NCBI GenBank assembly: GCA_963717465.1
Contig: OY970340.1
Location: 1,760,001 to 1,824,000, forward strand
Length of the DNA stretch: 64,000 nt
Direction: 5' to 3'
Origin: Candidatus Bathyarchaeota archaeon
GTDB lineage: Archaea; Thermoproteota; Bathyarchaeia; Bathyarchaeales; Bathycorpusculaceae
In this document: piece after piece, positions 1 through 64,000 of the stretch
How positions within the stretch are numbered: position 1 is the stretch's first letter
How the letters are laid out: each line of letters begins with the position of its first letter
Translations under genes and position numbers: made by a program
The notes under the pieces: model-generated
What the model saw: only the letters and a program-made list of their open reading frames with translations
Told to the model about the DNA's origin: nothing
The model's database searches: none

Positions 1-211
1 TCATCACCAAAGATTGCCCACCAATTAACCTACCAATTGCGAACTCGACTTTAAAACAATTTTCTAAAAAATGCTTGATGGTCTTCTAAGTAAAGATTTG
101 ATATTTCAATTCACTTAACATTTTTAACTATATAGATTATTATTAGAATATAGATTATGGCCAGAATCTCTATATCCAGAAAAGCGCTATTTTTAGTTGA
201 GGAAAAGGAAA

Positions 212-406
212 ATGACAAAACACATTTGCAAATCATGTTCAGCTTGGTTTCTATCTGATATAGAAACTGAAAATGAATTGGTGATGTGCCCGTCCTGCAA
301 ATCCAGCTTCAAAAGCGTACTAAACAGGCAGGGAATATTAACAATCGAACCATTCAAATGCGTGGACTTGATTGTCGAGCTTAGACAAGACATAAAAGGT
401 TTTTAA
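212..406 (+). CDS. small zinc-ribbon protein (two CxxC), LysW-like spacing
   Basis: ATG at 212; CKSC...ELVMCPSC; no EDWGE C-terminus. Confidence 0.45.
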   Translation: MTKHICKSCSAWFLSDIETENELVMCPSCKSSFKSVLNRQGILTIEPFKCVDLIVELRQDIKGF

Positions 407-555
407 TAAATGACTTTTTTTAAAATCTTTATCCCAAAACTAAGAATCTTTTGCTCAGCAACCCCTTGTGTAATATATAGACTTTGTAATTCTCTATATA
501 TTACGTGCAGAGACATTAAATCTTATTAGAGGCAATTTTACAAGTAAGGGAGAGC

Positions 556-855
556 ATGCGACCTAATCTTATCATAGTGCTCCTTCTAATTGTTATAGCA
601 AGCGTTTGCATAATAAAATTAAGTAGCGTTTCCAGCCATTCAATAATTACAGAAATCACTTGTAAATCACAAGCATTTTCAGCTGCTGATAATAAAAATA
701 TAGTAACGCTAAGTAATTTAACTTTCAATAATTTTGAGTATAATTCGACTACTGACAGCTCATATTTGCCAGTTTTGATATTTTTGCCTTTAGTTGTGGG
801 TTCTTTGGGCACCGTATTCATAGGAATCCGCCGAAAGAGCAAACGCCGAAATTAG
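556..855 (+). CDS. small secreted/membrane protein
   Basis: hydrophobic N-terminus, C-terminal TM segment followed by basic tail RRKSKRRN. Confidence 0.5.
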   Translation: MRPNLIIVLLLIVIASVCIIKLSSVSSHSIITEITCKSQAFSAADNKNIVTLSNLTFNNFEYNSTTDSSYLPVLIFLPLVVGSLGTVFIGIRRKSKRRN

Positions 856-1344
856 CAATCCATTTTCTATCCGCTTTCAATCTTCTTCTGCTTGTGTGCT
901 CTGAAAATTATTTTAGACTGAATTACTATGCTATAGGTTTTCTTATTGCCACTATAGATTATAAATGAAACCTTTATGAACGCAACAGGCAATCAATGTA
1001 TTGAAATCCCAAAAGGAAATCAAGCGAATAAAAAACTTAGCGGACCATCGTTTAACAAGCAGAAAAACCCCCACGATTAGACCCTCTAATCGCCATCCGA
1101 ATCCTCTCCTTGTTAAACATGATCCGTTTAAACGATTCGATTATTAATTTCATCATGCATGAAATTTTCCTTTAACTATGATTATTTAGAGAATTTTTTA
1201 AAATAACCTTTTTTGCTCTTGGCAAACGGGTTATTTATTTTAGTTTATTTTGCATTTAGTTTATTTTGCACTACACATTATTGGACTAACTGATTTAAAC
1301 AGAATTCAAAGCAATACTTGTACTAGTGAGAGGAAAGAATTAGC

Positions 1345-1995
1345 ATGGAGCGAAATGAGTTAGGACAAAACGAATGGCAATCGGTTGATCATGTCTTAGC
1401 TTACTTGGCTAGAGCTGACAGGCTGCCTCACAGGATTGAAGGCGAAAAGATACTCTTGAATCAAATCCCAAAAAATATCCATAGAATTCTCGACTTAGGA
1501 ACAGGCAACGGAAGACTACTTGGGCTTGTGAAGCTCACTCAGCCAGCTGCTGAGGGGATTGCATTAGACTTTTCTGATGCGATGTTAATGCACGCTCGGA
1601 AACGATTTTCAGATGATCCAAAAATTCAAATTGTTAAGCATGACTTTGGCCAACCCCTTCTCTTGTCTGAATTCGGTCGTTTCGATGCTATCGTCTCAAG
1701 TTTAGCAATTCACCATTTGACCCATGAGAGAAAACGTCAACTCTACCGAGAGGTTTTCGATTTACTAAATTCCAAAGGAGTATTTTGCAACTTGGAGCAT
1801 GTTTCTTCACCTACTGAAAACCTGCATCGAAAGTTTTTGGAGGCAGTGGGACAAACGCCTCAAACAGAGGACCCATCAAACAAGCTACTTGATGTTGAAA
1901 CTCAGCTTTGTTGGCTTCGAGAAATAGGTTTTCAAGATGTAGATTGCTACTGGAAGTGGCTTGAGCTGGCACTCTTAGTCGGTTTCAAACCTTAA
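1345..1995 (+). CDS. class I SAM-dependent methyltransferase
   Basis: ILDLGTGNG motif I; FDAIVSSLAIHHL. Confidence 0.9.
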   Translation: MERNELGQNEWQSVDHVLAYLARADRLPHRIEGEKILLNQIPKNIHRILDLGTGNGRLLGLVKLTQPAAEGIALDFSDAMLMHARKRFSDDPKIQIVKHDFGQPLLLSEFGRFDAIVSSLAIHHLTHERKRQLYREVFDLLNSKGVFCNLEHVSSPTENLHRKFLEAVGQTPQTEDPSNKLLDVETQLCWLREIGFQDVDCYWKWLELALLVGFKP

Positions 1996-2156
1996 TTAAA
2001 AAATTTCAATGGCATCCTGCAAACGCGTTAGCACCTTTAAGTTTTTTAGTCAATCAATTACAAGCCAACATAAACAAAAAGTTAAAAGCAATGGCTTATT
2101 CCAAAAAACTCAAAAGAATAGAAACGTAAAATAATGCTAAAATAATCTACCGAATT

Positions 2157-3758
2157 TTATGTATTATTATGATTATTATTATGACTATTTTTTACTATAC
2201 AGTGAGCGTTGAGGTCTTCTTTAAACGACTCGTAAAAAGCTTGTTTATTCTGAAGTATGCTCCATTCTTCCAGGTTGCAGTCTGTCTCAGCATAGAAGAC
2301 AAGAGTGATTTTGCCCTTGCCTGATCTTTCAAATTCTGCTGTTTTAACCACACCAGCGTGACTTCGATCCAGTTTTTCAGCCAAACGGACAAACGCAGAA
2401 AGCGCAATTATTACATTTTTAGACTTTTCGTCCAAGTCTGTACTTTTTAAGGTTTTTCTGTGGGGAATTTTTTTTCTATGAAATCTAGCAATGTTAGCAA
2501 TTATGGTTTTTTCCTTGTGAGTAAAACCGTACAAATCCGCATTGTTAATAATGTAGTATGAATGCAAATGATGATTTGCAAAAGAAATAAAATCTCCTAC
2601 GTCATGAAGCATTGCAGCGTGCATCAGTAGTTCACGTTCATAATCGCCATAGTTATGAAGCCCAAGTTTCTTTGCGCTATCAAAAAGTTGAAGCGATAAA
2701 TTCGCAACTTTTTCTGAATGTTTCTCATCAAAGTGGCTTGACCTTCCCAAATGTAATACGCTTCTTGTGCGAACAGGTCTTCTTTGCAGTTGTTGGAAAC
2801 CCTCAAAATTTGATAAATAATCTATCAGTAGGCCGTCGCGTAAATCTCGATGGCTTATGTTTATTTCTTCAAGCCCAAATTCATCCATTAAAGTTTCCAT
2901 AATTGACTGCGCCGGCAACAATCAAGTCAGCTCTATCGGGATTAATTCCGGGGAGGCTTTTTCTTTCCTCAAGCGACAGGGAACGGAGAATGGGCACTAA
3001 TTTCTTAATGTTCTTTCTAGTTAAGCAATCAGTTGAATTATTATCTCCCTTCTTAAACAGTCTTGAAATTATTTCTGTTAAGTTAACAATGGTTCCAGAT
3101 GTTCCGTAGGCGTTGCGTACGCCGTATTCTAAGACAGAAGATTTTATGTTTTGAATATCTTCGACGATTTGTTTTTTCAGTTTTTTATAAACGTCGTCTG
3201 GAACAGGTCCTATCCAGCCTTCGCCGATGAATTGAGTGGTAAGTCTTATTGCGCCCAGTTTTAGGCTCTCTAAATAGTATATTCTACGTTGGTCTCCAAT
3301 TGCAATTTCAGTGCTTCCGCCACCTAAATCTATAAAGATAGTTTTTTTGTCGCCAATATCTACGGAGCTTGAAACCCCGAGGTAAATTAATCGGGCTTCT
3401 TCCTCACCGAGGATAATTTGAACTTTAAGTTTCACTTCTTTTTCAAGTCTTTCTAAAATTTGTTCTTTGTTTTTTGCTTCACGAATAGCGGATGTTCCCA
3501 CTGCTATTATTTTTCTTGCTCCGTAGGTGTGGGCTAATCCAACGAATTTTTTACAAACTATTATTGTTCGTTCTATCGCTTCCTGCTTTAGAATGTTATC
3601 TTTGAATTCTTGTTCCCTAGTCTGACTACTTCTTTTTCTTGTGTTAAAATATTGTAGGAGAAATTTGGGTTTATCTTAACTACCAATAAACGCACAGCGT
3701 TAGTGCCTATGTCTATGAAACCGACAACTTTGCCTGCGGGTTTTATTGACGTTCGCAT
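2157..3758 (-). CDS. ppx: Ppx/GppA exopolyphosphatase with C-terminal HD domain (two 1-bp frameshifts, near 3616 and 2903)
   Basis: N-terminus read manually MRTSIKPAGKVVGFIDIGTNAVRL...VVRLG; GTSAIREA, EEARL, IDLGGGSTE, RADLIVAG, GLL, AAMLHDVG; the pieces join after single-base corrections. Confidence 0.88.
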
Positions 3759-6068
3759 TTCAGCTCCATTTTTCGTTTCAAGATTGCTTCTAACAAATCT
3801 TTTTTCTTACTGAACGCTTGCTCCTCCAAAAAAGATTCACTGTTTGTTAAGCATGTAACAGCTATTTTTTTTGAGCTGACCTTTAAACTTAAGTCTTCAA
3901 CCACACTCGTATGCGTATAATCTAAACTGTCAGCAACACGAAGAATGCCTGACAAAACCTTTATCTTGTGAATTTCTTTAGGGCTGAGTGATTGTAAGTT
4001 AAAGTGTTTTTTCTTTGGAAAGCCCTTGCGATGATATCTGGCTATGCTCGCAACAATTCTTCTTTGTTCTGAAGGCAACAAAAGCTGGGTACTGTTAAGA
4101 ATTAACTCCATTGATTTCTTGTTATGACCTTTTGTCCCTTCTGTGAGCCCAATATCATGAAGGATAGCTGAGCATTCAAGCAAATGCTTGTCTGAATCGC
4201 TTAATTTGTGAATATTTTGTAGTTTGTCGAAAAATGAGACTGCGAGTTTAGAAACTTGCATGCTATGCTCATTATCTTGCAAATACTGATTTGCAACTGC
4301 AGAACAATTATTAGCAATTTCGTTGAAATTCCGAGTGAGATTCTTCTTTCTTGTTTTATCTTCTTCAATGAATTTTTTCTAAAGAAACCCCGTAAAGAAG
4401 CATTTGCGAAAAACTTTCGGGCAAGCCTTTTTTTCTCATTGCATCAGCTGCAGCTTCAAGATCATAATTTAGCCGAATCAATTCAACTGAAAAAGGATTC
4501 AATTCAATTATGGCGTAGCCTGTTTGAGGATTTCCATCATTAGGTCTCCCTACGCTTCCTGGATTAAGAAAAGTAACAACGTTGATATCTCGCTTGTATT
4601 GTTCATGGGAGTGTCCAGTAATGATAAGATCCACTTTTGCTTCTGAGGCTATTTTTTTCAGTCTCTCCTCTGGAGTGTTAGAGTAGAGATGTTCGTTAAT
4701 TGAATCTGGACTTCCATGGGTCATTAAAACGCTTTTGTCTCCAATTCTTAAGTTGGAAACAGCAGGCAAAGTGGAAAGATATTCTTTGCATGAATTTACA
4801 ATTTGATTACCAGCAAATTGCAATGCAACTCGTTTTTCTTCGCTTTCTCCCTTGGCATTTTCAAGGACTTCGAGGTCGAAATTGCCCATTACACTAATGA
4901 CTCTTCTTGATTGCAATAACTCAATAACTTCATTTGGGTTTGCGCCGAATCCAATCAAATCGCCTGCATTTAAGAACAGATTAATGCCTAAATTTTCTGC
5001 ATTTTCAACTACGGCTTGCAGAGCTTGCAGGTTACCGTGAACATCGGATAAAACAGCTATTTTCTTGTCAGTGATGATTTGTGATTCTCCTTGGTTTTCC
5101 TCAGACTTTGTGGGAGCAGCAATAGTTTGCTTTAGTCTAATGAAGAAATTCGTTTTCTGGCTCTTTTCCCACAAAGCAATGAAGTTCTTGTAACTATTTT
5201 TCCTCAGTTCTTTTACGTATTCTAAAAATCGTAGAAGCTGCTTGTCTTGTAATAGGCCTTTTTTTTGCTTGGAGTTTTCAGATATGGCTTGACTAGTCTT
5301 AAATTTTGGTATGTTTTCTATCCACACGTCGTAGTCGTGCATTTCGCCAAGTACGTCTTGAAATCCTTTAATTGTCTCAATCTCATTCGTAAACTCGTTT
5401 GGGTATAATGAGGAAAATGCTTCCATAGTGTAGCGAAGCCATTTCGCCTTTATTCTCATTTCATGATGCTTAAGAACTTCGTTTTCTAAATAGACATAAG
5501 GCTCAAAAGCAAGGAAATCGTTTAATTTGCTGGAAATTTTCCATTCTGCGCTCATAAATACAAAAGGCGAAAAAAAGGTGAATTCCTTAAGTTCTTTGCT
5601 TTCGTCTTCACAAAACTGTTTTATTTCCAAAAGTATTTTTGAATCATTAAGTTCTTCTAAGCCTTTTCTGATGGTTTTTTGACAATTGTTCCTCTTGGCT
5701 TGAAGGTTTTTTATTATGAAATCAATGATTTGAACTTTTGATGAAGTATTCTTTAATCGGTAAGTTTTTATGAATTCGATTTGAACGTCTAAGTCTCTTG
5801 CTTCCCCTAGTAGTCTGGTAATTTGTTTAATTTCTTTGATCCAACGCTTAAACCTCTTTTGGGAAAAGCATGCGCTGAACAGAGGCATTATTGCTCGAAT
5901 TCTACGTGAGGCAACACGCATGCGGTGAACATATTCGATATCGTCGCTTTCCATGACGCCGTCGATTTGCTTTTCAAACGTGTCTATGACTTTAAGAAGT
6001 CTGTCTACGCCTAATTTGCAGTAACAAGCATCAACTTCATTTTCTGATCTATTAAATTCGGCGTTCAT
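3743..6068 (-). CDS. CHAD + YfcE-type metallophosphoesterase + HD domain fusion (1-bp frameshift near 4372)
   Basis: CHAD: VHRMRVASRRIR, LGEARDLDV, HEMRIKAKWLRY, LGEMHDYDV; MPP: SDVHGN, GDLIG, GNFD, THGSP, GHSH, NPGSVG; HD: ILHDIG, RYHRK, LRVADSLD. Removing one base joins 4365..6068 to 3743..4282 in an open frame. Confidence 0.8.
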
Positions 6069-8148
6069 GCCATACGCCTCGATTCTGTATCAGCCAAGTC
6101 TGAGAATTAAGGCTTTCACCTTCCGGCGTTACACGTTGGTATGAACCATCTGGCAGTAATTTTCTTGCTTTAACATTATCTTTGAGGTGAATCTTTAGTA
6201 TATCTTCAACTAATGCTTCTCTAATTTGAGGATTAGGAACAGATAATAAGACTTCAATTCTTTCAAGTAGGTTTCTAATCATTAGGTCTGAGCTTCCGAT
6301 AAGAACTTCTCCTTTTCCTCCATTTTCGAAATAGTAAATTCTAGTGTGCTCTAAAAATCGTCCTACTATCGATATTACTGAGATGTTATCGCTGATGCCT
6401 TTTATTCCTGGTCTAAGGCAGCATAATCCTCGGACGTTAAGATCAATTTTTATGCCTTCCATTGATGCTCTATAGAGCGCTTGAATAACCTCCTTTTCTT
6501 CAAGATGATTAAGTTTGAATGCAATGTAACCTTTGCCCGTTTTACGATGAATTTCGATTTCCCTGTCAATCCCTTTCAAAATCTCTGGCTTAAGTGATTT
6601 CGGAGCTACAAGCAGATGCTTAAATTCTTTTTCTTGTTTTCCAGTTGCTAACAAATTGAAGAGTGTTTCTAATTCTTCACCAATTTCTGGGTTAGCCGTC
6701 AGATAACCTATGTCAGCGTATATTCTTGCTGTTGCAGCGTTGTAGTTTCCTGAACCTATGTGTGAAAATCTTGTTATTCCCTTTTCGTCTTTTCGTTTGA
6801 TTAAGCAAAGCTTTGCATGGACTTTGATTTTGGGATAATTGTATACTACGCTAACTCCATTTGCTGCAAGTTTTGAAATTAAATGGATATTGTGTTCCTC
6901 ATCAAATTTAGCTTTTAGTTCCACGGAAGCAGTGACTTTTTTGCCTTGTTTTGCTGCCTCGATCAATGTTCCTATGACTGGCGAGCCATGTTCTATTCTG
7001 TAGATTGTGATGAAGATTTCAGCTACTTTTGGGTCAAATGCTGCTTCTTTTAAGTAATCAAGGAATATGTCAAAGCTATCGTACGGGTGATAGAGTAAGA
7101 AATCATGCTGGACTACACTTGCCATCATACTGTTGTTTACCAAAGTTGATTTAGGCAATACGAACGGCGTGAATGGTTGGTCCTTCAGGTCCGGTCTATC
7201 TATTTTTAGGAGCTGAAAGAAATCTGCCAATCCCAAGGGTTCATCCGATTCGTAGACAAGGTATTCTGGCAGATTGAGGGATGCACAAATAGTGGATCGA
7301 ATTGATTGGGGCGTCTTATTGTCAAATTCTAATCGAGTTGGAAAGCCAGTTTTTCGGTCAATCAGACCTTTCTGAATAGCCTCTAAGAAATTGGAGGATA
7401 CATTCATTGCTATTTCAATTTCAGCGTTTCGGGTTAACCTGAAAGGATATGCGACAAGATCTTTTTCATTTGGAAAAATTAAGTCAAGATTGCTAGCGAT
7501 TAGATCCTCTAATAGCACAAAACTTAATTGCCCTTCGTTTTCATTTGGCATTTTTATTAATCTGCCATATTTTTCAACCGGAATTCTTAGCACGCAGTAC
7601 GAATTAGTTTGAGCTTTCTGGATGATGAGGTAAATGTGGAGATTCTCAATTTCATTCGGTTTGAAGCCTTCTTCAAAGCGCATAGGTGCAAAAATGTCTT
7701 GAAGATATTTCCGTAAATCTTTTATCTGCTCAATATCTAGTTCTTCGACTTTCTTAATGTAAATTCTTTCTCTGGCTAAGGTTGGTATAAGTTCTCGGAC
7801 CCAGCAGTTATTGTGTTTTTTAATTAAGGGAATTATTTCTTGCCTTGTGGCTTGAATTTGTTCCATTGCAGTTTTTCCATCTAAAGATTTTTCTTGGGAG
7901 TCTTTCTTTATTTTTTTAAGCAATCTAGGGATTCTTGTCATGAAAAACTCATCTAAATTGCTTCCGCTTATTGCTATGAATTTGACTCTTTCCAAAAGAG
8001 GATGCTGAGTGTCACGCGCTTCTTCCAATACATGCGAATTGAATCTTAACCAGCTAAGTTCTCGATTTAGAAAAAAGCTTGGGTTTTCAAGCAAATCCCT
8101 CTTAACTGAATCCAAATCGTACCTAGTGGTGCTTTCAGTAACTGTCAC
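6052..8148 (-). CDS. ppk1: polyphosphate kinase 1
   Basis: NRELSWLRFN, SNLDEFFM, YHPYDSF, VELKAKFDEE, KVHAKL, IVGRFLEHTRIYYF. Confidence 0.95.
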   Translation of the reverse strand: MTVTESTTRYDLDSVKRDLLENPSFFLNRELSWLRFNSHVLEEARDTQHPLLERVKFIAISGSNLDEFFMTRIPRLLKKIKKDSQEKSLDGKTAMEQIQATRQEIIPLIKKHNNCWVRELIPTLARERIYIKKVEELDIEQIKDLRKYLQDIFAPMRFEEGFKPNEIENLHIYLIIQKAQTNSYCVLRIPVEKYGRLIKMPNENEGQLSFVLLEDLIASNLDLIFPNEKDLVAYPFRLTRNAEIEIAMNVSSNFLEAIQKGLIDRKTGFPTRLEFDNKTPQSIRSTICASLNLPEYLVYESDEPLGLADFFQLLKIDRPDLKDQPFTPFVLPKSTLVNNSMMASVVQHDFLLYHPYDSFDIFLDYLKEAAFDPKVAEIFITIYRIEHGSPVIGTLIEAAKQGKKVTASVELKAKFDEEHNIHLISKLAANGVSVVYNYPKIKVHAKLCLIKRKDEKGITRFSHIGSGNYNAATARIYADIGYLTANPEIGEELETLFNLLATGKQEKEFKHLLVAPKSLKPEILKGIDREIEIHRKTGKGYIAFKLNHLEEKEVIQALYRASMEGIKIDLNVRGLCCLRPGIKGISDNISVISIVGRFLEHTRIYYFENGGKGEVLIGSSDLMIRNLLERIEVLLSVPNPQIREALVEDILKIHLKDNVKARKLLPDGSYQRVTPEGESLNSQTWLIQNRGVWHERRI

Positions 8149-8394
8149 TCTTTCTCACAATCACACTAATTTGTTTTATCTGCAATGTTTCTTGGGTGCA
8201 TCTATACTAGTAACCTTTGATTTACCTTTAAAAGGCACATCATATTCAAAGAGAGGTATCTTCTTATCCATAAATTTTTCCCTTTAGACATATTCACACA
8301 GGGAGTAGTCATTAAGCACTTTGAAAATAGACAATATAGTTCAACATAGTCTATATATAGCAAGGGTTAAATCCTTAAAAAATAATACAAACTT

Positions 8395-8847
8395 ATGAAT
8401 TCTAAGACATTAAAAGAAAACGGATTCTCCGAATTCTTCCCTTTGAAAGAACTCTCCATATTAAACATGCCAAATAATTCAGGCCAAATATTTATCTTAA
8501 TCGACAATACACTTTCTGGAAAACCAACTTCAGACGTGTTGTATATTGGTCGAGCAAAAAAACCAGTTAAAAAAATCTTTGGCGGATATCTTGGCGGCTC
8601 AGGCGGAAAAACAGTGACGAAAATTCATGAAGCGCTTTTTGACGAGAATTACATTGAAAAGGTTGCAATTAGCTGGATGAGCAGCGATGACCCTAAGGCC
8701 GCCCAAACAAATCTTTTGGGCAAATTCAAAAAAGAACACGGCGATTATCCAGCTTGGAACTTATTGAACGCTCCTAAAAAGGCGGCTCCGAAGACAAGCA
8801 TAAAGCCAAAACAGGTCGCATCCAAGGCTAAAAAATCAAAGCCTTAA
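8395..8847 (+). CDS. hypothetical protein, GIY-YIG-like fold, Lys-rich tail
   Basis: GQIFIL...VLYIGRA pattern; no clear catalytic Arg. Confidence 0.55.
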   Translation: MNSKTLKENGFSEFFPLKELSILNMPNNSGQIFILIDNTLSGKPTSDVLYIGRAKKPVKKIFGGYLGGSGGKTVTKIHEALFDENYIEKVAISWMSSDDPKAAQTNLLGKFKKEHGDYPAWNLLNAPKKAAPKTSIKPKQVASKAKKSKP

Positions 8848-9377
8848 CTTTTTTTGCTAGAAAAATAGTGTTCAATTACTTGCGCAGTAGACCATGGTAT
8901 ACAGTCTTTTGCGTTGTAGCCTAATGCTTTGGCATAACTGTGAATTGATTCAACCGACTTAGCTTCGATTTCCATAAGGTCAGGAATGAAACTGTACTTA
9001 CCCAAATAATGGTCTATGTCAAAGTGTGCGTCTGCTTTTTCATAGCTGATTCTGTGTTTTTGCATGCTATCTATGACTTTTAGTCCTAAGAATTCAAGGA
9101 TGCGCGTAGTAGCCTGAAAATCAGAAACTTCTGTTGAATATTCTTCAGCAATTTTCGCGACAGCTGTTGCTTTCACATTCTTAAAAGTCAACACGACCTT
9201 TTTGCCTTCTTTTCTAAGGCGCATCACGTTCTTTGCCTTTATAATTGACCCATCTTTAAAATCATAGAATAATGTTTCAATAGTATCATCAAAAACTTTT
9301 TTTGCGCTTATCTTTTTGAGTTTTTCTTCAAGAACTTTCTTGTTTACTTCTAAGATTTTTGCTTCAATTTCTTGCAT
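8844..9377 (-). CDS. CYTH / class IV adenylate cyclase-like triphosphate tunnel metalloenzyme
   Basis: N-terminal EIEAK (ExExK), MRLRK, LTFK, KHRISY, MEIE. Confidence 0.88.
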   Translation of the reverse strand: MQEIEAKILEVNKKVLEEKLKKISAKKVFDDTIETLFYDFKDGSIIKAKNVMRLRKEGKKVVLTFKNVKATAVAKIAEEYSTEVSDFQATTRILEFLGLKVIDSMQKHRISYEKADAHFDIDHYLGKYSFIPDLMEIEAKSVESIHSYAKALGYNAKDCIPWSTAQVIEHYFSSKKS

Positions 9378-9498
9378 GCAATTTATAAGGTTCCGTCAAT
9401 GCTATAAATTCAACGGTTTATAAAATACTGTTCGAGTTTAAGGGATCGCAGTACAACTAATGTACAAAATTGCAAATTAAAAATAGGCGGATGCTTCG

Positions 9499-10062
9499 TT
9501 AGTCCTGTAGAAGCGGAATCTTGTCTGCTGTTTCCTGAATTTTTTTTTCGATTTTGGTGCTTAGCCCAAGATTCTTGTTTAATCTTTGAGTTGCAGTATG
9601 ATTCGTAAACGGACCAGCAGATAGTGTTGAATTGCTTACTATCGTAATTTCACCGTTATCTGTTCTAATCCAAGCTGTCCTATAGGTTAATCTTATAACT
9701 TCGCCTTTTATGCCACCATACGTTATTATGTCGCCTAATCTGAGAACATTTTCTTGTATAAGTAAAAAACCGCTTAGAATATTCGAAAGTGTTGATTGCA
9801 AAGCTAGTGTTATGGCTAAACCGATAATCCCTGAAAGCGTTAGAGTTGAAAAAGCCGAGGTTATAGCCGTTATTTCAGAAACCCAAACGGCGATCCAGAT
9901 AACCCAAACTACACCAACTAAGCCAAATATTGTTTTGATAATCGTTCTAGGAATTTGCTGTTTTATGCTCTTGGAAATTTTTCTATAGATATAAACTGCT
10001 ACTGCTAGTAGAATAATGTTGACGATCGCAGTTGTAATTACGTCTAATTGTATACTAGCCAT
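9499..10062 (-). CDS. mscS: small-conductance mechanosensitive channel family protein
   Basis: three TM helices, LALQSTLSNILSG, LRLGDII...GEV, IVSNS. Confidence 0.8.
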   Translation of the reverse strand: MASIQLDVITTAIVNIILLAVAVYIYRKISKSIKQQIPRTIIKTIFGLVGVVWVIWIAVWVSEITAITSAFSTLTLSGIIGLAITLALQSTLSNILSGFLLIQENVLRLGDIITYGGIKGEVIRLTYRTAWIRTDNGEITIVSNSTLSAGPFTNHTATQRLNKNLGLSTKIEKKIQETADKIPLLQD

Positions 10063-10108
10063 GGATAAGGTTAAACTGTCATGTTATTTAAATTTAAAGG
10101 CAAGAAAA

Positions 10109-10831
10109 TTATTTTTCTATTTTTGATTTGCAGTGAAAAACCTTTCCTGTGTGAATATTTTTGGCATTAGCTACTGTTTTTTCTCCTGTTATTATGGACC
10201 CCATCATGGTTTTCTTCACTTTAGAAGATTTCAAATTCGTATTCGATAATATTTCTTCGATTTCTGGGACAGTGTACGATGCATTAATGGATGAAACTAG
10301 ACCTGGTTTTATTTCCTTTGGCTTAGTTATCAGTTTTAAGAATGATTTTATTAAGGGATTCATGTCTCGACGCATATCACTGATCATGTATTTCCCGCCA
10401 GGCTTTAGGCAACGGTGCTCTTCATTGAAAACCGAAGCAGGTTGTGACCATTCATGAAGCGATCCGTTTGTGAAAGCAGCATCAAACGTATCATCGTCAA
10501 ATGGTATTCTCTGAGCATCTCCTTTCACATACTTCACGCGATTTTGAAGACCATATTCTTTAGCGTTCTTCTCAGCCAACTTTATCATGTTAGGGCTAAT
10601 TTCTACGCCTCGAAGACTAGTTTCATTGGTTTTCTTGAGCCATTCTAAACCTAAGTATCCTGGTCCTGGTCCTACCTCTAAAGCCAATCCCTGATCTATT
10701 CCCACCTTCATAATTAGGTCAGTTTCAATCCATCCTCTGTCCCTGAGGTTCCTCATCATCTTATCATAAACTTCAACTGTAAACTCTCCCTGAATTCCTT
10801 CACTTGTTTCAACAACCCGAGGTCTAACCAA
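10109..10831 (-). CDS. class I SAM-dependent methyltransferase
   Basis: LEVGPGPG; GDAQRIPFDDDTFD; LHEW; LKPGG. Confidence 0.88.
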   Translation of the reverse strand: MVRPRVVETSEGIQGEFTVEVYDKMMRNLRDRGWIETDLIMKVGIDQGLALEVGPGPGYLGLEWLKKTNETSLRGVEISPNMIKLAEKNAKEYGLQNRVKYVKGDAQRIPFDDDTFDAAFTNGSLHEWSQPASVFNEEHRCLKPGGKYMISDMRRDMNPLIKSFLKLITKPKEIKPGLVSSINASYTVPEIEEILSNTNLKSSKVKKTMMGSIITGEKTVANAKNIHTGKVFHCKSKIEK

Positions 10832-11107
10832 ACAAATTTCCTCCGAAGCATCATTTGAATATCAATACGGTTGATCACTTTAGATATGTTTTATGATCCT
10901 TGTGATCAAACCAGCCAAACTAACTTTTCCATTTGCGGCTATATCAGATTCTAAGGTCAAAGAATTGTTCAATAAAGGAGTTATTATAGATAATTTCTTA
11001 TCCCTGACAATAAGATGTATTACAAGTTTGTTTAGTAATAGCGCTTGTATTTTGATTGGTTTTTAATTGAGGTGTACCAGGTTCTTAATTGGTTTGTTCA
11101 TTAAACT

Positions 11108-12829
11108 TTAAAAAAAGGATGTGAGTTTTGTCTGCTTCTTTTTTTCGTAAGGAAGCTTTTTGCGCATTTTGTTTTTCTTCCAGATGAATGCAAAGGCTGT
11201 GCCGACAAAGAGCGCGCTTAATCCAAAGCCAACAATTAAGGTGATGGTGCTGTTTCTGGTTAGGATATTTAGCAATTCTCTAGTTCCTGCGATAATGGAA
11301 TTGTTATTGGTATTGGCGCTAGCGCTATTATCACTGCTGTTTGTTGCTCCATTATTTCCGCTATTACTATCGCTTGAATTGTTGTTGTTAGTGTTGTTGT
11401 TAGAATTGTTGTTGTTAGTGTTGTTGTTAGAATTGTTGTTGTTAGTGTTGTTGTTAGAATTGTTGTTGTTAGTGCGGTTATTAGCTATAGTGCCGTATTC
11501 TCCTGTAAGGTTGCTTGAGAAAGCGTTTATGAATACTTGACCGCCTTGTGTTGGGTTTAAGCTTGAATCGCACATGGCGAATATTCCGATGTCTCTGAAC
11601 CAGTGTTGACCAACTGAAATGTGGTTTGCAATGGCTATGCTAAAGAGGTTCTGTTCGGCTGTTACTTCGTTTGCTACGTCTGAATCCAGGTTTACGCCTG
11701 TTTCGCTCAAGTACACTGGGTGTTCTTGTGCTACTTGAATTATGCCTTCGGTCACCATTGAATTATAAACGTCACTGTAACTGTAGCATTGTGGTGATAC
11801 TCCAAAAGCGGAGTATGTTCTGTACAAGTGCGTGCCATAGATTATATTTGTGTCATTTAATCCAAGCGCGTTTACCCATAAACTCAGGTTAGTGTGATCG
11901 TCAGTTGTGTCTGTCGGTGCTGTACACCATGAATCAACTTCACACTGAACAACTATTGGTTGACTGTAGCCGACTGCTCGCATGGCCGGGATTGATTCCT
12001 GTATGGCTTGATACCAGTCTGCCTGTGCGCTGCTGCTTAAATCAGTGTTCGGCTCGTTCCACAGTTCTATCATGACGTTAGGATAGGCTTTTAGAATGTA
12101 TGCTTCATTCTGGACGAATGCCACAAAATCGGCAATCGTGTAAATGTAGCTGGTATAGCTTAAGCTATAGGGCGAAAATGGTAACGGGTCTTGTATTGAC
12201 TCTTCGTTGTTTGTCCAATAATCGCTTAACCGGTAATTGCAGACATCAACGTACATTCCTAAACTTTGGGCATCCTGACAAACAATTTCTACTGCTGTCT
12301 GGTAAGGTACTGGTTCAGTGTTTGGATCGCCGCTAATTGATGCTGATGTGGCGTTATTTATCCAGTCCTCGGCATTTACAAGTAATCTGACAGTGTTGAT
12401 TCCCCAACTCTGCATGATTTCAAGTTGAGCTAATACACTTGAATTAAATTGTGCTTCCGAAGTGAAGCTGGAAACTCCATCCCATACACCATCAGGCTCA
12501 TCTGCCATTTCAACTACGTTTACGCTGTGGAGTATTATTTCTTCACCACTGCTGGTTACAATTTCGTTTCCCTGAATATTTAGTGTTGAATTTGCTGTTG
12601 AATTATCAGTGTACATGCTTCCAAAATTTAACGTGCCCCCACTAGTAGTGGCTACTGTTGCAGATGCACTGACGGTCGCGCTTGCTACATTGAAGTTTCC
12701 ACTGCCTAATAATAATGCGTTTGGTAATAGGCTTATCAAGAATACGGCGATTACACAAACTGCAATTATTTTTGCGAATTTACGAGTTGCCATCAACGTA
12801 ATTCGCATTCTTGAATCTTTGATGTTCAA
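11108..12829 (-). CDS. secreted, C-terminally anchored glycoside hydrolase family 5 (cellulase-like)
   Basis: signal peptide; WGINTVRL, ELWNEP (acid/base), THLY, LSETG (nucleophile); Asn-rich linker, TM, basic tail. Confidence 0.82.
   Translation of the reverse strand: MNIKDSRMRITLMATRKFAKIIAVCVIAVFLISLLPNALLLGSGNFNVASATVSASATVATTSGGTLNFGSMYTDNSTANSTLNIQGNEIVTSSGEEIILHSVNVVEMADEPDGVWDGVSSFTSEAQFNSSVLAQLEIMQSWGINTVRLLVNAEDWINNATSASISGDPNTEPVPYQTAVEIVCQDAQSLGMYVDVCNYRLSDYWTNNEESIQDPLPFSPYSLSYTSYIYTIADFVAFVQNEAYILKAYPNVMIELWNEPNTDLSSSAQADWYQAIQESIPAMRAVGYSQPIVVQCEVDSWCTAPTDTTDDHTNLSLWVNALGLNDTNIIYGTHLYRTYSAFGVSPQCYSYSDVYNSMVTEGIIQVAQEHPVYLSETGVNLDSDVANEVTAEQNLFSIAIANHISVGQHWFRDIGIFAMCDSSLNPTQGGQVFINAFSSNLTGEYGTIANNRTNNNNSNNNTNNNNSNNNTNNNNSNNNTNNNNSSDSNSGNNGATNSSDNSASANTNNNSIIAGTRELLNILTRNSTITLIVGFGLSALFVGTAFAFIWKKNKMRKKLPYEKKKQTKLTSFF
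11376..11474. repeat. 27-bp tandem repeat (3 full + 1 partial copy) encoding the Asn-rich linker
   Basis: unit GAATTGTTGTTGTTAGTGTTGTTGTTA at 11376, 11403, 11430; partial at 11457. Confidence 0.95.
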
Positions 12830-13133
12830 TCTTTCTTCCCCCTTTAGGGCTTGGTCTTGTCCTTGACGATATATTATGTTTTTTGAAAAATTGTTTTTTC
12901 AAATCTGCCAAGTTGATGTTTGAAGTTTGTCAACTGGCGTTAACAAAGTTACATAAATTATTATAACAAGCAGTTCAACCTAAATTCAAAGCAATGGACC
13001 AAACTAAACCTAAACATTCGCTAAAATTCCAGATTCATCGGGTTCACATACCATATAGTCCTACTAGTATAGTCCTAATAGTTAGCAAAAACTCAAGCAC
13101 AAGCAAAAAAACACCAGAAAACCCTTAAATTGC

Positions 13134-13187
13134 TGGTGTTGCGGGCAGGATTCGAACCTGCGAACCCCCTACGGGAAAGGATGTCCC
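13134..13187 (-). repeat. duplicate of the tRNA-Leu 3' half (att-like direct repeat)
   Basis: matches 14921..14973 except one substitution and one extra C. Confidence 0.9.
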
Positions 13188-13282
13188 TTCAAGGACCCTG
13201 CCAGCCAAATGTTTGTCTAGAGCCTTCATTTCATTCAACTAAAACAAAGTCTTTTAAATTAATGAGCCTATAAGGGGAAGCC

Positions 13283-14143
13283 ATGGGACCATTTGCACAA
13301 AGGCCGCTCTTGCCCATAGCGAGGCATGCAAAAGAATTAATTGAACATTCATCCGAGCACTTACAAGGTGGCTCTGAAAAGGACCTAATTATTGCTCTGG
13401 TGCACATCGATAACGCTGTCGAAATACTCTTAAAAGAGCACCTACGATTCGATAAAAATGTTTCATGGCGGAAAATCGAGGATAAATTTTTTCCTCAGTT
13501 GCTTGATGATTGCGTCAGTGATTTAGATGCATTGGAAAACAACAAGAGTCAGTTTATTGCTTTCCACGATATTAGAAACGCTCTTTATCACGCTGGAACA
13601 TTTGCGCCGCGAAAAGATGACGTTGAATCCGCAATTTATTTCACTAAACTGCTTTTTAACGAGTTACACCCGGAATTCGCATTCAAAGAATTGAAGGTGA
13701 AGGCAACCCCGAAAGACACAATCCGTTTTTTGGCAAAAGAATTTGGGCGGGACAAGCCATATGCGACTGAAGTGGGTCTCACAAATAAGATTGCTTCATT
13801 AATGCGCAGGCATGGGTATGTAGTGGCGCTAAATCCGATGCTTGGAGGAACTTCTCGGATGGCCGATATGTTGCTTACCAAAGGAAACAAGATCATTGTT
13901 GTTGAAGTAAAGGCTAGGACGACAGGTAAGCGAGTGCTCAACAGTTCAGTTTATCAATTGGCGGGTTACGTCGCCGCTGTGAAACAAGAGAAGAACTCAG
14001 AAGTTGAGGGCTGGCTTGTAACAAATGAAAATTTTAGTTCAGTTGCACGGAAGGCTGCTGAGAAGCTTGAAATTAGGCTTATCTCGGGTAGTGAACTTAA
14101 GAGGCTTTTGTCAGGTGAGTCTATTAGACCTTACTTTTTCTGA
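13283..14143 (+). CDS. HEPN-like domain fused to Mrr-like PD-(D/E)xK restriction endonuclease
   Basis: DNAVEILLK and RNALYH (R-x4-H); ADMLL...VEVK...QLAGY...LVTN...A...AEK...IRLI. Confidence 0.75.
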   Translation: MGPFAQRPLLPIARHAKELIEHSSEHLQGGSEKDLIIALVHIDNAVEILLKEHLRFDKNVSWRKIEDKFFPQLLDDCVSDLDALENNKSQFIAFHDIRNALYHAGTFAPRKDDVESAIYFTKLLFNELHPEFAFKELKVKATPKDTIRFLAKEFGRDKPYATEVGLTNKIASLMRRHGYVVALNPMLGGTSRMADMLLTKGNKIIVVEVKARTTGKRVLNSSVYQLAGYVAAVKQEKNSEVEGWLVTNENFSSVARKAAEKLEIRLISGSELKRLLSGESIRPYFF

Positions 14144-14863
14144 TTTTCTAGCGGTTTCGGGAACTTCTTTTGATTTTAGTCTCTTCAGCTCTTTTCGTAG
14201 CCTGCTTGCCTGTTGGCAGAGATAGGCTTTCTGCTTTTTGTATTTGACATACGCTTGTTTCTGATCCGAGGACAGAGGTTTATCGTTTTCAAAGACCTCA
14301 AGCAGCTTGTTATATTCTCCTATTGCCCACTGGGCATGTCTTAACTCCTGTTCAATTTCTTGTATTCTTAGGTGAGTCTTTCTCTTTTGTATCCACGCAT
14401 CGGCGTTTTTCCGGTGAGTGGCTGCGGCTTTCTGAAGTATTGCGAGTATCTCATCCTTAGAAAAATCGCCTGATATCCTCACGATTTTCGAACCTTGTTT
14501 AACGAGCACTTGATTCTCAGGCGGCTTGAATACAACTTCACTTGCGTTTGGAGGAGGGTTCTTTCCCCAATAGATTCCTACAATCGGACGCGCTTCATTT
14601 TTCCTCTTTCTTTGCTCTAAAATATCAAAAATAAGTTGAGCAATCGCTGCTACGCCTCCAGCAGTTGAAACTACCATAACGACTGTGTTGACAATTAAAT
14701 CAAATGAGCGCGCATGACTGTAAACCCACTTTTCCGCCTCAGTTGGATCTGTATATATAAGAAAATCTGAATCTTCGAATGTGCTCAACTTGTCTGAAAA
14801 TAGTAAGCGGTCATCATTGCCAGCTTCAAATTGGAATTCAAATTTATACGCTTTCGAAGCCAT
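14111..14863 (-). CDS. hypothetical protein with one hydrophobic helix and C-terminal coiled coil
   Basis: 250-aa ORF; VVMVVSTAGGVAAIAQLIF. Confidence 0.6.
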   Translation of the reverse strand: MASKAYKFEFQFEAGNDDRLLFSDKLSTFEDSDFLIYTDPTEAEKWVYSHARSFDLIVNTVVMVVSTAGGVAAIAQLIFDILEQRKRKNEARPIVGIYWGKNPPPNASEVVFKPPENQVLVKQGSKIVRISGDFSKDEILAILQKAAATHRKNADAWIQKRKTHLRIQEIEQELRHAQWAIGEYNKLLEVFENDKPLSSDQKQAYVKYKKQKAYLCQQASRLRKELKRLKSKEVPETARKSEKVRSNRLT

Positions 14864-14920
14864 TTTTCAGCTTCCTTGACAATCTTATCTGATGTTTTTT
14901 TATTTTCGCTTTGATTTGTT

Positions 14921-15071
14921 TGGTGCTGCGGGCAGGATTCGAACCTGCGAACCCCTACGGGAAAGGATGTCCCATTGCGGGGCCATGACAGGCCAAAACG
15001 CGATCTTGAGTCCTTAGCGGAACGCAACATGTTGCGCTCTTTCACCTTTGACCTGGCTTGGTTACCGCAGC
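14921..15071 (-). tRNA. tRNA-Leu(CAA) with two introns and encoded CCA
   Basis: acceptor GCTGCGG/CCGCAGC-ACCA, D arm AAGCCAGGTCAAAGG, anticodon loop CTCAAG(A), long variable arm CCCGTAGGG, T loop GGTTCGAATCC; introns at ~14969..15004 (37/38) and ~15014..15040 (5' side of anticodon stem). Confidence 0.9.
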
Positions 15072-15307
15072 AAATCCAAGGTTATAAAATTGTTAGAATA
15101 CTATCTTATTAATCGTTTCCTGTTTTAAACGCGTTCCCTCGTCTCGCCTTCTTCCCAGAAGACCGCTTTAGCTATTATGAGGGGAATGCACGCAAATAAC
15201 AGCATATAAAAGCCAATAATCTAGTCAAATGCTAGATTTTTATCATCACTATCTAGCCCTACGCGACTTAGAAAGATTTATTTCTAGGCAATTGCATAAT
15301 AGCAATT

Positions 15308-16195
15308 ATGCTAAGCTATTCAGCGCAAACTATACCTCTTTATGAAAGTACCACTCACAGAATTTACTATAAAAACTCTCAAAGGATGAAAGAGATTAAT
15401 GATAACTCAGTTCACCTTATCGTTACATCACCACCTTACTGGAACATAAAGGATTATGGAAACTCTGAGCAAATAGGTTATCCAGACAGTCTTCCAGATT
15501 ATTTTAGAAAACTTGGAAAAGTATGGTCGGAGTGCGTCAGAGTTCTCACTTGCGGTTGCAGGTTTTGTGTCAATATTGGCGACCAATATCTAAGAGCAAC
15601 AGAAGAAACGCCATACCAAATAATTCCATTACATGCCATGTTGGTAAACAGCATTATGGATAAGCACTCAAAAGACATGCTGTATCTTGGAAGCATAATC
15701 TGGAATAAAATTCCAACTACAAAAACAAGTGGTGGAGCGAGCGTAATGGGATCATACGGTCGCCCAAGAAATGGCTACGTAAGCTATAACTATGAATATA
15801 TTGCAATTTTTAAGAAAAAAGGCAAAGACCCAAAACCCGACAAAGAGTTCAAGGAGCGAGCCATAATAGACTTACAAGAATGGCGAGAACTTTTCAACGG
15901 GATATGGACATTTAATGGAGTTAGACAACTAGGGCACATCGCCACATTCCCAGACGAGTTGCCTAGGCGATTAATGCGCATGTTTACTTTTCAGTCTGAT
16001 ACTGTTCTTGACCCTTTCCTTGGAAGTGGCACAACGTCACGAGTAGCATGGGAATTAGGTCGTAATAGTGTTGGTTATGAAATTGGATTCAATACACAAA
16101 CTGACATGGATATGAAAGAGCTTATCAAACAGAAGATTCACTATTATGATACCCCTGTTGATCAGAGGCCCAAAGTTTTTCCAACCTTGACTTAA
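15308..16195 (+). CDS. site-specific DNA methyltransferase (N4-C/N6-A, beta class)
   Basis: VTSPPY precedes DPFLGSGTT; HIATFP. Confidence 0.92.
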   Translation: MLSYSAQTIPLYESTTHRIYYKNSQRMKEINDNSVHLIVTSPPYWNIKDYGNSEQIGYPDSLPDYFRKLGKVWSECVRVLTCGCRFCVNIGDQYLRATEETPYQIIPLHAMLVNSIMDKHSKDMLYLGSIIWNKIPTTKTSGGASVMGSYGRPRNGYVSYNYEYIAIFKKKGKDPKPDKEFKERAIIDLQEWRELFNGIWTFNGVRQLGHIATFPDELPRRLMRMFTFQSDTVLDPFLGSGTTSRVAWELGRNSVGYEIGFNTQTDMDMKELIKQKIHYYDTPVDQRPKVFPTLT

Positions 16196-16308
16196 GAAGC
16201 AAGAAAGCCTTTTCTCAAACAGGCATTCAATTATACAAAAGTCTGGGTTGAATGAACATCCTATTTTCTTCTTAACCCAACAAGATCTAGCAAAGATAAC
16301 CTATTTCT

Positions 16309-16668
16309 TTATAGGTCTTCATCTTTTGGTTCCATCCGTTTTATAAATGTCCCGTTATACTGGTTAAAATTGTCAGTTAGTTTATTGATTCTATCATAAA
16401 TCCCATAAATTCGACCGTTTAAATCTCTTGTGACCTCATTCAGCTCATCTTCAGTTTGCATAATGTAATAGCCACGCTCACAAGAACCTATGGGCAACTT
16501 GGTTCTTTTTATTAATTTAGTTATTAGGCTTCTCGTAGTTGATACTGTATCATCTTCATGCACACCAATCATTTCAGCAATTTTGTTGGATGCTATTGCT
16601 TTTTGTTTGCCTTTATGTTCAATTATTATTTCTTCAATTGCGCTGAGTCTTTGTTCTTCAAGCGACAT
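16309..16668 (-). CDS. small winged-helix-like protein, mobile-element type
   Basis: AIASNKIAEMIG...LIKRTKLPIGSCERGYY. Confidence 0.6.
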   Translation of the reverse strand: MSLEEQRLSAIEEIIIEHKGKQKAIASNKIAEMIGVHEDDTVSTTRSLITKLIKRTKLPIGSCERGYYIMQTEDELNEVTRDLNGRIYGIYDRINKLTDNFNQYNGTFIKRMEPKDEDL

Positions 16669-17013
16669 TTTTCATCTCTAGACTCATAGTTTCTATAAAG
16701 TTTTAAGCGTTTGCACTAGAAGTAAGCGATTGATGCCTAGTGATATATAAAAAAATGAAAGTGTAGCCAATAGTTTTGCGATAGTGAAGATAATTGAACG
16801 ATAGTTTCTTTTTTAGGGTACTGAGGCGTTAGTTGTTTTTGTGGCTGTATACCCTGCTTAGAAGACAAAGCAGTAAGAAAAAAGACTTGTTTTTCCCACA
16901 TGGGTGCAAACGCTATCCAAAAGAATTATTTTTGTGTAACTGCCCCAGAGAGGTAAATATTTTGCATTTTGAACCCAAAACCACAATTTTTAATTGCTTG
17001 AGGGGTGATAGCC

Positions 17014-17184
17014 TTGTCTAAGATGACCCCTGAGTTATTGAATTGGATTATGCAATTCGAAAGCGGGAAGGCATGGTTTAATAAATTAAATTCGCAAGCG
17101 ACAAAAGACGTCTATCTGACAAACCTAAAAAAGTATTGTGAAGCGGTTAATAAGAATCCTGACGAATTGATTATGGGCTTGTAG
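17014..17184 (+). pseudogene. truncated N-terminus of a tyrosine integrase
   Basis: SD GAGGGGTGA then ...WFNKLNSQATKDVYLTNLKKYCEAVNKNPDELIMGL*, resembling integrase N-terminal SAM-like domains (recall). Confidence 0.55.
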
Positions 17185-17368
17185 AAAAAATTGGGCTAAA
17201 AAAATTAAATTCATGCCTTTTAGGTATTGGTTTTTATTAGGAATTTATTCAGGTTTTTAATTGGTTTTTTGTACGGCTTTCAATTTGGGTTTTAAAACAG
17301 GTTTTAATGATGCTCTGTTTTTTTGGCAAATTTACAAAAAGTCGATTATATCCATGTGGCAGGGGATT

Positions 17369-17710
17369 TTAAATTTCATCTAACGGTGGTAACTCTTTTC
17401 CTTCTTTTACCATTTCCATCAGTTTAGATATTTCCTTGTAGTTTCTCCCATAATCCCGTGAAACATCGTACATTATAACAGCACTAATAATTATAAAGGT
17501 AAACACTAAAAGCATGAAACCTATGAAACTCAATGAGAAGAGGCTTTCATAAAGAATTGTAAAAGAAAATATTAAACCGCCAACTAAGAAGGCAATTGCA
17601 TATGACATAACGGTTGTGTAACTTGCGTGAATGCGTTCAGAATAAATTTGAATTTTAACTAAATCAATATCTCGATTATTCGTTTTCTTTGTTTCTTTCT
17701 CTGTTGTCAT
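17369..17710 (-). CDS. small two-TM membrane protein
   Basis: two hydrophobic segments. Confidence 0.6.
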   Translation of the reverse strand: MTTEKETKKTNNRDIDLVKIQIYSERIHASYTTVMSYAIAFLVGGLIFSFTILYESLFSLSFIGFMLLVFTFIIISAVIMYDVSRDYGRNYKEISKLMEMVKEGKELPPLDEI

Positions 17711-18376
17711 GTCTTAGGCTATTTCTACGCTATGACGATTTAACGCTTTGCCATCACTAATAATGAGTAATGAAAAAATTGACTGAGCTTTTAACAAGTT
17801 TATGTTAAAATTGTATAGGGTTTCTTGAGATTTGTAAAATAGTTTGCTCAAAGTTTTTTAGACCATAAAAAGTTTAGTTTTTGTCACTTTTTTGTCACGT
17901 TTTCTCCCAAAAAAATTCAAGGAAAGGGTTAAATTTAGAAAGAACATTAACAGCTATTGGCTTAAGCCAACTGAGGATTAATCAAGTTAACGGAATGGTT
18001 AGTTGCTAACCAAGCCGTGAAGCCATGCCGTAACTTGTCCTCGGTCAATTTCTGAAGTTCTTGGGTTCAAATTCCCGCGAAGTTACATTTACCTATAGGT
18101 AAATTTTACAATATATATTTTACGTTAACGCTTAAAAAAAATTGCTTAAGTGTATACACGAAAAGCTCAGCATCTTAAATATAATAACTTTGATTTTGGT
18201 AAAAGAGGTTTTTGAATCCTTTGCAGGTTCAGGTACTGTAATAATGGGAATTAATTAATCCAAAGAAGCTTGATTTCGTATTTACTTGTCCACCATGCGT
18301 TTTTGCTCTCTTCCGCTAACTTGCATAAAGTGTTAAGTGCTAAACTGCAATAATTAGACTGACTAGGCAAAAGCTC

Positions 18377-19258
18377 TTGAAACAAGTAATAGCACTCTTG
18401 GTTATCAGCTCAATGCTTATTTTTCCTTTATTGATAAGCGGATGTTCTGCCCAAATCGAAGTAATTCCAGAAGAACCTCAATTTGTTATAATCTCCTTTC
18501 AATTTGCTTTTGTTGACCTTAATGGAATCAATACAACGCCTGATTTATACTCGGGCGGTTGGTTTTCTTACAATATTACCATTACTAATGTGGGTAGTTC
18601 TGACCTCAATGCTACTTATACTGTTTCAGTCTATAATCCCGATGATACTCCTAATGGCATCTCAAGGAACTTTACTCTCGACCTAAAGCCGAATCAAAGC
18701 GGCTTGTTATATCCTAACAATACTTTTAGTGCGCCAGATAATATTCAGATAAATACTTCAAATAATGTCAATGCCTATTTTGCCGATACCGCGGGGGCAT
18801 ACAAAGTAAACGTAACCTGTGACACTCAAATTACTTTCCTATACCTTTCGAGCGATAATAGCACTTACAATTATATGCCCAATTATTATCAGATAAGCTT
18901 CGATGCCATGCCGAGTTATCAAGAACAGTTAAATCAAGAACAACAAGAGTTTTATGATAATTATGCTTGGTACGTTCAGCAATTTCAGCAATACAGCCAA
19001 CAAGCAAGCGCAGATGCCGCTAATGCTCAACAGCTTACATATTTTGCAATTGGTTTAAGCATTTTAGCAGCAGTGATTAGTTATTACGCAATATTAAAAG
19101 ATGAAGGGTTGAATAAAAAATCACTAATGTTTTTTTACCATTGTGAGTTGTTATGTTACTCTAATGATTGTCATAATTTTTCCTTACCTTGCCTATTTAG
19201 CTATTACTGCATTTTATATAATCGGAATATTAGTGATTTACCAAGCGGTAAGGATTAG
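18377..19258 (+). CDS. secreted/membrane-anchored hypothetical protein (Ig/CARDB-like domain)
   Basis: signal peptide, YNITITNVG, Q-rich coil, TM; 3' end possibly frameshifted. Confidence 0.65.
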   Translation: MKQVIALLVISSMLIFPLLISGCSAQIEVIPEEPQFVIISFQFAFVDLNGINTTPDLYSGGWFSYNITITNVGSSDLNATYTVSVYNPDDTPNGISRNFTLDLKPNQSGLLYPNNTFSAPDNIQINTSNNVNAYFADTAGAYKVNVTCDTQITFLYLSSDNSTYNYMPNYYQISFDAMPSYQEQLNQEQQEFYDNYAWYVQQFQQYSQQASADAANAQQLTYFAIGLSILAAVISYYAILKDEGLNKKSLMFFYHCELLCYSNDCHNFSLPCLFSYYCILYNRNISDLPSGKD

Positions 19259-19272
19259 AAGGAAGCAAAAGC

Positions 19273-19710
19273 GTGAATCCAATGTGGTATAGTAAACTCC
19301 CAATTGATGAATTTGCCGATGTATTTAATAATCGCTCAACAGTGCGATTAGAGGCAGAGACCTTTTTAACGACTTTCAATGAAAGCAGAAATTTTTCAGA
19401 GGCATTCTATATTTGCAGTCAACGCGAAAACTTTTGTAGTAAAACTTTGAGAGTTAAGCAAATTTTGGCATACGGTAAAATTCCAGAATCCGATAAGACA
19501 CCTTATCATAGAAGACTTGAAAGACAGTTTAAGATTAATTTAAGCAACATGCAACCGCGAGCATGGCTGATTGAAGGCAAAAAAATAATTAGCCCCGAGT
19601 GGAAGCGACAGGGAAAACCGTATATCATAAACCGATTAGTCAGAAAGAACTTTAACAAACAGCAACCCGATGGCGCAAGCGCAAAAATGGCAGAGTTACA
19701 ACCCAATTAA
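19273..19710 (+). CDS. hypothetical protein
   Basis: 145-aa ORF, no recognised motif. Confidence 0.4.
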   Translation: MNPMWYSKLPIDEFADVFNNRSTVRLEAETFLTTFNESRNFSEAFYICSQRENFCSKTLRVKQILAYGKIPESDKTPYHRRLERQFKINLSNMQPRAWLIEGKKIISPEWKRQGKPYIINRLVRKNFNKQQPDGASAKMAELQPN

Positions 19711-20198
19711 AAAAGCCGTGTTACTTGGCAACCATAATTGGCGCGTACAAACCACAGCCAATGCAAACAGAAACCGACAGCAACCGAGACAGCGAAGAAT
19801 CAGATTTAGACGAATTTATGACGAATAGCTGCGATGTGATGTTTCCCAGCGATGAACCAACGGAGATTTAATCGAAAGTTTTTTGAGTGAATAAGAGAAT
19901 ATAGAAGTGGATAAGAAAATGAGAACCAGAAAATCAAAAAATCGGAAATAGTTACCGCTCTGGATTTAGCTATTTTTGTGTATTTACTCTATGAATGTCT
20001 AGCTAATCCTCGATTTAAGGGTCTTTCGAATAAAAACCTTTATTAGAAAGCTGTGTAGCAATTGTTTGTGCCCTTGGGAAATATAGGAGATCCTTTTTCA
20101 TTTGAATGATCCTTTATCGGAGGAATTTGAAGATTGAAAGAAATGATATTTACTAAAAATTATCAAATTATAAGAACGTTTATTGGAGAATTGATTAA

Positions 20199-23100
20199 TT
20201 GACTGAAATACAAAAAGAAGATATTCATTCACTTCTTAAAGCGTTTTTCAACGATAAAGGATTGGTAAGGCAACATTTAGACAGCTACAACGAATTCATC
20301 GATCATGGACTTCAAGAAGTCGTCGATGAAGTAGCAGAGATTCCAATTGAAGTGCCAGAAAATCCCTACAAAGTGAAACTTGGTCAAATCTGGGTTATAG
20401 ATCCTCAATCAAGGATTACTGGGCCGTACGTCACGGAAGTTGACGGAACAAAGCATGAAATCTACCCAACAGAAGCAAGATTGAGAAACTTGGCTTATTC
20501 AGCTCCAGTCGCGTTAGAAATGACGCCGATAATTGATGGGCGAGAACAAGATACAGAACTTGTTTACATTGGAAACATACCTGTCATGCTTAAATCAAAA
20601 CTTTGTTTCCTGTCACAATTATCAAAAGAAGAACTAATCACTGCCGGTGAAGACCCTGATGATCCAGGTGGTTACTTCGTTGTTAACGGTTCTGAAAGAG
20701 TTATAGTTGCGATGGAAGACTTAGCTCCAAACCGTGTAATTGTTGACATTGACGAAAAAGGTACATCACCCGTTTATCAAGCAAAAATATTCTCAACAAC
20801 CGTGGGCTTCAGAGCAAGAATTGAGCTTAAACTCAAATCAGACGACGCAATCTACGTTACAATGCCAGGAGTGCCTACTGAAATTCCATTCGTCGTAATC
20901 ATGCGAGCGCTCAACCTTGAAAAAGACAAGGAAATCGCAGAGGCAGTCTCACTTGACAAGGAACTTCAAGCTCAACTTGCCGCTTCCTTCGAAAAAGCCA
21001 TCGGTGTAGAAACCCCCTCAGATGCAATTCTCTTTATTGGAAACCGAGTAGCACACGGCCAAGTGGAAGAGTATCGTCTTCAAAAGGCGGAGACTGCTCT
21101 TGACAAGAACTTTTTGCCTCACCTTGGACGGAGCGATAAAAACCGTAAAGAAAAAGCAATCTTTCTGGGTGAAATGGCCTACCGAGTTCTGCAATTAAAA
21201 ACAGGCAGGCGTCAACCAGACGACAAAGATCACTTCAAGAACAAACGTTTACGTCTCGGTGGACCATTGCTCGCTGACCTTTTCCGAGTATCGTTCAGAA
21301 ATCTTACACGGGACATAAAATATCAACTTGAACGCATTGGCGTTAAAGGACCGATAATCACCGTTTCTGCAGCAGTGCGACCTGGAATTATTACTGAACG
21401 ATTCCAACATGCACTGGCAACTGGTAACTGGGGAAGAGGTAGAGTCGGCATCACACAACTTTTAGACCGAACAAATTACATTTCAACATTAAGTCACCTG
21501 CGAAGATTACAGTCACCCTTAAGTCGAAGCCAACCTAACTTTGAAGCTCGAGACCTACACCCTACACACTGGGGTCGATTATGTCCAAACGAAACTCCAG
21601 AAGGCTCAAACTGTGGTCTAGTTAAAAACTTGGCTTTATCAGCCTCAATTGCTGTAGGCGTAAATCCTGATAAAGTGAAGCAACTACTTTTCGAAATGGG
21701 TACAACTCCAGTAGGCGAGGCAAGTATAGATTTACGAATGTCAGGAGCAAAAGTCTTCGTTGACGGCAACATAATTGGCTACTGTAATTCACCTGCCGAA
21801 ATGGTCAAAATTATCCGTGAAAAAAGACGCACAGGTGAAGTCTCAACTGAAGTTAACGTGACACACTTCTCAAAAGCACTAACCGAAACTGAAGAGCTAC
21901 ATGCTAACTGCGACGAAGGCAGAGTACGACGCCCACTCATTATCGTCGACAAAGGCGTTCCTAAACTTCAACCTAACCACCTAGAAAAAATAAGTCTAGG
22001 CGAGTGGACATGGGAAGATCTAGTTAAAAGCGGTTTAATCGAGTACTTAGATGCGGAAGAAGAGGAAAACGCTTACGTAGCCATGAACGTAAACTCTATC
22101 ACCCCTAAAACGACCCATCTGGAGATAGCGCCTTACACAATTCTAGGCATATGCGCATCAACGATACCCTATCCAGAACACAATCAGTCACCACGTAACT
22201 CTTATCAAGCCGCTATGGCCAAACAAGCTCTCGGAATCTACGGAACCAATTTCCATCACAGAGTAGATTCCAGATCACACATACTACACTACCCACAAGT
22301 GCCGCTAGTGGAAACCGAACTCATGGAAGTCATGGGATACAAGCAACGCCCAACCGGACAAAACTGCATCGTAGCAGTGCTCAGCTTCGAAGGCTACAAC
22401 ATGGAGGACGCCATAATCTTCAACAAAGCCTCAATCGAACGAGGACTAGCGCGCTCAACATTCTACAGAATATACGAAGCTGAATGTCGCCAATATCTTG
22501 GTGGATTAAAAGACAGATTCACCGTTCCTGAAGCAGGAACAAGAGGTTTCAGAGGAGAACAATACTATCGCCTCTTAGAACCCGATGGTATCATAAGCCT
22601 GGAGTCAGCTGTAGTAGGCGGAGACGTTCTCATCGGTAGAATCAGCCCTCCAAGATTCCTTGAAGAATACAAGGAATTCGAAGTCAGAGGTCCGTCAATG
22701 CGTGACACTTCAATAGACATGAGACCTTCAGAAACCGGAATAGTTGACGGAATTTTCATAACAGCTTCCGGCGAAGGCAGCCAACTTGTTAAAGTAAGAG
22801 TTCGTGATCAGCGAGTTCCCGAGCTAGGCGACAAGTTTGCATCACGCCACGGACAAAAAGGAGTAATTGGCTTAATCGTTCCACAGGAAGATATGCCCTT
22901 CACAGGTGAAGGCATAACTCCAGATTTAATAATTAATCCTCACGCTATACCCTCAAGAATGACTGTCGGTCAATTCATCGAATCTCTAGCAGGAAAAGCA
23001 GCAGCGGCAAGAGGCAGACCTGTTGATGGCACACCTTTCGCTAATGAAGGCCCAATCGAAGTCCGGAATAACCTCGTGAAGCTTGGTTTCAGTCACACTG

Positions 23101-23564
23101 GAAGCGAAGTCTTCTACAATGGTGCAACTGGAGAAAAATTCGTCGCAGACATTTTTGTCGGCATTGTATATTATCAAAAACTGCATCATATGGTTGCTGA
23201 CAAGATTCATGCAAGAGCCCGTGGGCAAGTCCAAATGTTAACAAGGCAACCAACAGAAGGTCGCGCTAGAGGTGGTGGTCTGAGGTTCGGAGAAATGGAG
23301 CGAGACTGCCTAATTGGGCATGGTGCTGCTATGCTGCTTAGAGATAGGTTGCTTGAAGAATCTGACAAATACACTCTTTACATCTGCGAAAACTGTGGTC
23401 AGATTTCATATTATGATATGAAGCAAAGGCGTTACGTATGCAAGATTTGCGATGAGAAAGCAAAGATTTCGCCAGTAATTGTCTCTTACGCATTCAAGCT
23501 TTTGCTGCAAGAACTTCAAAGCTTGTGTATCACGCCAAAGTTAAGACTTAAGGAGAAGGCTTAG
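20199..23564 (+). CDS. rpoB: DNA-directed RNA polymerase subunit B (Rpo2, unsplit)
   Basis: GYFVVNGSERV, CPNETPEG, GDKFASRHGQKG, RFGEMERDC. Confidence 0.99.
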   Translation: MTEIQKEDIHSLLKAFFNDKGLVRQHLDSYNEFIDHGLQEVVDEVAEIPIEVPENPYKVKLGQIWVIDPQSRITGPYVTEVDGTKHEIYPTEARLRNLAYSAPVALEMTPIIDGREQDTELVYIGNIPVMLKSKLCFLSQLSKEELITAGEDPDDPGGYFVVNGSERVIVAMEDLAPNRVIVDIDEKGTSPVYQAKIFSTTVGFRARIELKLKSDDAIYVTMPGVPTEIPFVVIMRALNLEKDKEIAEAVSLDKELQAQLAASFEKAIGVETPSDAILFIGNRVAHGQVEEYRLQKAETALDKNFLPHLGRSDKNRKEKAIFLGEMAYRVLQLKTGRRQPDDKDHFKNKRLRLGGPLLADLFRVSFRNLTRDIKYQLERIGVKGPIITVSAAVRPGIITERFQHALATGNWGRGRVGITQLLDRTNYISTLSHLRRLQSPLSRSQPNFEARDLHPTHWGRLCPNETPEGSNCGLVKNLALSASIAVGVNPDKVKQLLFEMGTTPVGEASIDLRMSGAKVFVDGNIIGYCNSPAEMVKIIREKRRTGEVSTEVNVTHFSKALTETEELHANCDEGRVRRPLIIVDKGVPKLQPNHLEKISLGEWTWEDLVKSGLIEYLDAEEEENAYVAMNVNSITPKTTHLEIAPYTILGICASTIPYPEHNQSPRNSYQAAMAKQALGIYGTNFHHRVDSRSHILHYPQVPLVETELMEVMGYKQRPTGQNCIVAVLSFEGYNMEDAIIFNKASIERGLARSTFYRIYEAECRQYLGGLKDRFTVPEAGTRGFRGEQYYRLLEPDGIISLESAVVGGDVLIGRISPPRFLEEYKEFEVRGPSMRDTSIDMRPSETGIVDGIFITASGEGSQLVKVRVRDQRVPELGDKFASRHGQKGVIGLIVPQEDMPFTGEGITPDLIINPHAIPSRMTVGQFIESLAGKAAAARGRPVDGTPFANEGPIEVRNNLVKLGFSHTGSEVFYNGATGEKFVADIFVGIVYYQKLHHMVADKIHARARGQVQMLTRQPTEGRARGGGLRFGEMERDCLIGHGAAMLLRDRLLEESDKYTLYICENCGQISYYDMKQRRYVCKICDEKAKISPVIVSYAFKLLLQELQSLCITPKLRLKEKA

Positions 23565-23565
23565 A

Positions 23566-26500
23566 ATGTCGAACGAGGAATTAATACATAAAGTAGTTGA
23601 TGAAATTTCATTTGGCTTAATTTCACCTAAAGATTTGCGTAAGCAATCAGTCGTCGAAATTCAGACACCAGACACTTATGATGAAGATGGCACGCCTATC
23701 ACTGCAGGCTTAATGGACGGCAGGCTTGGCACACTTGAGCCAAGGCAAAGATGTAAAACATGCGGCAACACTGCTATCCGATGCCCGGGGCACTTTGGAC
23801 ATATAGAATTAGCAGTTCCAATTGTGCATATTGAATTTACGAAAATTATTTTCGATCTCTTAAAATGCACTTGCCGTAGTTGCGGGCGCATACTCTTATC
23901 AGAAGAAGCCTCAAAGAAAGCTCAAGGTAGAATTGAAAGATTCAACGAGCTTTTAGGCACAATTCCAGACGAAGTTTACAAGGAGATAACGAGTGAAATC
24001 AAAACTAAACAGTGCCCATATTGCGCTTCCGTTCAGTACAAAATAACTTTTGAGAAACCAACCAAGTTTATTGAGCAAACTGAAGCAGGTTCTGAGCCTT
24101 TAACTCCAAGCATGATTCGTGAAAGGCTCGAAAGAATTTCTGACGAAGACTTGGAAATATTAGGTTTTAATCCAAAGGTTGCGCGGCCTGAATGGATGGT
24201 TCTCCAAGTTTTGCCTGTGCCGCCAGTCTACGTTCGCCCATCAATTACGCTAGAGTCAGGCATTCGCTCTGAAGATGACTTAACCCACAAACTTGTGGAT
24301 ATCATTAGAATTAACCAGCGCTTGAAAGAAAACATGGAGGCAGGAGCTCCAACACTTATTATTCAAGACTTATCCGAATTATTACAGTACCATGTCACCA
24401 CATACTTTAACAATGAAGCTTCAGGTATTCCACCCGCAAGGCATCGTTCAGGAAGAGCACTAAAAACTATCTCACAAAGATTAAAAGGAAAAGAAGGCCG
24501 CTTTAGAAGCAACCTTTCAGGCAAAAGAGTTGACTTTTCAGCTCGCACAGTAATTTCTCCAGACCCGAACCTTGACATAAACGAAGTTGGTGTACCCCAA
24601 GACATTGCAATGCGTCTATCTGTTCCGGAAAAAGTCACCGCTTGGAACATTGAAGAAATGAAGAAATTTGTAATTAACGGTCCCGAAAATTATCCTGGTG
24701 CCTTGTACATTATTAGGCCAGATGGGAAACGTATCCGATTGGAATTTGTCGTTGACCGAACAAAAATTGCTGATGCAGTAGAATTGGGCTTTGTGGTCGA
24801 GCGACACCTTAAAAACGGCGATATAGCTATCTTTAATCGGCAGCCTTCGCTTCACCGCATGTCTATAATGGCCCATTATGTAAGAGTTCTACCTTACAAA
24901 ACTTTTAGACTTCACCTTTGTGTTTGTCCACCATACAACGCAGATTTTGATGGAGATGAAATGAACCTTCACGTTCCACAAAGCGAAGAAGCCCGAACTG
25001 AATCATTATTGTTAATGCAAGTCCAAGATCAGATACTCTCACCAAGATTTGGTGGACCCATTATAGGTGCTATCAGAGATTTCATAACAAGCGCTTATTA
25101 CTTCACCAGAAAATCAAATTATTTGACAAGTGCTCAAGTAAATAGGCTTCTAACAGCTACTGGTTATTATGGTCCGCTACCTGAGCCTGCGATTAATGAT
25201 CCAGCGCCCATGTGGTCAGGTAAACAAATCTTCAGTCTGTTTTTGCCAAAGACCCTGAACTATGTCTTGAAAGCAAATATTTGCCAAGGATGCACGAAAT
25301 GCGAAGAAGAAGACTGCAAACATGACGCTTACGTGGTTGTTAAAAACGGTCAATTAGTTTCAGGAATTATCGATAGACGATCTATCGGTTCCGAACAATC
25401 AGAAAGTCTGCTTCATCGAATAATCAAAGACTACGGAACTCAAGCAGGAAGGCAGTTCCTTAACAATATTACCCGTTTGCTAAAACTTTTCATTTCAATG
25501 CGTGGCTTCAGTTACACTTATGACCAACTAGTTTTGTCGCCAAGGGCAGAAAACAGAATCAAGAAGACGATGGAGCGAATACAAAAGAAGATTGATGAGC
25601 ACATACAGAATTACCGTGATGGAACGTTGCCGCGGTTGCCTGGTCAAACACTCGAAGAATCCTTTGAAATCTATGTAATGCATGAACTTGCAACAGCAAG
25701 AGATGAAGCAGGTAAAATAGCAGACGACGACTTTACATTGGAGAACGCTGGCATCGTCATGACGAGAACTGGCGCCAGAGGTTCAAGCTTAAATATTGGT
25801 CAGATAGCTGCTTGTGTTGGTCAGCAATCAGTGCGAGGTAAACGTATTCTGCGAGGTTATGCTGGACGTGCATTGCCACATTTTGTTGAAGGTGACCCTA
25901 GTCCAAGGGCAAGGGGCTTTGTTTATAATTCTTACCAGTCAGGCTTGGACGCTATTGAATTCTTCTTCCATGCTATGGGTGGCCGCGAAGGTCTAGTAGA
26001 CACTGCGGTGCGAACTCAACAGAGTGGCTACATGCAAAGACGATTAATTAATGCTCTGGAACATATTCGTCTTGAATATGACGAGACAGTTCGTGATTCA
26101 GCTGGTGACATTATCCAATTCCGGTACGGTGAAGATGGCGTAGACCCAGCAAAAAGTGATCATGGTAAAGCAGTAAACGTTAGTAGATTGATTGACCAAA
26201 TCAAAATCGGCGAAGAGAAAGGTGGTACGCCAGCAACTCCTGAGTTCATTAAGGAGCAATTAAAGGACGTCCAGGAACAGTTAACGCCTATTCTAATGGA
26301 TCAACTTAAAACTAACTTGAGTAAAAATAAGCTTAGCAAGAAAGGTGTTGAAAAAGCAACAACGCAAACAGCTGAGCAGTATAAGCGAGCTTTGATGGAG
26401 CCTGGTGAAGCAGTCGGTATAGTTGCGGCTCAATCAATCGGTGAACCTGGAACTCAGATGACTCTCAGAACTTTCCACTATGCAGGAGTCAAAGAACAAA

Positions 26501-27408
26501 ACGTCACCTTAGGTTTGCCTCGTTTAATCGAGATTGTAGACGCCCGCAGAATTCCTTCTACTCCCATTATGACTATTTACTTGATTGGTGAACACGCGAA
26601 AAGCAAGGAAGGTGCAGTTAAAGTCGCACGTGATCTGATTTATACTTCTCTTGAAAATTTAGCTTCAATAATTTACGAGGACCCAGTTAAAGAGGAAATC
26701 GTTGTTGAACTAACTAAGTCGATGATGGATGACCGCGCAATTACGATGGATGATTTGAAAGAGCGTCTTGAAGCACAATTGCAGAATGCTACCGTAAATG
26801 TGTTAGATGACAGAGTTGAAATTAAGCCAAAGAAAGCTGAAGCTTTAAAGAGGATGCTTGGCAAGATTCCAGGTCTCCACGTCAAAGGTGTACCTGATAT
26901 TAAAAGAGTATTGGTTACAGAAGAAAGCGGTGAATGGGTTATTCGGACTGATGGCTCAAACTTATCTAAAGTGCTTGAGATAACTGGTGTTGACACTTCA
27001 CGAACATCCACTAATAACATTCATGAAATCGCCAAAACTTTAGGTATAGAAGCTTCAAGAAATGCGTTAGTTAATGAGGCAAAAGGCGTCTTGGAAGATC
27101 AAGGCTTAGACGTCGATGTCCGCCACGTTATGCTTGTAGCAGATATGATGACCACAACTGGAGATGTTCAACAAATCGGCAGACATGGCATCAGTGGCAA
27201 GAAAGCCAGTGTTTTGGCTCGTGCAGCATTCGAAATCACTGTTCCAAACATTGTGGAAGCGGCAGTTAAGGGTGAAAGTGACCCATTAGCAGGCGTAACT
27301 GAAAACGTAATAGTTGGGCAGTCCATTCCAATCGGCACAGGCTTAGTTGAATTATACATGTCAACTTTTGAAAAACAAGAAAAAGAAGGAGGAAAAACTG
27401 AAACATGA
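23566..27408 (+). CDS. rpo1: DNA-directed RNA polymerase largest subunit, A' and A'' fused (Rpo1)
   Basis: CPGHFGHIEL, YNADFDGDEMN and GEPGTQMTLRTFH in one 1280-aa ORF. Confidence 0.99.
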   Translation: MSNEELIHKVVDEISFGLISPKDLRKQSVVEIQTPDTYDEDGTPITAGLMDGRLGTLEPRQRCKTCGNTAIRCPGHFGHIELAVPIVHIEFTKIIFDLLKCTCRSCGRILLSEEASKKAQGRIERFNELLGTIPDEVYKEITSEIKTKQCPYCASVQYKITFEKPTKFIEQTEAGSEPLTPSMIRERLERISDEDLEILGFNPKVARPEWMVLQVLPVPPVYVRPSITLESGIRSEDDLTHKLVDIIRINQRLKENMEAGAPTLIIQDLSELLQYHVTTYFNNEASGIPPARHRSGRALKTISQRLKGKEGRFRSNLSGKRVDFSARTVISPDPNLDINEVGVPQDIAMRLSVPEKVTAWNIEEMKKFVINGPENYPGALYIIRPDGKRIRLEFVVDRTKIADAVELGFVVERHLKNGDIAIFNRQPSLHRMSIMAHYVRVLPYKTFRLHLCVCPPYNADFDGDEMNLHVPQSEEARTESLLLMQVQDQILSPRFGGPIIGAIRDFITSAYYFTRKSNYLTSAQVNRLLTATGYYGPLPEPAINDPAPMWSGKQIFSLFLPKTLNYVLKANICQGCTKCEEEDCKHDAYVVVKNGQLVSGIIDRRSIGSEQSESLLHRIIKDYGTQAGRQFLNNITRLLKLFISMRGFSYTYDQLVLSPRAENRIKKTMERIQKKIDEHIQNYRDGTLPRLPGQTLEESFEIYVMHELATARDEAGKIADDDFTLENAGIVMTRTGARGSSLNIGQIAACVGQQSVRGKRILRGYAGRALPHFVEGDPSPRARGFVYNSYQSGLDAIEFFFHAMGGREGLVDTAVRTQQSGYMQRRLINALEHIRLEYDETVRDSAGDIIQFRYGEDGVDPAKSDHGKAVNVSRLIDQIKIGEEKGGTPATPEFIKEQLKDVQEQLTPILMDQLKTNLSKNKLSKKGVEKATTQTAEQYKRALMEPGEAVGIVAAQSIGEPGTQMTLRTFHYAGVKEQNVTLGLPRLIEIVDARRIPSTPIMTIYLIGEHAKSKEGAVKVARDLIYTSLENLASIIYEDPVKEEIVVELTKSMMDDRAITMDDLKERLEAQLQNATVNVLDDRVEIKPKKAEALKRMLGKIPGLHVKGVPDIKRVLVTEESGEWVIRTDGSNLSKVLEITGVDTSRTSTNNIHEIAKTLGIEASRNALVNEAKGVLEDQGLDVDVRHVMLVADMMTTTGDVQQIGRHGISGKKASVLARAAFEITVPNIVEAAVKGESDPLAGVTENVIVGQSIPIGTGLVELYMSTFEKQEKEGGKTET

Positions 27409-27740
27409 TAGATATAGACAAAGCGTTAGCTTCAGCCGTGAAAACTGGTAAAGTATCTTTCGGAGCCAACTCGGCGCTGCAAAACGCCAAAACAGGCAAG
27501 GCTAAGATGATTGTTTTAGCCTCAAATTGTCCAAAAAACATAAAAGAGGATATAGAATATTATGCTAAAATCTCCAAGGTTCCAGTATTGTCTTATAGAG
27601 GTACATCGATGGATTTAGCTGAAACATGCAGTAAAATGTTCATCATTTCAGCCTTGATAATAAGGGAAACTGGGGATTCAGAGATTCTTAAGGTAACCGA
27701 AATTAAAGAGTTACAAGAAAACCTTGGAGGAAATGAATGA
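27405..27740 (+). CDS. rpl30e: 50S ribosomal protein L30e
   Basis: AVKTGKVSFG, IVLASNCP; operon position. Confidence 0.95.
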   Translation: MIDIDKALASAVKTGKVSFGANSALQNAKTGKAKMIVLASNCPKNIKEDIEYYAKISKVPVLSYRGTSMDLAETCSKMFIISALIIRETGDSEILKVTEIKELQENLGGNE

Positions 27741-28174
27741 CAACCGGCATAAAAATCACAGCTGACGAAATGCGTTATATTGCATTGTTTGAAAGCATAA
27801 GCGGCGCCAGCGTGAAGGACTGCATAATTGATGAGGAGCAAGAACGCGCCATATTTATCGTAAACCCTGGACAAGTGGGCGTAGCTATTGGCAAAGGCGG
27901 CAGAAACATCCACACTCTTGAAAGAATGACCGGGAAAAAACATGAAATAATAGAGTACTCAGAAGACCCAGTTCAATTCATGAAAAACGCACTAAAACCC
28001 GCAGCAGTCCGAGAAATCCGCGTCACAGAACGAACCGATGGAAAAAAAATGGCAGTCATCACAGTAAATCCGAAAGACAAAGGCGTCGCCATAGGCAAAA
28101 ACGGCAAAAACGCTGAACGTCTTCGCTTCTTAGCAAAACGGTATTTTGACATTCAAAACGTGAGCATCACCTAA
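27737..28174 (+). CDS. nusA: archaeal NusA (two KH domains)
   Basis: AIGKGG and AIGKNGKN; operon position. Confidence 0.95.
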   Translation: MTTGIKITADEMRYIALFESISGASVKDCIIDEEQERAIFIVNPGQVGVAIGKGGRNIHTLERMTGKKHEIIEYSEDPVQFMKNALKPAAVREIRVTERTDGKKMAVITVNPKDKGVAIGKNGKNAERLRFLAKRYFDIQNVSIT

Positions 28175-28351
28175 GCCAACTTTTTACGGCTTGGCTCATA
28201 ATCTTTTAATCTTGTCTAATTAAAGCATCATTAGAGACGTTGCATAACAATTTTTTGAAATGAGTCCAAAGGAGTTTAGATTGCTACTAAGACTAAGAGA
28301 TCAGCCATTTGCAGCACAACAGCCAGAAAATTAGAGGATAAAAAGACCTAA

Positions 28352-29425
28352 TCAATCTCTTGATAGGAAAATAAAATGTTCTCCCTTGGCCATGGCTTCA
28401 AGTTTAGCTAATCCTTTAAAGCTAAACTCTTCACTCAGAAGCCGCCTGTCTGATGCAACACGTCTAAATCTTTTTAAAAAAAGCATGTTCATTTTTAGGA
28501 AGTCTTCAAGGACATAAACCAGATTAGTTCCTTTCTTAATCAATGACCACTCATATAAAACGAGATCTACCATGTAGCAGAATAAAATCTTAGGCCAAAC
28601 TGAAAGCCTAGCTACCTTTAAGCATGCAGCATTTTGATTAAGAACCGCACCACGAAGTGTTTTTTGGGAAATTAACAAACGATTAGTAGTTTCACCGCCT
28701 TTATGAAGCGCCCTAATTGAAGGAACAAATAACATTTTGAATCCAGCCGTGATCATTCGCCACCCAAAATCAACATCTTCATAAACATAATAAAAAGTCC
28801 CATCAAAACCATTTAAAGCTAAAAAACTCTGCTTTTGCACAAGCATAAAAGCACCACGCATTGAAGGTAGTTCCTCAGCTTGAAGTTTGCCGCTGACATT
28901 TGCAAGTGGCCTGTCAAGACTTCTCACGTATGCATTATAACGACCACCACTGTATTTTTCGATGAAGTCGCCGGCAGAATCTACAATTTCTCCACCAAAG
29001 CGTAAAATCAAAGGTTGTACACCTTGGCAGATGTTTTTATTTAAATATTCAACAAGTGGTGAAATATCGTCTAGAACTGCTGCATCATCATCAACGAAAA
29101 GAAGATTAGGCGATTGAGACAGAGAAACGCCAACATTTCTTCCATAAGCAGGCCCTCTGTCCGAACCCGAGTAAGCCAACTTAATGGTTATCAAATTAGG
29201 ACTGAAGTCCAAAAAAGCAGCTAAGTATTTTTCAGTATCTTTTAAATTTTCTACTAAGTCAGCAACCAGAATTATTTCATGAATATTGGACAAGTTACAA
29301 GTTGAATCAAGCAATGTATAAATATTTTCATTAGGAAACTTTTTTAAAACTACAATCACGCTCAACTCGCACGGACGTGAAAAATATTTACAGGTTTTAA
29401 TGTTTTTGATGATCTTGCTCATCAA
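28352..29425 (-). CDS. glycosyltransferase family 2
   Basis: GPAYGRNVG, LFVDDD, GFD...YEDVDFGWR. Confidence 0.88.
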   Translation of the reverse strand: MMSKIIKNIKTCKYFSRPCELSVIVVLKKFPNENIYTLLDSTCNLSNIHEIILVADLVENLKDTEKYLAAFLDFSPNLITIKLAYSGSDRGPAYGRNVGVSLSQSPNLLFVDDDAAVLDDISPLVEYLNKNICQGVQPLILRFGGEIVDSAGDFIEKYSGGRYNAYVRSLDRPLANVSGKLQAEELPSMRGAFMLVQKQSFLALNGFDGTFYYVYEDVDFGWRMITAGFKMLFVPSIRALHKGGETTNRLLISQKTLRGAVLNQNAACLKVARLSVWPKILFCYMVDLVLYEWSLIKKGTNLVYVLEDFLKMNMLFLKRFRRVASDRRLLSEEFSFKGLAKLEAMAKGEHFIFLSRD

Positions 29426-29519
29426 GTATTCACTTGTTGGATTTTGCTTACAAAGTAAGAAAAAACTGAAATAATCTTAAATTCGATTTGATTATTTCAA
29501 TATAATACTTGGAAACTTT

Positions 29520-29771
29520 TTAGAATCGATGATTCTTTCTGCTATGGAGATTCAAATCTTCTTCTGTATTGAAAATTCTGCCGCATTTTTGGCAAGTCAA
29601 GATGCTAGAGTTTACGCCAAGTATTGGTATCGAAGGTTTATCCGAGACAAGTGCCGGAATTTCCTTTGGCTCAGGCAGCATCTTTTCCGCTCTCGAAGGC
29701 ACGTCTCTTGGTCTTTTATCGTAGGGAAAGTCGGGTTCACTCAAGTGTGTTGTCGACCTCAAGATGACCAT
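29520..29771 (-). CDS. small C2H2 zinc-finger protein
   Basis: CQKCGRIFNTEEDLNLHSRKNH. Confidence 0.65.
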   Translation of the reverse strand: MVILRSTTHLSEPDFPYDKRPRDVPSRAEKMLPEPKEIPALVSDKPSIPILGVNSSILTCQKCGRIFNTEEDLNLHSRKNHRF

Positions 29772-29824
29772 CGTCTTTATGTTTTCATAAGTGTTTGTGA
29801 TTGCTTAAAGACGATAACAATTTT

Positions 29825-30511
29825 TTATTCGTCGATTTCTTGATTTTCTTCTGCTGTTTCTTCGATTTCTTGGTCTTCTTCTGCTTCTTCCTTATTTCCA
29901 TGCGTTACTGATTGGTTTGCGTCTGTTCTTTCTGCAGCCAGTAGCATGTCAATAAGCGCTTTTTCATCCACTTCAGCTCTTGTTCTCCAATCTAAGAACA
30001 ACTGTTGCTTTTCATCCTGCGTGAGGTAACCATATCGTATGTATCTTTCAATGTTCAAACCTACTTTCCACTCTGGCAACTTTTCGCCAAGCAATTTCTC
30101 AACATCAGTTCGTGACGCTTGTCCCTTCTTGCTAATAATGTATGAGATTGTGATGGCTAAGCCCGCAAGGTCATCAACGCGCCAACCAATCATTTTTGGT
30201 TCTTTTGAAGCTGTGTCGCTTCGTAGTGTTATATAAAAGCGTGCTTTATCCAACTCGTCTAGAGTAGGCTTTTCTGCAGGCGCCTTTTGCTCTTCAAAAA
30301 CTATTTTGACCTCTAAATCCAAATTTTTTAAATGGTCGTCTAAAATGTCGAGCACTTTTGGGTAATCTGAACCTAATGCCTTGTGTAGCTCCCACCCTTT
30401 AACGCCGGGTTTTTGGTGGCGCTTGTAGAGGAGTATCTGAGTTGCACGTTTGATTTTGCCAGCATAGGTGCCTTTTTTTTTGATGCTCAAGTTAATTCTC
30501 CTCGTTTCCAT
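29825..30511 (-). CDS. KITE-like tandem winged-helix protein (Nse1/Nse3/ScpB-like)
   Basis: overlaps the kleisin gene; LAGLAITISYIISKKG...YIRYGYL...WRTRAE resembles MAGE/Nse3 WH-B; acidic tail. Confidence 0.65.
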   Translation of the reverse strand: METRRINLSIKKKGTYAGKIKRATQILLYKRHQKPGVKGWELHKALGSDYPKVLDILDDHLKNLDLEVKIVFEEQKAPAEKPTLDELDKARFYITLRSDTASKEPKMIGWRVDDLAGLAITISYIISKKGQASRTDVEKLLGEKLPEWKVGLNIERYIRYGYLTQDEKQQLFLDWRTRAEVDEKALIDMLLAAERTDANQSVTHGNKEEAEEDQEIEETAEENQEIDE

Positions 30512-31314
30512 TTCTGCCAGTTTTCACAGCTAACCGCGATTGGAACGGATGTGGATTGCTTGCTCAACAGTTTAGTCTGCTGCTGGTCGTATGCTTTAAT
30601 GTGAATAGTTTCTTCTAACTTATCAATCTCCAACGATGCATAACCATAGGTAACCAAGAAACTAGTCAAGAATGCTCGCTGCACAGTCTCTTCATACGTG
30701 TCGTCTCCGATGAAATCCCAGTAGTTTATTTTGCCCTCTGATCCTTTCTCTTCTATTTTGCTTTTTAATTCCTGCCAGTAGCTTTCAAGCTCATTCGAAA
30801 ATTCTATGTCACTTAAAACTCGCTGTGCAATTAATTCATCTCTGCTTGCAGCACCCATAGCAACTTGTGGGGCATCAAAACCTTTCCATCTTTGATTAAT
30901 AGGCGTTAATGCTTCCCAATAAAGCAGTCCATCTGCGATGCTGCGAAGGTTAAGCTGCTCCATCTCAATTATTGGATGCCACGCTTTAAGGAAAATGCTT
31001 GTTATTTGTTGTTTTGGTGTATGCATTATTTTTTCTTCTAAAAGAAACGGGTCAGTATAGAGTGAGGTTGAACGATGCTTAACCCATTCGCTCTGAAGTT
31101 TAATTACTGATGCTAAATGGTGGATTGCTTCTGAATCCAAGTTTAATTCTTCTGGTTGTTTCCAGTCAGGAAAATACTCTCTCACTAGTGCAATTATTTC
31201 ATCCACGTCCAGCGTAAAAGGGTCAACTGCATGATTCTCAATACCAACACATCTTTCTATAACTAATTGTAGTTTCTCTTTGCCCATTTTTTTACGTGAT
31301 TCATTTGAAGACAT
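30487..31314 (-). CDS. kleisin-like protein (ScpA/Nse4-like)
   Basis: N-terminal VDPFTLDV helical domain; C-terminal WH INYWDFI...EETVQRAFLTSFLVTYG; coupled to the SMC gene. Confidence 0.7.
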   Translation of the reverse strand: MSSNESRKKMGKEKLQLVIERCVGIENHAVDPFTLDVDEIIALVREYFPDWKQPEELNLDSEAIHHLASVIKLQSEWVKHRSTSLYTDPFLLEEKIMHTPKQQITSIFLKAWHPIIEMEQLNLRSIADGLLYWEALTPINQRWKGFDAPQVAMGAASRDELIAQRVLSDIEFSNELESYWQELKSKIEEKGSEGKINYWDFIGDDTYEETVQRAFLTSFLVTYGYASLEIDKLEETIHIKAYDQQQTKLLSKQSTSVPIAVSCENWQKWKRGELT

Positions 31315-33232
31315 TAAGCCATCTCCCGCACTACTGATTTTCCTTCAACACTTTGCACCGTGATTACGTTTGCGTCTTGTTGGGCAAATGTGATTTGACT
31401 GGGGGTTATAACAATATACTGTGAGGTATTTTCTTTAATTATTGAAACTAGGATTTTCGCGATCATTTCTCTGTTCTTTGGATCCATGTGAATGTCGTAT
31501 TCATCTACCGCTCTAAAAGGTGAACGAACATGTTGTTGTAACGCTAAGAGAAAGCTCATGGTGGCTGTTGTTCGCTCGCCACCGCTTTGTGTGTATGCAT
31601 CCAAAGCCACGGGTTTTCCACCTTTAAACCCGACTAAAATTTCCAAGCCAGCGGTCTCAATTTCTTGAGCGTTAGCCAATCGCACTTCCCCCGTTGCCAG
31701 GGTCTGCTCCATAATCCTTTTGTATTCAACGTTAACGCGGTCCAGTAAATTCTGCATGACTGATTGCCAAGTTTGCATTCTAACGTTAAGTTCTTCAAGG
31801 GTTTTTTGCCTATTTTCAGTTACGATTTCCGCTTTTTCTTTGAGCTCCAAGTAAAGTTTTGAGTACGACTCGTACATGCGTTCAATATCTTCTGAAACAT
31901 CAGCCAAAGAAGCTAAATGCCCGTCTGTAACTCGAATTTCATCAAGGACATCTGAAAAAGGCTTTAAAACAGCTATGCGTTCCCCAAACTGTTCAGCCTT
32001 ACCAACGGACGCCTTTAAGCTTGATTGGGCATCAGCGAGCGAACCCTCAACGTCTTTCAAGTCAACAATGGCGTTTGCTCGTTGATACTCCAACAAGGCA
32101 AGATGAATCTTGTTATCCAAAACGTTTTCTGTAATTTTCTGGGTTGACTCCTCTAAATTCAAGGTTTTGGTCATGTTATCCTTTACTTTTTCGTTTATTT
32201 TGCTGATTTGCAGACTTGAATTATCTATCATTTCTTTGAGCTTTGCGCTTGTGAAAATTTTAAAATCATTTCTGTTCTGGGATTTTGATTCAAAGGACTC
32301 GGCTTCTCCGAGTAACTGCTCAATCAACTTCATTGTTGATTCATTTTGGGCTAAGTCATGCTCCAGACTTAATCGTTCGTTGAAAGAAGCTTTAATATCA
32401 CTCTTCAGTTTTTCTTGCTGAAGCTGTCGGTCGTTTAGCTGGCTTGTTGAGACATTTTTTCTAGCTCGATTTTATTAATAATTTCTTGATTCTTGCCCTG
32501 ATTCGCCAATAGCCCTTTTACGATACCTTCACGTCTTTCTACTTCTGCCCATGCAAGTTCGCGTTCCAAGAAGCGCCTTTTGATTTGCAACTGTTTTTTC
32601 TCTTGATATTTCTGGTTTTGTTCTTGCCAGTACCTGAGGGTTTGCTCAGCGGACTCCAAAAGTTTGCTTACGGATTCTTCTTGACTTAAAATACGAGTTA
32701 ATTTTGATTTTGCTTGAAGCACGTTGTCACGGAATGGTTCTAAACCAACTGCAGCTTCAACCATGCGGAGCTTATCCATGTTGGAGAGTACGCTGAATTG
32801 CTCAACCATGTTCTGGTGCATGATAATTAACATGTTGTCAGGGTCAACACCGAACCTGCCCAATAAACGTTCAACATCCTGTTTTGTGGCAGCGTGATTT
32901 TCAAGTTCAAACCAGTATTTGCCATCTCTGCGCAAAACGCGAGTAAGGAAAATCTGGTCCTTACTGTATTTTGGGGCAGGACGCTTATTGCCCATTTTAC
33001 TGTTATCCAGAATAAGCGTCACTCGGGCTTGATCGTTACCCCATCGAATTAAATCGCTAAGTTTACGGGAACGCTCTGTGTAAGATTGCCCAAGCGCCAC
33101 TGAAATAGCAAGTAAAAGCGAGGATTTTCCCGCGCCGTTTGGTCCGCCTATAACGTTGACACCTGGCTTAAACGGCACTCTAGCATACTCATAGCTCATG
33201 AAATTTTCCAGAATAACCTCTTGAATTAGCAT
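31314..33232 (-). CDS. short SMC-family ATPase, SMC5/6-like (1-bp frameshift at T run 32455..32460)
   Basis: LENFMSY, GPNGAGKS, MHQN Q-loop; QSGGER, SPFRAVDEYDIHMDPKNRE; adding one A on the coding strand gives a ~640-aa ORF. Confidence 0.85.
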
Positions 33233-33757
33233 TACCCGCAGTTAGCCTCTTTTGATGTAGAGCCTTAGTTATATTTAACCGAATTGCTAAGAAAAGGCGC
33301 AAAATCGAGCATTTTTCCATTTTTCGGGATGTCTACCTTAGTTAGATCAAGTGGTAAGCTTCCCACTCCGAATTGTGGAATGGCTTAGAAACTTAAGAAT
33401 GGCTCCTATTTTTGCCTCTTTTCAATTCTTTACAGTCTTGTTTTCTTCATATCAAACATTCACATGTATACATAGATCCTTGCGTTTGAAAATCATTCGG
33501 GTTAATTTTAAAAAAAAATCCATTTTATATTTTATTTAGGATAGTTTTGAGATATTTGCTCATATTTTTGGCAAGCAATAAAGGAAATTCTTATATATTA
33601 CGATTCCATATTGTATTTAGCGATAACTTTAAGAGAGCCATCAGCATTTAAGTTTGCCTTCCAAAGGTACAAATCTGTGTGCGAATAGGAATACCATCCC
33701 ACACATGAGCCTTTGAATTAGCAAATTCGAATGATCAAATAATAGGAGGAAAAATAC

Positions 33758-33883
33758 GTGCTTTCAAGAGATTGCGACGGCTGCTCCCAGATGAAGCCAT
33801 GCAGCAAACGCTACATAGTAGTCGAAAAGGGTAACTGCGTCTACTGTCCCGACGGAACAGCCCATTTAGTTGACGGATTTTAA
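33758..33883 (+). CDS. 41-aa Cys-rich microprotein
   Basis: SD AGGAGG, GTG start; MLSRDCDGCSQMKPCSKRYIVVEKGNCVYCPDGTAHLVDGF. Confidence 0.65.
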   Translation: MLSRDCDGCSQMKPCSKRYIVVEKGNCVYCPDGTAHLVDGF

Positions 33884-34089
33884 AACTAAAAAAGAATTTT
33901 TAATTGCAAAATCGTCAACCATTTTTTTATTTCTTGATTTTTTTTTCATTTAAATGTTATGTCAACTATGCGTCTTTGGATTTCCTTCTTGGGAAGTCAA
34001 AGGGTAAAAATAGTATTTGATTCTGTTTTACATGTTCAGCCAATGAATTTTAATATCCTAAGTCGCCCTATTTCTTTGAGCGAGATTAC

Positions 34090-35853
34090 ATGGATTATGA
34101 GCTTATTGCCCAAGAATACGAGAAAATTGAAGCAACCTCAAAACGGTTGGAAATGACTGATTTACTGGTTAATCTGCTTAAAAATACTCCCAAAAATGTC
34201 ATCGATAAAGTAGTCTATTTAACCCAGGGTAAAATATATCCTGATTTCGTTGGCATTGAAATTGGTATAGCAGAAAAACTCGCCATTAAAGCTTTATCAC
34301 GCGCTTCTGGGCGAAAAGAAAGTGAAATTCAATCTGACTTGCAAAAAAGCGGTGATATAGGTGTTACGGCAGAGAAGCTTTTGGCTAAACGCAAGCAGTC
34401 CACTTTCTATACTAAGACATTGTCTGTCGAGCATGTTTACGAGACGCTTGATAAAATGGCTAAAACTTCAGGCTCAGGCTCTGTTGACTCGAAAATGGCC
34501 CTTTTGTCCGGATTATTGTCTGATGCTTCCCCTAGAGAGGCGAAATTTATTGTTCGCACGGTAACAGGCAACCTGAGATTAGGCATTGCAGATATGACTG
34601 TGCTTGATGCGTTGGCGATAGCTTATGGTGACGGAAAAGAATCTCGTGAACCAATCGAGCGAGCATACAACATCTGTTCAGATCTTGGCCGAGTAGCAAG
34701 CATACTTGCACAGAATGGTCTAGATGCGGTAAAAGAGCTCCAAGTGCTTGTTTTTGAGCCTATTAGACCCATGCTAGCAGAGAGGCTTGCTTCGCCAGAA
34801 GAAATTCTTGACAAGCTTGGAGGAAAATGCGTTGCCGAATACAAGTATGACGGAGAACGAATACAACTGCACAAAAAAGGAAACGAGGTTAAACTTTTTT
34901 CCCGTCGCATGGAGAACATTTCAGACCAGTATCCAGACGCAATTCAACTAATCAGAGATAAAGTGGCTGGAAAAGAGGTTATTATGGAGGCTGAATGCGT
35001 CGCGATGGATTTGGAAACAGGTGACATGCGGCCATTTCAAGAATTGATGCATCGGCGACGTAAATACGGCGTTGAAGAGGCTGTAGTGCAGTATCCTGTC
35101 TCACTCTTTATGTTTGACGCCCTTTACGTTGATGGTAAAGACTTGACACGTGAAGTTTACCCTATCAGAAGAAAAATGCTTGAGAAAACACTAATACAGA
35201 ATGACCGAGCTAAACCAGCCATACAAAAACTGGCTAAGAATGCGAAGGAACTTGAGGATTTTTTTGAGGAAGCAATCGAGAAAGGCTGCGAAGGCTTAAT
35301 GTGCAAATCAATAGGCAAGGATTCCATTTATCAAGCTGGAAGTCGCGGTTGGCTATGGATTAAATATAAACGTGATTACAAGAGTGAAATGACTGATACT
35401 GTAGATTTGGTTGTAGTTGGCGCTTTGCATGGTAGAGGCAAACGTGCAGGAGCATATGGCGCTTTGCTGCTTGCTACTTATAATAAAGATAAGGACACTT
35501 TTGAGACTGTAACGAAGTGCGGAACAGGGTTTACAGATAAGGACCTTGCGAACCTTGTAGATGTGCTTCAGAAGCATATTATTCCGAAGAAGAATTCACG
35601 TGTTCAATCTTTGCTTGAAGCAGACGTATGGTTTGAGCCCTCATTGGTCTTGGAGATTTTAGGCGCTGAAATTACTCTTAGCCCAATTCACACTTGCTCA
35701 ATGGATTCAGTAAGGAAAGGCAGTGGTTTAGCCATTCGTTTTCCACGTTTCACAGGAAAATACAGGTCTGATAAAAGCCCTGAAGACGCAACATCTTCAA
35801 AGGAAATCGTAGAAATGTATCGGCGCCAACTCAAAAAAATAAGTGAATCTTAA
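34090..35853 (+). CDS. lig: ATP-dependent DNA ligase
   Basis: EYKYDGER, EGLMCK, WIKYKRDY, IRFPRF. Confidence 0.98.
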   Translation: MDYELIAQEYEKIEATSKRLEMTDLLVNLLKNTPKNVIDKVVYLTQGKIYPDFVGIEIGIAEKLAIKALSRASGRKESEIQSDLQKSGDIGVTAEKLLAKRKQSTFYTKTLSVEHVYETLDKMAKTSGSGSVDSKMALLSGLLSDASPREAKFIVRTVTGNLRLGIADMTVLDALAIAYGDGKESREPIERAYNICSDLGRVASILAQNGLDAVKELQVLVFEPIRPMLAERLASPEEILDKLGGKCVAEYKYDGERIQLHKKGNEVKLFSRRMENISDQYPDAIQLIRDKVAGKEVIMEAECVAMDLETGDMRPFQELMHRRRKYGVEEAVVQYPVSLFMFDALYVDGKDLTREVYPIRRKMLEKTLIQNDRAKPAIQKLAKNAKELEDFFEEAIEKGCEGLMCKSIGKDSIYQAGSRGWLWIKYKRDYKSEMTDTVDLVVVGALHGRGKRAGAYGALLLATYNKDKDTFETVTKCGTGFTDKDLANLVDVLQKHIIPKKNSRVQSLLEADVWFEPSLVLEILGAEITLSPIHTCSMDSVRKGSGLAIRFPRFTGKYRSDKSPEDATSSKEIVEMYRRQLKKISES

Positions 35854-35916
35854 ATTGTTTGACAAATAACCGTTGAAAAAGCTTAAACATGAAGCATAAA
35901 AATCTATTGTACGAGC

Positions 35917-36546
35917 GTGGAAGAGGCATTGTCGCAAGATTCAGAAAGGATGAAATCTTTGGTCGCTTTTAAAAAACGGCTTGAGAAAAAGCTTGAAAGA
36001 CTAAATGCTGAAACCAAAGAAATCCAAGCAGCCTTAGACTCTGTTAATTCAATATTACTCGAGAAGAGCTTCAAGCGTGGAGACATAAAGGAAGTGACTG
36101 CTTCAACCCCTATTCCTGCTGAAGTTATACTTCCAAAACCTGAAGCTGACGAATCAAATGAAAACATCCCTGTCACCCAACATGGCGTTGAACCTGAAAA
36201 CGTTATACCGCTAAGAACTATGGCGGATGAGCCATTAGCAATACTTTATCTTGATAATCAATCAGTGCATGTTATGCCTGATGAAAGCAAGAAATTTAGT
36301 GTCAATACGCCGCCTTTCGAGAACTTTTTAGTTGAAAAAGTCTTCGCTAAAATGGAAGAAAAAGATGACGAATTAGTGCAAAAAGGGCAGCTTAAACCTG
36401 AAAAAATGTTCTCCTATAACGTTATCCGTGAAAATAATCTAATTCGGGAAATAGTAATTAAAAATGTTGATGAGGAACGTCTAAAAGAGTTAAAGTCAAG
36501 TATTCGCTGGACTTTTGAGAAAATGTACGAGAAAATGAAAAGCTAA
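35917..36546 (+). CDS. hypothetical protein with N-terminal coiled coil
   Basis: 209-aa ORF downstream of lig. Confidence 0.7.
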   Translation: MEEALSQDSERMKSLVAFKKRLEKKLERLNAETKEIQAALDSVNSILLEKSFKRGDIKEVTASTPIPAEVILPKPEADESNENIPVTQHGVEPENVIPLRTMADEPLAILYLDNQSVHVMPDESKKFSVNTPPFENFLVEKVFAKMEEKDDELVQKGQLKPEKMFSYNVIRENNLIREIVIKNVDEERLKELKSSIRWTFEKMYEKMKS

Positions 36547-36552
36547 ATGCCT

Positions 36553-36879
36553 TTATTCAAGATGCTTTTTCAACAGTACATCAATGTTTCTTTTTGGGCA
36601 CAAGCCAACTAGTCTTTCAACTTCTTTGCCGTTCTTAAAAACTATCAACGTGGGTATGCTATAAACGCCGAAGCGTTCAGCAGTCAAAGGGTTTGCATCG
36701 ACATCCAGTTTGCCTATAAACGCTTTTCCATTATATTCCGCTGCTATTTCCTCTATTACTGGGGCCAGGGCTCTGCAGGGTCCGCACCATCCAGCCCAAA
36801 AATCAAGCAAAGCAATCTTATTGTTCTTGATTGTTTGCTCAAACTGTGCATCCGTAACATGACAAGGTTGAGAACTCAC
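36553..36879 (-). CDS. trxA: thioredoxin
   Basis: DFWAGWCGPC; SIPT. Confidence 0.95.
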   Translation of the reverse strand: MSSQPCHVTDAQFEQTIKNNKIALLDFWAGWCGPCRALAPVIEEIAAEYNGKAFIGKLDVDANPLTAERFGVYSIPTLIVFKNGKEVERLVGLCPKRNIDVLLKKHLE

Positions 36880-37051
36880 CTTTAATCAACTCCATTTTCT
36901 TATGAACAAAAGTTTTAGATTGATATAAACATTCGCAAGAAAGCATGCATCAATCATTCCCTATTTAGAAAATCAGTTTTGGTTATATTACTAAAACTAG
37001 AATAAGCGAGTTATATAGCCACACCATCAGTTTATTTGAGGATGAAACAAG

Positions 37052-37291
37052 TTGCAAGAACAATTAGCCTGTCTGCTTTTAATAACTGTCTCCATAGCGC
37101 TAATTGGTGTAGTAGCTGATTATGCAGTAAATTTAACCGCACAGACGCTTAATCCCGATTCTTCTCAAAACGCGAAAATAAGTGACTTAAGTGCACAACT
37201 TCTAAATCAAACAGAGAATCTGCTCAATCAAATTCCAAGCAGTAATTCAACAATAACGAGCAATTCAACACAGACCTCGACTTCCCCATAA
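37052..37291 (+). CDS. small membrane-anchored hypothetical protein
   Basis: N-terminal hydrophobic helix, S/T-rich tail. Confidence 0.5.
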   Translation: MQEQLACLLLITVSIALIGVVADYAVNLTAQTLNPDSSQNAKISDLSAQLLNQTENLLNQIPSSNSTITSNSTQTSTSP

Positions 37292-37408
37292 ATTCTCATC
37301 AACAATAAGTCGGTTGACATCTGACCCATCTTTCATAATAAGATAAATAGAAAGCGCTAATTTCCCGGTGGCAATTTTAAACGTTGCCGCAAGGAAAAAA
37401 ATGAAGTT

Positions 37409-38275
37409 TTAGGCTGCTTTTGGCTTTGCCTTCTCGGCAGCACTGTTTAAGCTTGTCATTTGCATGTTTGCCTTGCGTAATAAGTCGCCGATGGTTTCTT
37501 TTGTTGGAACAGCAGCATTTACTGAGAGTGCTAATGCTTTTTGGTGGGCTTGTTGCAATAATGGCTTAATGGTGTCTTTTGTTGTAAAAGTAATCGCCAA
37601 CGCCAAAGCGTATGCTAAAGCGTTGCTTTCTTCGATGCTTTTTTTCGTTGCGTCTATGTCAATTTTAAGTTGGTCCCCACTGATCATTAGTCCATTATCG
37701 AGTACAGCACGCATCGATAATCCTAATTCAACTGCTTTGATATTGAGCTTAGAGAGTACGCCGGCTAGACGTTCATTGATTACTTCACCTTTGCGTACAA
37801 CAAGTGTGTCTTTGCTGATCCATACACTGCCTGATTCGATTCGCGTAGGCAACCCGACGGCGTTCAATTGACTGATAACTGGTCCAGGTGCTTGTCCAGT
37901 GTTGCCTGCTGGAATGACCACATCCATTGCGGCGACATCACCCGACTTAGCTGTGGTTTTAACTTTGCCTCGTTCCAGCATGAGCGATAGCTTGAATGGG
38001 TTAAGATTCGTAAATAAGTAAACGTTCGAGCCTTCTAAGAAGTCCTCGAGCTTTTTCAGGTCCGTTTCGGGCATTCCTTCAATCGCAAACTTTACCAAAG
38101 AATTCTTCAAGACTCTGAAGTGTACTTTGCCACTCATGCTTTTCTTTAATTCTTGAAGCTGGGAAGCACGTACTTTCTGTAAACTAGCAATGCCGATCGA
38201 CTTGTATTCTTTCAAGATGCCTTTGATTTCGGCTACTTCATTTGATTTTTCTTCTAACACTTGTTGAGATGGCAT
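37409..38275 (-). CDS. rpl10: 50S ribosomal protein L10 (P0)
   Basis: LFTNLNPFKL, PAGNTGQAPGP; operon position. Confidence 0.96.
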   Translation of the reverse strand: MPSQQVLEEKSNEVAEIKGILKEYKSIGIASLQKVRASQLQELKKSMSGKVHFRVLKNSLVKFAIEGMPETDLKKLEDFLEGSNVYLFTNLNPFKLSLMLERGKVKTTAKSGDVAAMDVVIPAGNTGQAPGPVISQLNAVGLPTRIESGSVWISKDTLVVRKGEVINERLAGVLSKLNIKAVELGLSMRAVLDNGLMISGDQLKIDIDATKKSIEESNALAYALALAITFTTKDTIKPLLQQAHQKALALSVNAAVPTKETIGDLLRKANMQMTSLNSAAEKAKPKAA

Positions 38276-38291
38276 ACTCTTTCCTCTTCAA

Positions 38292-38941
38292 TTATGGTTT
38301 AATTTTAACGGGTTCACCCATTGATGTCTTGATGAAAGCGTATTTCACGTTCTTTAATCCACGTTTAAGCTTTCCATCAAGAACACGAAGAATAGCCTGC
38401 ATATTGTCAACCAGTTCTTCATCTTTCATCTGTTCAGCGCCAACGGAAACCTGAATAATCGGCTGATTACGCATACGTACAACCACAGTTTTTCGATGTT
38501 TAGTAAGCAGAGCTGTAATGTCTGCACCCGGGGGAACAGGAATAGGCATTTTACCCCTTGGACCCAAAACGGGACCTAAGACCTTGCCGACCAACGACAT
38601 TAACGGTGCTTCTGCGATGAAAACGTCATAATCGCTGGCTAATTTCCGTAGTTCTCTCTTTTTCCAGCTAACGCGTCTAGGTCAGCACGTTCAATGACCA
38701 TGTCAGCCTTAGCGTTTTTGGCCTTGACTGAGAACTCTCCCTGGGCAATAACGCAAATCTTGTTTGATTTGCCGGTTTCACGTGGAAGCTCAACAACTTC
38801 TTGAATCTTGCCTTCCGGTGCCTTCATGTCAATTTCTTGAATGTCCAAAATCAAATCTACAGTTTGGTTAAACTTTTTCTGACCTGACTTTGACTTAGCC
38901 GCTTTAACAGCCTCTAACAGTGTCTTGTTATCTAATGGCAT
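38292..38941 (-). CDS. rpl1: 50S ribosomal protein L1 (1-bp frameshift at T run ~38659..38663)
   Basis: KKFNQTVDL; adding one A restores GKKRELRKLASDYDVFIAEAPLM; LGPRGKMP. Confidence 0.93.
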
Positions 38942-38997
38942 TTTTAAGCCTCGAACCAATGAGGGATTGGAACCCGATTATAAAAATATTCGCTTAT

Positions 38998-39489
38998 TTA
39001 TTCGCTTTTATTGAATAAATCCTCATAGTTTCCAGTATCAATGTCTTTTTGAACTTCACGTGGGTCCTTGCCTTCAACGGTGACGCCTAAACTTACGCAT
39101 GTTCCAAGCATCTCTTTAACAGCTTTCTTAAGCGTCGGTGCTAAAAGCTCAGGTCGCTTAATCTTTGCGATCCGAACCATCTGCTCCATGTTTAAGTCAC
39201 CAACCTTAACTGAATTCGGTGTTCCTGAGCCTTTCTCGATCTTTAGTTCAGCCACAATCAATGCTGACGAGGTTGGGGTTCCAACGGAAACTTCAAAGGT
39301 TTTATCCTCAGGATTAACAGATATTTTAACTGGAACCTTCATTCCAGCATAATCCTTAGTCAACTCGTTAATCTTGTTGACTACAGCCATAATGTTAATT
39401 CCTAATGGACCAAGAGCAGGACCCAATGGTGGACCTGCATTGGCTTGTCCCCCGTTTACGAGTAATTCAACGATTTTTTTCTCTGACAT
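38998..39489 (-). CDS. rpl11: 50S ribosomal protein L11
   Basis: GPPLGPALGPLG; GTCVSLGV. Confidence 0.98.
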   Translation of the reverse strand: MSEKKIVELLVNGGQANAGPPLGPALGPLGINIMAVVNKINELTKDYAGMKVPVKISVNPEDKTFEVSVGTPTSSALIVAELKIEKGSGTPNSVKVGDLNMEQMVRIAKIKRPELLAPTLKKAVKEMLGTCVSLGVTVEGKDPREVQKDIDTGNYEDLFNKSE

Positions 39490-39503
39490 GTTCTTTCACT
39501 TGT

Positions 39504-39980
39504 TTATTTTTTTGATTTTTCAACTAGTTTTACATAATCTGAATGAACAGTAATTGGTAAAGTAAACGTTGCCTCTAACAATTCAAGTGTTACTTCGCCC
39601 TTGGATTTGTCAAGCCTTGTGATTTTAGCTCTCATTCCCTTGAATGGTCCACCAGTAATCTCTACAACGTCATCTTCGCCTAGGTCTTCCATTACTGGTT
39701 TACGGACAATGTAACGTTCAATTTCGTTAAAGCTTACCAGACCAGGAATTCTGGAGCGCACATGGCGTACACCTGCTATGGCTTCCTCCACAAGATGGGG
39801 ACCATCTGCTTCAATGAACACATAACCTTTAAGCGTGTCTGGGACAAGAAGAGCTTTAATGGGGATATGTGTCATTTCCACTTTCGCGGCGATAAGCCTT
39901 GCAACATTGCGTTCTTGACCAGTTGTGGTCTTAACTACAAAGATTTTTGTTGCTGGCATTTGCTCTTCTTTTTTGTCCAT
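39504..39980 (-). CDS. spt5: transcription elongation factor Spt5 (NusG)
   Basis: TTTGQERNVA, KGYVFIEA, KOW motif VEITGGPFKG. Confidence 0.96.
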   Translation of the reverse strand: MDKKEEQMPATKIFVVKTTTGQERNVARLIAAKVEMTHIPIKALLVPDTLKGYVFIEADGPHLVEEAIAGVRHVRSRIPGLVSFNEIERYIVRKPVMEDLGEDDVVEITGGPFKGMRAKITRLDKSKGEVTLELLEATFTLPITVHSDYVKLVEKSKK

Positions 39981-39992
39981 AAATATCACATT

Positions 39993-40481
39993 TTAGCCAA
40001 AATTTAAGGCGACTGCTATAAATTTAATTACGAACCCTACTAGGCCAATTACTACGATTCCTAAAAGACTGATTCTTATTGAGAGCCAAAGTTCTTCTCG
40101 TCCTGGTTTGACTGCTAATTTTAGGGTTCTTGCGCTTTGGGCTATGAATGATAGTTGCATGCCAAGGACTCCGCCCATTACGGCTAATACGCCGCCGACA
40201 ACTGTTATAGCTGTGCCTAAGAATGCTATTATGCCCATGAGCATGGTTATTGTTCCCCATCTGCGTGTTGATTGTTGACGATACATCATTATTGATCCAG
40301 CAATCATGACTGCTCCGACTATTCCGAATACTATTTCAAAGATGTATCCGTAACCATAGTCTTGACCTAAAATTAAGTAGTTCAGGATTTTTCCGTAGAT
40401 TGCCAGAACTACCGCACTTGCAACTGTGCATATTCCGCCAATTAATGAGAATATTACGGCAAATATGGGTTTATCGGTCAT
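39993..40481 (-). CDS. secE: SecE/Sec61-gamma with an N-terminal multi-TM extension
   Basis: C-terminal RTLKLAVKPGREE...GLVGFVIK; position upstream of spt5. Confidence 0.8.
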   Translation of the reverse strand: MTDKPIFAVIFSLIGGICTVASAVVLAIYGKILNYLILGQDYGYGYIFEIVFGIVGAVMIAGSIMMYRQQSTRRWGTITMLMGIIAFLGTAITVVGGVLAVMGGVLGMQLSFIAQSARTLKLAVKPGREELWLSIRISLLGIVVIGLVGFVIKFIAVALNFG

Positions 40482-40559
40482 TTTTTCGCCTGAGTAGTGC
40501 TTTTTGAACGTAACTTAACATTTAATCTTGCATAATAAATGTTACTGTGGCCTTTAATG

Positions 40560-41387
40560 CTAAATTTTTGCATAATTCAAATTTATGTCTTTTAGAACTT
40601 TCATGAGGTTTGGTTTATCTTTGCTTTGTATCCCTTTCCAGTCAAGAATTGCATGAGAAATCTTTTCATGGGTTTTATTTATGCATTGCATAAGCATCTT
40701 GAAATCTACCTGTGAAAGTGCATATTTAGGGATCATGTGACCAAAAACAGCCTTGTCGGCTAGTGCGAGTTCAGTAAATTTTTGGTTGTAATGTGGCCCT
40801 CCAATGCCAAGTGCTGCTGAGTTGCTTGCTTGCTTAAAACTGGTTACCGCACTAATCGCTGCATATGCCACAGCAAGGGCAGCTTTTGTGTTACTCCATT
40901 GTTTTTCGCAACTGCCTAATTCAACGAACATTGCAGGAATTTCCAACGATGGACCGTGATGTGTTGCTTCGTATGATACTTCATAGTCAAGATTCAATTC
41001 TTGCTTGTAATGGAGGAGCGTTTTCAGAGCTGCCTGCATTGCAATAGCCGGTGAAACTGACAACGTTTGAGGCAACCCTCCATATTCTGCTTTGTCAAAG
41101 TTTCCAGGCGTATGGACGGTTAGGGTTGGTTTTTCAGTTTGGCTGCTGTGTCTTGAAATAAACACGATTAATTTTGCTTCTGGGAAATCAATTGGAAGTT
41201 GCTGCGCATTAACTGATTCTTCATTCAAAGTGATGAAAAAAACTTGATTACCATTGATTTCTGCGGTGTAAATGGGATTTTCCTGATAGGCTGCGTCTTT
41301 TTTCTGGAATAAATTTAGGCTGTGGATCTGTTTGGCTATGTTTAAGCTTGCAGTATCTTTGTTTGATGCTGTGAGTAAGATCATCAT
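40560..41387 (-). CDS. dtdA: D-aminoacyl-tRNA deacylase (archaeal DTD2)
   Basis: FISRHSS, LTVHTPGN, YEATHHGPS, FVELGS, GGPHY. Confidence 0.93.
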   Translation of the reverse strand: MMILLTASNKDTASLNIAKQIHSLNLFQKKDAAYQENPIYTAEINGNQVFFITLNEESVNAQQLPIDFPEAKLIVFISRHSSQTEKPTLTVHTPGNFDKAEYGGLPQTLSVSPAIAMQAALKTLLHYKQELNLDYEVSYEATHHGPSLEIPAMFVELGSCEKQWSNTKAALAVAYAAISAVTSFKQASNSAALGIGGPHYNQKFTELALADKAVFGHMIPKYALSQVDFKMLMQCINKTHEKISHAILDWKGIQSKDKPNLMKVLKDINLNYAKI

Positions 41388-41659
41388 GCATATTAATGTA
41401 AGTGCAAGCTTTCCATAAAGTTTATTATAAAAACTTTTGATTTAGCAATAATTAAATGAACATTTTTCTTTTATTTCAAATTTTGTTTTTAGTTCTCCTG
41501 AAGGCGTCCCTCTAAACAATTAACCCATAATATTAGGCAAAATCAGTATAAAGAAATATTGATTATAAAGAAATATTGAGTCTATAAAAGTTTTATTAAC
41601 ACCGAAATGGAACAGAGGCTTCAACGGTTATTTAACGGAAAGAAGAAGAGGGAGCTAAA

Positions 41660-42841
41660 TTGAGTCAAGAAACGCCGAAGAAGAAAGGTCATTCTGTTTC
41701 TCTTGGAAATGTAATTAAAATTTCTGTTGTAGTCGCTTTAGTTTTCATGCTAGTTGGAGGGATATTAACTGTGGCTGTAATTATGCCCGCTTTGAGCAAT
41801 TTGCACTTATTCGGCTCAAACAGTAGCAACAATAATAACAGCAACAATAGCAATAATTCAAACAACAATAACAGTAGCAACAATAACAATAATAATGGAA
41901 ATAATCTGATGAGCTATAGCGGAAGTGGACAATTTAACCTTACTATCCCAGATAACGGCGATTTTGTTTCGGGAACAATGAATGCAACCATTAATTGCCA
42001 AGTTCAAGAAAATGAAGGCAATTTGAATCTAACTCTGCAGGCAACCGGCTTAAATGGCAATCTATCGCAACCGGTTTCAGGCTCGCCAGCGGTTTCAGAG
42101 GGAAATTCCTACAACTTTAACTTTTACAGCAACGGCTCTTTTGACAATTCACAATTTGACCTGAACTCTCAAGGCAATGTGTGGTTGGGGGCAAATTATA
42201 ATTTTGATCTGAACGGTTCATTTAGCTCGAACACTTTGACATTTACTTTGACTTCGGAGCCTAGTTCTCAGATTACCATCTTAACTCTGCAGGCACCAAT
42301 ATCCCTCAACGGCAATAACAATAACTCAAACAATAACTCAAACAATAGCAACAACGATAATACAAACAATACTAGTAGCAATACTAGTAGCAACAATTCC
42401 GTAAATAATACTAATCCAACGATAACCAACCCCACAGGCACTTACACCGCAACTAACGTTCAATTGCATCTAACGGTTCCAAATCAAAACGGGGGATCAG
42501 ATACAGGAACAATGCAGGCAAACGTTAACTGCACTGTTTCGCAAAGTGGCAACAGTATACAATTAGACTTGTATGTGGAGCCTTTAAGCGTTTCAAGCAG
42601 CTTGAGCAGCGATATTCAAACTAATGGCGGAACCGTTCAATTTAACTTCTTAGGTCAAACTTCAGGAACAACAATTACTAACGCGAATGCGCAAGGCACT
42701 ATGCCAGGGAACAGTGCCACCTTTAACATAAACCTAACCGGAATCATTGACACGAGTGAACTGAAAATCTCGTTGAGTCAGAACGCCAGTCCTGATGTTG
42801 TCATCTGGACAACAAGTCAAATAACTCTTAACTCCACATAA
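41660..42841 (+). CDS. membrane-anchored Asn-rich surface protein with two internal beta domains
   Basis: N-terminal TM, two poly-N/S linkers, duplicated GTMxAxxNCxV motif. Confidence 0.75.
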   Translation: MSQETPKKKGHSVSLGNVIKISVVVALVFMLVGGILTVAVIMPALSNLHLFGSNSSNNNNSNNSNNSNNNNSSNNNNNNGNNLMSYSGSGQFNLTIPDNGDFVSGTMNATINCQVQENEGNLNLTLQATGLNGNLSQPVSGSPAVSEGNSYNFNFYSNGSFDNSQFDLNSQGNVWLGANYNFDLNGSFSSNTLTFTLTSEPSSQITILTLQAPISLNGNNNNSNNNSNNSNNDNTNNTSSNTSSNNSVNNTNPTITNPTGTYTATNVQLHLTVPNQNGGSDTGTMQANVNCTVSQSGNSIQLDLYVEPLSVSSSLSSDIQTNGGTVQFNFLGQTSGTTITNANAQGTMPGNSATFNINLTGIIDTSELKISLSQNASPDVVIWTTSQITLNST

Positions 42842-43016
42842 GTGCTTAGCAATCAAGGGTTAAAATCCCTTTTCTATTTTGTTTTAGGATATAAAGCGAT
42901 TATTTTTTTCCATGTTGATTTTATGCACTGCGCTTTACTATCAATTCGTTTCTTTTTTAACTAGTAAAGCTTATTATTGCTTAAGTATTTGAGCAGTTTA
43001 TTGGACGGCTAAAAAA

Positions 43017-43928
43017 ATGCATCTGATTAATTTCAAAGAGTTATCTGATCAACAGCTTAACGCATTAATTAACTTGGGCATCGAAGCAAAAATTAACCCA
43101 AAAAAATTTAAGAAAACATTTGAAGGTAAGTCTGCCGCGTTGATTTTTCAAAAAACTTCCACGAGAACCCGTGTCGCTTTTGAAGTAGCAATGACTCAGC
43201 TTGGCGGTCATGGCTTGTTTATTGATTGGCGAACTACGAATTTTACGTTGGCGGACATTTCTGATGAAGTTCGCTACCTGTCGCGTAATGTCGATGTTAT
43301 TATGGCGAGGTTACTGTTTAATGCGGATTTGACGAAAATGGCGGCTGCTTCAAAAGTTCCCGTTATTAACGGTTGTGACGAGAAGTATCATCCAAGTCAA
43401 GCTATTGCTGATCTAATTACTATGAAGGAAAAGATGGGCAAGCTGAAAGGCTCCAAACTCGTTTACATAGGAGTTCATAACAACGTTTGCAACTCGCTTA
43501 TTGAAGGCTGCACAAAAACAGGTGTAAAACTAACAACTGTTACGCCGATTTTCAACGAGGCAGCAAGAGATGATGAATTGCTGAATACGGCTAAGACAAC
43601 TGGGCTTTGGGAGTCGACGTTGGATGTGAAGAAAGCGGTTAGCGATGCTGATTTTGTTTATACTGACACGTGGATTGATATGGAGTTTTTCACTGACCCA
43701 AAATTTGCAGCTGAAAAAGAGAAACGCGTCAAACTTATGATGCCATATCAAATTAACAGTGGCTTGCTCAAAGGAAGCAACGCGTACATTATGCATGACA
43801 TGCCAATTCACCGTGGATACGAAATAAGTGTAGATGCTATGGAAAACCCAAAATCAGTGATTTATGAGCAAGCTGAAAACAGGTTATACTCCGCTAAAGC
43901 GATTATGCTTAAGTTAGTTGACGTTTAA
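43017..43928 (+). CDS. argF: ornithine carbamoyltransferase
   Basis: STRTR, HPSQ, YTDTW, MHDMP, QAENR. Confidence 0.92.
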   Translation: MHLINFKELSDQQLNALINLGIEAKINPKKFKKTFEGKSAALIFQKTSTRTRVAFEVAMTQLGGHGLFIDWRTTNFTLADISDEVRYLSRNVDVIMARLLFNADLTKMAAASKVPVINGCDEKYHPSQAIADLITMKEKMGKLKGSKLVYIGVHNNVCNSLIEGCTKTGVKLTTVTPIFNEAARDDELLNTAKTTGLWESTLDVKKAVSDADFVYTDTWIDMEFFTDPKFAAEKEKRVKLMMPYQINSGLLKGSNAYIMHDMPIHRGYEISVDAMENPKSVIYEQAENRLYSAKAIMLKLVDV

Positions 43929-44051
43929 GCTACGATTTTTTGTTTATACCCATAATTTAAAAATACGGATAAGTACGCTTTTATTTTCCGGAAATTTGCT
44001 TTGAAAACTTAATTAACAAATAGCCATTTTTTGATGTAAATTCTAAGATAA

Positions 44052-44273
44052 CTACTCATCCTTTACCATAGACCCAATCCGCTCTTTAGAAATATATGCT
44101 AATTCAGGATGATGCAACTCAACATGCATCCTAACATGACCCGCGAGATCGCTCTCTCCAAAAGGAGATTTAACAATAAAACTGCACCTAGGGCAAGTAA
44201 AAACCTTCATTTTTCCCATCTGACCAACTTCAGTACCCAACTGTTCACCTCCTAAACCAACTTTGGAAAACAA
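44052..44273 (-). CDS. small metal-binding protein (DUF1059-like)
   Basis: CPRC...HVRMHVELHH; true start may be an internal Met. Confidence 0.5.
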   Translation of the reverse strand: MFSKVGLGGEQLGTEVGQMGKMKVFTCPRCSFIVKSPFGESDLAGHVRMHVELHHPELAYISKERIGSMVKDE

Positions 44274-44701
44274 GAGTACCGAGGTTTTTTGGTCTCTTTA
44301 AGGGTTTGTTGTGGTTAGTTCACAGCAACTTGAAAATTTAATGATTTTCTTGATGTACATACGTAAGTCTATTTGCATAAACGTGTTTTCTCGATAAAGT
44401 GCTTAATAAAGGACGTGAAGTTTAGGTTTTTTCAGGCATCGATTGGGCTAGTGGTATGGCAAAAGGTAGGTTGCTTAGCCTTTTAGATGGTTAGGTAACA
44501 TTTATTTCCATCACAGCGGAATGTTTATATCAGTTGAATTCGCTTCTAAATGAATTCAGCTATAATTGCTAGCCCCGTAATTTTCACATGGCGGCGGCTC
44601 AACCCCTACCGTAACGGCGTAATGCCTTTCAGGGATGACGGAGTTGGCCTCCAATTGCGGGGACACGTATGTGGACCTGATTAATTGCTCAGTTAGGTCT
44701 G

Positions 44702-46385
<1,684 letters not shown>

Positions 46386-46559
46386 AATCAGAGCAATGAT
46401 TTTTGCGTTTTTGGTTATTGATGTTGTTTGGTTGTTACTGTTTTGTTTTGGAATTTGAACTTGGTTGTTCAATTTTTGAAATTTTTTTCAGTTTGAAACG
46501 TTTGTTTGTGGTTTGGCTGTGCATAAGGATAGTACTTATGTTCTCATTTAGAAACTTGG

Positions 46560-46712
46560 AATTACTATTTCAACCTACATAATAATTGAATCGTGTTAGG
46601 CTTTCGAGCAGGCGATATTTTAATTAAGGAAGTAATCAAAGACCATATCGTACTCTGCAACGCTGATTCGTTTGTAAGTCTGCGTTGGAGAAGCCATGTT
46701 GAGAGAGGGTAA
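46560..46712 (+). pseudogene. 3' remnant of an MNT nucleotidyltransferase gene
   Basis: GDILIKEVIKDHIVLCNADSFVSLRWRSHVERG* overlapping the HEPN start, as in MNT-HEPN pairs (recall). Confidence 0.5.
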
Positions 46713-46923
46713 GCTATCTTGGTGTTTTAAACAGAAAAATGGCATTCGAATGGTTGAGCCCAACGGAGATTTGGCTAAAGCTTATTTGAAAAAGGCGATA
46801 GGCGCTCTAAACACTGTGACTGTTGCACTTAAAATCCATGAGACTGACTGGATAATTACCACCGCATACTACGCAAGATATTTCGCGTTATACAGCTTGC
46901 TTATGAAATTAAGCGTAAAATAA
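46696..46923 (+). pseudogene. HEPN-domain gene, 5' half
   Basis: AYLKKA...WIITTAYYARYFALYSLL; stops at VK*. Confidence 0.7.
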
Positions 46924-47603
46924 GAGTTCGGACGGCAACGTATATGAGTAACTTTTTCAGTCGTGAACCGACGATCCTGTTTCCACGACCTTTATTTCGT
47001 TCAATGTGACAAAATATAAAAATGCTAAGGTTTGTCTGGGATGGCTGAGCGCTCCTTCTTCCTTATGAAGAATCTCAGAAAATTGACGAGAATGCTTTTT
47101 TGGGAAGATTATTGGTATGCATTGAAATTCGGAATAAAGTTTATTGAACTCTTTTTTTAAATGTGTCCGGGGAAGGCAGTTGAATTTTAGTCCGAACAAA
47201 TGGTTTCGCACGTTTAAGAGTGACCTCGTAGCTGAGGTTTTAATTTATTATAATAGCATTTTTTCAAGAAAGAGTGGTCCGCCCATCTGCATCGCATTGT
47301 GCGTTCTAACAACAGTATCTTTTATTCTTTCTCGTCTTTGATTGCATAACAAATTAGTAAAGGGCATTTCCCCTACCAGAAAAGGTTCAAACGTCACGAA
47401 GATCATATAGTAACTCTGCCGCAAAATTTTCATGGCTAAATTTGCATCTTGACGAAGGACGATGGATGTTTTCTTGTAAAAATGAGGTGTCTATAAGCAT
47501 TCCACTATGCAGTCAGCATACTAAGACCAAATTGTGACTCAAAATTCAGATTTGGGCTTCATTAAAAATATAAGGAAATTTTGTAGATTCAACTTTTAAG
47601 GTA

Positions 47604-47656
47604 CACTTAGATGGAGCACTTAGATGAAGCACTAGAGGGATGCTTAGAAGGAGCAC
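47604..47656. repeat. four imperfect ~13-bp direct repeats upstream of the giant surface gene
   Basis: CACTTAGATGGAG, CACTTAGATGAAG, CACTAGAGGGA, TGCTTAGAAGGAG, then CAC. Confidence 0.7.
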
Positions 47657-47752
47657 GACTTAATTTCAATCAATCATTTTATAGGCAGAATTTTCGAAAA
47701 CAATTTTTCAGCCAAAAAATCAGAAAAATAAAACTAACCGAGGAGATATTAA

Positions 47753-50700
47753 ATGAATAAAAAAAATCCAATAAATGCAATTTGCATAATATTGTTGGTT
47801 ATCTTAGCATTCTCAATGGCTACTAACACGGCCTTTGCATCAGTAGTTAACAATAATGCTCCAGTTGTGGCAAGGATTTGGACTGACAAGCCAGATTATC
47901 ATCCTGGGACTTTGGTGACTATTTATGGGTCCGGTTTCACTTCGAATGGTTACATTTTCTTAAGTGTGACCAAGGAGAAGGATGAGTCCGTTACGAACTT
48001 ACATGCAAGAGCGGATTTAAACGGGGATTTTGTGGCTCATTATCAAATTGACAAACAAGGAGCTCCTCTCTACAAGATAGTAGCCACAGACGGGAAAACA
48101 ACCGCAGAAACAGTATTCACAGACTCAATGACAATTTCAACGCAGCCAATTTCAGCCCACATCGATAGTGGGCAATCGGCGACTTTATTTAGTGTTGTGG
48201 CTGGTGGTAATAGTCCGTATACATGGCAATGGTATGACGATTACGGAGCTATCTCTGGCGCCTCTGGTTCAGGCGACACGGCATCTCTGACTGTTTCAAC
48301 AGCGGATACGGGCATCTACGTAGATTTCACTGACAATTCACAGGCGACTATTCAGTCTGACCCTGTGGGTGTTACAGTTAATCCAGCGTTGAGTGAGACT
48401 GCTTCTGCTTCGCCAGCTGCTGTGGACGATGGTCAACCCATCAGTTTAACTGTTACTCAGACTACAGGTACTGGGTCTTTCACGTATGAGTGGCAGTATA
48501 GTACTGATGGTTTTTCTTGGAGTGATATTCCGTTTGATTCTGGTGATCAGAATCCTTATTTTGATTCTGCGGGTTATGGTGGTTCAGCGTTGGAGTTTCA
48601 GGTTAACGTTACTGATGGTACTGGTGCTTCTCAGATTTTCAGCACCAGCTTTGTCACTGTGAATATTGCTTTGAGTGAGACTGCTTCTGTTTCGCCATCA
48701 ACGGTGGGCGCTGGTCAAATCATCAGTTTGTCGGTTACTCAGGGTACTGGTACTCCTCGTTTCACGTATGAGTGGCAGTATAGTACTGATGGTTCAACCT
48801 GGAATGATATTCCTTTTGGGTCTGGTGATCATAATCCCTCGTTTGATTCTATGGATTATGCGGGTTACACGTTATACTTCCAGGTTAACGTTACTGATGG
48901 TACTGGCGCTTCTCAAATTTTCAGTGCAGGCTCTGTTGCTGTGGGCAGCGTGCTTTCTCAGACTTCCGCTTCCGCCTTTCCTGGCGCTGTTGACGATGGT
49001 CAATCAATCAGTTTATCAGTAGACACCTACACCACTGTCAATAGTCCTTACACGTATGAATGGCAATACAGCACAGACGGCGTCAATTGGTACGACATTC
49101 CGTCTGGGTCTGCTGATCAGAATCCTTCTTTTGACTCTACGGGCTATGCGGGTTTCACGTTGGAGTTTCAGGTTAACGTTACTGATAGTACTGGCGCTTC
49201 TCAAATTTTCAGTGCAGGCTCCGTCACCGTGAATACCGCGGACACTGGAGGCTCCACCCCCCCGGATAGTGGGTTGAGTGAGACTGCTTCTGCTTCTCCT
49301 GATGTGGTGGATGTTGGTCAAAGCATCAGTTTGTCGGTTACTCAGACTACTGGTACTGGTCCTTTCACGTATGAGTGGCAATACAGCACTGATGGTTTTA
49401 CTTGGAATAATATTCCATCTTCTTCATTGCAGAATCCAAGTTTTGATACGTCTGATTTGACAGCTGGCACCTACTACTTCCAGGTTACAGTTACTGATAG
49501 TACTGAGGATTCTGCTACCTTCTATACGAGCTCTGTTACAGTGAATGCTGTGTTGAGTGAGACTGCTTCTGCTTCGCCATCAACGGTGGATGCTGGTCAA
49601 AGCATCAGTTTGTCTGTTACTCAAAACACCGGCACTAGTTCTTTCTCGTATGAGTGGCAGTACAGCACAGATGGCGCCACATGGCAGGACATTCCCTCTG
49701 CATCTGGTGATCAGAATCCCTCGTTTGATTCTACGGATTATGCGGGTTACACGTTATACTTCCAGGTTAACGTTACTGATGGTACTGGTGCTTCTCAAAC
49801 CTTCAGCACAAACTCTGTTACTGTTGGCAGCGCGTTTTCTTCAACTTCCGCTTCCCTCTCTCCTAGCACTGTTGACGATGGTCAAAGCATCAGTTTATCA
49901 GTTGACGCTCCTACCACTGGTACTGGTCCTTACACGTATGAATGGCAATACAGCACTGGCGCTAGCGGTGAATGGCAGGATATTCCGTTTTGGTCTGCTG
50001 ATCAGAATGCAACTTTTGATTCTACGGGTTATGCTGGTTCAACATTAGAGTTCCAGGTTATAGTTAATGATTCTGCGTCGGCTCAATTTACTGTGTATGC
50101 AGGTTCCGTCAATGTGAATAGTGCTTTGAGTGAGACTGCTTCTGCTTCGCCATCAACGGTGGATGCTGGTCAAAGCATCAGTTTGTCGGTTACTCAGACT
50201 ACTGGTACTGGTCCTTTCACGTATGAGTGGCAATACAGCACTGGTGGCAATAATTGGCAGAATATTCCGTCTGGGAATGCTTCTGCTGCTACATTTAACA
50301 GTACGGGTTATGGTGGCGGCGCTTTGAGTTTCCAAGTTATAGTGACTGACTCTGCAGGTGCGTCGATTACGGTTGGCGCTGGCTCTGTCACTGTTAACTA
50401 TGCTTTGAGCGAGACCGCTTCAGTTTCTCCACTTGAAGTTGATATTGGAGAAGACATCAGTTTGTCTGTTACGCAGACCACCGGCACTCCCACTTTCACG
50501 TATGACTGGCAATACAGCTACAATGGAGTTGATTGGTCTGATACTCCTCTCTTTTACTCGCAAAACCCTGGCTTCGGACTCGGCGAGGACTATTTCCTTG
50601 CGGGAACTTGTTACTTCCACGTTATAATCACCGATAATACTGGTGCGTCGATTACGGTTGGTGCTGGATCTGTCACAATAAATAACGCTTTATATGAGAC

Positions 50701-53700
50701 TGCTTCTGCCTCACCATCAACGGTCGATGTTGGCCAACCAATCAGTTTGTCCGTCACTGAAAACACGGGCACCGCGCCTTACACGTATGATTGGCAGGTT
50801 AGCTCTGACGGCGGCTACTCTTGGAGTAATGTTACATCGGCTACAGTGCAGAATCCGACCTTTGATACATCCAGTTTATTTGCGGGCACGTACGAGTTTC
50901 AAGTCATAATCACTGATGAAACAGGCGCTTCTGCTATTTTCTACACTGGCTCCGTCACCGTGAATAGCGCGTTGAGTGAGGTTGCTTCTGAATCACCAAC
51001 CACAGCAGAAGCTGGACAAACAATCAGCCTATCAGTCACCCAATCAACAGGCACTGCTCCCTACACTTACGAGTGGCAATACAGCACTAACAGTAGCGTG
51101 TCTTGGGCGGATATTCCATCCGATTCCAGTTATCAAAATCCCTCCTTTGACACCACAAACTATGGAGGCCAACTCTTAGAGTTCCAAGTCATTATCACAG
51201 ATGGCGCAGGCGCTTCTCAAACCTTTACCACAAGTACCGTCCTCATAAACCCTGCAACCAGTGGGTTAAGCGAGACTGCTTCAGTCTCTCAGAGCGTTGT
51301 GGACGCTGGACAAACTGTTAATTTAACGGTTACTCAGACAACAGGTACCGGTCCCTTCACTTACGAATGGCAAGTAAGCACTGACGAAACAAACTGGAAT
51401 AACATTCCATTGTACTCACTGCAGAACTCAAGTTTTGATACGTCTGATTTGGCTGCTGGCACCTACTTCTTCCAAGTTATCGTCACTGATTCCACTGGCG
51501 CAACTGGCACCTTTAGCGCTGGCTCGGTTACAGTAAATTCTGCCCTGAGTGAGGTTGCTTCTGAATCACCAACCACAGCAGAAGCTGGACAAACAATCAG
51601 CCTATCAGTCACCCAATCAACAGGCACTGCTCCCTACACTTACGAGTGGCAATACAGCACTAACAGTAGCGTGTCTTGGGCGGATATTCCATCCGACTTC
51701 AGTTATCAAAATCCCTCCTTTGACACCACAAACTATGGAGGCCAACTCTTAGAGTTCCAAGTCATTATCACAGATGGCGCAGGCGCTTCTCAAACCTTTA
51801 CCACAAGTACCGTCCTCATAAACCCTGCAACCAGTGGGTTAAGCGAGACTGCTTCAGTCTCTCAGAGCGTTGTGGACGCTGGACAAACTGTTAATTTAAC
51901 GGTTACTCAGACAACAGGTACCGGTCCCTTCACTTACGAATGGCAAGTAAGCACTGACGAAACAAACTGGAATAACATTCCATTGTACTCACTGCAGAAC
52001 TCAAGTTTTGATACGTCTGATTTGGCTGCTGGCACCTACTATTTCCAAGTGATTGTTAACGATTCTGCGGGTGCAACAGCCACCTTCAATGCTGGCTCTG
52101 TTACGGTGAATTCTGCTTTGAGTGAGTCTGCTTATGCATCACCCGGCATGGTGGATGTCGGTCAATCCATCAGTTTATCAGTTACTGATTCTACGGGTAC
52201 TGGTCCTTTCACGTATGAGTGGCAGTACAGCACTGACAACGGTGTAATTTGGAATAACATTCCGTCGTATTCGGAGCAGAGCCCGACTTTTGATACGTCA
52301 GGCCTAGGATGGGGTGTCTACAGCTTCCAAGTCATCATTACTGATCAAACAGATGCGTCACTCACGTTGAGCACGGACCAGGTGACAGTGAATCCCGCTG
52401 TTGAAGCAGCTATTACTCCAACCTCAATTACCATGGATGTTGGTCAATCTGAAATTTTCACTGCTTGGTCGATAGGCGGCGCTGACTGCATTGGTTTCCA
52501 ATGGTACGTGAACGGTGTACCCCAAAGCGGTCAGGTCGGATCTACATTTACCTTTACGGCAACTTCAACAGTCGCTCCGTCCATAACCGTAACAACAACC
52601 GATGATTTAGGTCAAACTTCACCTCAATCATCATCTCCAACTATCACAATAAACCCAGGTTTGAGTGAGATTGCTTCTGCATCGCCGAGTGTGGTGGATG
52701 TTGGTCAACCTGTCAGTTTATCAGTTACTGATTCTACGGGTACTGGTCCTTTCACGTATGAGTGGCAGTACAGCACTGACGGCATAAACTGGAATGATAT
52801 CCCATCCTCGTCATCACAGAACCCGAGCTTTGATGCGTCAGGTTTGACTGCTGGCACTTATTATTTCCAGGTGATTGTTAATGATTCTGCGGGTGCGTCT
52901 GCTACTTTCAGCACTGGCCAAGTAACGGTGAATGTTGATCCTTCAATTAATGTGCAACCCTCTGCAGCCACCATTGATAGTGGGCAGTCTATTACTTTGA
53001 CTTCAACTGTGCAGGATGGTACTGGTTCATACTCTTGGCAATGGTTCGACAGCAGCGGCATAATTACTGGTGCATCTGGTACAGGAGCAACTGCTTCACT
53101 GCCTGTTTCAGCCTCTGACACCGGCGTCTTACGTAGTCTTCACTGACACCGGAGTAGCACCAATGGTGAATGTTAATTCAACCAGTGTTGATGTCACAGT
53201 TGATGCTGCACCCACAATCATCACTCAGCCTTCTAGGGCGTATATCGAGAGTGGGCAGTCTATTACTTTGACTTCTACGGTTCAGGGTGGTTCTGGCTCG
53301 TTCTCTTGGGCTTGTTATGATCATACTGGTTCTCTTGTCGGATCTGGCTCGGGGACAACTGCCTCGCAGGTAATCACAACTTCTGACTTTTATGGCTACT
53401 ACTTCGTCTTCACTGACACCGGTGTAAGTGCTGGTGCGACTCCAGCGTCAGCGGCGACTGTTACTTCAAACGGTGCTCCCGTTGTTGTTCTTTCTGCGCC
53501 CTCCGTTTACATTCAGCCTTCTTCTGTAACGATTGATAGTGGGCAGTCTATTACTTTGTCTTCTTCCGTGGAGGGTGGTTCTGGCGATTTCTCTTGGCAA
53601 TGGTATGATCAGACTGGCGCTATAGTGGGCGCTTATGGCTCGGGTACCACGGCTTCCTACACGTTTAGTTCTTTGAGTAGTGATGATGGTGTCTACGTGG

Positions 53701-56700
53701 TGTTCACTGATGTTTACGTTTCTTCTGGTGCTACTCCATCGTCGTTGGCGAGTGTTTCTTCTAGTAGTGTTGATGTTACAGTTGATTCTGCACCCTTAGT
53801 TTCCACTTCGCTTAATAGTGCGACGATTGACAGTGGTCAGTCTATTACTTTGACTTCTACGGTGTCTGGTGGTTCTGGCTCGTTCTCTTGGGCTTGTTAT
53901 GATCATACTGGTTCTCTTGTCGGATCTGGCACGGGTGCTTTTGCTTCGCAGTCGGTCTCAAGTTCTGATGCAGGCTACTACTTCGTGTTCACTGACACGG
54001 GTGTTTCTTCTGATGCGGCTCCAGCGGTAACTGCGTCTTCAAACAGTATAGCCGTTTATGTTAATGCGGCGCCCTACGTGAGTATTCCGCCTTCTTCGGC
54101 GACGATTTACAGTGGGCAATCTGCAAATTTGACTTCAGTTGTATCTGGTGGCAGCGGCGATTTCAACTGGCAATGGTATGACAACAGCGGTGCTATATCG
54201 GGTGCTTATGGTTCGGGTTCAACGGCTTTCTACTTGGTTTCAAGTGGTGACACTGGAGTCTACGTGGTGTTTACTGACACTGGCTTAACTTCCGGTGCGA
54301 CTCCGGATTCAACGGCAACTGCTTCTTCTAATAGTGTTGATGTTTCGATTGGTACTGCGCCTTCGATTAGCATTCAGCCTTCTTCTGCAGTTATTGACAG
54401 TGGGCAATCTATTACTTTGACTTCAACTGTGCAGGATGGTAGCGGCTCATTCTCTTGGCAATGGTATGATCAGACTGGTGCATTATCTGACGCTTACGGT
54501 ACGGGCACAACGGCCACTTACGTGTTTGGCTCTTCGGGCAACGGCACCGGAATCTATGTAGTCTTCACTGACACTGGCGTAACTCCGGCGGTGAATGTGG
54601 CTTCAAACAGTGTTAATGTTACTGTTGATGTTGCGCCTTCAATCATCTCTCAGCCCTCTTCCGCAACGATCGACAGTGGACAGTCGATAACTTTAACTTC
54701 AACGGTGTCTGGTGGAACTGGAACTTTCACTTGGACATGCTATACTCACACGGGCACTCTAGTTGGTTCTGGCTCAGGGCAGTCTGCTTCTCAGGTAGTC
54801 TCAACTGCTGACTCGGGTTATTACTTTGCGTTCACTGACACGGGTGTATCTTCCGGCGCGACCCCCACGGCAACCGCTCAGTCAAGCGGTGCTCAAGTTA
54901 TAGTTGACTCTGCACCCCAAATTAGCTCTCAGCCCTCTTCCGCAACCATTGACAGTGGACAGTCGATAACTTTAACTTCAACCGTGACAGGTGGCACCGG
55001 CTCATTCACTTGGAAATGTTACACCCACACAGGTGCTCAAGTTGGCTCCGGCTCGGGAACGTCTGCCTCGCAGATAGTCTCAACTGCTGACGCGGGTTAT
55101 TACTTTGTGTTCACTGACACAGGCGTATCTTCCGGCGCAACTCCCACGGCAACCGCTCAGTCAAACAGTGCTCAGGCTAGGGAGGATTCTGCTCCGTCAG
55201 TCAGCTCTCAGCCTTCTTCTGCGACTATTGACAGCGGCCAGTCTATTACTTTGACTTCTACGGTTCAGGGTGGTACTGGATCATTCACTTGGCAGTGGTA
55301 TAATCATGCGGGTACTGCTGTTGGTAGTGGTTCTTCTGGTACGACTGCTTCGCTTTCTGTTTCATCTGCTGATTCGGGTTACTATGTTGTGTTCACTGAT
55401 TCTGGAACTGGTTCTGCCACTCCAACCAAGACTGCTACTTCAAGCAGTGTTCAAGTTACCGTTGATTCTGCTCCGTCAGTCAGCTCTCAGCCTTCTTCTG
55501 CGACTATTGACAGCGGCCAGTCTATTACTTTGACTTCTACGGTTCAGGGTGGTACTGGATCATTCACTTGGAAATGTTACACCCACACAGGTGCTCAAGT
55601 TGGCTCCGGCTCGGGAACGTCTGCCTCGCAGATAGTCTCAACTGCTGACGCGGGTTATTACTTTGTGTTCACTGACACAGGCGTATCTTCCGGCGCAACT
55701 CCCACGGCAACCGCTCAGTCAAACAGTGCTCAGGTTGCTGTTGATTCTGCTCCTTCAATTGGTGCACAACCTGTTTCTGCTACCTTGGACAGCGGCCAAT
55801 CAATAACGTTGTCGTCTACGGTTACGAGAGGCACTGGTTCATTCACGTGGCAATGGTACGATCACAATGGCGTTGTAACGGGCGCCTCTGGAACTGGCGT
55901 ATCCGCTTCTTATGTCGTTTCAAGCGGTGACACGGGAATTTACGTGGTCTTCACTGATGCTGGTGTTAGTGCAGGTGCTTCTGGATCAAAGACTGCAACT
56001 TCAAGCACTGTTGATGTTACAATGAATGTCGCTCTAACAGTTTCTGTCAGTCCAGCTGGTCCAGTGACAATGAACATTGGACAAACTGAGACTTTTACAG
56101 CCAATCCATCTGGAGGCTCCGATAGTTACTCAACGTACACTTGGTATGTGAATGGCATCTCACAGAGCGGATATGATACATCGATGTTTAATTATACAGC
56201 CAATTCGTTAGGTTCTCTATCCATAACTGCTACTGTCACCGATAGTTTAGGAGTGACTTCATCCCAATCATCGACTTGCGATGTTACAGTCAACGATGTT
56301 GCTCCAACTATCACTGCCCCGGTCAATGTAGTAGCGTTCGCTAACAGCGCAGCAGGAGCCAGTGATGTCTCGTTAGGTTCTCCAACTGTTGGCAGCATCG
56401 CTTATTCAACTGCAGACTTATCAGTTACCAACAACGCCACCGCCATATTCCCAGTAGGCACAGTGACAGTTCTCTGGACTGTAACGGACCCAAGTGGACT
56501 AACTGCAACAGCCCTTCAAACCGTTATAATAAACCCATACTCGCCAACATCTTCATCTTCGCCGACACCAACACTTACCCCAACACCGACCCCTACTACA
56601 ACCCCAACGCAATACCAAACTTACACTGTGACCGCAACGGCACCCAACGGCACGGTCGTCAACGTCACAATCTATGGAGACATCAACAGCAGCCAAATCT

Positions 56701-57120
56701 CAAACATGACGATCTCAACATGTCAATCTGCAGCAACAACGGCTGTCTCTTTCACAATAACTGGTCAAAGCGGAACACAAAGCTTCCTTAACATGACAAT
56801 TTCAAAGAACGACGTATTCTATGGAACAGTGCCGGCAGTGAGCATCGACGGCAAACAAGCTGTTAACCAAGGTTACGTGCAAGACGCAAACAACTATTAT
56901 GTGTGGTTCTCAACAAGCTCCGGTACAAACCAGGTCTCAATACTATTTGCAAGGGCGACTAGGCAGCACAACTCCAGCATCCGCCAATGAGCCAGCTTTG
57001 GACTCATTTGCCCAATATCTATCCGTAGCAGCAGCATTAATAATCTTGGCAGCTATAATTGTAGGACTATTCGTGAAAAGAAGAAAAGACAGACAAAGCG
57101 GCATCACGATCTTAAACTAA
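47753..57120 (+). CDS. giant (~3,120 aa) Ig-like-repeat cell-surface protein with HYR domain, PT linker and TM anchor (two 1-bp frameshifts, near 53129 and 56951)
   Basis: signal peptide; ~95-aa repeats (..GQSISLSV..TYEWQYSTDG.. and PSSATIDSGQSITLTSTV..); HYR-like FPVGTVTVLWTVTDPSG; TM + KRRK; three ORFs join when one base is removed at each junction. Confidence 0.88.
50974..52040 (+). repeat. near-identical tandem duplication, 573-bp period (two Ig repeats)
   Basis: sequence from ~50974 recurs at ~51547; ORFs 50976 and 51549 translate almost identically. Confidence 0.9.
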
Positions 57121-57284
57121 CGCGCATAGATGGAACCTGTGTTCCAACGCCTTTTTTTAGCCTTTTTTGTTAGGCATTCACCCATTATAAAATCTGCATC
57201 TACTACTCTCGATATTTGCGCAAACGCTGGCTCAAAAGCTGTTCTTTTGCCATATCTATAGTTTGTCATTCATTTGCGTTAGAG

Positions 57285-57556
57285 AAATCAGAGATACATG
57301 ACTGCACAATAATTCTGGGTGATTACCTATGCAAAATGGGCTTCTTGACAAAAAATTGATTGATGACATAGAAAAAGCCAAGCAAACCAGAGTTGACATG
57401 CAATACTACGTTGCCCAAGAACTCAGCGAACGAGAAATTAAACGCACTGTTGAAGCCTCACGTAAATTTGTGCTAGACGTTGAAAAAGAGATGATGAATC
57501 TTACTGTTGAACAGATTGAAAACATTAATAAAATACGTTTCTCACGTAATTTTTAA
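57285..57556 (+). pseudogene. HEPN-domain gene, 3' half
   Basis: KSEIHDCTIILGDYL then (1-bp shift) NGLLDKKLIDDIEKAKQTRVDMQYY (R-x4-Y). Confidence 0.7.
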
Positions 57557-57712
57557 AAAATATTTTTTGCAAAACTGCGTTTTTTCGTTAACCTGATTGA
57601 TTTCACACGACTCTGTGTCTGGCATATCAAAGTTTTACAGACAATTTGAGAATATTATGCTGATGCATTTTTACTGCCCTGACTTGGGAAACCGTCGTTA
57701 GCGCGTGCGTGC

Positions 57713-57816
57713 TTGAAATTTTATAGGTCTGTTAGTATTATATAACCTGAGCGGTTAGTCAGAGCAGGAAGCGCGCCCAAGCGCGAGCAACTGGCTAAGG
57801 AAGTTTGAAAGGAGAG
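57713..57816 (+). promoter_or_regulatory. promoter, leader hairpin and strong SD of the acetylene-hydratase-like gene
   Basis: TTGAAA-N17-TATTAT overlapping TTATATAA; hairpin 57755..57798; AAAGGAGAG. Confidence 0.5.
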
Positions 57817-57824
57817 TAAGCCAT

Positions 57825-60071
57825 ATGTCTGAAATCAAGAATGTGATTTGTGCAGTCTGTGACAAAGGATGCCCGCTTAAGGTCAAAGTAAACAACAATA
57901 AAATGGTTAGCGCCCAGGGACTTATGGATTCCAAAGTTATATGCATGAAACCTCAATTTGCAAATGATTACATCAATCATCCGCAAAGATTATTGTATCC
58001 ACTGAAGAACGTAGGCTCAAGAAGAGGAGAGCAAAAATGGAAACGTATCACTTGGGAACAAGCATTAGATGAAATTGCATTTAAGCTGGAAAAAATTATA
58101 AAAAAATATGGACCGGAATCATTCGCCGTTTCTACATTGCCAGTTAATGCAGGGGTAGATCAGGGAATGGTTCGAAGATTAATGAATCTGCTTGGTAGTC
58201 CGAACTGGATGAGCGGTTTATCGATGTGTATGGGTAATACTGCGCAGGTTCACAGAACTACTTTAGGCTGGTTCCCAATGGGTGATTATACACATGCAAA
58301 ATGCATTGTATATATTGGTCATAATCCACATGAACAAAACTGGGTGATGGAATACTATCAGCTATTGCAGGCTAAGGAACGAGGTGCAAAACTCATTGTT
58401 CTTGATCCACGCAAGTCACAGTGTGCAAATCTTGCTGACCTCTATTTACCCCTCCGTTATGGCACAGATGCCGCGATGCTCTTAGGTTGGCTGAATATAA
58501 TTATTAACGAAGAGCTTTATGACAAAAAGTTTGTTAAAAAATGGACAATTGGCTTTGACGAACTTAAGGAAAGAGTGCAGGACTATCCATTGGAAAAGGT
58601 TGCCAAAATAACCGACTGCAAGGCTGAGGATATCAAAAAAGCAGCCATGATGTATGCGACACAAGGACCTTCAATCATCCCTTGGAGTGTTAATTTTGAC
58701 ATGAATGTAAACAGTACATCCCTTATCCGCTGTCATAGTATTCTGGCTGCCATCTGTGGATATCTAAACAAAAGCGAAATGCTGGGCTATCTAAATCCTG
58801 ATGTTGTGACAATTTCAGAAGTAGAAATGCATGAAGCATTGCCTGACGAAAAGAAAAAGATACAGTTGGGAACCAAGACTTATCCATTATTTACTTATGA
58901 AGGCTTGAAAAAACTGAATGAACCCTCTAAAAGAGTGTATGGACGGGAGTACTGCAATGTTATATCCAGTTTCATGGCGCACCCACCTACGGTATTTAAG
59001 GCAATGCGAACTGGATCGCCATATGCTGTTAAGGCATTTTTTATCTTGGGCGGAAATCCACTGATGGGATATGCCAATCAGCAAGGTGTTTTTGAGGCAA
59101 TGAAAAATCAGGAACTGATTGTGAGCTTTGATCACCTATTAAATCCGTCAGCTCAATTGGCTGATTATGTCTTGCCTGGGGATGCTTGGCTGGAAAGACC
59201 ATCCTTATTTCCGCTATTCGATTTAGCGCCAATAGCCATTCCTTTTCAGCAAGCCCTTGTGTCTCCTGGAGAGTGCAAAGACTTGTATTTCTTCATTAAG
59301 GGTTTAGCGGATCGGTTGGGGTTAAAGGAATATTTTCCATGGAATAATCTTGTTGAGTTTATGGAATACAGAATTCAAAAATCAGGACTGAAATGGGAAG
59401 CATATGAAGAAACGCCGTTGAAGGAGTTAATGACTATATCTCAATTGTTTTCGCCATTTATGATGAAAAAGCCCATTACGAATAAAGCGATTTCAAAGGT
59501 CGGATTCATGCTGTCGTTGCCTTTTACAAAAGGTGTAGGGGTTGCCACTCCTTCGGGAAAAGTTGAGTTGAAAAGTAGTATTCTCGAAGGGCTTGGATAT
59601 GATTCGTTGCCTTATTATAAAGAACCACAACAAACCCCGATTTCAAATCCAAAGCTGGCTAAAGAGTACCCGTTGACACTGTTCATAGGATTGAGAGAAG
59701 GACCATACTATAATACCAATCTGCGTCATGTTGAAGGTTTAAGAAAGCAGTTGCCTAATCCCCTTGCTCTGATTCACCCGTCGGATGCTGCAAAATATGA
59801 TATTCAAGCAGGCGATTGGATTTGGGTTGAAACCACTCATGGCAAGGTTAAAATGATGGCGCAGCTTGATGAAGTTCAACCGGCTGGAACAATTCGCGTC
59901 CCACATGGATGGTGGTTGCCTGAGTTGGAACCTGGAGAGAAAACCGGATTTTCAGGTGCCATGTGGCATAATGATGGGTTGGTCATCAGTGATGATGATT
60001 GGAATCTTGACCCTGAACAGGGATTGCCAAATCTGAGAGGCGGATTACTGGCCAAGGTTTCGAAAATATAA
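57825..60071 (+). CDS. acetylene hydratase-like W/Mo-bis-PGD enzyme (DMSO reductase family)
   Basis: C9-x2-C12-D13-x2-C16...C40-M-K42; GSPNW...MC135MGNT; LRYGTDAA; TPSGKVEL; DDDWNLDPEQGLPNLRGG. Confidence 0.9.
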   Translation: MSEIKNVICAVCDKGCPLKVKVNNNKMVSAQGLMDSKVICMKPQFANDYINHPQRLLYPLKNVGSRRGEQKWKRITWEQALDEIAFKLEKIIKKYGPESFAVSTLPVNAGVDQGMVRRLMNLLGSPNWMSGLSMCMGNTAQVHRTTLGWFPMGDYTHAKCIVYIGHNPHEQNWVMEYYQLLQAKERGAKLIVLDPRKSQCANLADLYLPLRYGTDAAMLLGWLNIIINEELYDKKFVKKWTIGFDELKERVQDYPLEKVAKITDCKAEDIKKAAMMYATQGPSIIPWSVNFDMNVNSTSLIRCHSILAAICGYLNKSEMLGYLNPDVVTISEVEMHEALPDEKKKIQLGTKTYPLFTYEGLKKLNEPSKRVYGREYCNVISSFMAHPPTVFKAMRTGSPYAVKAFFILGGNPLMGYANQQGVFEAMKNQELIVSFDHLLNPSAQLADYVLPGDAWLERPSLFPLFDLAPIAIPFQQALVSPGECKDLYFFIKGLADRLGLKEYFPWNNLVEFMEYRIQKSGLKWEAYEETPLKELMTISQLFSPFMMKKPITNKAISKVGFMLSLPFTKGVGVATPSGKVELKSSILEGLGYDSLPYYKEPQQTPISNPKLAKEYPLTLFIGLREGPYYNTNLRHVEGLRKQLPNPLALIHPSDAAKYDIQAGDWIWVETTHGKVKMMAQLDEVQPAGTIRVPHGWWLPELEPGEKTGFSGAMWHNDGLVISDDDWNLDPEQGLPNLRGGLLAKVSKI

Positions 60072-60184
60072 AATGAAATGATTTTGATAATCCAATAAAA
60101 CTTGCTGTTAAACTTTAATGAACAGTAACCCAAATGGAATTTTATGCAGCATCATTAAAATTTTAAATCAACCACTTTTTATTG

Positions 60185-60592
60185 TTATAGGTCTCTTTGT
60201 TCTAACAAATAAAGCGAGTTTACTGCAAAGGGAACATGCCAGTGTGAAAAGAACCCTCTAACAGTTGCAACTGCCCCAACAGCACTTTTCTGACTCAACG
60301 TATCATCTGGGTTTTTGTTCAATGGCTGTTTAAGCACCCATTGCTTGAATGACAAAACCTTATGCTCCCATTTGTAACGCTGCTCGTCATGGCTTGTCCC
60401 GATATTACGCGTTGAAGTAGGTTGGTGAGACCGCTTTATTGGGTCCCAAGCGCGTATGATTTCTTTTAGTGCTTCCACTTCGTTGGTTTGCGTTTTCTTT
60501 GCTATACAAAGTCCTGATGATGCGTATACGTTTCGGAGTTTATCCATTCCGATGCTTTGGATGTCGTGGTAGGTATCTACAGTGTGTCCCAT
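60185..60592 (-). pseudogene. tyrosine integrase fragments
   Basis: MGHTVDTYHDIQ...LRNVYASSGL...EALKEIIRAW (C-terminal catalytic GH/Y region) joined to an N-terminal-like piece SQKSAVGAVATVRGFF. Confidence 0.55.
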
Positions 60593-60603
60593 TAACGGTT
60601 CGA

Positions 60604-60639
60604 GGTGGGATTCCCAACCACCAACAGTTATATCTAATT
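60604..60639 (+). promoter_or_regulatory. shared operator + BRE/TATA, copy 1
   Basis: GGTGGGATTCCCAACCACCAACAGTTATATCTAATT. Confidence 0.75.
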
Positions 60640-60667
60640 TGCGTTCTAAAATGATAGGTGTAATTAT

Positions 60668-61498
60668 TTGAAAAAACTAGCTTCAATTCTCTTCACTAGA
60701 ATTCCATTGGAGGGTAACACTAAAACAAGGCTCACATTAAAAGAAGAAGGTGGGATTCTAACGTCTGAAGAAGCTGCAACATTCTATAAGGCTTCAATGA
60801 TGGATGTAATTGAAGTCTTTATAAAAGTTATAAAATCATTTAATGAAGAAAAACCCAACTTGGAAAACAAGTTATTCATTGCTTATGAACCTAAAGAAAA
60901 AGAAGAAAATCTAAAAAGAATACTTGAAAAATCGGATCTGCAAGGTTTATCAAATGATTCGATAGAGCTTTTTGCAACGAGCGGCAACAATTTCAATGAG
61001 CGTATTGCTATGTCTTTTGAATATGTTTTCAAAAAGGGTTATGAATCGGCAGTTATGGTTGGAGGAGACCACCCGCTTATTCAGCCACGCGTTATTAAGG
61101 AAGCATTTGAGCATCTTGAAAGATTGGAGAGACAATACCATAGAGGAGCAATCGTTGCTGGGCCATGCATAGCAGCAGGTCTTTATTTAATTGCACAAAC
61201 AAGCAACGTGCCCATTGACTTCAGAGATGTCTTCTATAATACTCAGGGTATAACATCCTTGGAAGTTTATACCAAAAAAGCCATTGATACACAAGTTCCT
61301 TTTGCAATCCTCGAATTGGTTACCGACGTTGATGTGCCATCTGATTTAGCTGCTTTAGTAGTGAATCTTAGATCTATGGATTACGCTTCTGAATTTCAAC
61401 CAAGCCTCAATCTGCCACGGCATACACTATGGTTCATAAAAAAACTCAACCTTAGTATAATTACCCCTCCAAACCAAAGAGATATAACGCTTCATTAG
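60668..61498 (+). CDS. DUF2064 / CofC-like GT-A nucleotidyl- or glycosyltransferase
   Basis: FTRIPLEGNTKTRL, VMVGGDHP, AGPC..AGLYLI, LVTDVDVPSDL. Confidence 0.78.
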   Translation: MKKLASILFTRIPLEGNTKTRLTLKEEGGILTSEEAATFYKASMMDVIEVFIKVIKSFNEEKPNLENKLFIAYEPKEKEENLKRILEKSDLQGLSNDSIELFATSGNNFNERIAMSFEYVFKKGYESAVMVGGDHPLIQPRVIKEAFEHLERLERQYHRGAIVAGPCIAAGLYLIAQTSNVPIDFRDVFYNTQGITSLEVYTKKAIDTQVPFAILELVTDVDVPSDLAALVVNLRSMDYASEFQPSLNLPRHTLWFIKKLNLSIITPPNQRDITLH

Positions 61499-61974
61499 AG
61501 GGTAACAGATACTGGAATACACGCTTAAGACTTAGAATAATTGGCACTTAATGACCTTCAGAATTTAGCCTCGTATAAAAAGAACAAGAGAAAGGAAAAG
61601 CGAACGGTTTAAGGTAATGCCTGAACAAAGAATAGTGGTAAAGGATGGCTGCATTACTTGAATCTCAGAGAAGTTAAAAACAGAACAAGAGATTCTTGAT
61701 TGGCTTAAGTCAAACTTTGGTGAGAGCTCGAATCTGTTTATCTCTGAACTGGATTTGTACTTTCCTCAAATTGATAAATATTTCCATTTTCTTGAATCTG
61801 TAAACGATCTCTTACTTTCAATGGATAAACTCTCAGAAGAAGCGTCTGAAATACTCAAAAATTATTATCCATTTTCAAGTTGTTAATAATATTTTTTGGA
61901 TATTTTTTCTTTGAGTTCTATTGCGCGCTGGCATTTCATAACTCTCAAAATTCTGCATAACGCAAGTGGTTTGC

Positions 61975-62010
61975 GGTAGGATTCCCAACCACCAACCATT
62001 ATATCTGATT
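61975..62010 (+). promoter_or_regulatory. shared operator + BRE/TATA, copy 2
   Basis: GGTAGGATTCCCAACCACCAACCATTATATCTGATT; 32/36 identical to copy 1. Confidence 0.75.
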
Positions 62011-62089
62011 GCCTGAATAGACCCCTTTGTAGGAGATAAGAACCTATTAAAAATATAAAAGGTGAAAAAAAACGAAAGACACTACTGAA

Positions 62090-64000
62090 ATGACTGAGCA
62101 AAAGAAGTTCTTATGTGCATTCTGTGGAGTTCAGTGTGAAATCCTTGCTACTGTTACAAAAGATGGATTCCTGACTGCTGTCGAGCCTCGGCCCGATCAT
62201 CCAATTAGCCCCGGAGCATATTGTCGAAGGTGGACTTATTATACAGAATACCTATACAAATCAGACCGCCTCAAATATCCTATGAAGAGAGTTGGAAAAC
62301 GAGGCGAAGGCAAGTGGCAGATAATTTCATGGGAACAAGCATTTGACGAAATAGGTGCTAGACTCAGGGAGATAATTGCGAAATACGGCTCAGAAGCAAT
62401 ATACGTTTGGCACGGAACATCCCGTGGAAACCCATATGCAGGAGATACAAAGTTCGTTCGCGCAATCGGAAGCCCAGCTATCGGAGCTCCTGGAGCTGAA
62501 ATCTGATTTGCGCCCAACGTCCGTAGTTTAGGGATAACTTACGGCGTTGGACAATGCCTATCTACAGTGATACCTGGCGTAACGAAATCCATGTATAGCA
62601 CGTTCAATCATACTGAATCAAGTGAATTTATCTGGCCGATGTATCTTCGCGCAATTGAAGCGGGAATGAAGCTTATAACACCAGACCCTAGATTCACTGA
62701 GGTTGTTCGTAATTCTGCCCTCTGGCTTCAGATAAGACCAGGTACGGATGCTGCACTCAACTTGGGCATAGCACATGTGCTCATCGAGGAAAATCTCTAT
62801 GACAAAGAGTTCGTGGAGAAATGGTGTTATGGTTTCGAGCAATTGAAGGAACGCGTCAAAAACTACACACCTGAGAAAGTTGAGGAGATCACTTGGGTTC
62901 CAGCGGACAAAATCAGAGAGGCAGCAAGGACACTGGCAAACAACAAACCACAGTCGGTTCCATTACTAAACTATGGACATACTGAGCCATTCTCAAATAG
63001 CTGGGGAATCAATCGTTCGCGGCACATTCTACCCGCGCTGCTCGGAACCGTTGACGAAGAAGCTGGCGAAACGATGCCAAGCAAACCAAAATGGCGCACT
63101 CTCGAAGATTTCGACGAGCCTGACATCATGCCCATGGGACAAAGAAAGAAATTCCTGAATACTTGGAAAAATCACAAATTCGGAATGGTAGGCTGGGAAG
63201 TTCAAGAATTAATTGGTCAAGCCCAAACCAGAGGATACTGGAAAGGAAACCCATATCTTGGATGCACAGAAGTACATGGATACTTAATGACTCCTTGGAA
63301 TCTAGTAACTCGGTCTGTTCTCGAAGGCAAACCCTACCCTATAAAAGCTTTCATAGGACATCAAGGTTCTGCTCTCAGATGCGGACCCAACCAGAAACAG
63401 GCTCTTGAAGCACTGAAACAAATCGAATTCTACGTTAACATGGACACTTCAGTCATGACTCCCGATGCGATGATGGCAGACTATGTATTACCAGCTGCAA
63501 GTACAGCTGAAAGACCCATGGTCGACCTTATGATTAGTAATGCTTCAGAAATGATCTTTAACGCAAGTGCAGACGCGGTTATTCCGAAGAAAATACCAGG
63601 TCTGTGGGATCACAAGGAAGACTATGAAATGTGGCGGGAATTTACAAAGGCAATCAAGGGTCAAAAATGGATAGATGAGCACTGGCCTCAAAAGAACTAT
63701 TACGAACATTATGAGTGGGTATTCAAACCGGCAGGTATGACGCTTAAAGAAGTCGCTGAGAAGACCCCTATCCTTCCAATATTGGAACCAAGAAGATACG
63801 CGTTGCCAGACTCAGAAACTGGTGAGCCAAGAGGATTCGGAACACCCTCTGGAAAGGTCGAACTATACTCAACAATAGCTGAGAAAGTCGGATGCGACCC
63901 AATGGGTAACCATACAGATCCAGCAGCAAGTCCTTACAGCACGCCAGATATCGCAGCGGAATATCCATTTATTCTGACAACTGGAGCTAGACATGGAGAA
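62090..64000 (+). CDS. DMSO-reductase-family molybdopterin oxidoreductase with in-frame TGA at codon 139 (putative selenocysteine); runs off the window
   Basis: CAFCGVQC...C [4Fe-4S] motif; after TGA 62504..62506 the same frame stays open to 64000 with PDPRFT, IRPGTDAAL, ADYVLPAA, TPSGKVELYS, YPFILTTGAR. Confidence 0.88.
62514..62550 (+). promoter_or_regulatory. SECIS-like hairpin (bacterial type) just 3' of the in-frame UGA
   Basis: CCAACG/CGTTGG, CCGT/ACGG, AGTT/AACT stems, bulged U, GGGA apical loop. Confidence 0.6.

Follow-up and report, generated by a model that had tools for sequence, protein, structure and literature searches.

A bathyarchaeal protein of the acetylene hydratase subfamily with a conserved catalytic core and an altered substrate pocket

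The window analysed here is a stretch of 64,000 nucleotides from a Candidatus Bathyarchaeota archaeon. On its plus strand, at 57825..60071, an intact frame runs from ATG to TAA and encodes a bis-PGD/[4Fe-4S] enzyme of 748 amino acids that belongs to the subfamily of acetylene hydratase (AH). PF00384 and PF01568 both scored above cut-off, placing the protein in the DMSO reductase (MopB, bis-PGD) superfamily; the NCBIfam scan returned no model at its cut-off. BLASTP against Q71EW5, the Swiss-Prot AH of Syntrophotalea (Pelobacter) acetylenica, gave 396 identities over 757 positions (52%), and the best solved relative was 2e7z_A (E 2.8e-262; next PDB chain 1.8e-57). An AlphaFold2 model built from a 24-row alignment (pLDDT 88.9, pTM 0.90) matched 2e7z with a Foldseek TM of 0.93/0.96, and the others among the matches listed, DMSO reductase (MopB) family members like it, reached at most 0.78 by query length. 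Judged from its sequence, the likeness of the protein to AH is far beyond chance. A preliminary description of the locus, which had proposed alignment to AH by BLAST and by structure, is thus borne out in its core claim of an AH-subfamily member with an intact catalytic core in an archaeal genome.

The archaeal AH-like protein has no predicted signal peptide. Its ORF is a single module with neither a fused cysteine desulfurase nor a partner subunit gene, and no gene for an Fe-S protein, a membrane subunit or a transporter adjoins it; the gene is a solitary one, with short gene fragments on either side (57329-57556 and 60185-60592). Upstream on the plus strand we noted by eye putative TATA-like elements (TTTTATA at 57719-57725 and TTATATAA at 57738-57745) and a putative Shine-Dalgarno-like AGGAGA at 57810-57815.

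The surroundings hold several further features. At 47753-56990 lie two very large ORFs that overlap, of 1797 and 1306 aa, with Ser/Thr-rich Ig-like repeats; the first has a signal-like N terminus, and a membrane-anchor-like tail lies in another frame near 56899-57120. The two ORFs probably represent a single surface protein interrupted by a frameshift. They are flanked by two 75-aa fragments (46696-46923 and 57329-57556) that we take to resemble the two ends of a HEPN-type gene, an assignment for which Pfam and PHROG gave no support. On the minus strand, 60185-60592 encodes a 135-aa ORF of no known family, and short DNA matches elsewhere in the genome, together with many divergent contigs in run X1, suggest that it is a remnant of a multi-copy element. 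A DUF2064/TIGR04282-like (CofC-like) gene follows at 60668-61498, between the two MopB genes of the window; the genome contig carries a split second copy at 735698-736529 and a third fragment at 1826545-1826799, 2 kb beyond the second MopB gene and behind a TrmB regulator gene. The DUF2064 gene and that second MopB gene are each preceded by a copy of one 28-base element (within 60604-60635 and 61975-62006; 26 of 28 bases identical), which contains a short palindrome and ends in a TATA-like sequence. It has no other genome copy at that likeness and is absent before the AH-like gene; possibly it is a site for a common regulator.

The second MopB gene begins at 62090 on the plus strand and runs past the window end at 64000, giving 758 amino acids on read-through. 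Its product is 31-33% identical to AH and to the archaeal AH-like protein, falls outside the AH subfamily and has Gly at position 13, as had been described. An in-frame TGA at 62504-62506 occupies the metal-ligand codon (UGA, selenocysteine). Eleven such MopB paralogues are found in the genome; in ten of them the N-terminal frame stops at the ligand TGA, in the eleventh it breaks off immediately upstream of that codon, and some carry further frameshifts. The genome also encodes two tRNA-Sec genes, SepSecS and a SelD with one TGA. The TGA-bearing paralogues are 30-39% identical to AH; because they lack Asp13 and lie outside the subfamily, they are uninformative on the substrate of the AH-like enzyme.

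The catalytic core of AH can be followed residue by residue along the AH-like gene. C9-x-x-C12-D13-K14-x-C16 (57849..57872, plus strand, as for all positions below) comprises three cluster ligands, the catalytic Asp13 (codon GAC, 57861-57863) and Lys14 (AAA, 57864-57866), a subclade-specific residue where AH has Ile14. The fourth cluster ligand, C40 (AH Cys46), and K42 (AH Lys48) follow at 57942..57950, and we take this lysine to be part of the N-terminal cluster-motif signature. The metal ligand C135 (TGT; AH Cys141) and the adjoining M136 (AH Ile142) lie at 58227..58232, W173 (AH Trp179) at 58341..58343, and W287 and D292 (AH Trp293 and Asp298) within 58683..58706; at 59694..59711, R624 (AH Arg606) is kept and Y629 replaces AH Phe611. 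All the residues singled out in the preliminary description (C9, C12, D13, C16, C40, K42, C135 and M136) are therefore present as claimed.

To place these residues in the subfamily, we aligned 125 rows, namely the best 120 of 1455 matches at E <= 1e-50, the archaeal AH-like protein among them, and five added rows (four named AH sequences and one full-length form of P0008; Q71EW5 is row P0160). The lowest identity to AH among these proteins is 43%. Asp13 is found in 121 of the 125, the other four being truncated at the N terminus. In AH numbering, Cys141, Trp179, Trp293 and Asp298 are each invariant (125/125), and Lys48 and Arg606 occur in 122 and 116 rows. Across 114 other homologues, 147 positions show at least 95% conservation and have the same residue in AH; the archaeal AH-like protein keeps 144 of them. 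The second-shell Trp179 and Trp293 of AH, kept as W173 and W287, are named in PMC7970554. According to PMC12096430, the N-terminal [4Fe-4S] motif of the AH subfamily comprises Cys9/12/16/46, Asp13 is specific for this subfamily, whose remaining members are uncharacterised, and AH tolerates the exchange D13E whereas D13A is inactive. The Asp13/Cys141/Trp179/Trp293/Asp298 signature is common (121-125 of the 125 rows, best 120 of 1455 plus five) to what have been called the MopB 'AH' family (Wells et al. 2023, PMC10100899) and the putative AHs of Coriobacteriales (PMC7858054). As far as sequences can tell, Asp13 is a mark of the whole subfamily and does not single out acetylene, since every homologue with an N terminus has it.

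Seven strings quoted in the preliminary description as shared with AH all match both the ORF and authentic AH sequences, and they differ in reach. Among the same 125 proteins (best 120 of 1455 plus five), LYPLKNVGS.RGEQ.W is confined to seven, six AH-group rows and the archaeal AH-like protein, and DDDWNLDPEQGLPNLRGG, found in eight, is likewise nearly AH-specific. Others are broad: MNLLGSPNW occurs in 36 and C..CD..C in 120.

The substrate pocket gave a different picture. Ile113, Met138, Ile142, Trp179, Trp293, Trp472 and Phe611 surround the active site of AH (PMC7970554). At the six variable pocket positions the archaeal AH-like protein shares no residue with AH (0/6): the changes are I14K, I113V, M138L, I142M, W472F and F611Y, giving K14, V107, L132, M136, F465 and Y629. 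In the 2007 account by Seiffert, Ile14 is said to form part of the hydrophobic ring of AH. F465 (59217..59219) replaces AH Trp472 where the alignment is ungapped, and five of the six changes are conservative. In addition, N290, F291 and N294 (within 58683..58706) take the place of AH S296, T297 and the near-invariant Q300, and an insertion of about 22 residues (about residues 545-566; 59457..59522) is common to the archaeal protein and its Lys14-bearing relatives; the model has pLDDT below 50 across residues 540-566. Across the 125 rows (best 120 of 1455 plus five), 30 proteins match AH at none of the six positions, 36 at one, 50 at two, three at three, one at four and five at all six, these five being four Syntrophotalea proteins and one row 99% identical to AH. 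P0019, at 82% identity to AH, already departs at two of the six. The preliminary description had pointed to the Met after the ligand Cys as a sign that the substrate may differ; M136 is indeed there, but six pocket positions differ rather than one, and the comparison of funnel residues that it proposed showed none of the six to be identical to AH. Lys14, Val107, Leu132, Phe465, Tyr629, the insertion and the TGA of the neighbouring gene were absent from it.

Phylogenetic analysis placed the archaeal AH-like protein and authentic AH in a common clade. In an IQ-TREE analysis (LG+G4, 33 chosen rows, 716 columns, supports read per bipartition), the AH subfamily formed a clade of 31 of the 33 rows (100/100) that contained an inner AH clade of 22 rows (99.9/100) with both the archaeal AH-like protein and authentic AH. 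Two FastTree runs, on 84 and 96 rows, recovered the same supported clades. The AH group itself comprised three rows (100/100) on a stem of its own of 0.41 substitutions per site, with the archaeal protein outside. On the earlier proposal to place the protein in a tree, then, it falls inside the AH subfamily and the inner clade and outside the three-row AH group. Branching within the inner clade is weakly supported (18/34 and 76/53), so the archaeal protein may yet be the sister of authentic AH. The archaeal protein joins P0002, P0003 and P0135 (76, 69 and 66% identical to it) in a small subclade (100/100) that sets it apart from other uncharacterised members of the subfamily. Lys14 occurs in these four proteins only among the 125 rows (best 120 of 1455 plus five) and is one of 13 residues fixed in the four and present in less than 5% of 114 others; the subclade also shares N290/F291, the loss of Gln300 and the insertion. 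The AH group, on its long branch, has 63 group-specific residues. A candidate AH-specific residue is Arg678, two residues past the conserved His676; it is shared by P0155, P0156, P0158, P0160, P0016 and P0019, whereas the archaeal protein and essentially all of the 114 other homologues have Trp there. One inner-clade homologue, P0013 (919 aa; one cluster member is Eubacterium), has a fused N-terminal flavodoxin-like domain.

The named members of the inner clade are all bacteria (Syntrophotalea, Acidaminococcus, Eubacterium, Clostridia, Peptococcaceae and Coriobacteriia), and we asked how widely the gene occurs in archaea. No match was found in 119 congener genomes at E <= 1e-40. Matches were present in 9 of 331 family genomes (best 42%) and, in draws of 400 genomes each, in 2 from the order (best 42%), 26 from the class (best 41%) and 2 from the phylum (best 40%). 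These samples overlap and many of their genomes are incomplete; across all of them no relative exceeded 42% identity. Of the 27 archaeal MopB loci placed in the tree (L096 was dropped as too short, and loci from the family, order and phylum samples were left out), all fell outside the AH subfamily clade; four had Asp13 and none had the full Asp13/Cys141/Trp179/Trp293/Asp298 set. As side observations, archaea of the same class (L016, L075-L101) possess a number of separate MopB branches with a Cys ligand, in which position 13 is His, Met, Ser, Gly or Gln, and an AOR gene lies close to the MopB locus in L016 and in the Dehalococcoidales locus L001. Archaeal homologues of the AH family are already known in bulk, making up 5.95% of the family in Wells et al. 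2023 (PMC10100899). In the literature on acetylene hydratase outside subscription papers, we found no archaeal inner-clade member, archaeal acetylenotroph or Lys14 variant. A lone archaeal member among bacterial relatives suggests lateral acquisition as the likely origin of the gene, with anaerobic bacteria as its putative donors.

Its absence from all 119 congeners, the short gene fragments around it and an assembly with many split genes could also mean that the gene is stray, silent or misassembled and has no role in the archaeon. Genes split by frameshifts are seen genome-wide (AORs, MoeA, MMSDH, ProA, ribosomal L1 and SMC), which suggests indel errors in the assembly. The gene, however, lies on a single contig of 3.05 Mb, 11.5 kb from an archaeal 16S gene (44821-46313). 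Five of seven organism-named matches to the Spt5 encoded in the window are from Bathyarchaeota or Bathyarchaeia (92-94% identity); the remaining two are listed under bacterial names, probably through misbinning. The frame of 748 codons is unbroken, retains nearly all the conserved positions counted above and is preceded by TATA-like and Shine-Dalgarno-like elements. Its codon score falls at the 25th percentile and its GC3 at the 40th among 1668 host ORFs, and codon use this ordinary gives no compositional sign of recent transfer. We consider a gene without a role very improbable.

Related genes at 27 metagenome loci had no common neighbours and no shared pathway. The host genome encodes a tungstate transporter (WtpA above cut-off, next to genes for WtpB and an ATPase), cofactor genes (three MoeA matches, MobB, a MobA-like match below cut-off and MoaD), two full-length and several split AORs, an ADP-forming acetyl-CoA synthetase and Zn-ADH-type genes, with an Ahr-like Zn aldehyde reductase below cut-off. 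The search for an acetaldehyde route covered PF00171 and PF00465, with DmpF/MhpF, Pta and Ack outside it. PF00171 returned methylmalonate-semialdehyde dehydrogenase and ProA and no acylating acetaldehyde dehydrogenase, and the single PF00465 match was glycerol-1-phosphate dehydrogenase; these absences are soft, because the genome is 88% complete by markers, many genes are split and DmpF/MhpF-type enzymes lay outside the search. In Pelobacter, acetaldehyde is oxidised by an acetylating dehydrogenase and by non-acetylating tungsten AORs (PMC4275255), and an AOR route may be open for an aldehyde product in the archaeal host.

Much of this would suit a true AH, with which the archaeon would hydrate acetylene to acetaldehyde, to be oxidised by its tungsten AORs, either for growth or to clear a compound that inhibits its metalloenzymes. 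The protein has the equivalents of C9/C12/C16/C46, D13, K48, C141, M140, W179, W293, D298 and R606 of Q71EW5/2E7Z (EC 4.2.1.112), is likewise a single cytoplasmic chain of the same predicted fold, lies in the same inner clade at 52% identity, and is the sole row of the 125 (best 120 of 1455 plus five) beyond six AH-group rows to carry LYPLKNVGS.RGEQ.W. Transporter, AORs, aldehyde reductase and acetyl-CoA synthetase could supply the remaining steps, as Pelobacter too has non-acetylating tungsten AORs for acetaldehyde. Acetylene hydration may also extend beyond Syntrophotalea, since acetylene fermentation in one enrichment was ascribed to a member of the Coriobacteriales that carries AH homologues (PMC7858054). 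The conservative nature of most pocket changes and the small size of acetylene mean that acetylene may fit the changed pocket, and the departures of P0019 suggest that the pocket may tolerate change. Yet the archaeal protein, off the branch of the AH group, matches AH at none of the six positions, with Lys for Ile14 and Trp472 lost, and it differs further by S296N, T297F, Q300N and the insertion. Its gene lacks an adjoining gene for an Fe-S protein or a transporter, in contrast to the loci described in PMC7858054, and its Asp13 is shared by the subfamily. The preliminary description had offered acetylene fermentation or a related hydration. The first finds little support, given the subfamily-wide Asp13, the six pocket changes and the lack of an acylating acetaldehyde dehydrogenase via PF00171; the second, with another substrate, is the best reading. 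We regard it as unlikely that the protein is a true AH.

Chemistry of another kind in an AH-like site has precedents. AH is the nearest characterised relative of the catechol dehydroxylases (Dadh, Hcdh, Cadh and Cldh; PMC7028382) and, at 27% identity, of metallopterin-dependent ergothioneine synthase (MES; PMC9516567), which like it use bis-MGD and carry out redox or sulfur-transfer chemistry. No other member of the family is known to be non-redox, and even for AH a mechanism based on redox chemistry has been put forward (PMC12096430); with its long branch and 63 group-specific residues, AH may be the exception in its clade. The archaeal protein is, however, far closer to AH than MES is, and keeps the Asp13/Trp179/Trp293/Asp298 set. 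The catechol dehydroxylases and CaMES are set apart by partner subunits or a desulfurase fusion, neither of which the archaeal gene has, and no electron-transfer subunit gene was found alongside it or among 32 scanned neighbours of related loci. Redox or group-transfer chemistry in the archaeal protein therefore appears improbable.

The reading that we prefer, and to which we give about an even chance of being right, is a stand-alone, non-redox tungsten hydratase for a substrate other than acetylene, perhaps larger or anionic. By analogy with AH, W(IV)-bis-PGD would be held reduced by the [4Fe-4S] cluster, and Asp13 would activate water bound to the metal, which would then add to a C-C multiple bond and yield a carbonyl. 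Lys14, Val107, Leu132, Met136, Asn290/Phe291, Phe465 and Tyr629, together with the insertion, would reshape the access funnel. Lys14 would be well matched to a carboxylate or some other anion, and an alkynoic acid such as propiolate is, as a guess, the first candidate. The carbonyl product could be oxidised by host AORs or by a malonate-semialdehyde-type dehydrogenase. AH does not hydrate propyne or ethylene (PMC6308299), so a new substrate would need a new pocket. The inner-clade relatives in Acidaminococcus, Eubacterium, Clostridia and others, and a related contig (L058) titled human gut, would fit a substrate commoner than acetylene. Some side activity of the hydratase on acetylene in vitro is possible, at somewhat less than an even chance.

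The archaeal AH-like protein is a real variant within a known, almost unassayed subfamily, from which only one acetylene hydratase had been purified (PMC7858054). Its catalytic core is subfamily-wide, and the AH pocket occurs in no more than a few proteins, all on a single long branch; acetylenotrophy should therefore not be called from Asp13 alone. As a soluble single chain near AH with a natural set of pocket substitutions, the protein lends itself to asking whether the core suffices for acetylene hydration and which other compounds members of the family hydrate. We offer one bolder proposal, tentatively and as a doubtful one: either the bathyarchaeon took up a working AH from anaerobic bacteria and coupled it to its tungsten aldehyde:ferredoxin oxidoreductases (AORs) without an acylating dehydrogenase, as the first archaeal acetylenotroph, or the proteins of the Lys14 subclade form a second kind of tungsten hydratase, acting on a new substrate such as an alkynoate. 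A positive result with acetylene would extend acetylenotrophy to the Archaea. The depth of the AH clade has been used to argue for ancient acetylene feeding (PMC10100899); if the Lys14 subclade is a second tungsten hydratase, acetylene would be a late specialisation of an older hydratase family.

Follow-up and report, generated by a model that had tools for sequence, protein, structure and literature searches.

Does the in-frame TGA that interrupts a molybdo/tungstoenzyme-like reading frame near the end of this stretch of DNA terminate a gene, or is it read as selenocysteine (Sec, U), and if the latter, by what signal is it told apart from a stop? The stretch studied (the window) comprises 64,000 nucleotides and corresponds to C1:1760001-1824000 of a one-contig genome of 3,053,889 bases, and all features described here lie on its + strand. 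In the window sequence the gene starts with an ATG at 62090 and meets the TGA at 62504-62506, i.e. at codon 139, and the list of open reading frames (ORFs) shows an ORF at 62090..62506 (138 aa) followed by a same-frame, 3'-open ORF from 62567. When the TGA is read as U, the frame extends over 636 residues to the window end at 64000 with no further stop (U139 and 497 codons); an earlier reading made from the sequence only (hereafter the sequence-only reading) had claimed 498 open codons, a trivial difference that arises if the TGA itself, or one extra codon, was counted. Beyond the window, the genome sequence carries the frame on to a TAG at C1:1824366, 366 nt past the window end, to give a 758-aa full-length product. 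The 619 open codons that follow the TGA, in a genome of 40% G+C, rule out a chance open frame. Pfam matches to the window protein include PF00384 with 101 bits and PF04879 with 36 bits (molybdopterin oxidoreductase and Fe4S4 domains, respectively), and PF01568, the dinucleotide-binding domain, is a precomputed match of P0004, the 575-aa protein that is the window gene's own C-terminal piece, so that the oxidoreductase, Fe4S4 and dinucleotide-binding domains of the Mo/W-bisPGD (MopB / DMSO reductase) superfamily are all present. The neighbours of the gene encode an Ig-domain protein, a DUF2064 protein and an SCP2 protein and are uninformative on its function.

The best solved relative of the window protein is acetylene hydratase (2e7z), with which residues 5-634 align with residues 2-603 at an E-value of 2.3e-83. 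The N-terminal [4Fe-4S] motif (Cys9, Cys12, Cys16 and Cys45; 62114..62224) is aligned with the four cluster Cys residues of acetylene hydratase and is invariant in an alignment of seven paralogues. U139 is opposite the Cys of the 'mymCign' segment of 2e7z, which we take to be Cys141, a tungsten ligand; Seiffert et al. reportedly described Cys141 as the tungsten ligand of acetylene hydratase in 2007. Some 4 kb upstream in the window lies a 748-aa paralogue, P0002 (57825..60071), which is 30% identical to the window protein (BLASTP, 669 columns, E-value of 4e-72), has the CxxCD of acetylene hydratase, contains Cys and has no hairpin after the Cys codon. In this alignment U139 falls opposite the Cys in GSPNWMSGLSMC of P0002. 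Both the pairing of the TGA with the Cys of the upstream paralogue and its location at the metal-ligand position, as had been claimed from the sequence only, are thus borne out.

The TGA is not peculiar to one copy of the gene. BLAST searches with read-through frames identified 10 further paralogues in the genome, not noted in the sequence-only reading, which share 41-45% identity with the window gene; six of the full-length copies are 73-79% identical to a seventh. All 11 genes, the window gene included, have TGA at one shared alignment column, and their mutual identities range from 41 to 94%. Two or three of these paralogues are apparently damaged elsewhere by frameshift or truncation. In other genomes the same column is occupied by TGT or TGC in 85 of 86 homologue loci, the remaining locus being an alignment slip beside a Cys; a search of homologues for TGA or Cys at this codon, proposed in the sequence-only reading, therefore returned Cys in 85/86 loci and TGA in the 10 genome paralogues. 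In a quick maximum-likelihood tree of 72 rows, the window gene and eight full-length Sec paralogues form a single clade (SH-aLRT 98) whose sister is the Cys protein P0005, a topology that fits a single Cys-to-Sec change followed by gene expansion. Selection past the TGA, which was likewise proposed as a check, proved to be purifying, with dN/dS values of 0.087-0.105 past U in five paralogue pairs. In the case of the window gene dS is saturated, but its identity to the paralogues is similar on the two sides of U (49% upstream, 44-45% downstream). That TGA is a normal stop elsewhere, and the recoding site-specific, also holds: among ORFs of 150 aa or more, TGA is the terminator of 9 out of 36 in the window and of 610 in the whole genome. 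Reassignment of the codon is effectively excluded. A genome-wide filter for TGA read-through kept 426 candidates; the window gene was lost at the local coding-score threshold, so this list is incomplete.

At least eight other contigs encode, between them, nine N-terminal gene products (143-172 aa) that terminate exactly one column before U, and on one of those contigs a 598-aa C-terminal product, 65% identical to the core paralogues, starts just past the U column. From these protein products we infer that TGA is the stop of the N-terminal pieces and that the Sec form of the enzyme also occurs outside this genome. No close orthologue of the window gene was seen, the best non-self match being 42-45% identical. 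A scan of genome contigs yielded 80 loci that all have Cys at the ligand column (best identity 46%); a metagenome scan yielded another 80, the best 40% identical. An order-level search of 151 genomes found inner-TGA copies in this genome alone, and in a class-level search of 401 genomes with P0006 no other genome yielded a copy whose ligand column holds TGA. Two loci, L225 and L059, had been considered as inner-TGA copies and were rejected, the TGA being the ordinary stop codon of those genes. With the respective queries, the enzyme was not found in any of 12 same-genus genomes in the order search or of 39 in the class search. Judged by these searches, the enzyme is rare within the organism's own group. 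SepSecS scores above the cut-off in 4 of 121 family genomes, and no Sec copy of the enzyme was found in any of these four.

The sequence-only reading was right that no Sec machinery is visible within the window; tRNA-Sec, SelB, SelD, SepSecS and PSTK, for which it had suggested a genome search, are all encoded elsewhere in the genome. Two tRNA-Sec genes, 96% alike, score 71.8 and 61.8 bits against an Rfam cut-off of 47, and ARAGORN reports both as tRNA-SeC with the anticodon TCA (UCA). SepSecS (489 bits) adjoins the first of them, and SelD (240 bits) itself has one in-frame TGA, at VHG-U-SCK. PSTK and SelB are fused in a single reading frame, which is present in two copies of 732 and 730 aa that are 54% identical, the second copy being diverged with altered GTPase motifs. 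The SelB half aligns end-to-end with the archaeal SelB 4ac9 (residues 19-478 of 482) with nothing after it, and the bacterial winged-helix extension was not found in this alignment. Since this SelB is archaeal-type and has no such extension, there is no known hairpin-binding domain at hand. For the fusion, 189 relatives were found at E<=1e-80, and the named ones are from Bathyarchaeota/Bathyarchaeia, with two exceptions, which agrees with the bathyarchaeal origin given in the sequence-only reading. Neither SepCysS nor SepRS scores above cut-off in the genome, the best matches reaching 44 bits (cut-off 365) and 50 bits (cut-off 381), respectively. The list of Sec-using archaea given earlier (Methanococcales, Methanopyrus and some Asgard lineages) was out of date, given that Mukai et al. 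(PMC8762117) have already reported both Sec coding and the PSTK-aSelB fusion for Bathyarchaeota.

Thus, the locus presents an in-frame UGA opposite the Cys of its homologues with conserved flanks, in a genome that has the means to insert Sec, and we consider it almost certain that the UGA at 62504-62506 specifies selenocysteine at the metal-binding site. Other explanations of the codon fare far less well. An origin of the TGA in the misreading or misassembly of TGC or TGT has a negligible chance of being correct, as the error would need to recur at one codon in 11 paralogues as diverged as those described above, and again in other assemblies. Gene callers do split the gene at this point (P0004 of 575 aa here, N-terminal pieces in other assemblies), which together with the apparently damaged paralogues could be taken to mean that it is a nonsense pseudogene, or a truly split gene made of a 138-aa iron-sulfur piece and a catalytic piece of ~575 aa without a protein metal ligand. 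However, the stop occupies one column, always the ligand position, in the 11 paralogues and in nine pieces from other assemblies, the sequence downstream is under purifying selection, and the genome encodes Sec machinery. The shared column and the selection downstream make pseudogene, split gene and sequencing error alike very unlikely.

A somewhat less remote, though still improbable, explanation is that the UGA is decoded as Cys or another standard residue, through cross-talk by a Cys-tRNA(UCA) or through near-cognate read-through aided by the hairpin described below. Cross-talk of the Sep-tRNA-Sec and Cys pathways has been discussed for archaea (article text of PMC8762117), and the sequence-only reading had allowed for Cys inserted by a suppressor tRNA beside Sec. 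The Sec part of that claim has gained from the machinery and the dN/dS values; the Cys part is weakened, as the lack of SepCysS and SepRS above cut-off makes a diversion of Sep-tRNA-Sec to cysteine less likely. SepSecS and a Sec-type SelD are present, and some reason is required for 11 paralogues to have kept TGA when TGY would suffice.

The RNA just downstream of the UGA may provide the signal. A predicted hairpin at 62514..62550 starts 7 nt after the UGA and has a folding energy of -17.7 kcal/mol; its lower stem pairs CCAACG (62514-62519) with CGUUGG (62545-62550) and is followed by a bulged U at 62520, and its upper stem pairs CCGUAG (62521-62526) with UUACGG (62539-62544) around a 12-nt loop (62527-62538). 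A placement of this kind, inside the gene and immediately past the UGA, is a feature of bacterial-type SECIS elements. The hairpin, which the sequence-only reading does not mention, is present in 11/11 TGA genes, with a spacer of 6 nt in ten of them and 7 nt in the window gene; the other ten have a CCCACG/CGUGGG lower stem, a short bulge and a variable upper stem. When a consensus structure is imposed on the 11-row alignment, 89% of its 154 cells are paired, a share that drops to 23-47% once the partners are slid, and five base pairs are altered on both sides, i.e. by compensatory changes. The window gene is scored as unpaired at three lower-stem pairs because its 5' arm is offset by one base from those of the other ten. 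None of 500 shuffles matches the observed pairing or covariation score, a statistic that overstates independence as the 11 hairpins are paralogues. Taken singly, the window hairpin stands out only moderately from dinucleotide shuffles (z -1.95, 5/200).

Two further tests avoid the confound of protein-level conservation. Where the encoded residue does not vary among the eight core paralogues, codons agree with a mean pairwise identity of 0.849 over the 16 positions that follow U and of 0.556 outside them; 0 of 377 other gene windows reach 0.849, so that synonymous-site conservation peaks at the hairpin. Likewise, when the native 51-nt stretch was compared with 500 synonymous recodings drawn from genome codon usage, the native fold was favoured in all 11 genes, with 1-34 of the 500 recodings being as stable (z -1.5 to -3.6) and just 1/500 in the case of the window gene. 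No such fold bias was found after the Cys codon in 84 Cys homologues (mean z of -0.15; 10/84 at p<=0.07). For the Cys paralogue P0002 of the window the minimum free energy of the 60 nt after the TGT is -9.1 kcal/mol, and real TGA stops in the genome have a mean of -8.1 kcal/mol with a standard deviation of 3.9.

In the HdrA-MvhD gene of this genome strong hairpins are located 6 nt after both Sec UGAs, with energies of -27.4 and -29.2 kcal/mol. An MtaA-like gene has two Sec UGAs, the second of which is, by eye, followed by a 6-nt spacer and a CCCA...UGGG stem. A short hairpin was looked for after the UGA of SelD and was not found; a longer putative structure begins there 12 nt downstream of the UGA (-37.3 kcal/mol over 103 nt).

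The 3' side, on which the examination for an archaeal/eukaryotic SECIS was carried out, appears bare. Neither the 92 nt of 3' flank examined at the window gene (z +1.7) nor the 120 nt past the stop of 12 Sec genes (z -1.6 to +2.1) form a stable fold, and the latter are sequences in which the shared 9-mers are T-runs only; oligo-T runs soon after the stops of these genes look like terminators. A search of the gene locus and the SelD locus against Rfam at E<=10 returned four weak matches, all of them unrelated, and none to a SECIS family. The 3' flanks examined thus offer neither structure nor an Rfam SECIS, and the C-terminal winged-helix domains of SelB, which would act as the reader of a bacterial SECIS, were not found either.

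These observations have to be weighed against a reading in which the UGA does encode Sec, the hairpin is an auxiliary stimulator or pause site, and the true SECIS lies elsewhere, unrecognised. Howard et al. are said to have described in 2005 a eukaryotic Sec redefinition element ~6 nt after some UGAs. Consistent with such an auxiliary role, the SelB halves are of archaeal type and lack the RNA-binding extension of bacterial SelB, and the UGA of SelD lacks the short hairpin. The published archaeal SECIS elements are moreover placed in untranslated regions, as far as the text of the articles goes (PMC9499178, PMC13188914, PMC11227280), and one of these texts states that no SECIS-binding factor is known for archaea (PMC9499178). 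Yet the 120 nt after the stops of the 12 Sec genes hold no stable or shared element and have oligo-T close to the stops, and no Rfam SECIS was detected; we regard the auxiliary role as unlikely, though distinctly less so than decoding as Cys. The bare 3' flanks, the lack of an Rfam SECIS and the HdrA-MvhD hairpins, weighed against the archaeal-type SelB and the exception of SelD, lead us to consider the hairpin the probable local recoding signal.

Taken together, the gene would encode a cytoplasmic, single-subunit W/Mo-bis-pyranopterin Sec enzyme with an N-terminal [4Fe-4S] cluster, in which the in-gene hairpin marks the UGA for recoding, a reading to which we assign a probability of roughly 0.88 on the basis of sequence. 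According to this proposal, tRNA-Sec(UCA) would be serylated and then phosphorylated, the latter step by the PSTK portion of the fusion with SelB, the resulting Sep-tRNA would be converted by SepSecS using selenophosphate from SelD, and the archaeal-type SelB half would deliver Sec-tRNA to the ribosome, with the hairpin at 62514-62550 marking the UGA locally, within the coding sequence. On balance, and with less assurance, we lean towards seeing here a third arrangement for Sec insertion, in which archaeal machinery (PSTK-SelB fusion and SepSecS) operates with a local in-gene hairpin 6-7 nt after the UGA, without a 3'-UTR SECIS, and which may have enabled the eleven-member Sec expansion of these acetylene-hydratase-like enzymes. 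The reader of the hairpin in such an arrangement would possibly be the PSTK-SelB fusion itself or its diverged second copy.

An in-gene hairpin after the UGA is the arrangement that textbooks assign to bacteria, not archaea, and it bears on the old question of how a Sec UGA is distinguished from a stop in archaea. In the article texts searched, figures and supplements aside, we found neither a Sec-containing acetylene-hydratase-like enzyme nor an in-gene SECIS in archaea. In a review table (PMC13188914), formate and formylmethanofuran dehydrogenases are the only enzymes listed with selenium as a Mo/W ligand. If the present reading is correct, a second, expanded clade of Sec-ligated enzymes with another active-site context exists, which would widen the chemistry where selenium pays, and automatic annotation cuts all these genes in two. 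A local in-gene signal beside archaeal machinery would also be directly testable with the existing Methanococcus reporter system (PMC9622424).

By its sequence the gene belongs to the clade of acetylene hydratase and catechol dehydroxylases. The window protein resembles the acetylene hydratase of Pelobacter acetylenicus in its equal size, in the lack of a signal peptide, in the four cluster Cys residues and in the ligand column, where acetylene hydratase has a Cys ligand and the window protein has Sec. The Asp after the second cluster Cys of acetylene hydratase is an essential, catalytic residue. It is present in the CQSCD motif of that enzyme and is kept in the Cys paralogue P0002 (CAVCD), whereas the window protein has CAFCG and the core paralogues have CGFCS, and the window protein is probably not a true acetylene hydratase. 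The catechol dehydroxylases (Cldh and Dadh of the gut Actinobacteria Gordonibacter/Eggerthella) are nearest to acetylene hydratase and have relatives in environmental bacteria and archaea according to the text of PMC7028382, in which the word selenocysteine has 0 occurrences. Gordonibacter loci are 30-36% identical to the window protein, but in our quick tree they lie outside the Sec clade on long branches. As to the activity, we would guess, with low confidence, that the substrates are small unsaturated or aromatic (catechol-like) compounds and that the reaction is a reductive or a hydrating one.

The Sec-containing formate dehydrogenases (FdhF/FdnG/FdhA) and FwdB share with the window protein the Mo/W-bisPGD superfamily, the N-terminal [4Fe-4S] cluster and a UGA-encoded Sec at the ligand position. 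Formate dehydrogenase chains match the window protein at E-values of 1e-43 to 1e-33, but over the N-terminal ~300 residues only. The Sec signature of these enzymes is U-H-x-P (PMC13188914, Table 1), while the window gene has U-F-A-P and the other ten have U-A-G-P, so that the His next to Sec is missing; an identity as formate dehydrogenase was rejected for these reasons.

With regard to the recoding signal, the candidate hairpin resembles the bacterial SECIS of E. coli fdhF, which is described in the text of PMC13188914 as a stem-loop within the coding sequence, a few bases past the UGA. The two differ in that the machinery here is archaeal (PSTK and SepSecS) and its SelB is without the winged-helix extension. 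The closest parallel to that machinery is the Sec system of Bathyarchaeota reported by Mukai et al. (PMC8762117), in whose article text SECIS has 0 occurrences and selenoprotein one, and with which the present genome shares the same PSTK-aSelB fusion.

A strong hairpin lies 6 nt past each of the two Sec UGAs (positions 1521851 and 1520441) of the HdrA-MvhD fusion gene, which is located outside the window (G000:C1:1519922-1522559, - strand, G000:C1 being the single contig of the source genome), with values of -27.4 and -29.2 kcal/mol. At the Sec UGA of SelD (G000:C1:951702), a search for a short hairpin at +6 found none, and a long predicted structure of -37.3 kcal/mol over 103 nt begins 12 nt downstream of this codon. 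The 3' flanks of 12 Sec genes harbor T runs about 20-35 nt or nearer past the stop codon (for example, L001:3778-3810, at one locus of this genome), which look like archaeal terminators and leave little space for a 3'-UTR element.

A second tRNA-Sec gene and a second PSTK-SelB fusion are present side by side outside the window (G000:C1:2827783-2829725; loci L023 and L010). This second fusion is 54% identical to the first copy and its GTPase motifs are changed (GHVDHGKT to GHCKHGKT, DLPGH to EMPGN and NKID to SKID), and the P-loop of its PSTK half is intact. The second copy may lack GTP hydrolysis. Also outside the window and a few kb away from this fusion, an MtaA-like gene with two in-frame UGAs, at 2823619 and 2823439, is found in a corrinoid-protein neighborhood (G000:C1:2822989-2824267, - strand).

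Three of the eleven Sec paralogues appear damaged (G000:C1:616614-618946, + strand; 254305-256604 in - strand coordinates, with the TGA at 2799134; and 132694, - strand), two of them being broken across two frames and the third being without the usual N-terminus; either real decay or indel errors in the assembly could have caused this. Window positions 62643-62793 and 63040-63190 are each matched without a difference by a 151-nt contig of run X1, a peat metagenome, so this sample may contain the organism, or a strain close to it, at low depth.

Within the window, a 1306-aa protein (53070-56990) with five Ig_3 domains and weak matches to CVNH and HYR is probably a surface protein. The Cys paralogue (57825-60071) and the Sec gene are 2 kb apart and flank a DUF2064 gene (60668-61498). 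The Cys paralogue retains the CxxCD motif of acetylene hydratase and may be the nearer functional counterpart of that enzyme.

Follow-up and report, generated by a model that had tools for sequence, protein, structure and literature searches.

A conserved RNA structure, a hairpin at positions 62514-62550, lies 7 nt after an in-frame UGA codon in an archaeal gene for a Mo/W enzyme, within the 64,000-nt stretch of Bathyarchaeota DNA analysed here (the window). On balance, we consider it probable that this hairpin is a signal for selenocysteine (Sec) insertion at that UGA, located in the gene, supplied codon by codon and read by archaeal-type machinery; the case is built on sequence comparison. 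In the literature searched, no description of such an in-gene signal operating with archaeal machinery was found. The features on which the argument draws are the following.

57825..60071, + strand: neighbouring Cys paralog with TGT in the homologous column, without hairpin, used as internal control (Pfam)
62047..62062, + strand: A/T-rich TATA-like box TTAAAAATATAAAAGG, read from the sequence; putative promoter, about 30-40 nt before the ATG
62090..64000, + strand: gene for an acetylene hydratase family Mo/W bis-pyranopterin enzyme of 758 aa (open reading frames and read-through translation, Pfam, match to 2e7z)
62504-62506, + strand: in-frame UGA, codon 139, predicted Sec at the metal-ligand position (alignment with Cys forms, paralogs)
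62507..62513, + strand: spacer UUUGCGC, 7 nt between the UGA and the start of the helix (paralogs: 6 nt)
62514..62550, + strand: hairpin (folds, synonymous control, pair counts on 11 paralogs)
62514-62519 / 62545-62550, + strand: lower stem of the hairpin (RNAfold)
62520, + strand: bulged U of the hairpin (RNAfold)
62521-62524 / 62541-62544, + strand: middle stem of the hairpin (RNAfold)
62525-62528 / 62536-62539, + strand: upper stem of the hairpin (RNAfold)
62529..62535, + strand: apical loop UAGGGAU, nt 23-29 after the UGA, which closes to GGGA (62531-62534) in the MFE fold

The UGA codon and the hairpin that follows it

The reading frame of the enzyme starts at 62090 and is open to window position 64366, that is, 366 nt beyond the window end, where it stops at TAG. 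Its product contains the Pfam domains Molybdop_Fe4S4, Molybdopterin and Molydop_binding and matches acetylene hydratase 2e7z over the full length (E 3.2e-105). In 2e7z, the residue opposite the UGA is the Cys of 'MCIGNT', which we take to be the tungsten ligand, and the same column is Cys (TGC or TGT) in 77 of the 79 aligned homologs from the best 80 genome loci and in 75 of the 80 homologs from the best 80 metagenome loci. Ten further paralogs in this genome have TGA in this column, for a total of 11 UGA-bearing copies, all of which are split at the UGA by gene callers. With an in-frame UGA at a ligand residue aligned with Cys, a frame that is open on both flanks (138 and 619 codons) and Sec machinery encoded in the genome, the gene has the marks of a selenoprotein gene, and codon 62504-62506 very probably stands for selenocysteine.

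The hairpin sequence, CCAACG-U-CCGU-AGUU ... AACU-U-ACGG-CGUUGG (62514-62550), is folded by RNAfold into 15 bp with three single-base bulges and a GGGA loop, at -18.0 kcal/mol for 57 nt and -17.7 kcal/mol for 45-50 nt; a near-equivalent alternative fold has the 7-nt loop UAGGGAU, like the paralogs. The first-pass annotation of this DNA had described a stem beginning at the eighth base after the UGA, a fold of about 15 bp with single-base bulges and an apical loop with G in first position; the sequence and the fold agree with this description, the last point applying to the MFE fold, given that G is third in the 7-nt-loop alternative.

Compared with dinucleotide shuffles, the stability of the hairpin stands out modestly (z -2.16; 7 of 200 shuffles as stable). 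Synonymous recoding that preserves the peptide, a codon-level control of the kind proposed in the first-pass annotation, gives a mean of -9.65 (sd 2.64) and a z of -3.05, with 11 of 2000 recodings as stable. Within the gene, the hairpin ranks first among 2233 windows of 45 nt (gene mean -5.99, sd 2.77), the next distinct fold being -15.0, and a value of -17.7 is reached by 0.15% of the 12791 45-nt windows taken along the + strand of the 64-kb window at a step of 5. All 15 Sec-type sites that were tested yield synonymous z values from -1.6 to -6.0, with one paralog lowest in strength at -1.6. For the neighbouring Cys paralog, the downstream fold is -9.1 and the synonymous z is +1.2, with 912 of 1000 recodings as stable. 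Furthermore, 364 in-frame TGAs with an open frame on both sides have a mean downstream fold of -6.8 (sd 4.3), and the top 13 folds among them are all located at the UGAs of three families, namely the Mo/W enzyme (10), HdrA/MvhD (2) and an unnamed gene (1).

These values bear on the explanation that the hairpin is a by-product of coding, or of chance, with a conserved peptide (GPT...LG..YGVG) that happens to be encoded by complementary arms. The lower stem indeed lies in conserved residues, and the mean for synonymous recodings of the common paralog peptide is already as low as -12 to -14 kcal/mol; however, the present copy has a different peptide, FAPNVRSLGITYGVG, and yet the same helix, the paired third-codon positions are fixed, and the fold is absent from Cys homologs whose peptides are similar. 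Given also the recoding count (11/2000) and the rank within the gene (1/2233), a coding or chance origin appears scarcely credible.

Conservation among paralogs and at other UGA codons

A hairpin of the same build, with a spacer of 6-7 nt and about 14-15 bp interrupted by bulges, is present in all 11 UGA paralogs; stems start at nt 7-8 after the UGA in the paralogs and at the HdrA/MvhD sites, and in 10 of the 11 paralogs the apical loop falls within nt 23-30. Among these 11 hairpins, ten are close copies of one another. In the apical loop columns, eight paralogs read UAGGAUU, UAGGAGU or UAGGGUU, and one has the deviant loop AACGAC. UAGGAU was considered as a common loop motif and set aside, the present copy having UAGGGAU and one paralog AACGAC; the hexamer occurs in paralog loops, in the 5' arm at HdrA site 1 and, in the unnamed gene, following its first UGA.

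Covariation was drawn from the paralogs because no UGA-bearing ortholog of the present copy is found among the best 80 genome loci (<=46% identity). Among the best 80 metagenome loci (<=43% identity), TGA is found only in L135 and L136, which share a single GC-rich sequence; its hairpin starts 3-4 nt after the UGA. Across the 11 paralogs, 89.0% of the cells are paired, compared to 83.9% in shuffles (0 of 500 reach 89.0%) and 23-47% in a control with slid partners. Two-sided changes affect 5 of the 14 pairs, a count reached in 2 of 500 shuffles; four of these changes (A-U to G-C, G-C to A-U, C-G to G-C and C-G to U-A) are supplied by the present copy, which branches basally in the Sec clade and is the most divergent copy, 45% identical to its nearest paralog (FastTree). 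Six cells of the paralog alignment are G-U or U-G, which pair in sense RNA only. The substitution pattern indicates that the helix is maintained by compensatory changes together with synonymous-site choice, so that the covariation check named by the first-pass annotation is borne out, with paralogs as the sample.

The gene for HdrA/MvhD contains two UGAs with one hairpin each, in this genome as well as in seven related ones; after U212 the apical loop falls within nt 23-30, and after U682 it is at nt 20-24. At site 1, all seven TGA orthologs fold at -19.5 to -22.6, compared to -2.9 to -11.6 in 18 Cys rows; at site 2, the seven TGA orthologs fold at -22.1 to -22.7 and 13 Cys rows at -1.1 to -17.1. 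The Cys homologs of the enzyme have a mean fold of -9.2 in genomes (3 of 77 reach -17.7) and -10.3 in metagenomes (5 of 75 reach -17.7). Loss of the hairpin in Cys orthologs, by which the annotation had suggested checking its reading, is accordingly the rule among Cys homologs, although some fold as well.

The SelD UGA of this genome is followed by a weak fold (-6.4). In a set of 11 SelD genes, six TGA forms (-6.4 to -17.6) and five Cys forms (-9.3 to -17.3, the latter value belonging to one Cys SelD) show no separation, and the SelD hairpins of distant relatives have no loop sequence in common with the Mo/W paralogs. Given the weak SelD fold, either some Sec codons can do without a strong hairpin or SelD relies on another signal. 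Independent support for the hairpin rests on the present copy, two other divergent paralogs, HdrA/MvhD and the distant SelD genes.

All pairs of the present copy are Watson-Crick, which makes its DNA a near-perfect inverted repeat whose antisense strand would likewise fold. Such a repeat would also suit some other function at the site, such as regulating mRNA stability, pausing transcription or binding a protein as a DNA palindrome. Any of these seems very improbable to us because the position is fixed relative to the UGA in unrelated genes, the fold is restricted to TGA forms in the HdrA/MvhD comparison, and the G-U pairs of the paralogs work in the sense RNA alone.

Sec machinery, distal elements and a candidate mode of decoding

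The genome (88% complete by markers, so that a factor may be missing) encodes SepSecS, two tRNA-Sec genes with a U:U mismatch at the sixth acceptor pair, a SelD ORF and two copies of a PSTK::aSelB fusion. The aSelB part of the fusion contains an aSelB_III domain, and its alignment with Methanococcus aSelB (4ac9), a four-domain protein, runs from end to end, with no extra RNA-binding domain. Six-frame profile searches of this 88%-complete genome gave no match to SelA (PF03841) or to SelB-wing_2 and SelB-wing_3, and a bacterial-type SelA or SelB was rejected. The bacterial SelAB system suggested by the first-pass annotation is thus not supported, both SelB-like proteins being PSTK fusions. Of 401 genomes sampled from the class, the same 12 carry SepSecS and the fusion; the UGA form of the enzyme was found in none of the 11 other fusion-bearing genomes, two of which have Cys forms. 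In five genomes with Cys homologs (two Archaeoglobus, three Bathyarchaeia/Hecatella), a search for the fusion gave only GTPase matches of about 33% identity.

The annotation had also entertained acquisition of the gene from a Sec-using bacterium, in which case the hairpin might be a relic, a SECIS that arrived in place and now has no role. In the FastTree phylogeny, the Sec clade is found amid bacteria (Eggerthellaceae, Syntrophomonas, Chloroflexota), with weak support (90, fork drawn open); the family is missing, at E<=1e-30, from all 36 sampled genomes of the same genus, and the GC-rich metagenome sequence mentioned above (two loci) combines a TGA with its own hairpin. However, all named tree neighbours, like most homologs, are Cys forms, and HdrA/MvhD and distant SelD genes bear equivalent hairpins. 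A relic would decay, whereas this helix has been kept via compensatory and synonymous changes across paralogs that are 45% identical, and, if no signal were functional, 11 genes would be truncated by their UGA. A relic brought in with a gene of such a bacterium therefore looks highly unlikely.

A signal outside the coding sequence was sought on both sides of the gene. Oligo-T tracts begin 9-28 nt past the stop codons in all eight full-length paralogs, leaving little room for a 3'-UTR SECIS, with 3'-UTR length judged from oligo-T alone. In the 3' flanks of HdrA from eight orthologs, no conserved structure was seen and there are almost no invariant columns. An Rfam scan at E<=10 of 4911 nt around the gene (L001), a span that covers the next gene as well as 91 nt of intergenic DNA on the 3' side, returned four chance-level matches and no SECIS, for which Rfam may lack an archaeal model. 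Upstream, the TATA-like box about 30-40 nt from the ATG, as a putative promoter, implies that the 5' leader is very short, too short to accommodate a 5'-UTR SECIS. The 3'-UTR SECIS that the first-pass annotation had named as evidence against its own reading was thus found neither in the Rfam scan nor in the 3' flanks of the paralogs and HdrA.

These observations weigh on a further explanation, namely that the hairpin is a helper element that pauses the ribosome or hinders the release factor, with the true SECIS located elsewhere and recruiting the factor. A spacing of 6-7 nt is typical of recoding stimulators; the absence of a strong hairpin from SelD, provided that its UGA is decoded at all, leaves room for another signal; the loop sequence varies between sites; and aSelB has no known RNA-binding extension. 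Against a helper role stand the lack of a conserved distal element in the paralog and HdrA 3' flanks, the short 5' leaders and, as a weak negative, the Rfam result. We regard this explanation as rather unlikely.

If the hairpin is an in-gene Sec insertion signal read by archaeal machinery, as we favour, then occupation of the A site by the UGA would place the lower stem at the mRNA entry site, with the upper stem-loop immediately outside it. There it would favour delivery of Sec-tRNA-Sec by PSTK::aSelB over binding of the release factor, possibly through tethering of PSTK::aSelB or an adaptor, as bacterial SECIS elements do with SelB, through a ribosomal pause, or through the two combined. The chances appear evenly balanced that fusion-bearing (Bathyarchaeia-type) archaea in general possess a third mode of Sec decoding, with an in-gene hairpin for each UGA and no UTR SECIS; the reader in this mode would be the four-domain aSelB, its fused kinase or an adaptor, without winged-helix domains.

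The passages on SECIS placement in several reviews assign archaeal and eukaryotic elements to untranslated regions and only bacterial ones to the coding sequence (PMC13188914, PMC11227280, PMC8211752, PMC9499178). If the proposal is true, an archaeal lineage that combines UGA-adjacent signals with archaeal factors breaks this rule, and SECIS placement is not a domain-level trait but the outcome of either convergence on the bacterial solution or retention of an ancestral one. The lineage would then offer a second independent case for how an entry-site hairpin recruits the Sec elongation factor, as well as a reason for the PSTK-aSelB fusion, and selenoprotein finders based on UTR SECIS would miss such archaeal genes (here, 11 copies of the Mo/W enzyme). 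A compact cassette of UGA and hairpin, served by a single fused factor, could also find use in engineering of Sec insertion.

Comparison with known Sec systems

The PSTK-aSelB fusion is already on record for Bathyarchaeota and one Archaeoglobus in the relevant parts of PMC8762117 and PMC9499178, and the U:U mismatch at the sixth acceptor pair of tRNA-Sec is reported for a Bathyarchaeota lineage in PMC8762117; this genome has the same fusion and the same tRNA-Sec feature. In the main text of PMC8762117, the words 'SECIS' and 'hairpin' do not appear, and the cis element of the fusion systems is not discussed there.

The bacterial SECIS model, as presented in PMC13188914, has an apical loop of 3-9 nt, an upper stem of 4-16 bp, G in the first or second loop position with the loop pattern N1-G-G-N-N2, a distance of 16-37 nt from the UGA to the loop and a fold below -7.5 kcal/mol. 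The present hairpin has a loop of 4 nt (GGGA) or 7 nt (UAGGGAU) on 15 bp arranged in three segments with single-base bulges, G in first position in the MFE fold (the first G being third in the 7-nt-loop alternative), and, in frame, 24 nt from the UGA to the loop (22 for the 7-nt loop) at -17.7 kcal/mol; the paralog loop UAGGAUU fits N1-G-G-N-N2 if A and U pair. It is, as the first-pass annotation held, a SECIS-like hairpin inside a coding sequence directly after a Sec-type UGA in an archaeon, and it falls within the four structural constraints of the bacterial model. With bacterial SECIS elements (prototype, E. coli fdhF) it shares the location in the coding sequence right after the UGA, the presence of one element per UGA, a small G-containing loop and the occurrence in a Mo/W enzyme at a ligand residue. 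It differs in that the helix begins 6-7 nt after the UGA and, above all, in the trans factors, which are archaeal (SepSecS, fused PSTK and four-domain aSelB); bacterial elements are read by the C-terminal winged-helix domains of SelB, with Sec made by SelA, and neither of these had a match in the six-frame searches of this 88%-complete genome.

In the sections on archaea of PMC13188914, PMC8211752 and PMC11227280, the euryarchaeal GAA_A SECIS (Methanococcus/Methanocaldococcus) and the eSECIS-like elements of Asgard archaea are located in the 3' UTR, with one 5'-UTR case, and a single element serves all UGAs of a gene. The Sec machinery that these elements serve (tRNA-Sec, PSTK, SepSecS, aSelB) is of the same kind as that encoded here; unlike them, the hairpin is in the coding sequence, with one for each UGA, and has neither a GAA_A bulge nor an AUGA/GA quartet. 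The hairpin does not fit the euryarchaeal type (UTR location, GAA_A bulge, three S-S upper pairs), being in the coding sequence and with no GAA in 62514-62550, nor the eukaryotic/Asgard type (AUGA...GA quartet, AAR loop, 3' UTR), as it contains no AUGA.

The eukaryotic Sec redefinition element, known from few genes (e.g. SEPN1), is a hairpin within the coding region, placed a few bases past the UGA; it enhances recoding and acts together with a 3'-UTR SECIS. The position of the present hairpin beside the UGA fits this type of element; the differences are that no distal SECIS was found here and that nearly every Sec UGA in this genome has a hairpin.

The enzyme gene and the hairpin after its UGA

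The window (G000:C1:1760001-1824000, G000:C1 being the contig of the source genome) is part of a single 3.05-Mb contig. Near its end lies a gene for a Mo/W enzyme, with the following features (window positions):

~30-40 nt upstream of the ATG: TATA-like box, with short 5' leaders (from reading of the sequence)
62090-64366, plus strand: Mo/W enzyme ORF, in the same frame across TGA 62504-62506; stop codon TAG at 64364-64366, 366 nt beyond the window
62507-62513, plus strand: spacer, 7 nt after the TGA
62514-62550, plus strand: hairpin, CCAACG/CGUUGG, bulged U, CCGU/ACGG, AGUU/AACU, loop UAGGGAU
64367-64457, beyond the window end (3778-3868 of L001, the locus retrieved around this gene): 3' flank, reading TAG ... 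CCCCCATTTTCTTTTGTTTC
91 nt past the stop: start of the next gene, an SCP2-family ORF (ORF and Pfam)

The 758-aa read-through product contains the Pfam domains Molybdop_Fe4S4, Molybdopterin and Molydop_binding and matches acetylene hydratase (2e7z) over the full length (E 3.2e-105). Codon 139, the TGA, aligns with the Cys in 'MCIGNT' of 2e7z, which we take to be the tungsten ligand.

The SECIS-like hairpin that the first-pass annotation placed directly after the UGA is indeed present; in the minimum-energy fold, its loop is GGGA. Compared with dinucleotide shuffles, the hairpin is only modestly stable (z -2.16; 7 of 200 shuffles are equally stable). Its stability held up in codon-shuffled controls: when the same 16 codons were recoded 2000 times using the genome's codon usage, the observed energy of -17.7 kcal/mol compared with a mean of -9.65 (sd 2.64), that is, z -3.05, with 11 recodings as stable. 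The hairpin also ranks first when all 2233 windows of 45 nt in the gene are compared (mean -5.99, sd 2.77; the next distinct fold reaches -15.0), and only 0.15% of 12791 windows sampled across the 64 kb are as stable.

UGA paralogs and other UGA sites in the genome

A tblastn search with the first 260 residues identified 14 homologous sites in the genome, with TGA in the ligand column in 11 and TGT, TTT and TCT in the other three. The TGA copies are located as follows (G000:C1, T of each TGA):

124642, 132694, 480584, 617083, 1134713, 1211628, 1822504 (this copy), 2055182, 2378454, 2495990, 2799134

Eight of these genes are full-length and three are truncated or split. In all 11, the hairpin starts 6-7 nt past the UGA, and in 10, the apical loop lies inside nt 23-30 after it, with the sequence UAGGAUU, UAGGAGU or UAGGGUU in eight, GGGA (nt 25-28) in this copy and GGAGUUA (nt 24-30) in another; the eleventh (p1211628) has a 6-nt loop, AACGAC, at nt 24-29.

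Covariation among UGA forms, one of the checks that the annotation had suggested, was detected in these 11 paralogs. In the codon-aligned hairpins (53 nt), the common structure is paired in 89.0% of 154 cells, compared with 83.9% in column shuffles, none of 500 of which reached 89.0%, although kinship alone can outscore shuffles without any structure. The stronger evidence comes from sliding the partners by 1-3 columns, which drops pairing to 23-47%, and from two-sided changes in 5 of 14 pairs, a number reached by 2 of 500 shuffles. Four of the five two-sided changes come from this copy (A-U>G-C, G-C>A-U, C-G>G-C and C-G>U-A), whose hairpin is the most divergent of the family and the source of most compensatory changes. 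Because its lower stem, CCAACG/CGUUGG, is one base off the register of CCCACG/CGUGGG, three lower-stem cells were scored as unpaired. Six cells contain G-U or U-G, for which pairing is possible in the sense RNA only.

A FastTree phylogeny was built from 78 proteins; 11 of the 80 genome loci were omitted because they contained stops or had fewer than 650 residues covered, as were the three truncated paralogs. It unites the eight full-length Sec paralogs in a single clade (support 100), whose first branch is this copy, 45% identical to its nearest paralog. The UGA form of the enzyme is absent in all 36 sampled genomes of the same genus and in all 11 other Sec-capable relatives. The eleven UGA copies in a 3-Mb genome look like a recent expansion, one that probably followed transfer from bacteria. 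A Cys paralog in the window (57825-60071, plus strand) shows no hairpin (fold -9.1, z +1.2 against synonymous recodings) and is probably of an origin separate from the Sec clade. Its sequence motif is closest to that of acetylene hydratase proper, and the tree places it on a long branch with a Methylococcaceae (methanotroph) cluster (support 100), apart from the Sec clade.

We screened all 364 in-frame TGAs in the genome that are flanked on either side by 40 or more open codons; their mean downstream fold is -6.8 (sd 4.3). The 13 most stable folds are all located downstream of UGAs in three protein families: 10 in this enzyme, 2 in HdrA::MvhD and 1 in a Pfam-less gene (at one of its two UGAs). 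All 15 Sec-type sites have synonymous z values of -1.6 to -6.0. The hexamer UAGGAU occurs after UGAs of three unrelated genes, namely the paralogs (loops, nt 23-28), HdrA (site 1, nt 12-17) and the gene at C1:2823619 (first UGA, nt 24-29), where it forms part of the loop in two and of the 5' arm in the third; the corresponding sequence in this copy is UAGGGAU.

Link between hairpin and UGA in other genomes

Among the best 80 genome-collection loci (at most 46% identity), the site residue is Cys in 77 of the 79 aligned, another residue in two and TGA in none. Among the best 80 metagenome loci, it is Cys in 75, TGA in two (L135 and L136) and another residue in three, including L139, a Cys form that was misaligned. 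The metagenome contigs L135 (~570-680) and L136 (~780-880) carry an identical GC-rich homolog (36-38% identity to this protein) with TGA at the ligand position and its own hairpin (-22.5 kcal/mol) starting 3-4 nt downstream; it probably represents a Sec form of the family from a bacterium. Downstream folds of Cys forms average -9.2 in genome loci and -10.3 in metagenome loci, and -17.7 is attained by 3 of 77 and 5 of 75, respectively. Identical copies of the enzyme family in a Methylomonas lenta contig (L092) and a 'Thermoplasmata archaeon' bin contig (L093) suggest a misbinned contig.

Two further genes with in-frame UGAs allow a comparison with Cys forms:

G000:C1:1519923-1522484 (524-3085 of locus L210), minus strand: HdrA::MvhD fusion gene, UGA at residues 212 and 682; Pfam FlpD, Fer4 and FAD domains
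G000:C1:951663-952679 (422-1438 of locus L191), plus strand: SelD, TGA at codon 14

The expected loss of the hairpin in Cys forms is apparent for HdrA::MvhD: both TGAs are present in 7 of 11 other genomes bearing the PSTK::aSelB fusion, all seven of which keep both hairpins (-19.5 to -22.7), whereas Cys homologs with nearly identical peptides have weaker folds (site 1, -2.9 to -11.6 in 18 rows; site 2, -1.1 to -17.1 in 13 rows). In one relative (G272), a Cys paralog of HdrA adjoins the Sec form. The expectation fails for SelD, where the fold in this genome is weak (-6.4) and, among 11 genes, the ranges of the six TGA forms (-6.4 to -17.6) and the five Cys forms (-9.3 to -17.3) overlap, so that hairpin strength does not separate them. 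Of the 10 relatives in which SelD was matched, five have Cys at the site; in the three most distant genomes, the UGA is followed by a clear hairpin from nt 6-7.

Sec machinery, distal elements and comparison with known SECIS

One of the annotation's proposals, a horizontally acquired bacterial SelAB system, was not borne out: neither SelA nor, in six frames, SelB-wing_2 or SelB-wing_3 was found in this genome, which is 88% complete by markers, so that 'not found' is the proper wording. The two SelB-like ORFs each encode ~730 aa in which a KTI12/PSTK kinase is joined to GTP_EFTU, domain 2 and aSelB_III; residues 276-727 of the fusion align with 19-478 of 4ac9, a Methanococcus aSelB chain of 482 residues. 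SepSecS was found adjoining a tRNA-Sec gene, and both tRNA-Sec genes contain a U:U mismatch. Among 401 genomes sampled from the class, PSTK::aSelB and SepSecS occur in an identical set of 12; earlier work already records the fusion in Bathyarchaeota and one Archaeoglobus (PMC8762117; PMC9499178). Taken with the U:U mismatch, this record suggests that the source is an archaeon of Bathyarchaeia type. The second copies are arranged as follows:

G000:C1:2827363-2829555 (1081-3273 of locus L011), minus strand: second PSTK::aSelB paralog, sharing 54% identity with the other copy
C1:2829638-2829723, minus strand: second tRNA-Sec gene, with the second PSTK::aSelB directly downstream

The second PSTK::aSelB has altered GTPase motifs (GHCKHGKT for GHVDHGKT, EMPGN for DLPGH) and, judging from its sequence, is possibly GTPase-impaired. 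About 4 kb away is a gene with two in-frame UGAs (C1:2822990-2824228).

When the UGA occupies the A site, the lower stem is predicted to lie at or within the entry site for mRNA, with the upper stem-loop (nt 15-38) immediately beyond. The bacterial SECIS occupies the same place during delivery of Sec-tRNA-Sec by SelB, a placement known from structures of E. coli SelB on the ribosome; 5lzb-5lzd from this set are among the structure matches. The hairpin could thereby favour the PSTK::aSelB-GTP-Sec-tRNA-Sec complex over release factor, by tethering the complex, pausing the ribosome or both. On balance, we lean towards a hairpin that is a self-sufficient local Sec signal; that it is a helper, cooperating with an unseen distal element, appears rather improbable. 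A SECIS in the UTR, which the annotation had named as a competing explanation, was looked for and none was seen. In all eight full-length paralogs, a pyrimidine-rich oligo-T tract begins 9-28 nt past the stop. Archaeal RNA polymerase terminates at oligo-T tracts, and these look like such terminators. The 3' flanks of HdrA::MvhD in eight orthologs have almost no invariant columns, in contrast to the nearly identical coding hairpins. Rfam gave no SECIS match, a weak negative given that the presence of an archaeal SECIS model in Rfam is uncertain.

Archaeal SECIS elements are located in UTRs, according to four sources (PMC13188914, PMC11227280, PMC8211752, PMC9499178), and the literature searched, mostly from outside subscription journals and including PMC8762117, PMC9723677 and PMC5424206, yielded no description of a coding-region SECIS in archaea. 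With archaeal SECIS, whether GAA_A-type or eukaryote-like, the hairpin shares neither placement nor motifs. By contrast, it agrees with the bacterial SECIS model (PMC13188914) in all four structural constraints, whereas the defining trans feature of that system, SelB winged-helix domains together with SelA, was not found here. The putative signal thus appears to work like a bacterial SECIS while standing outside the bacterial system.
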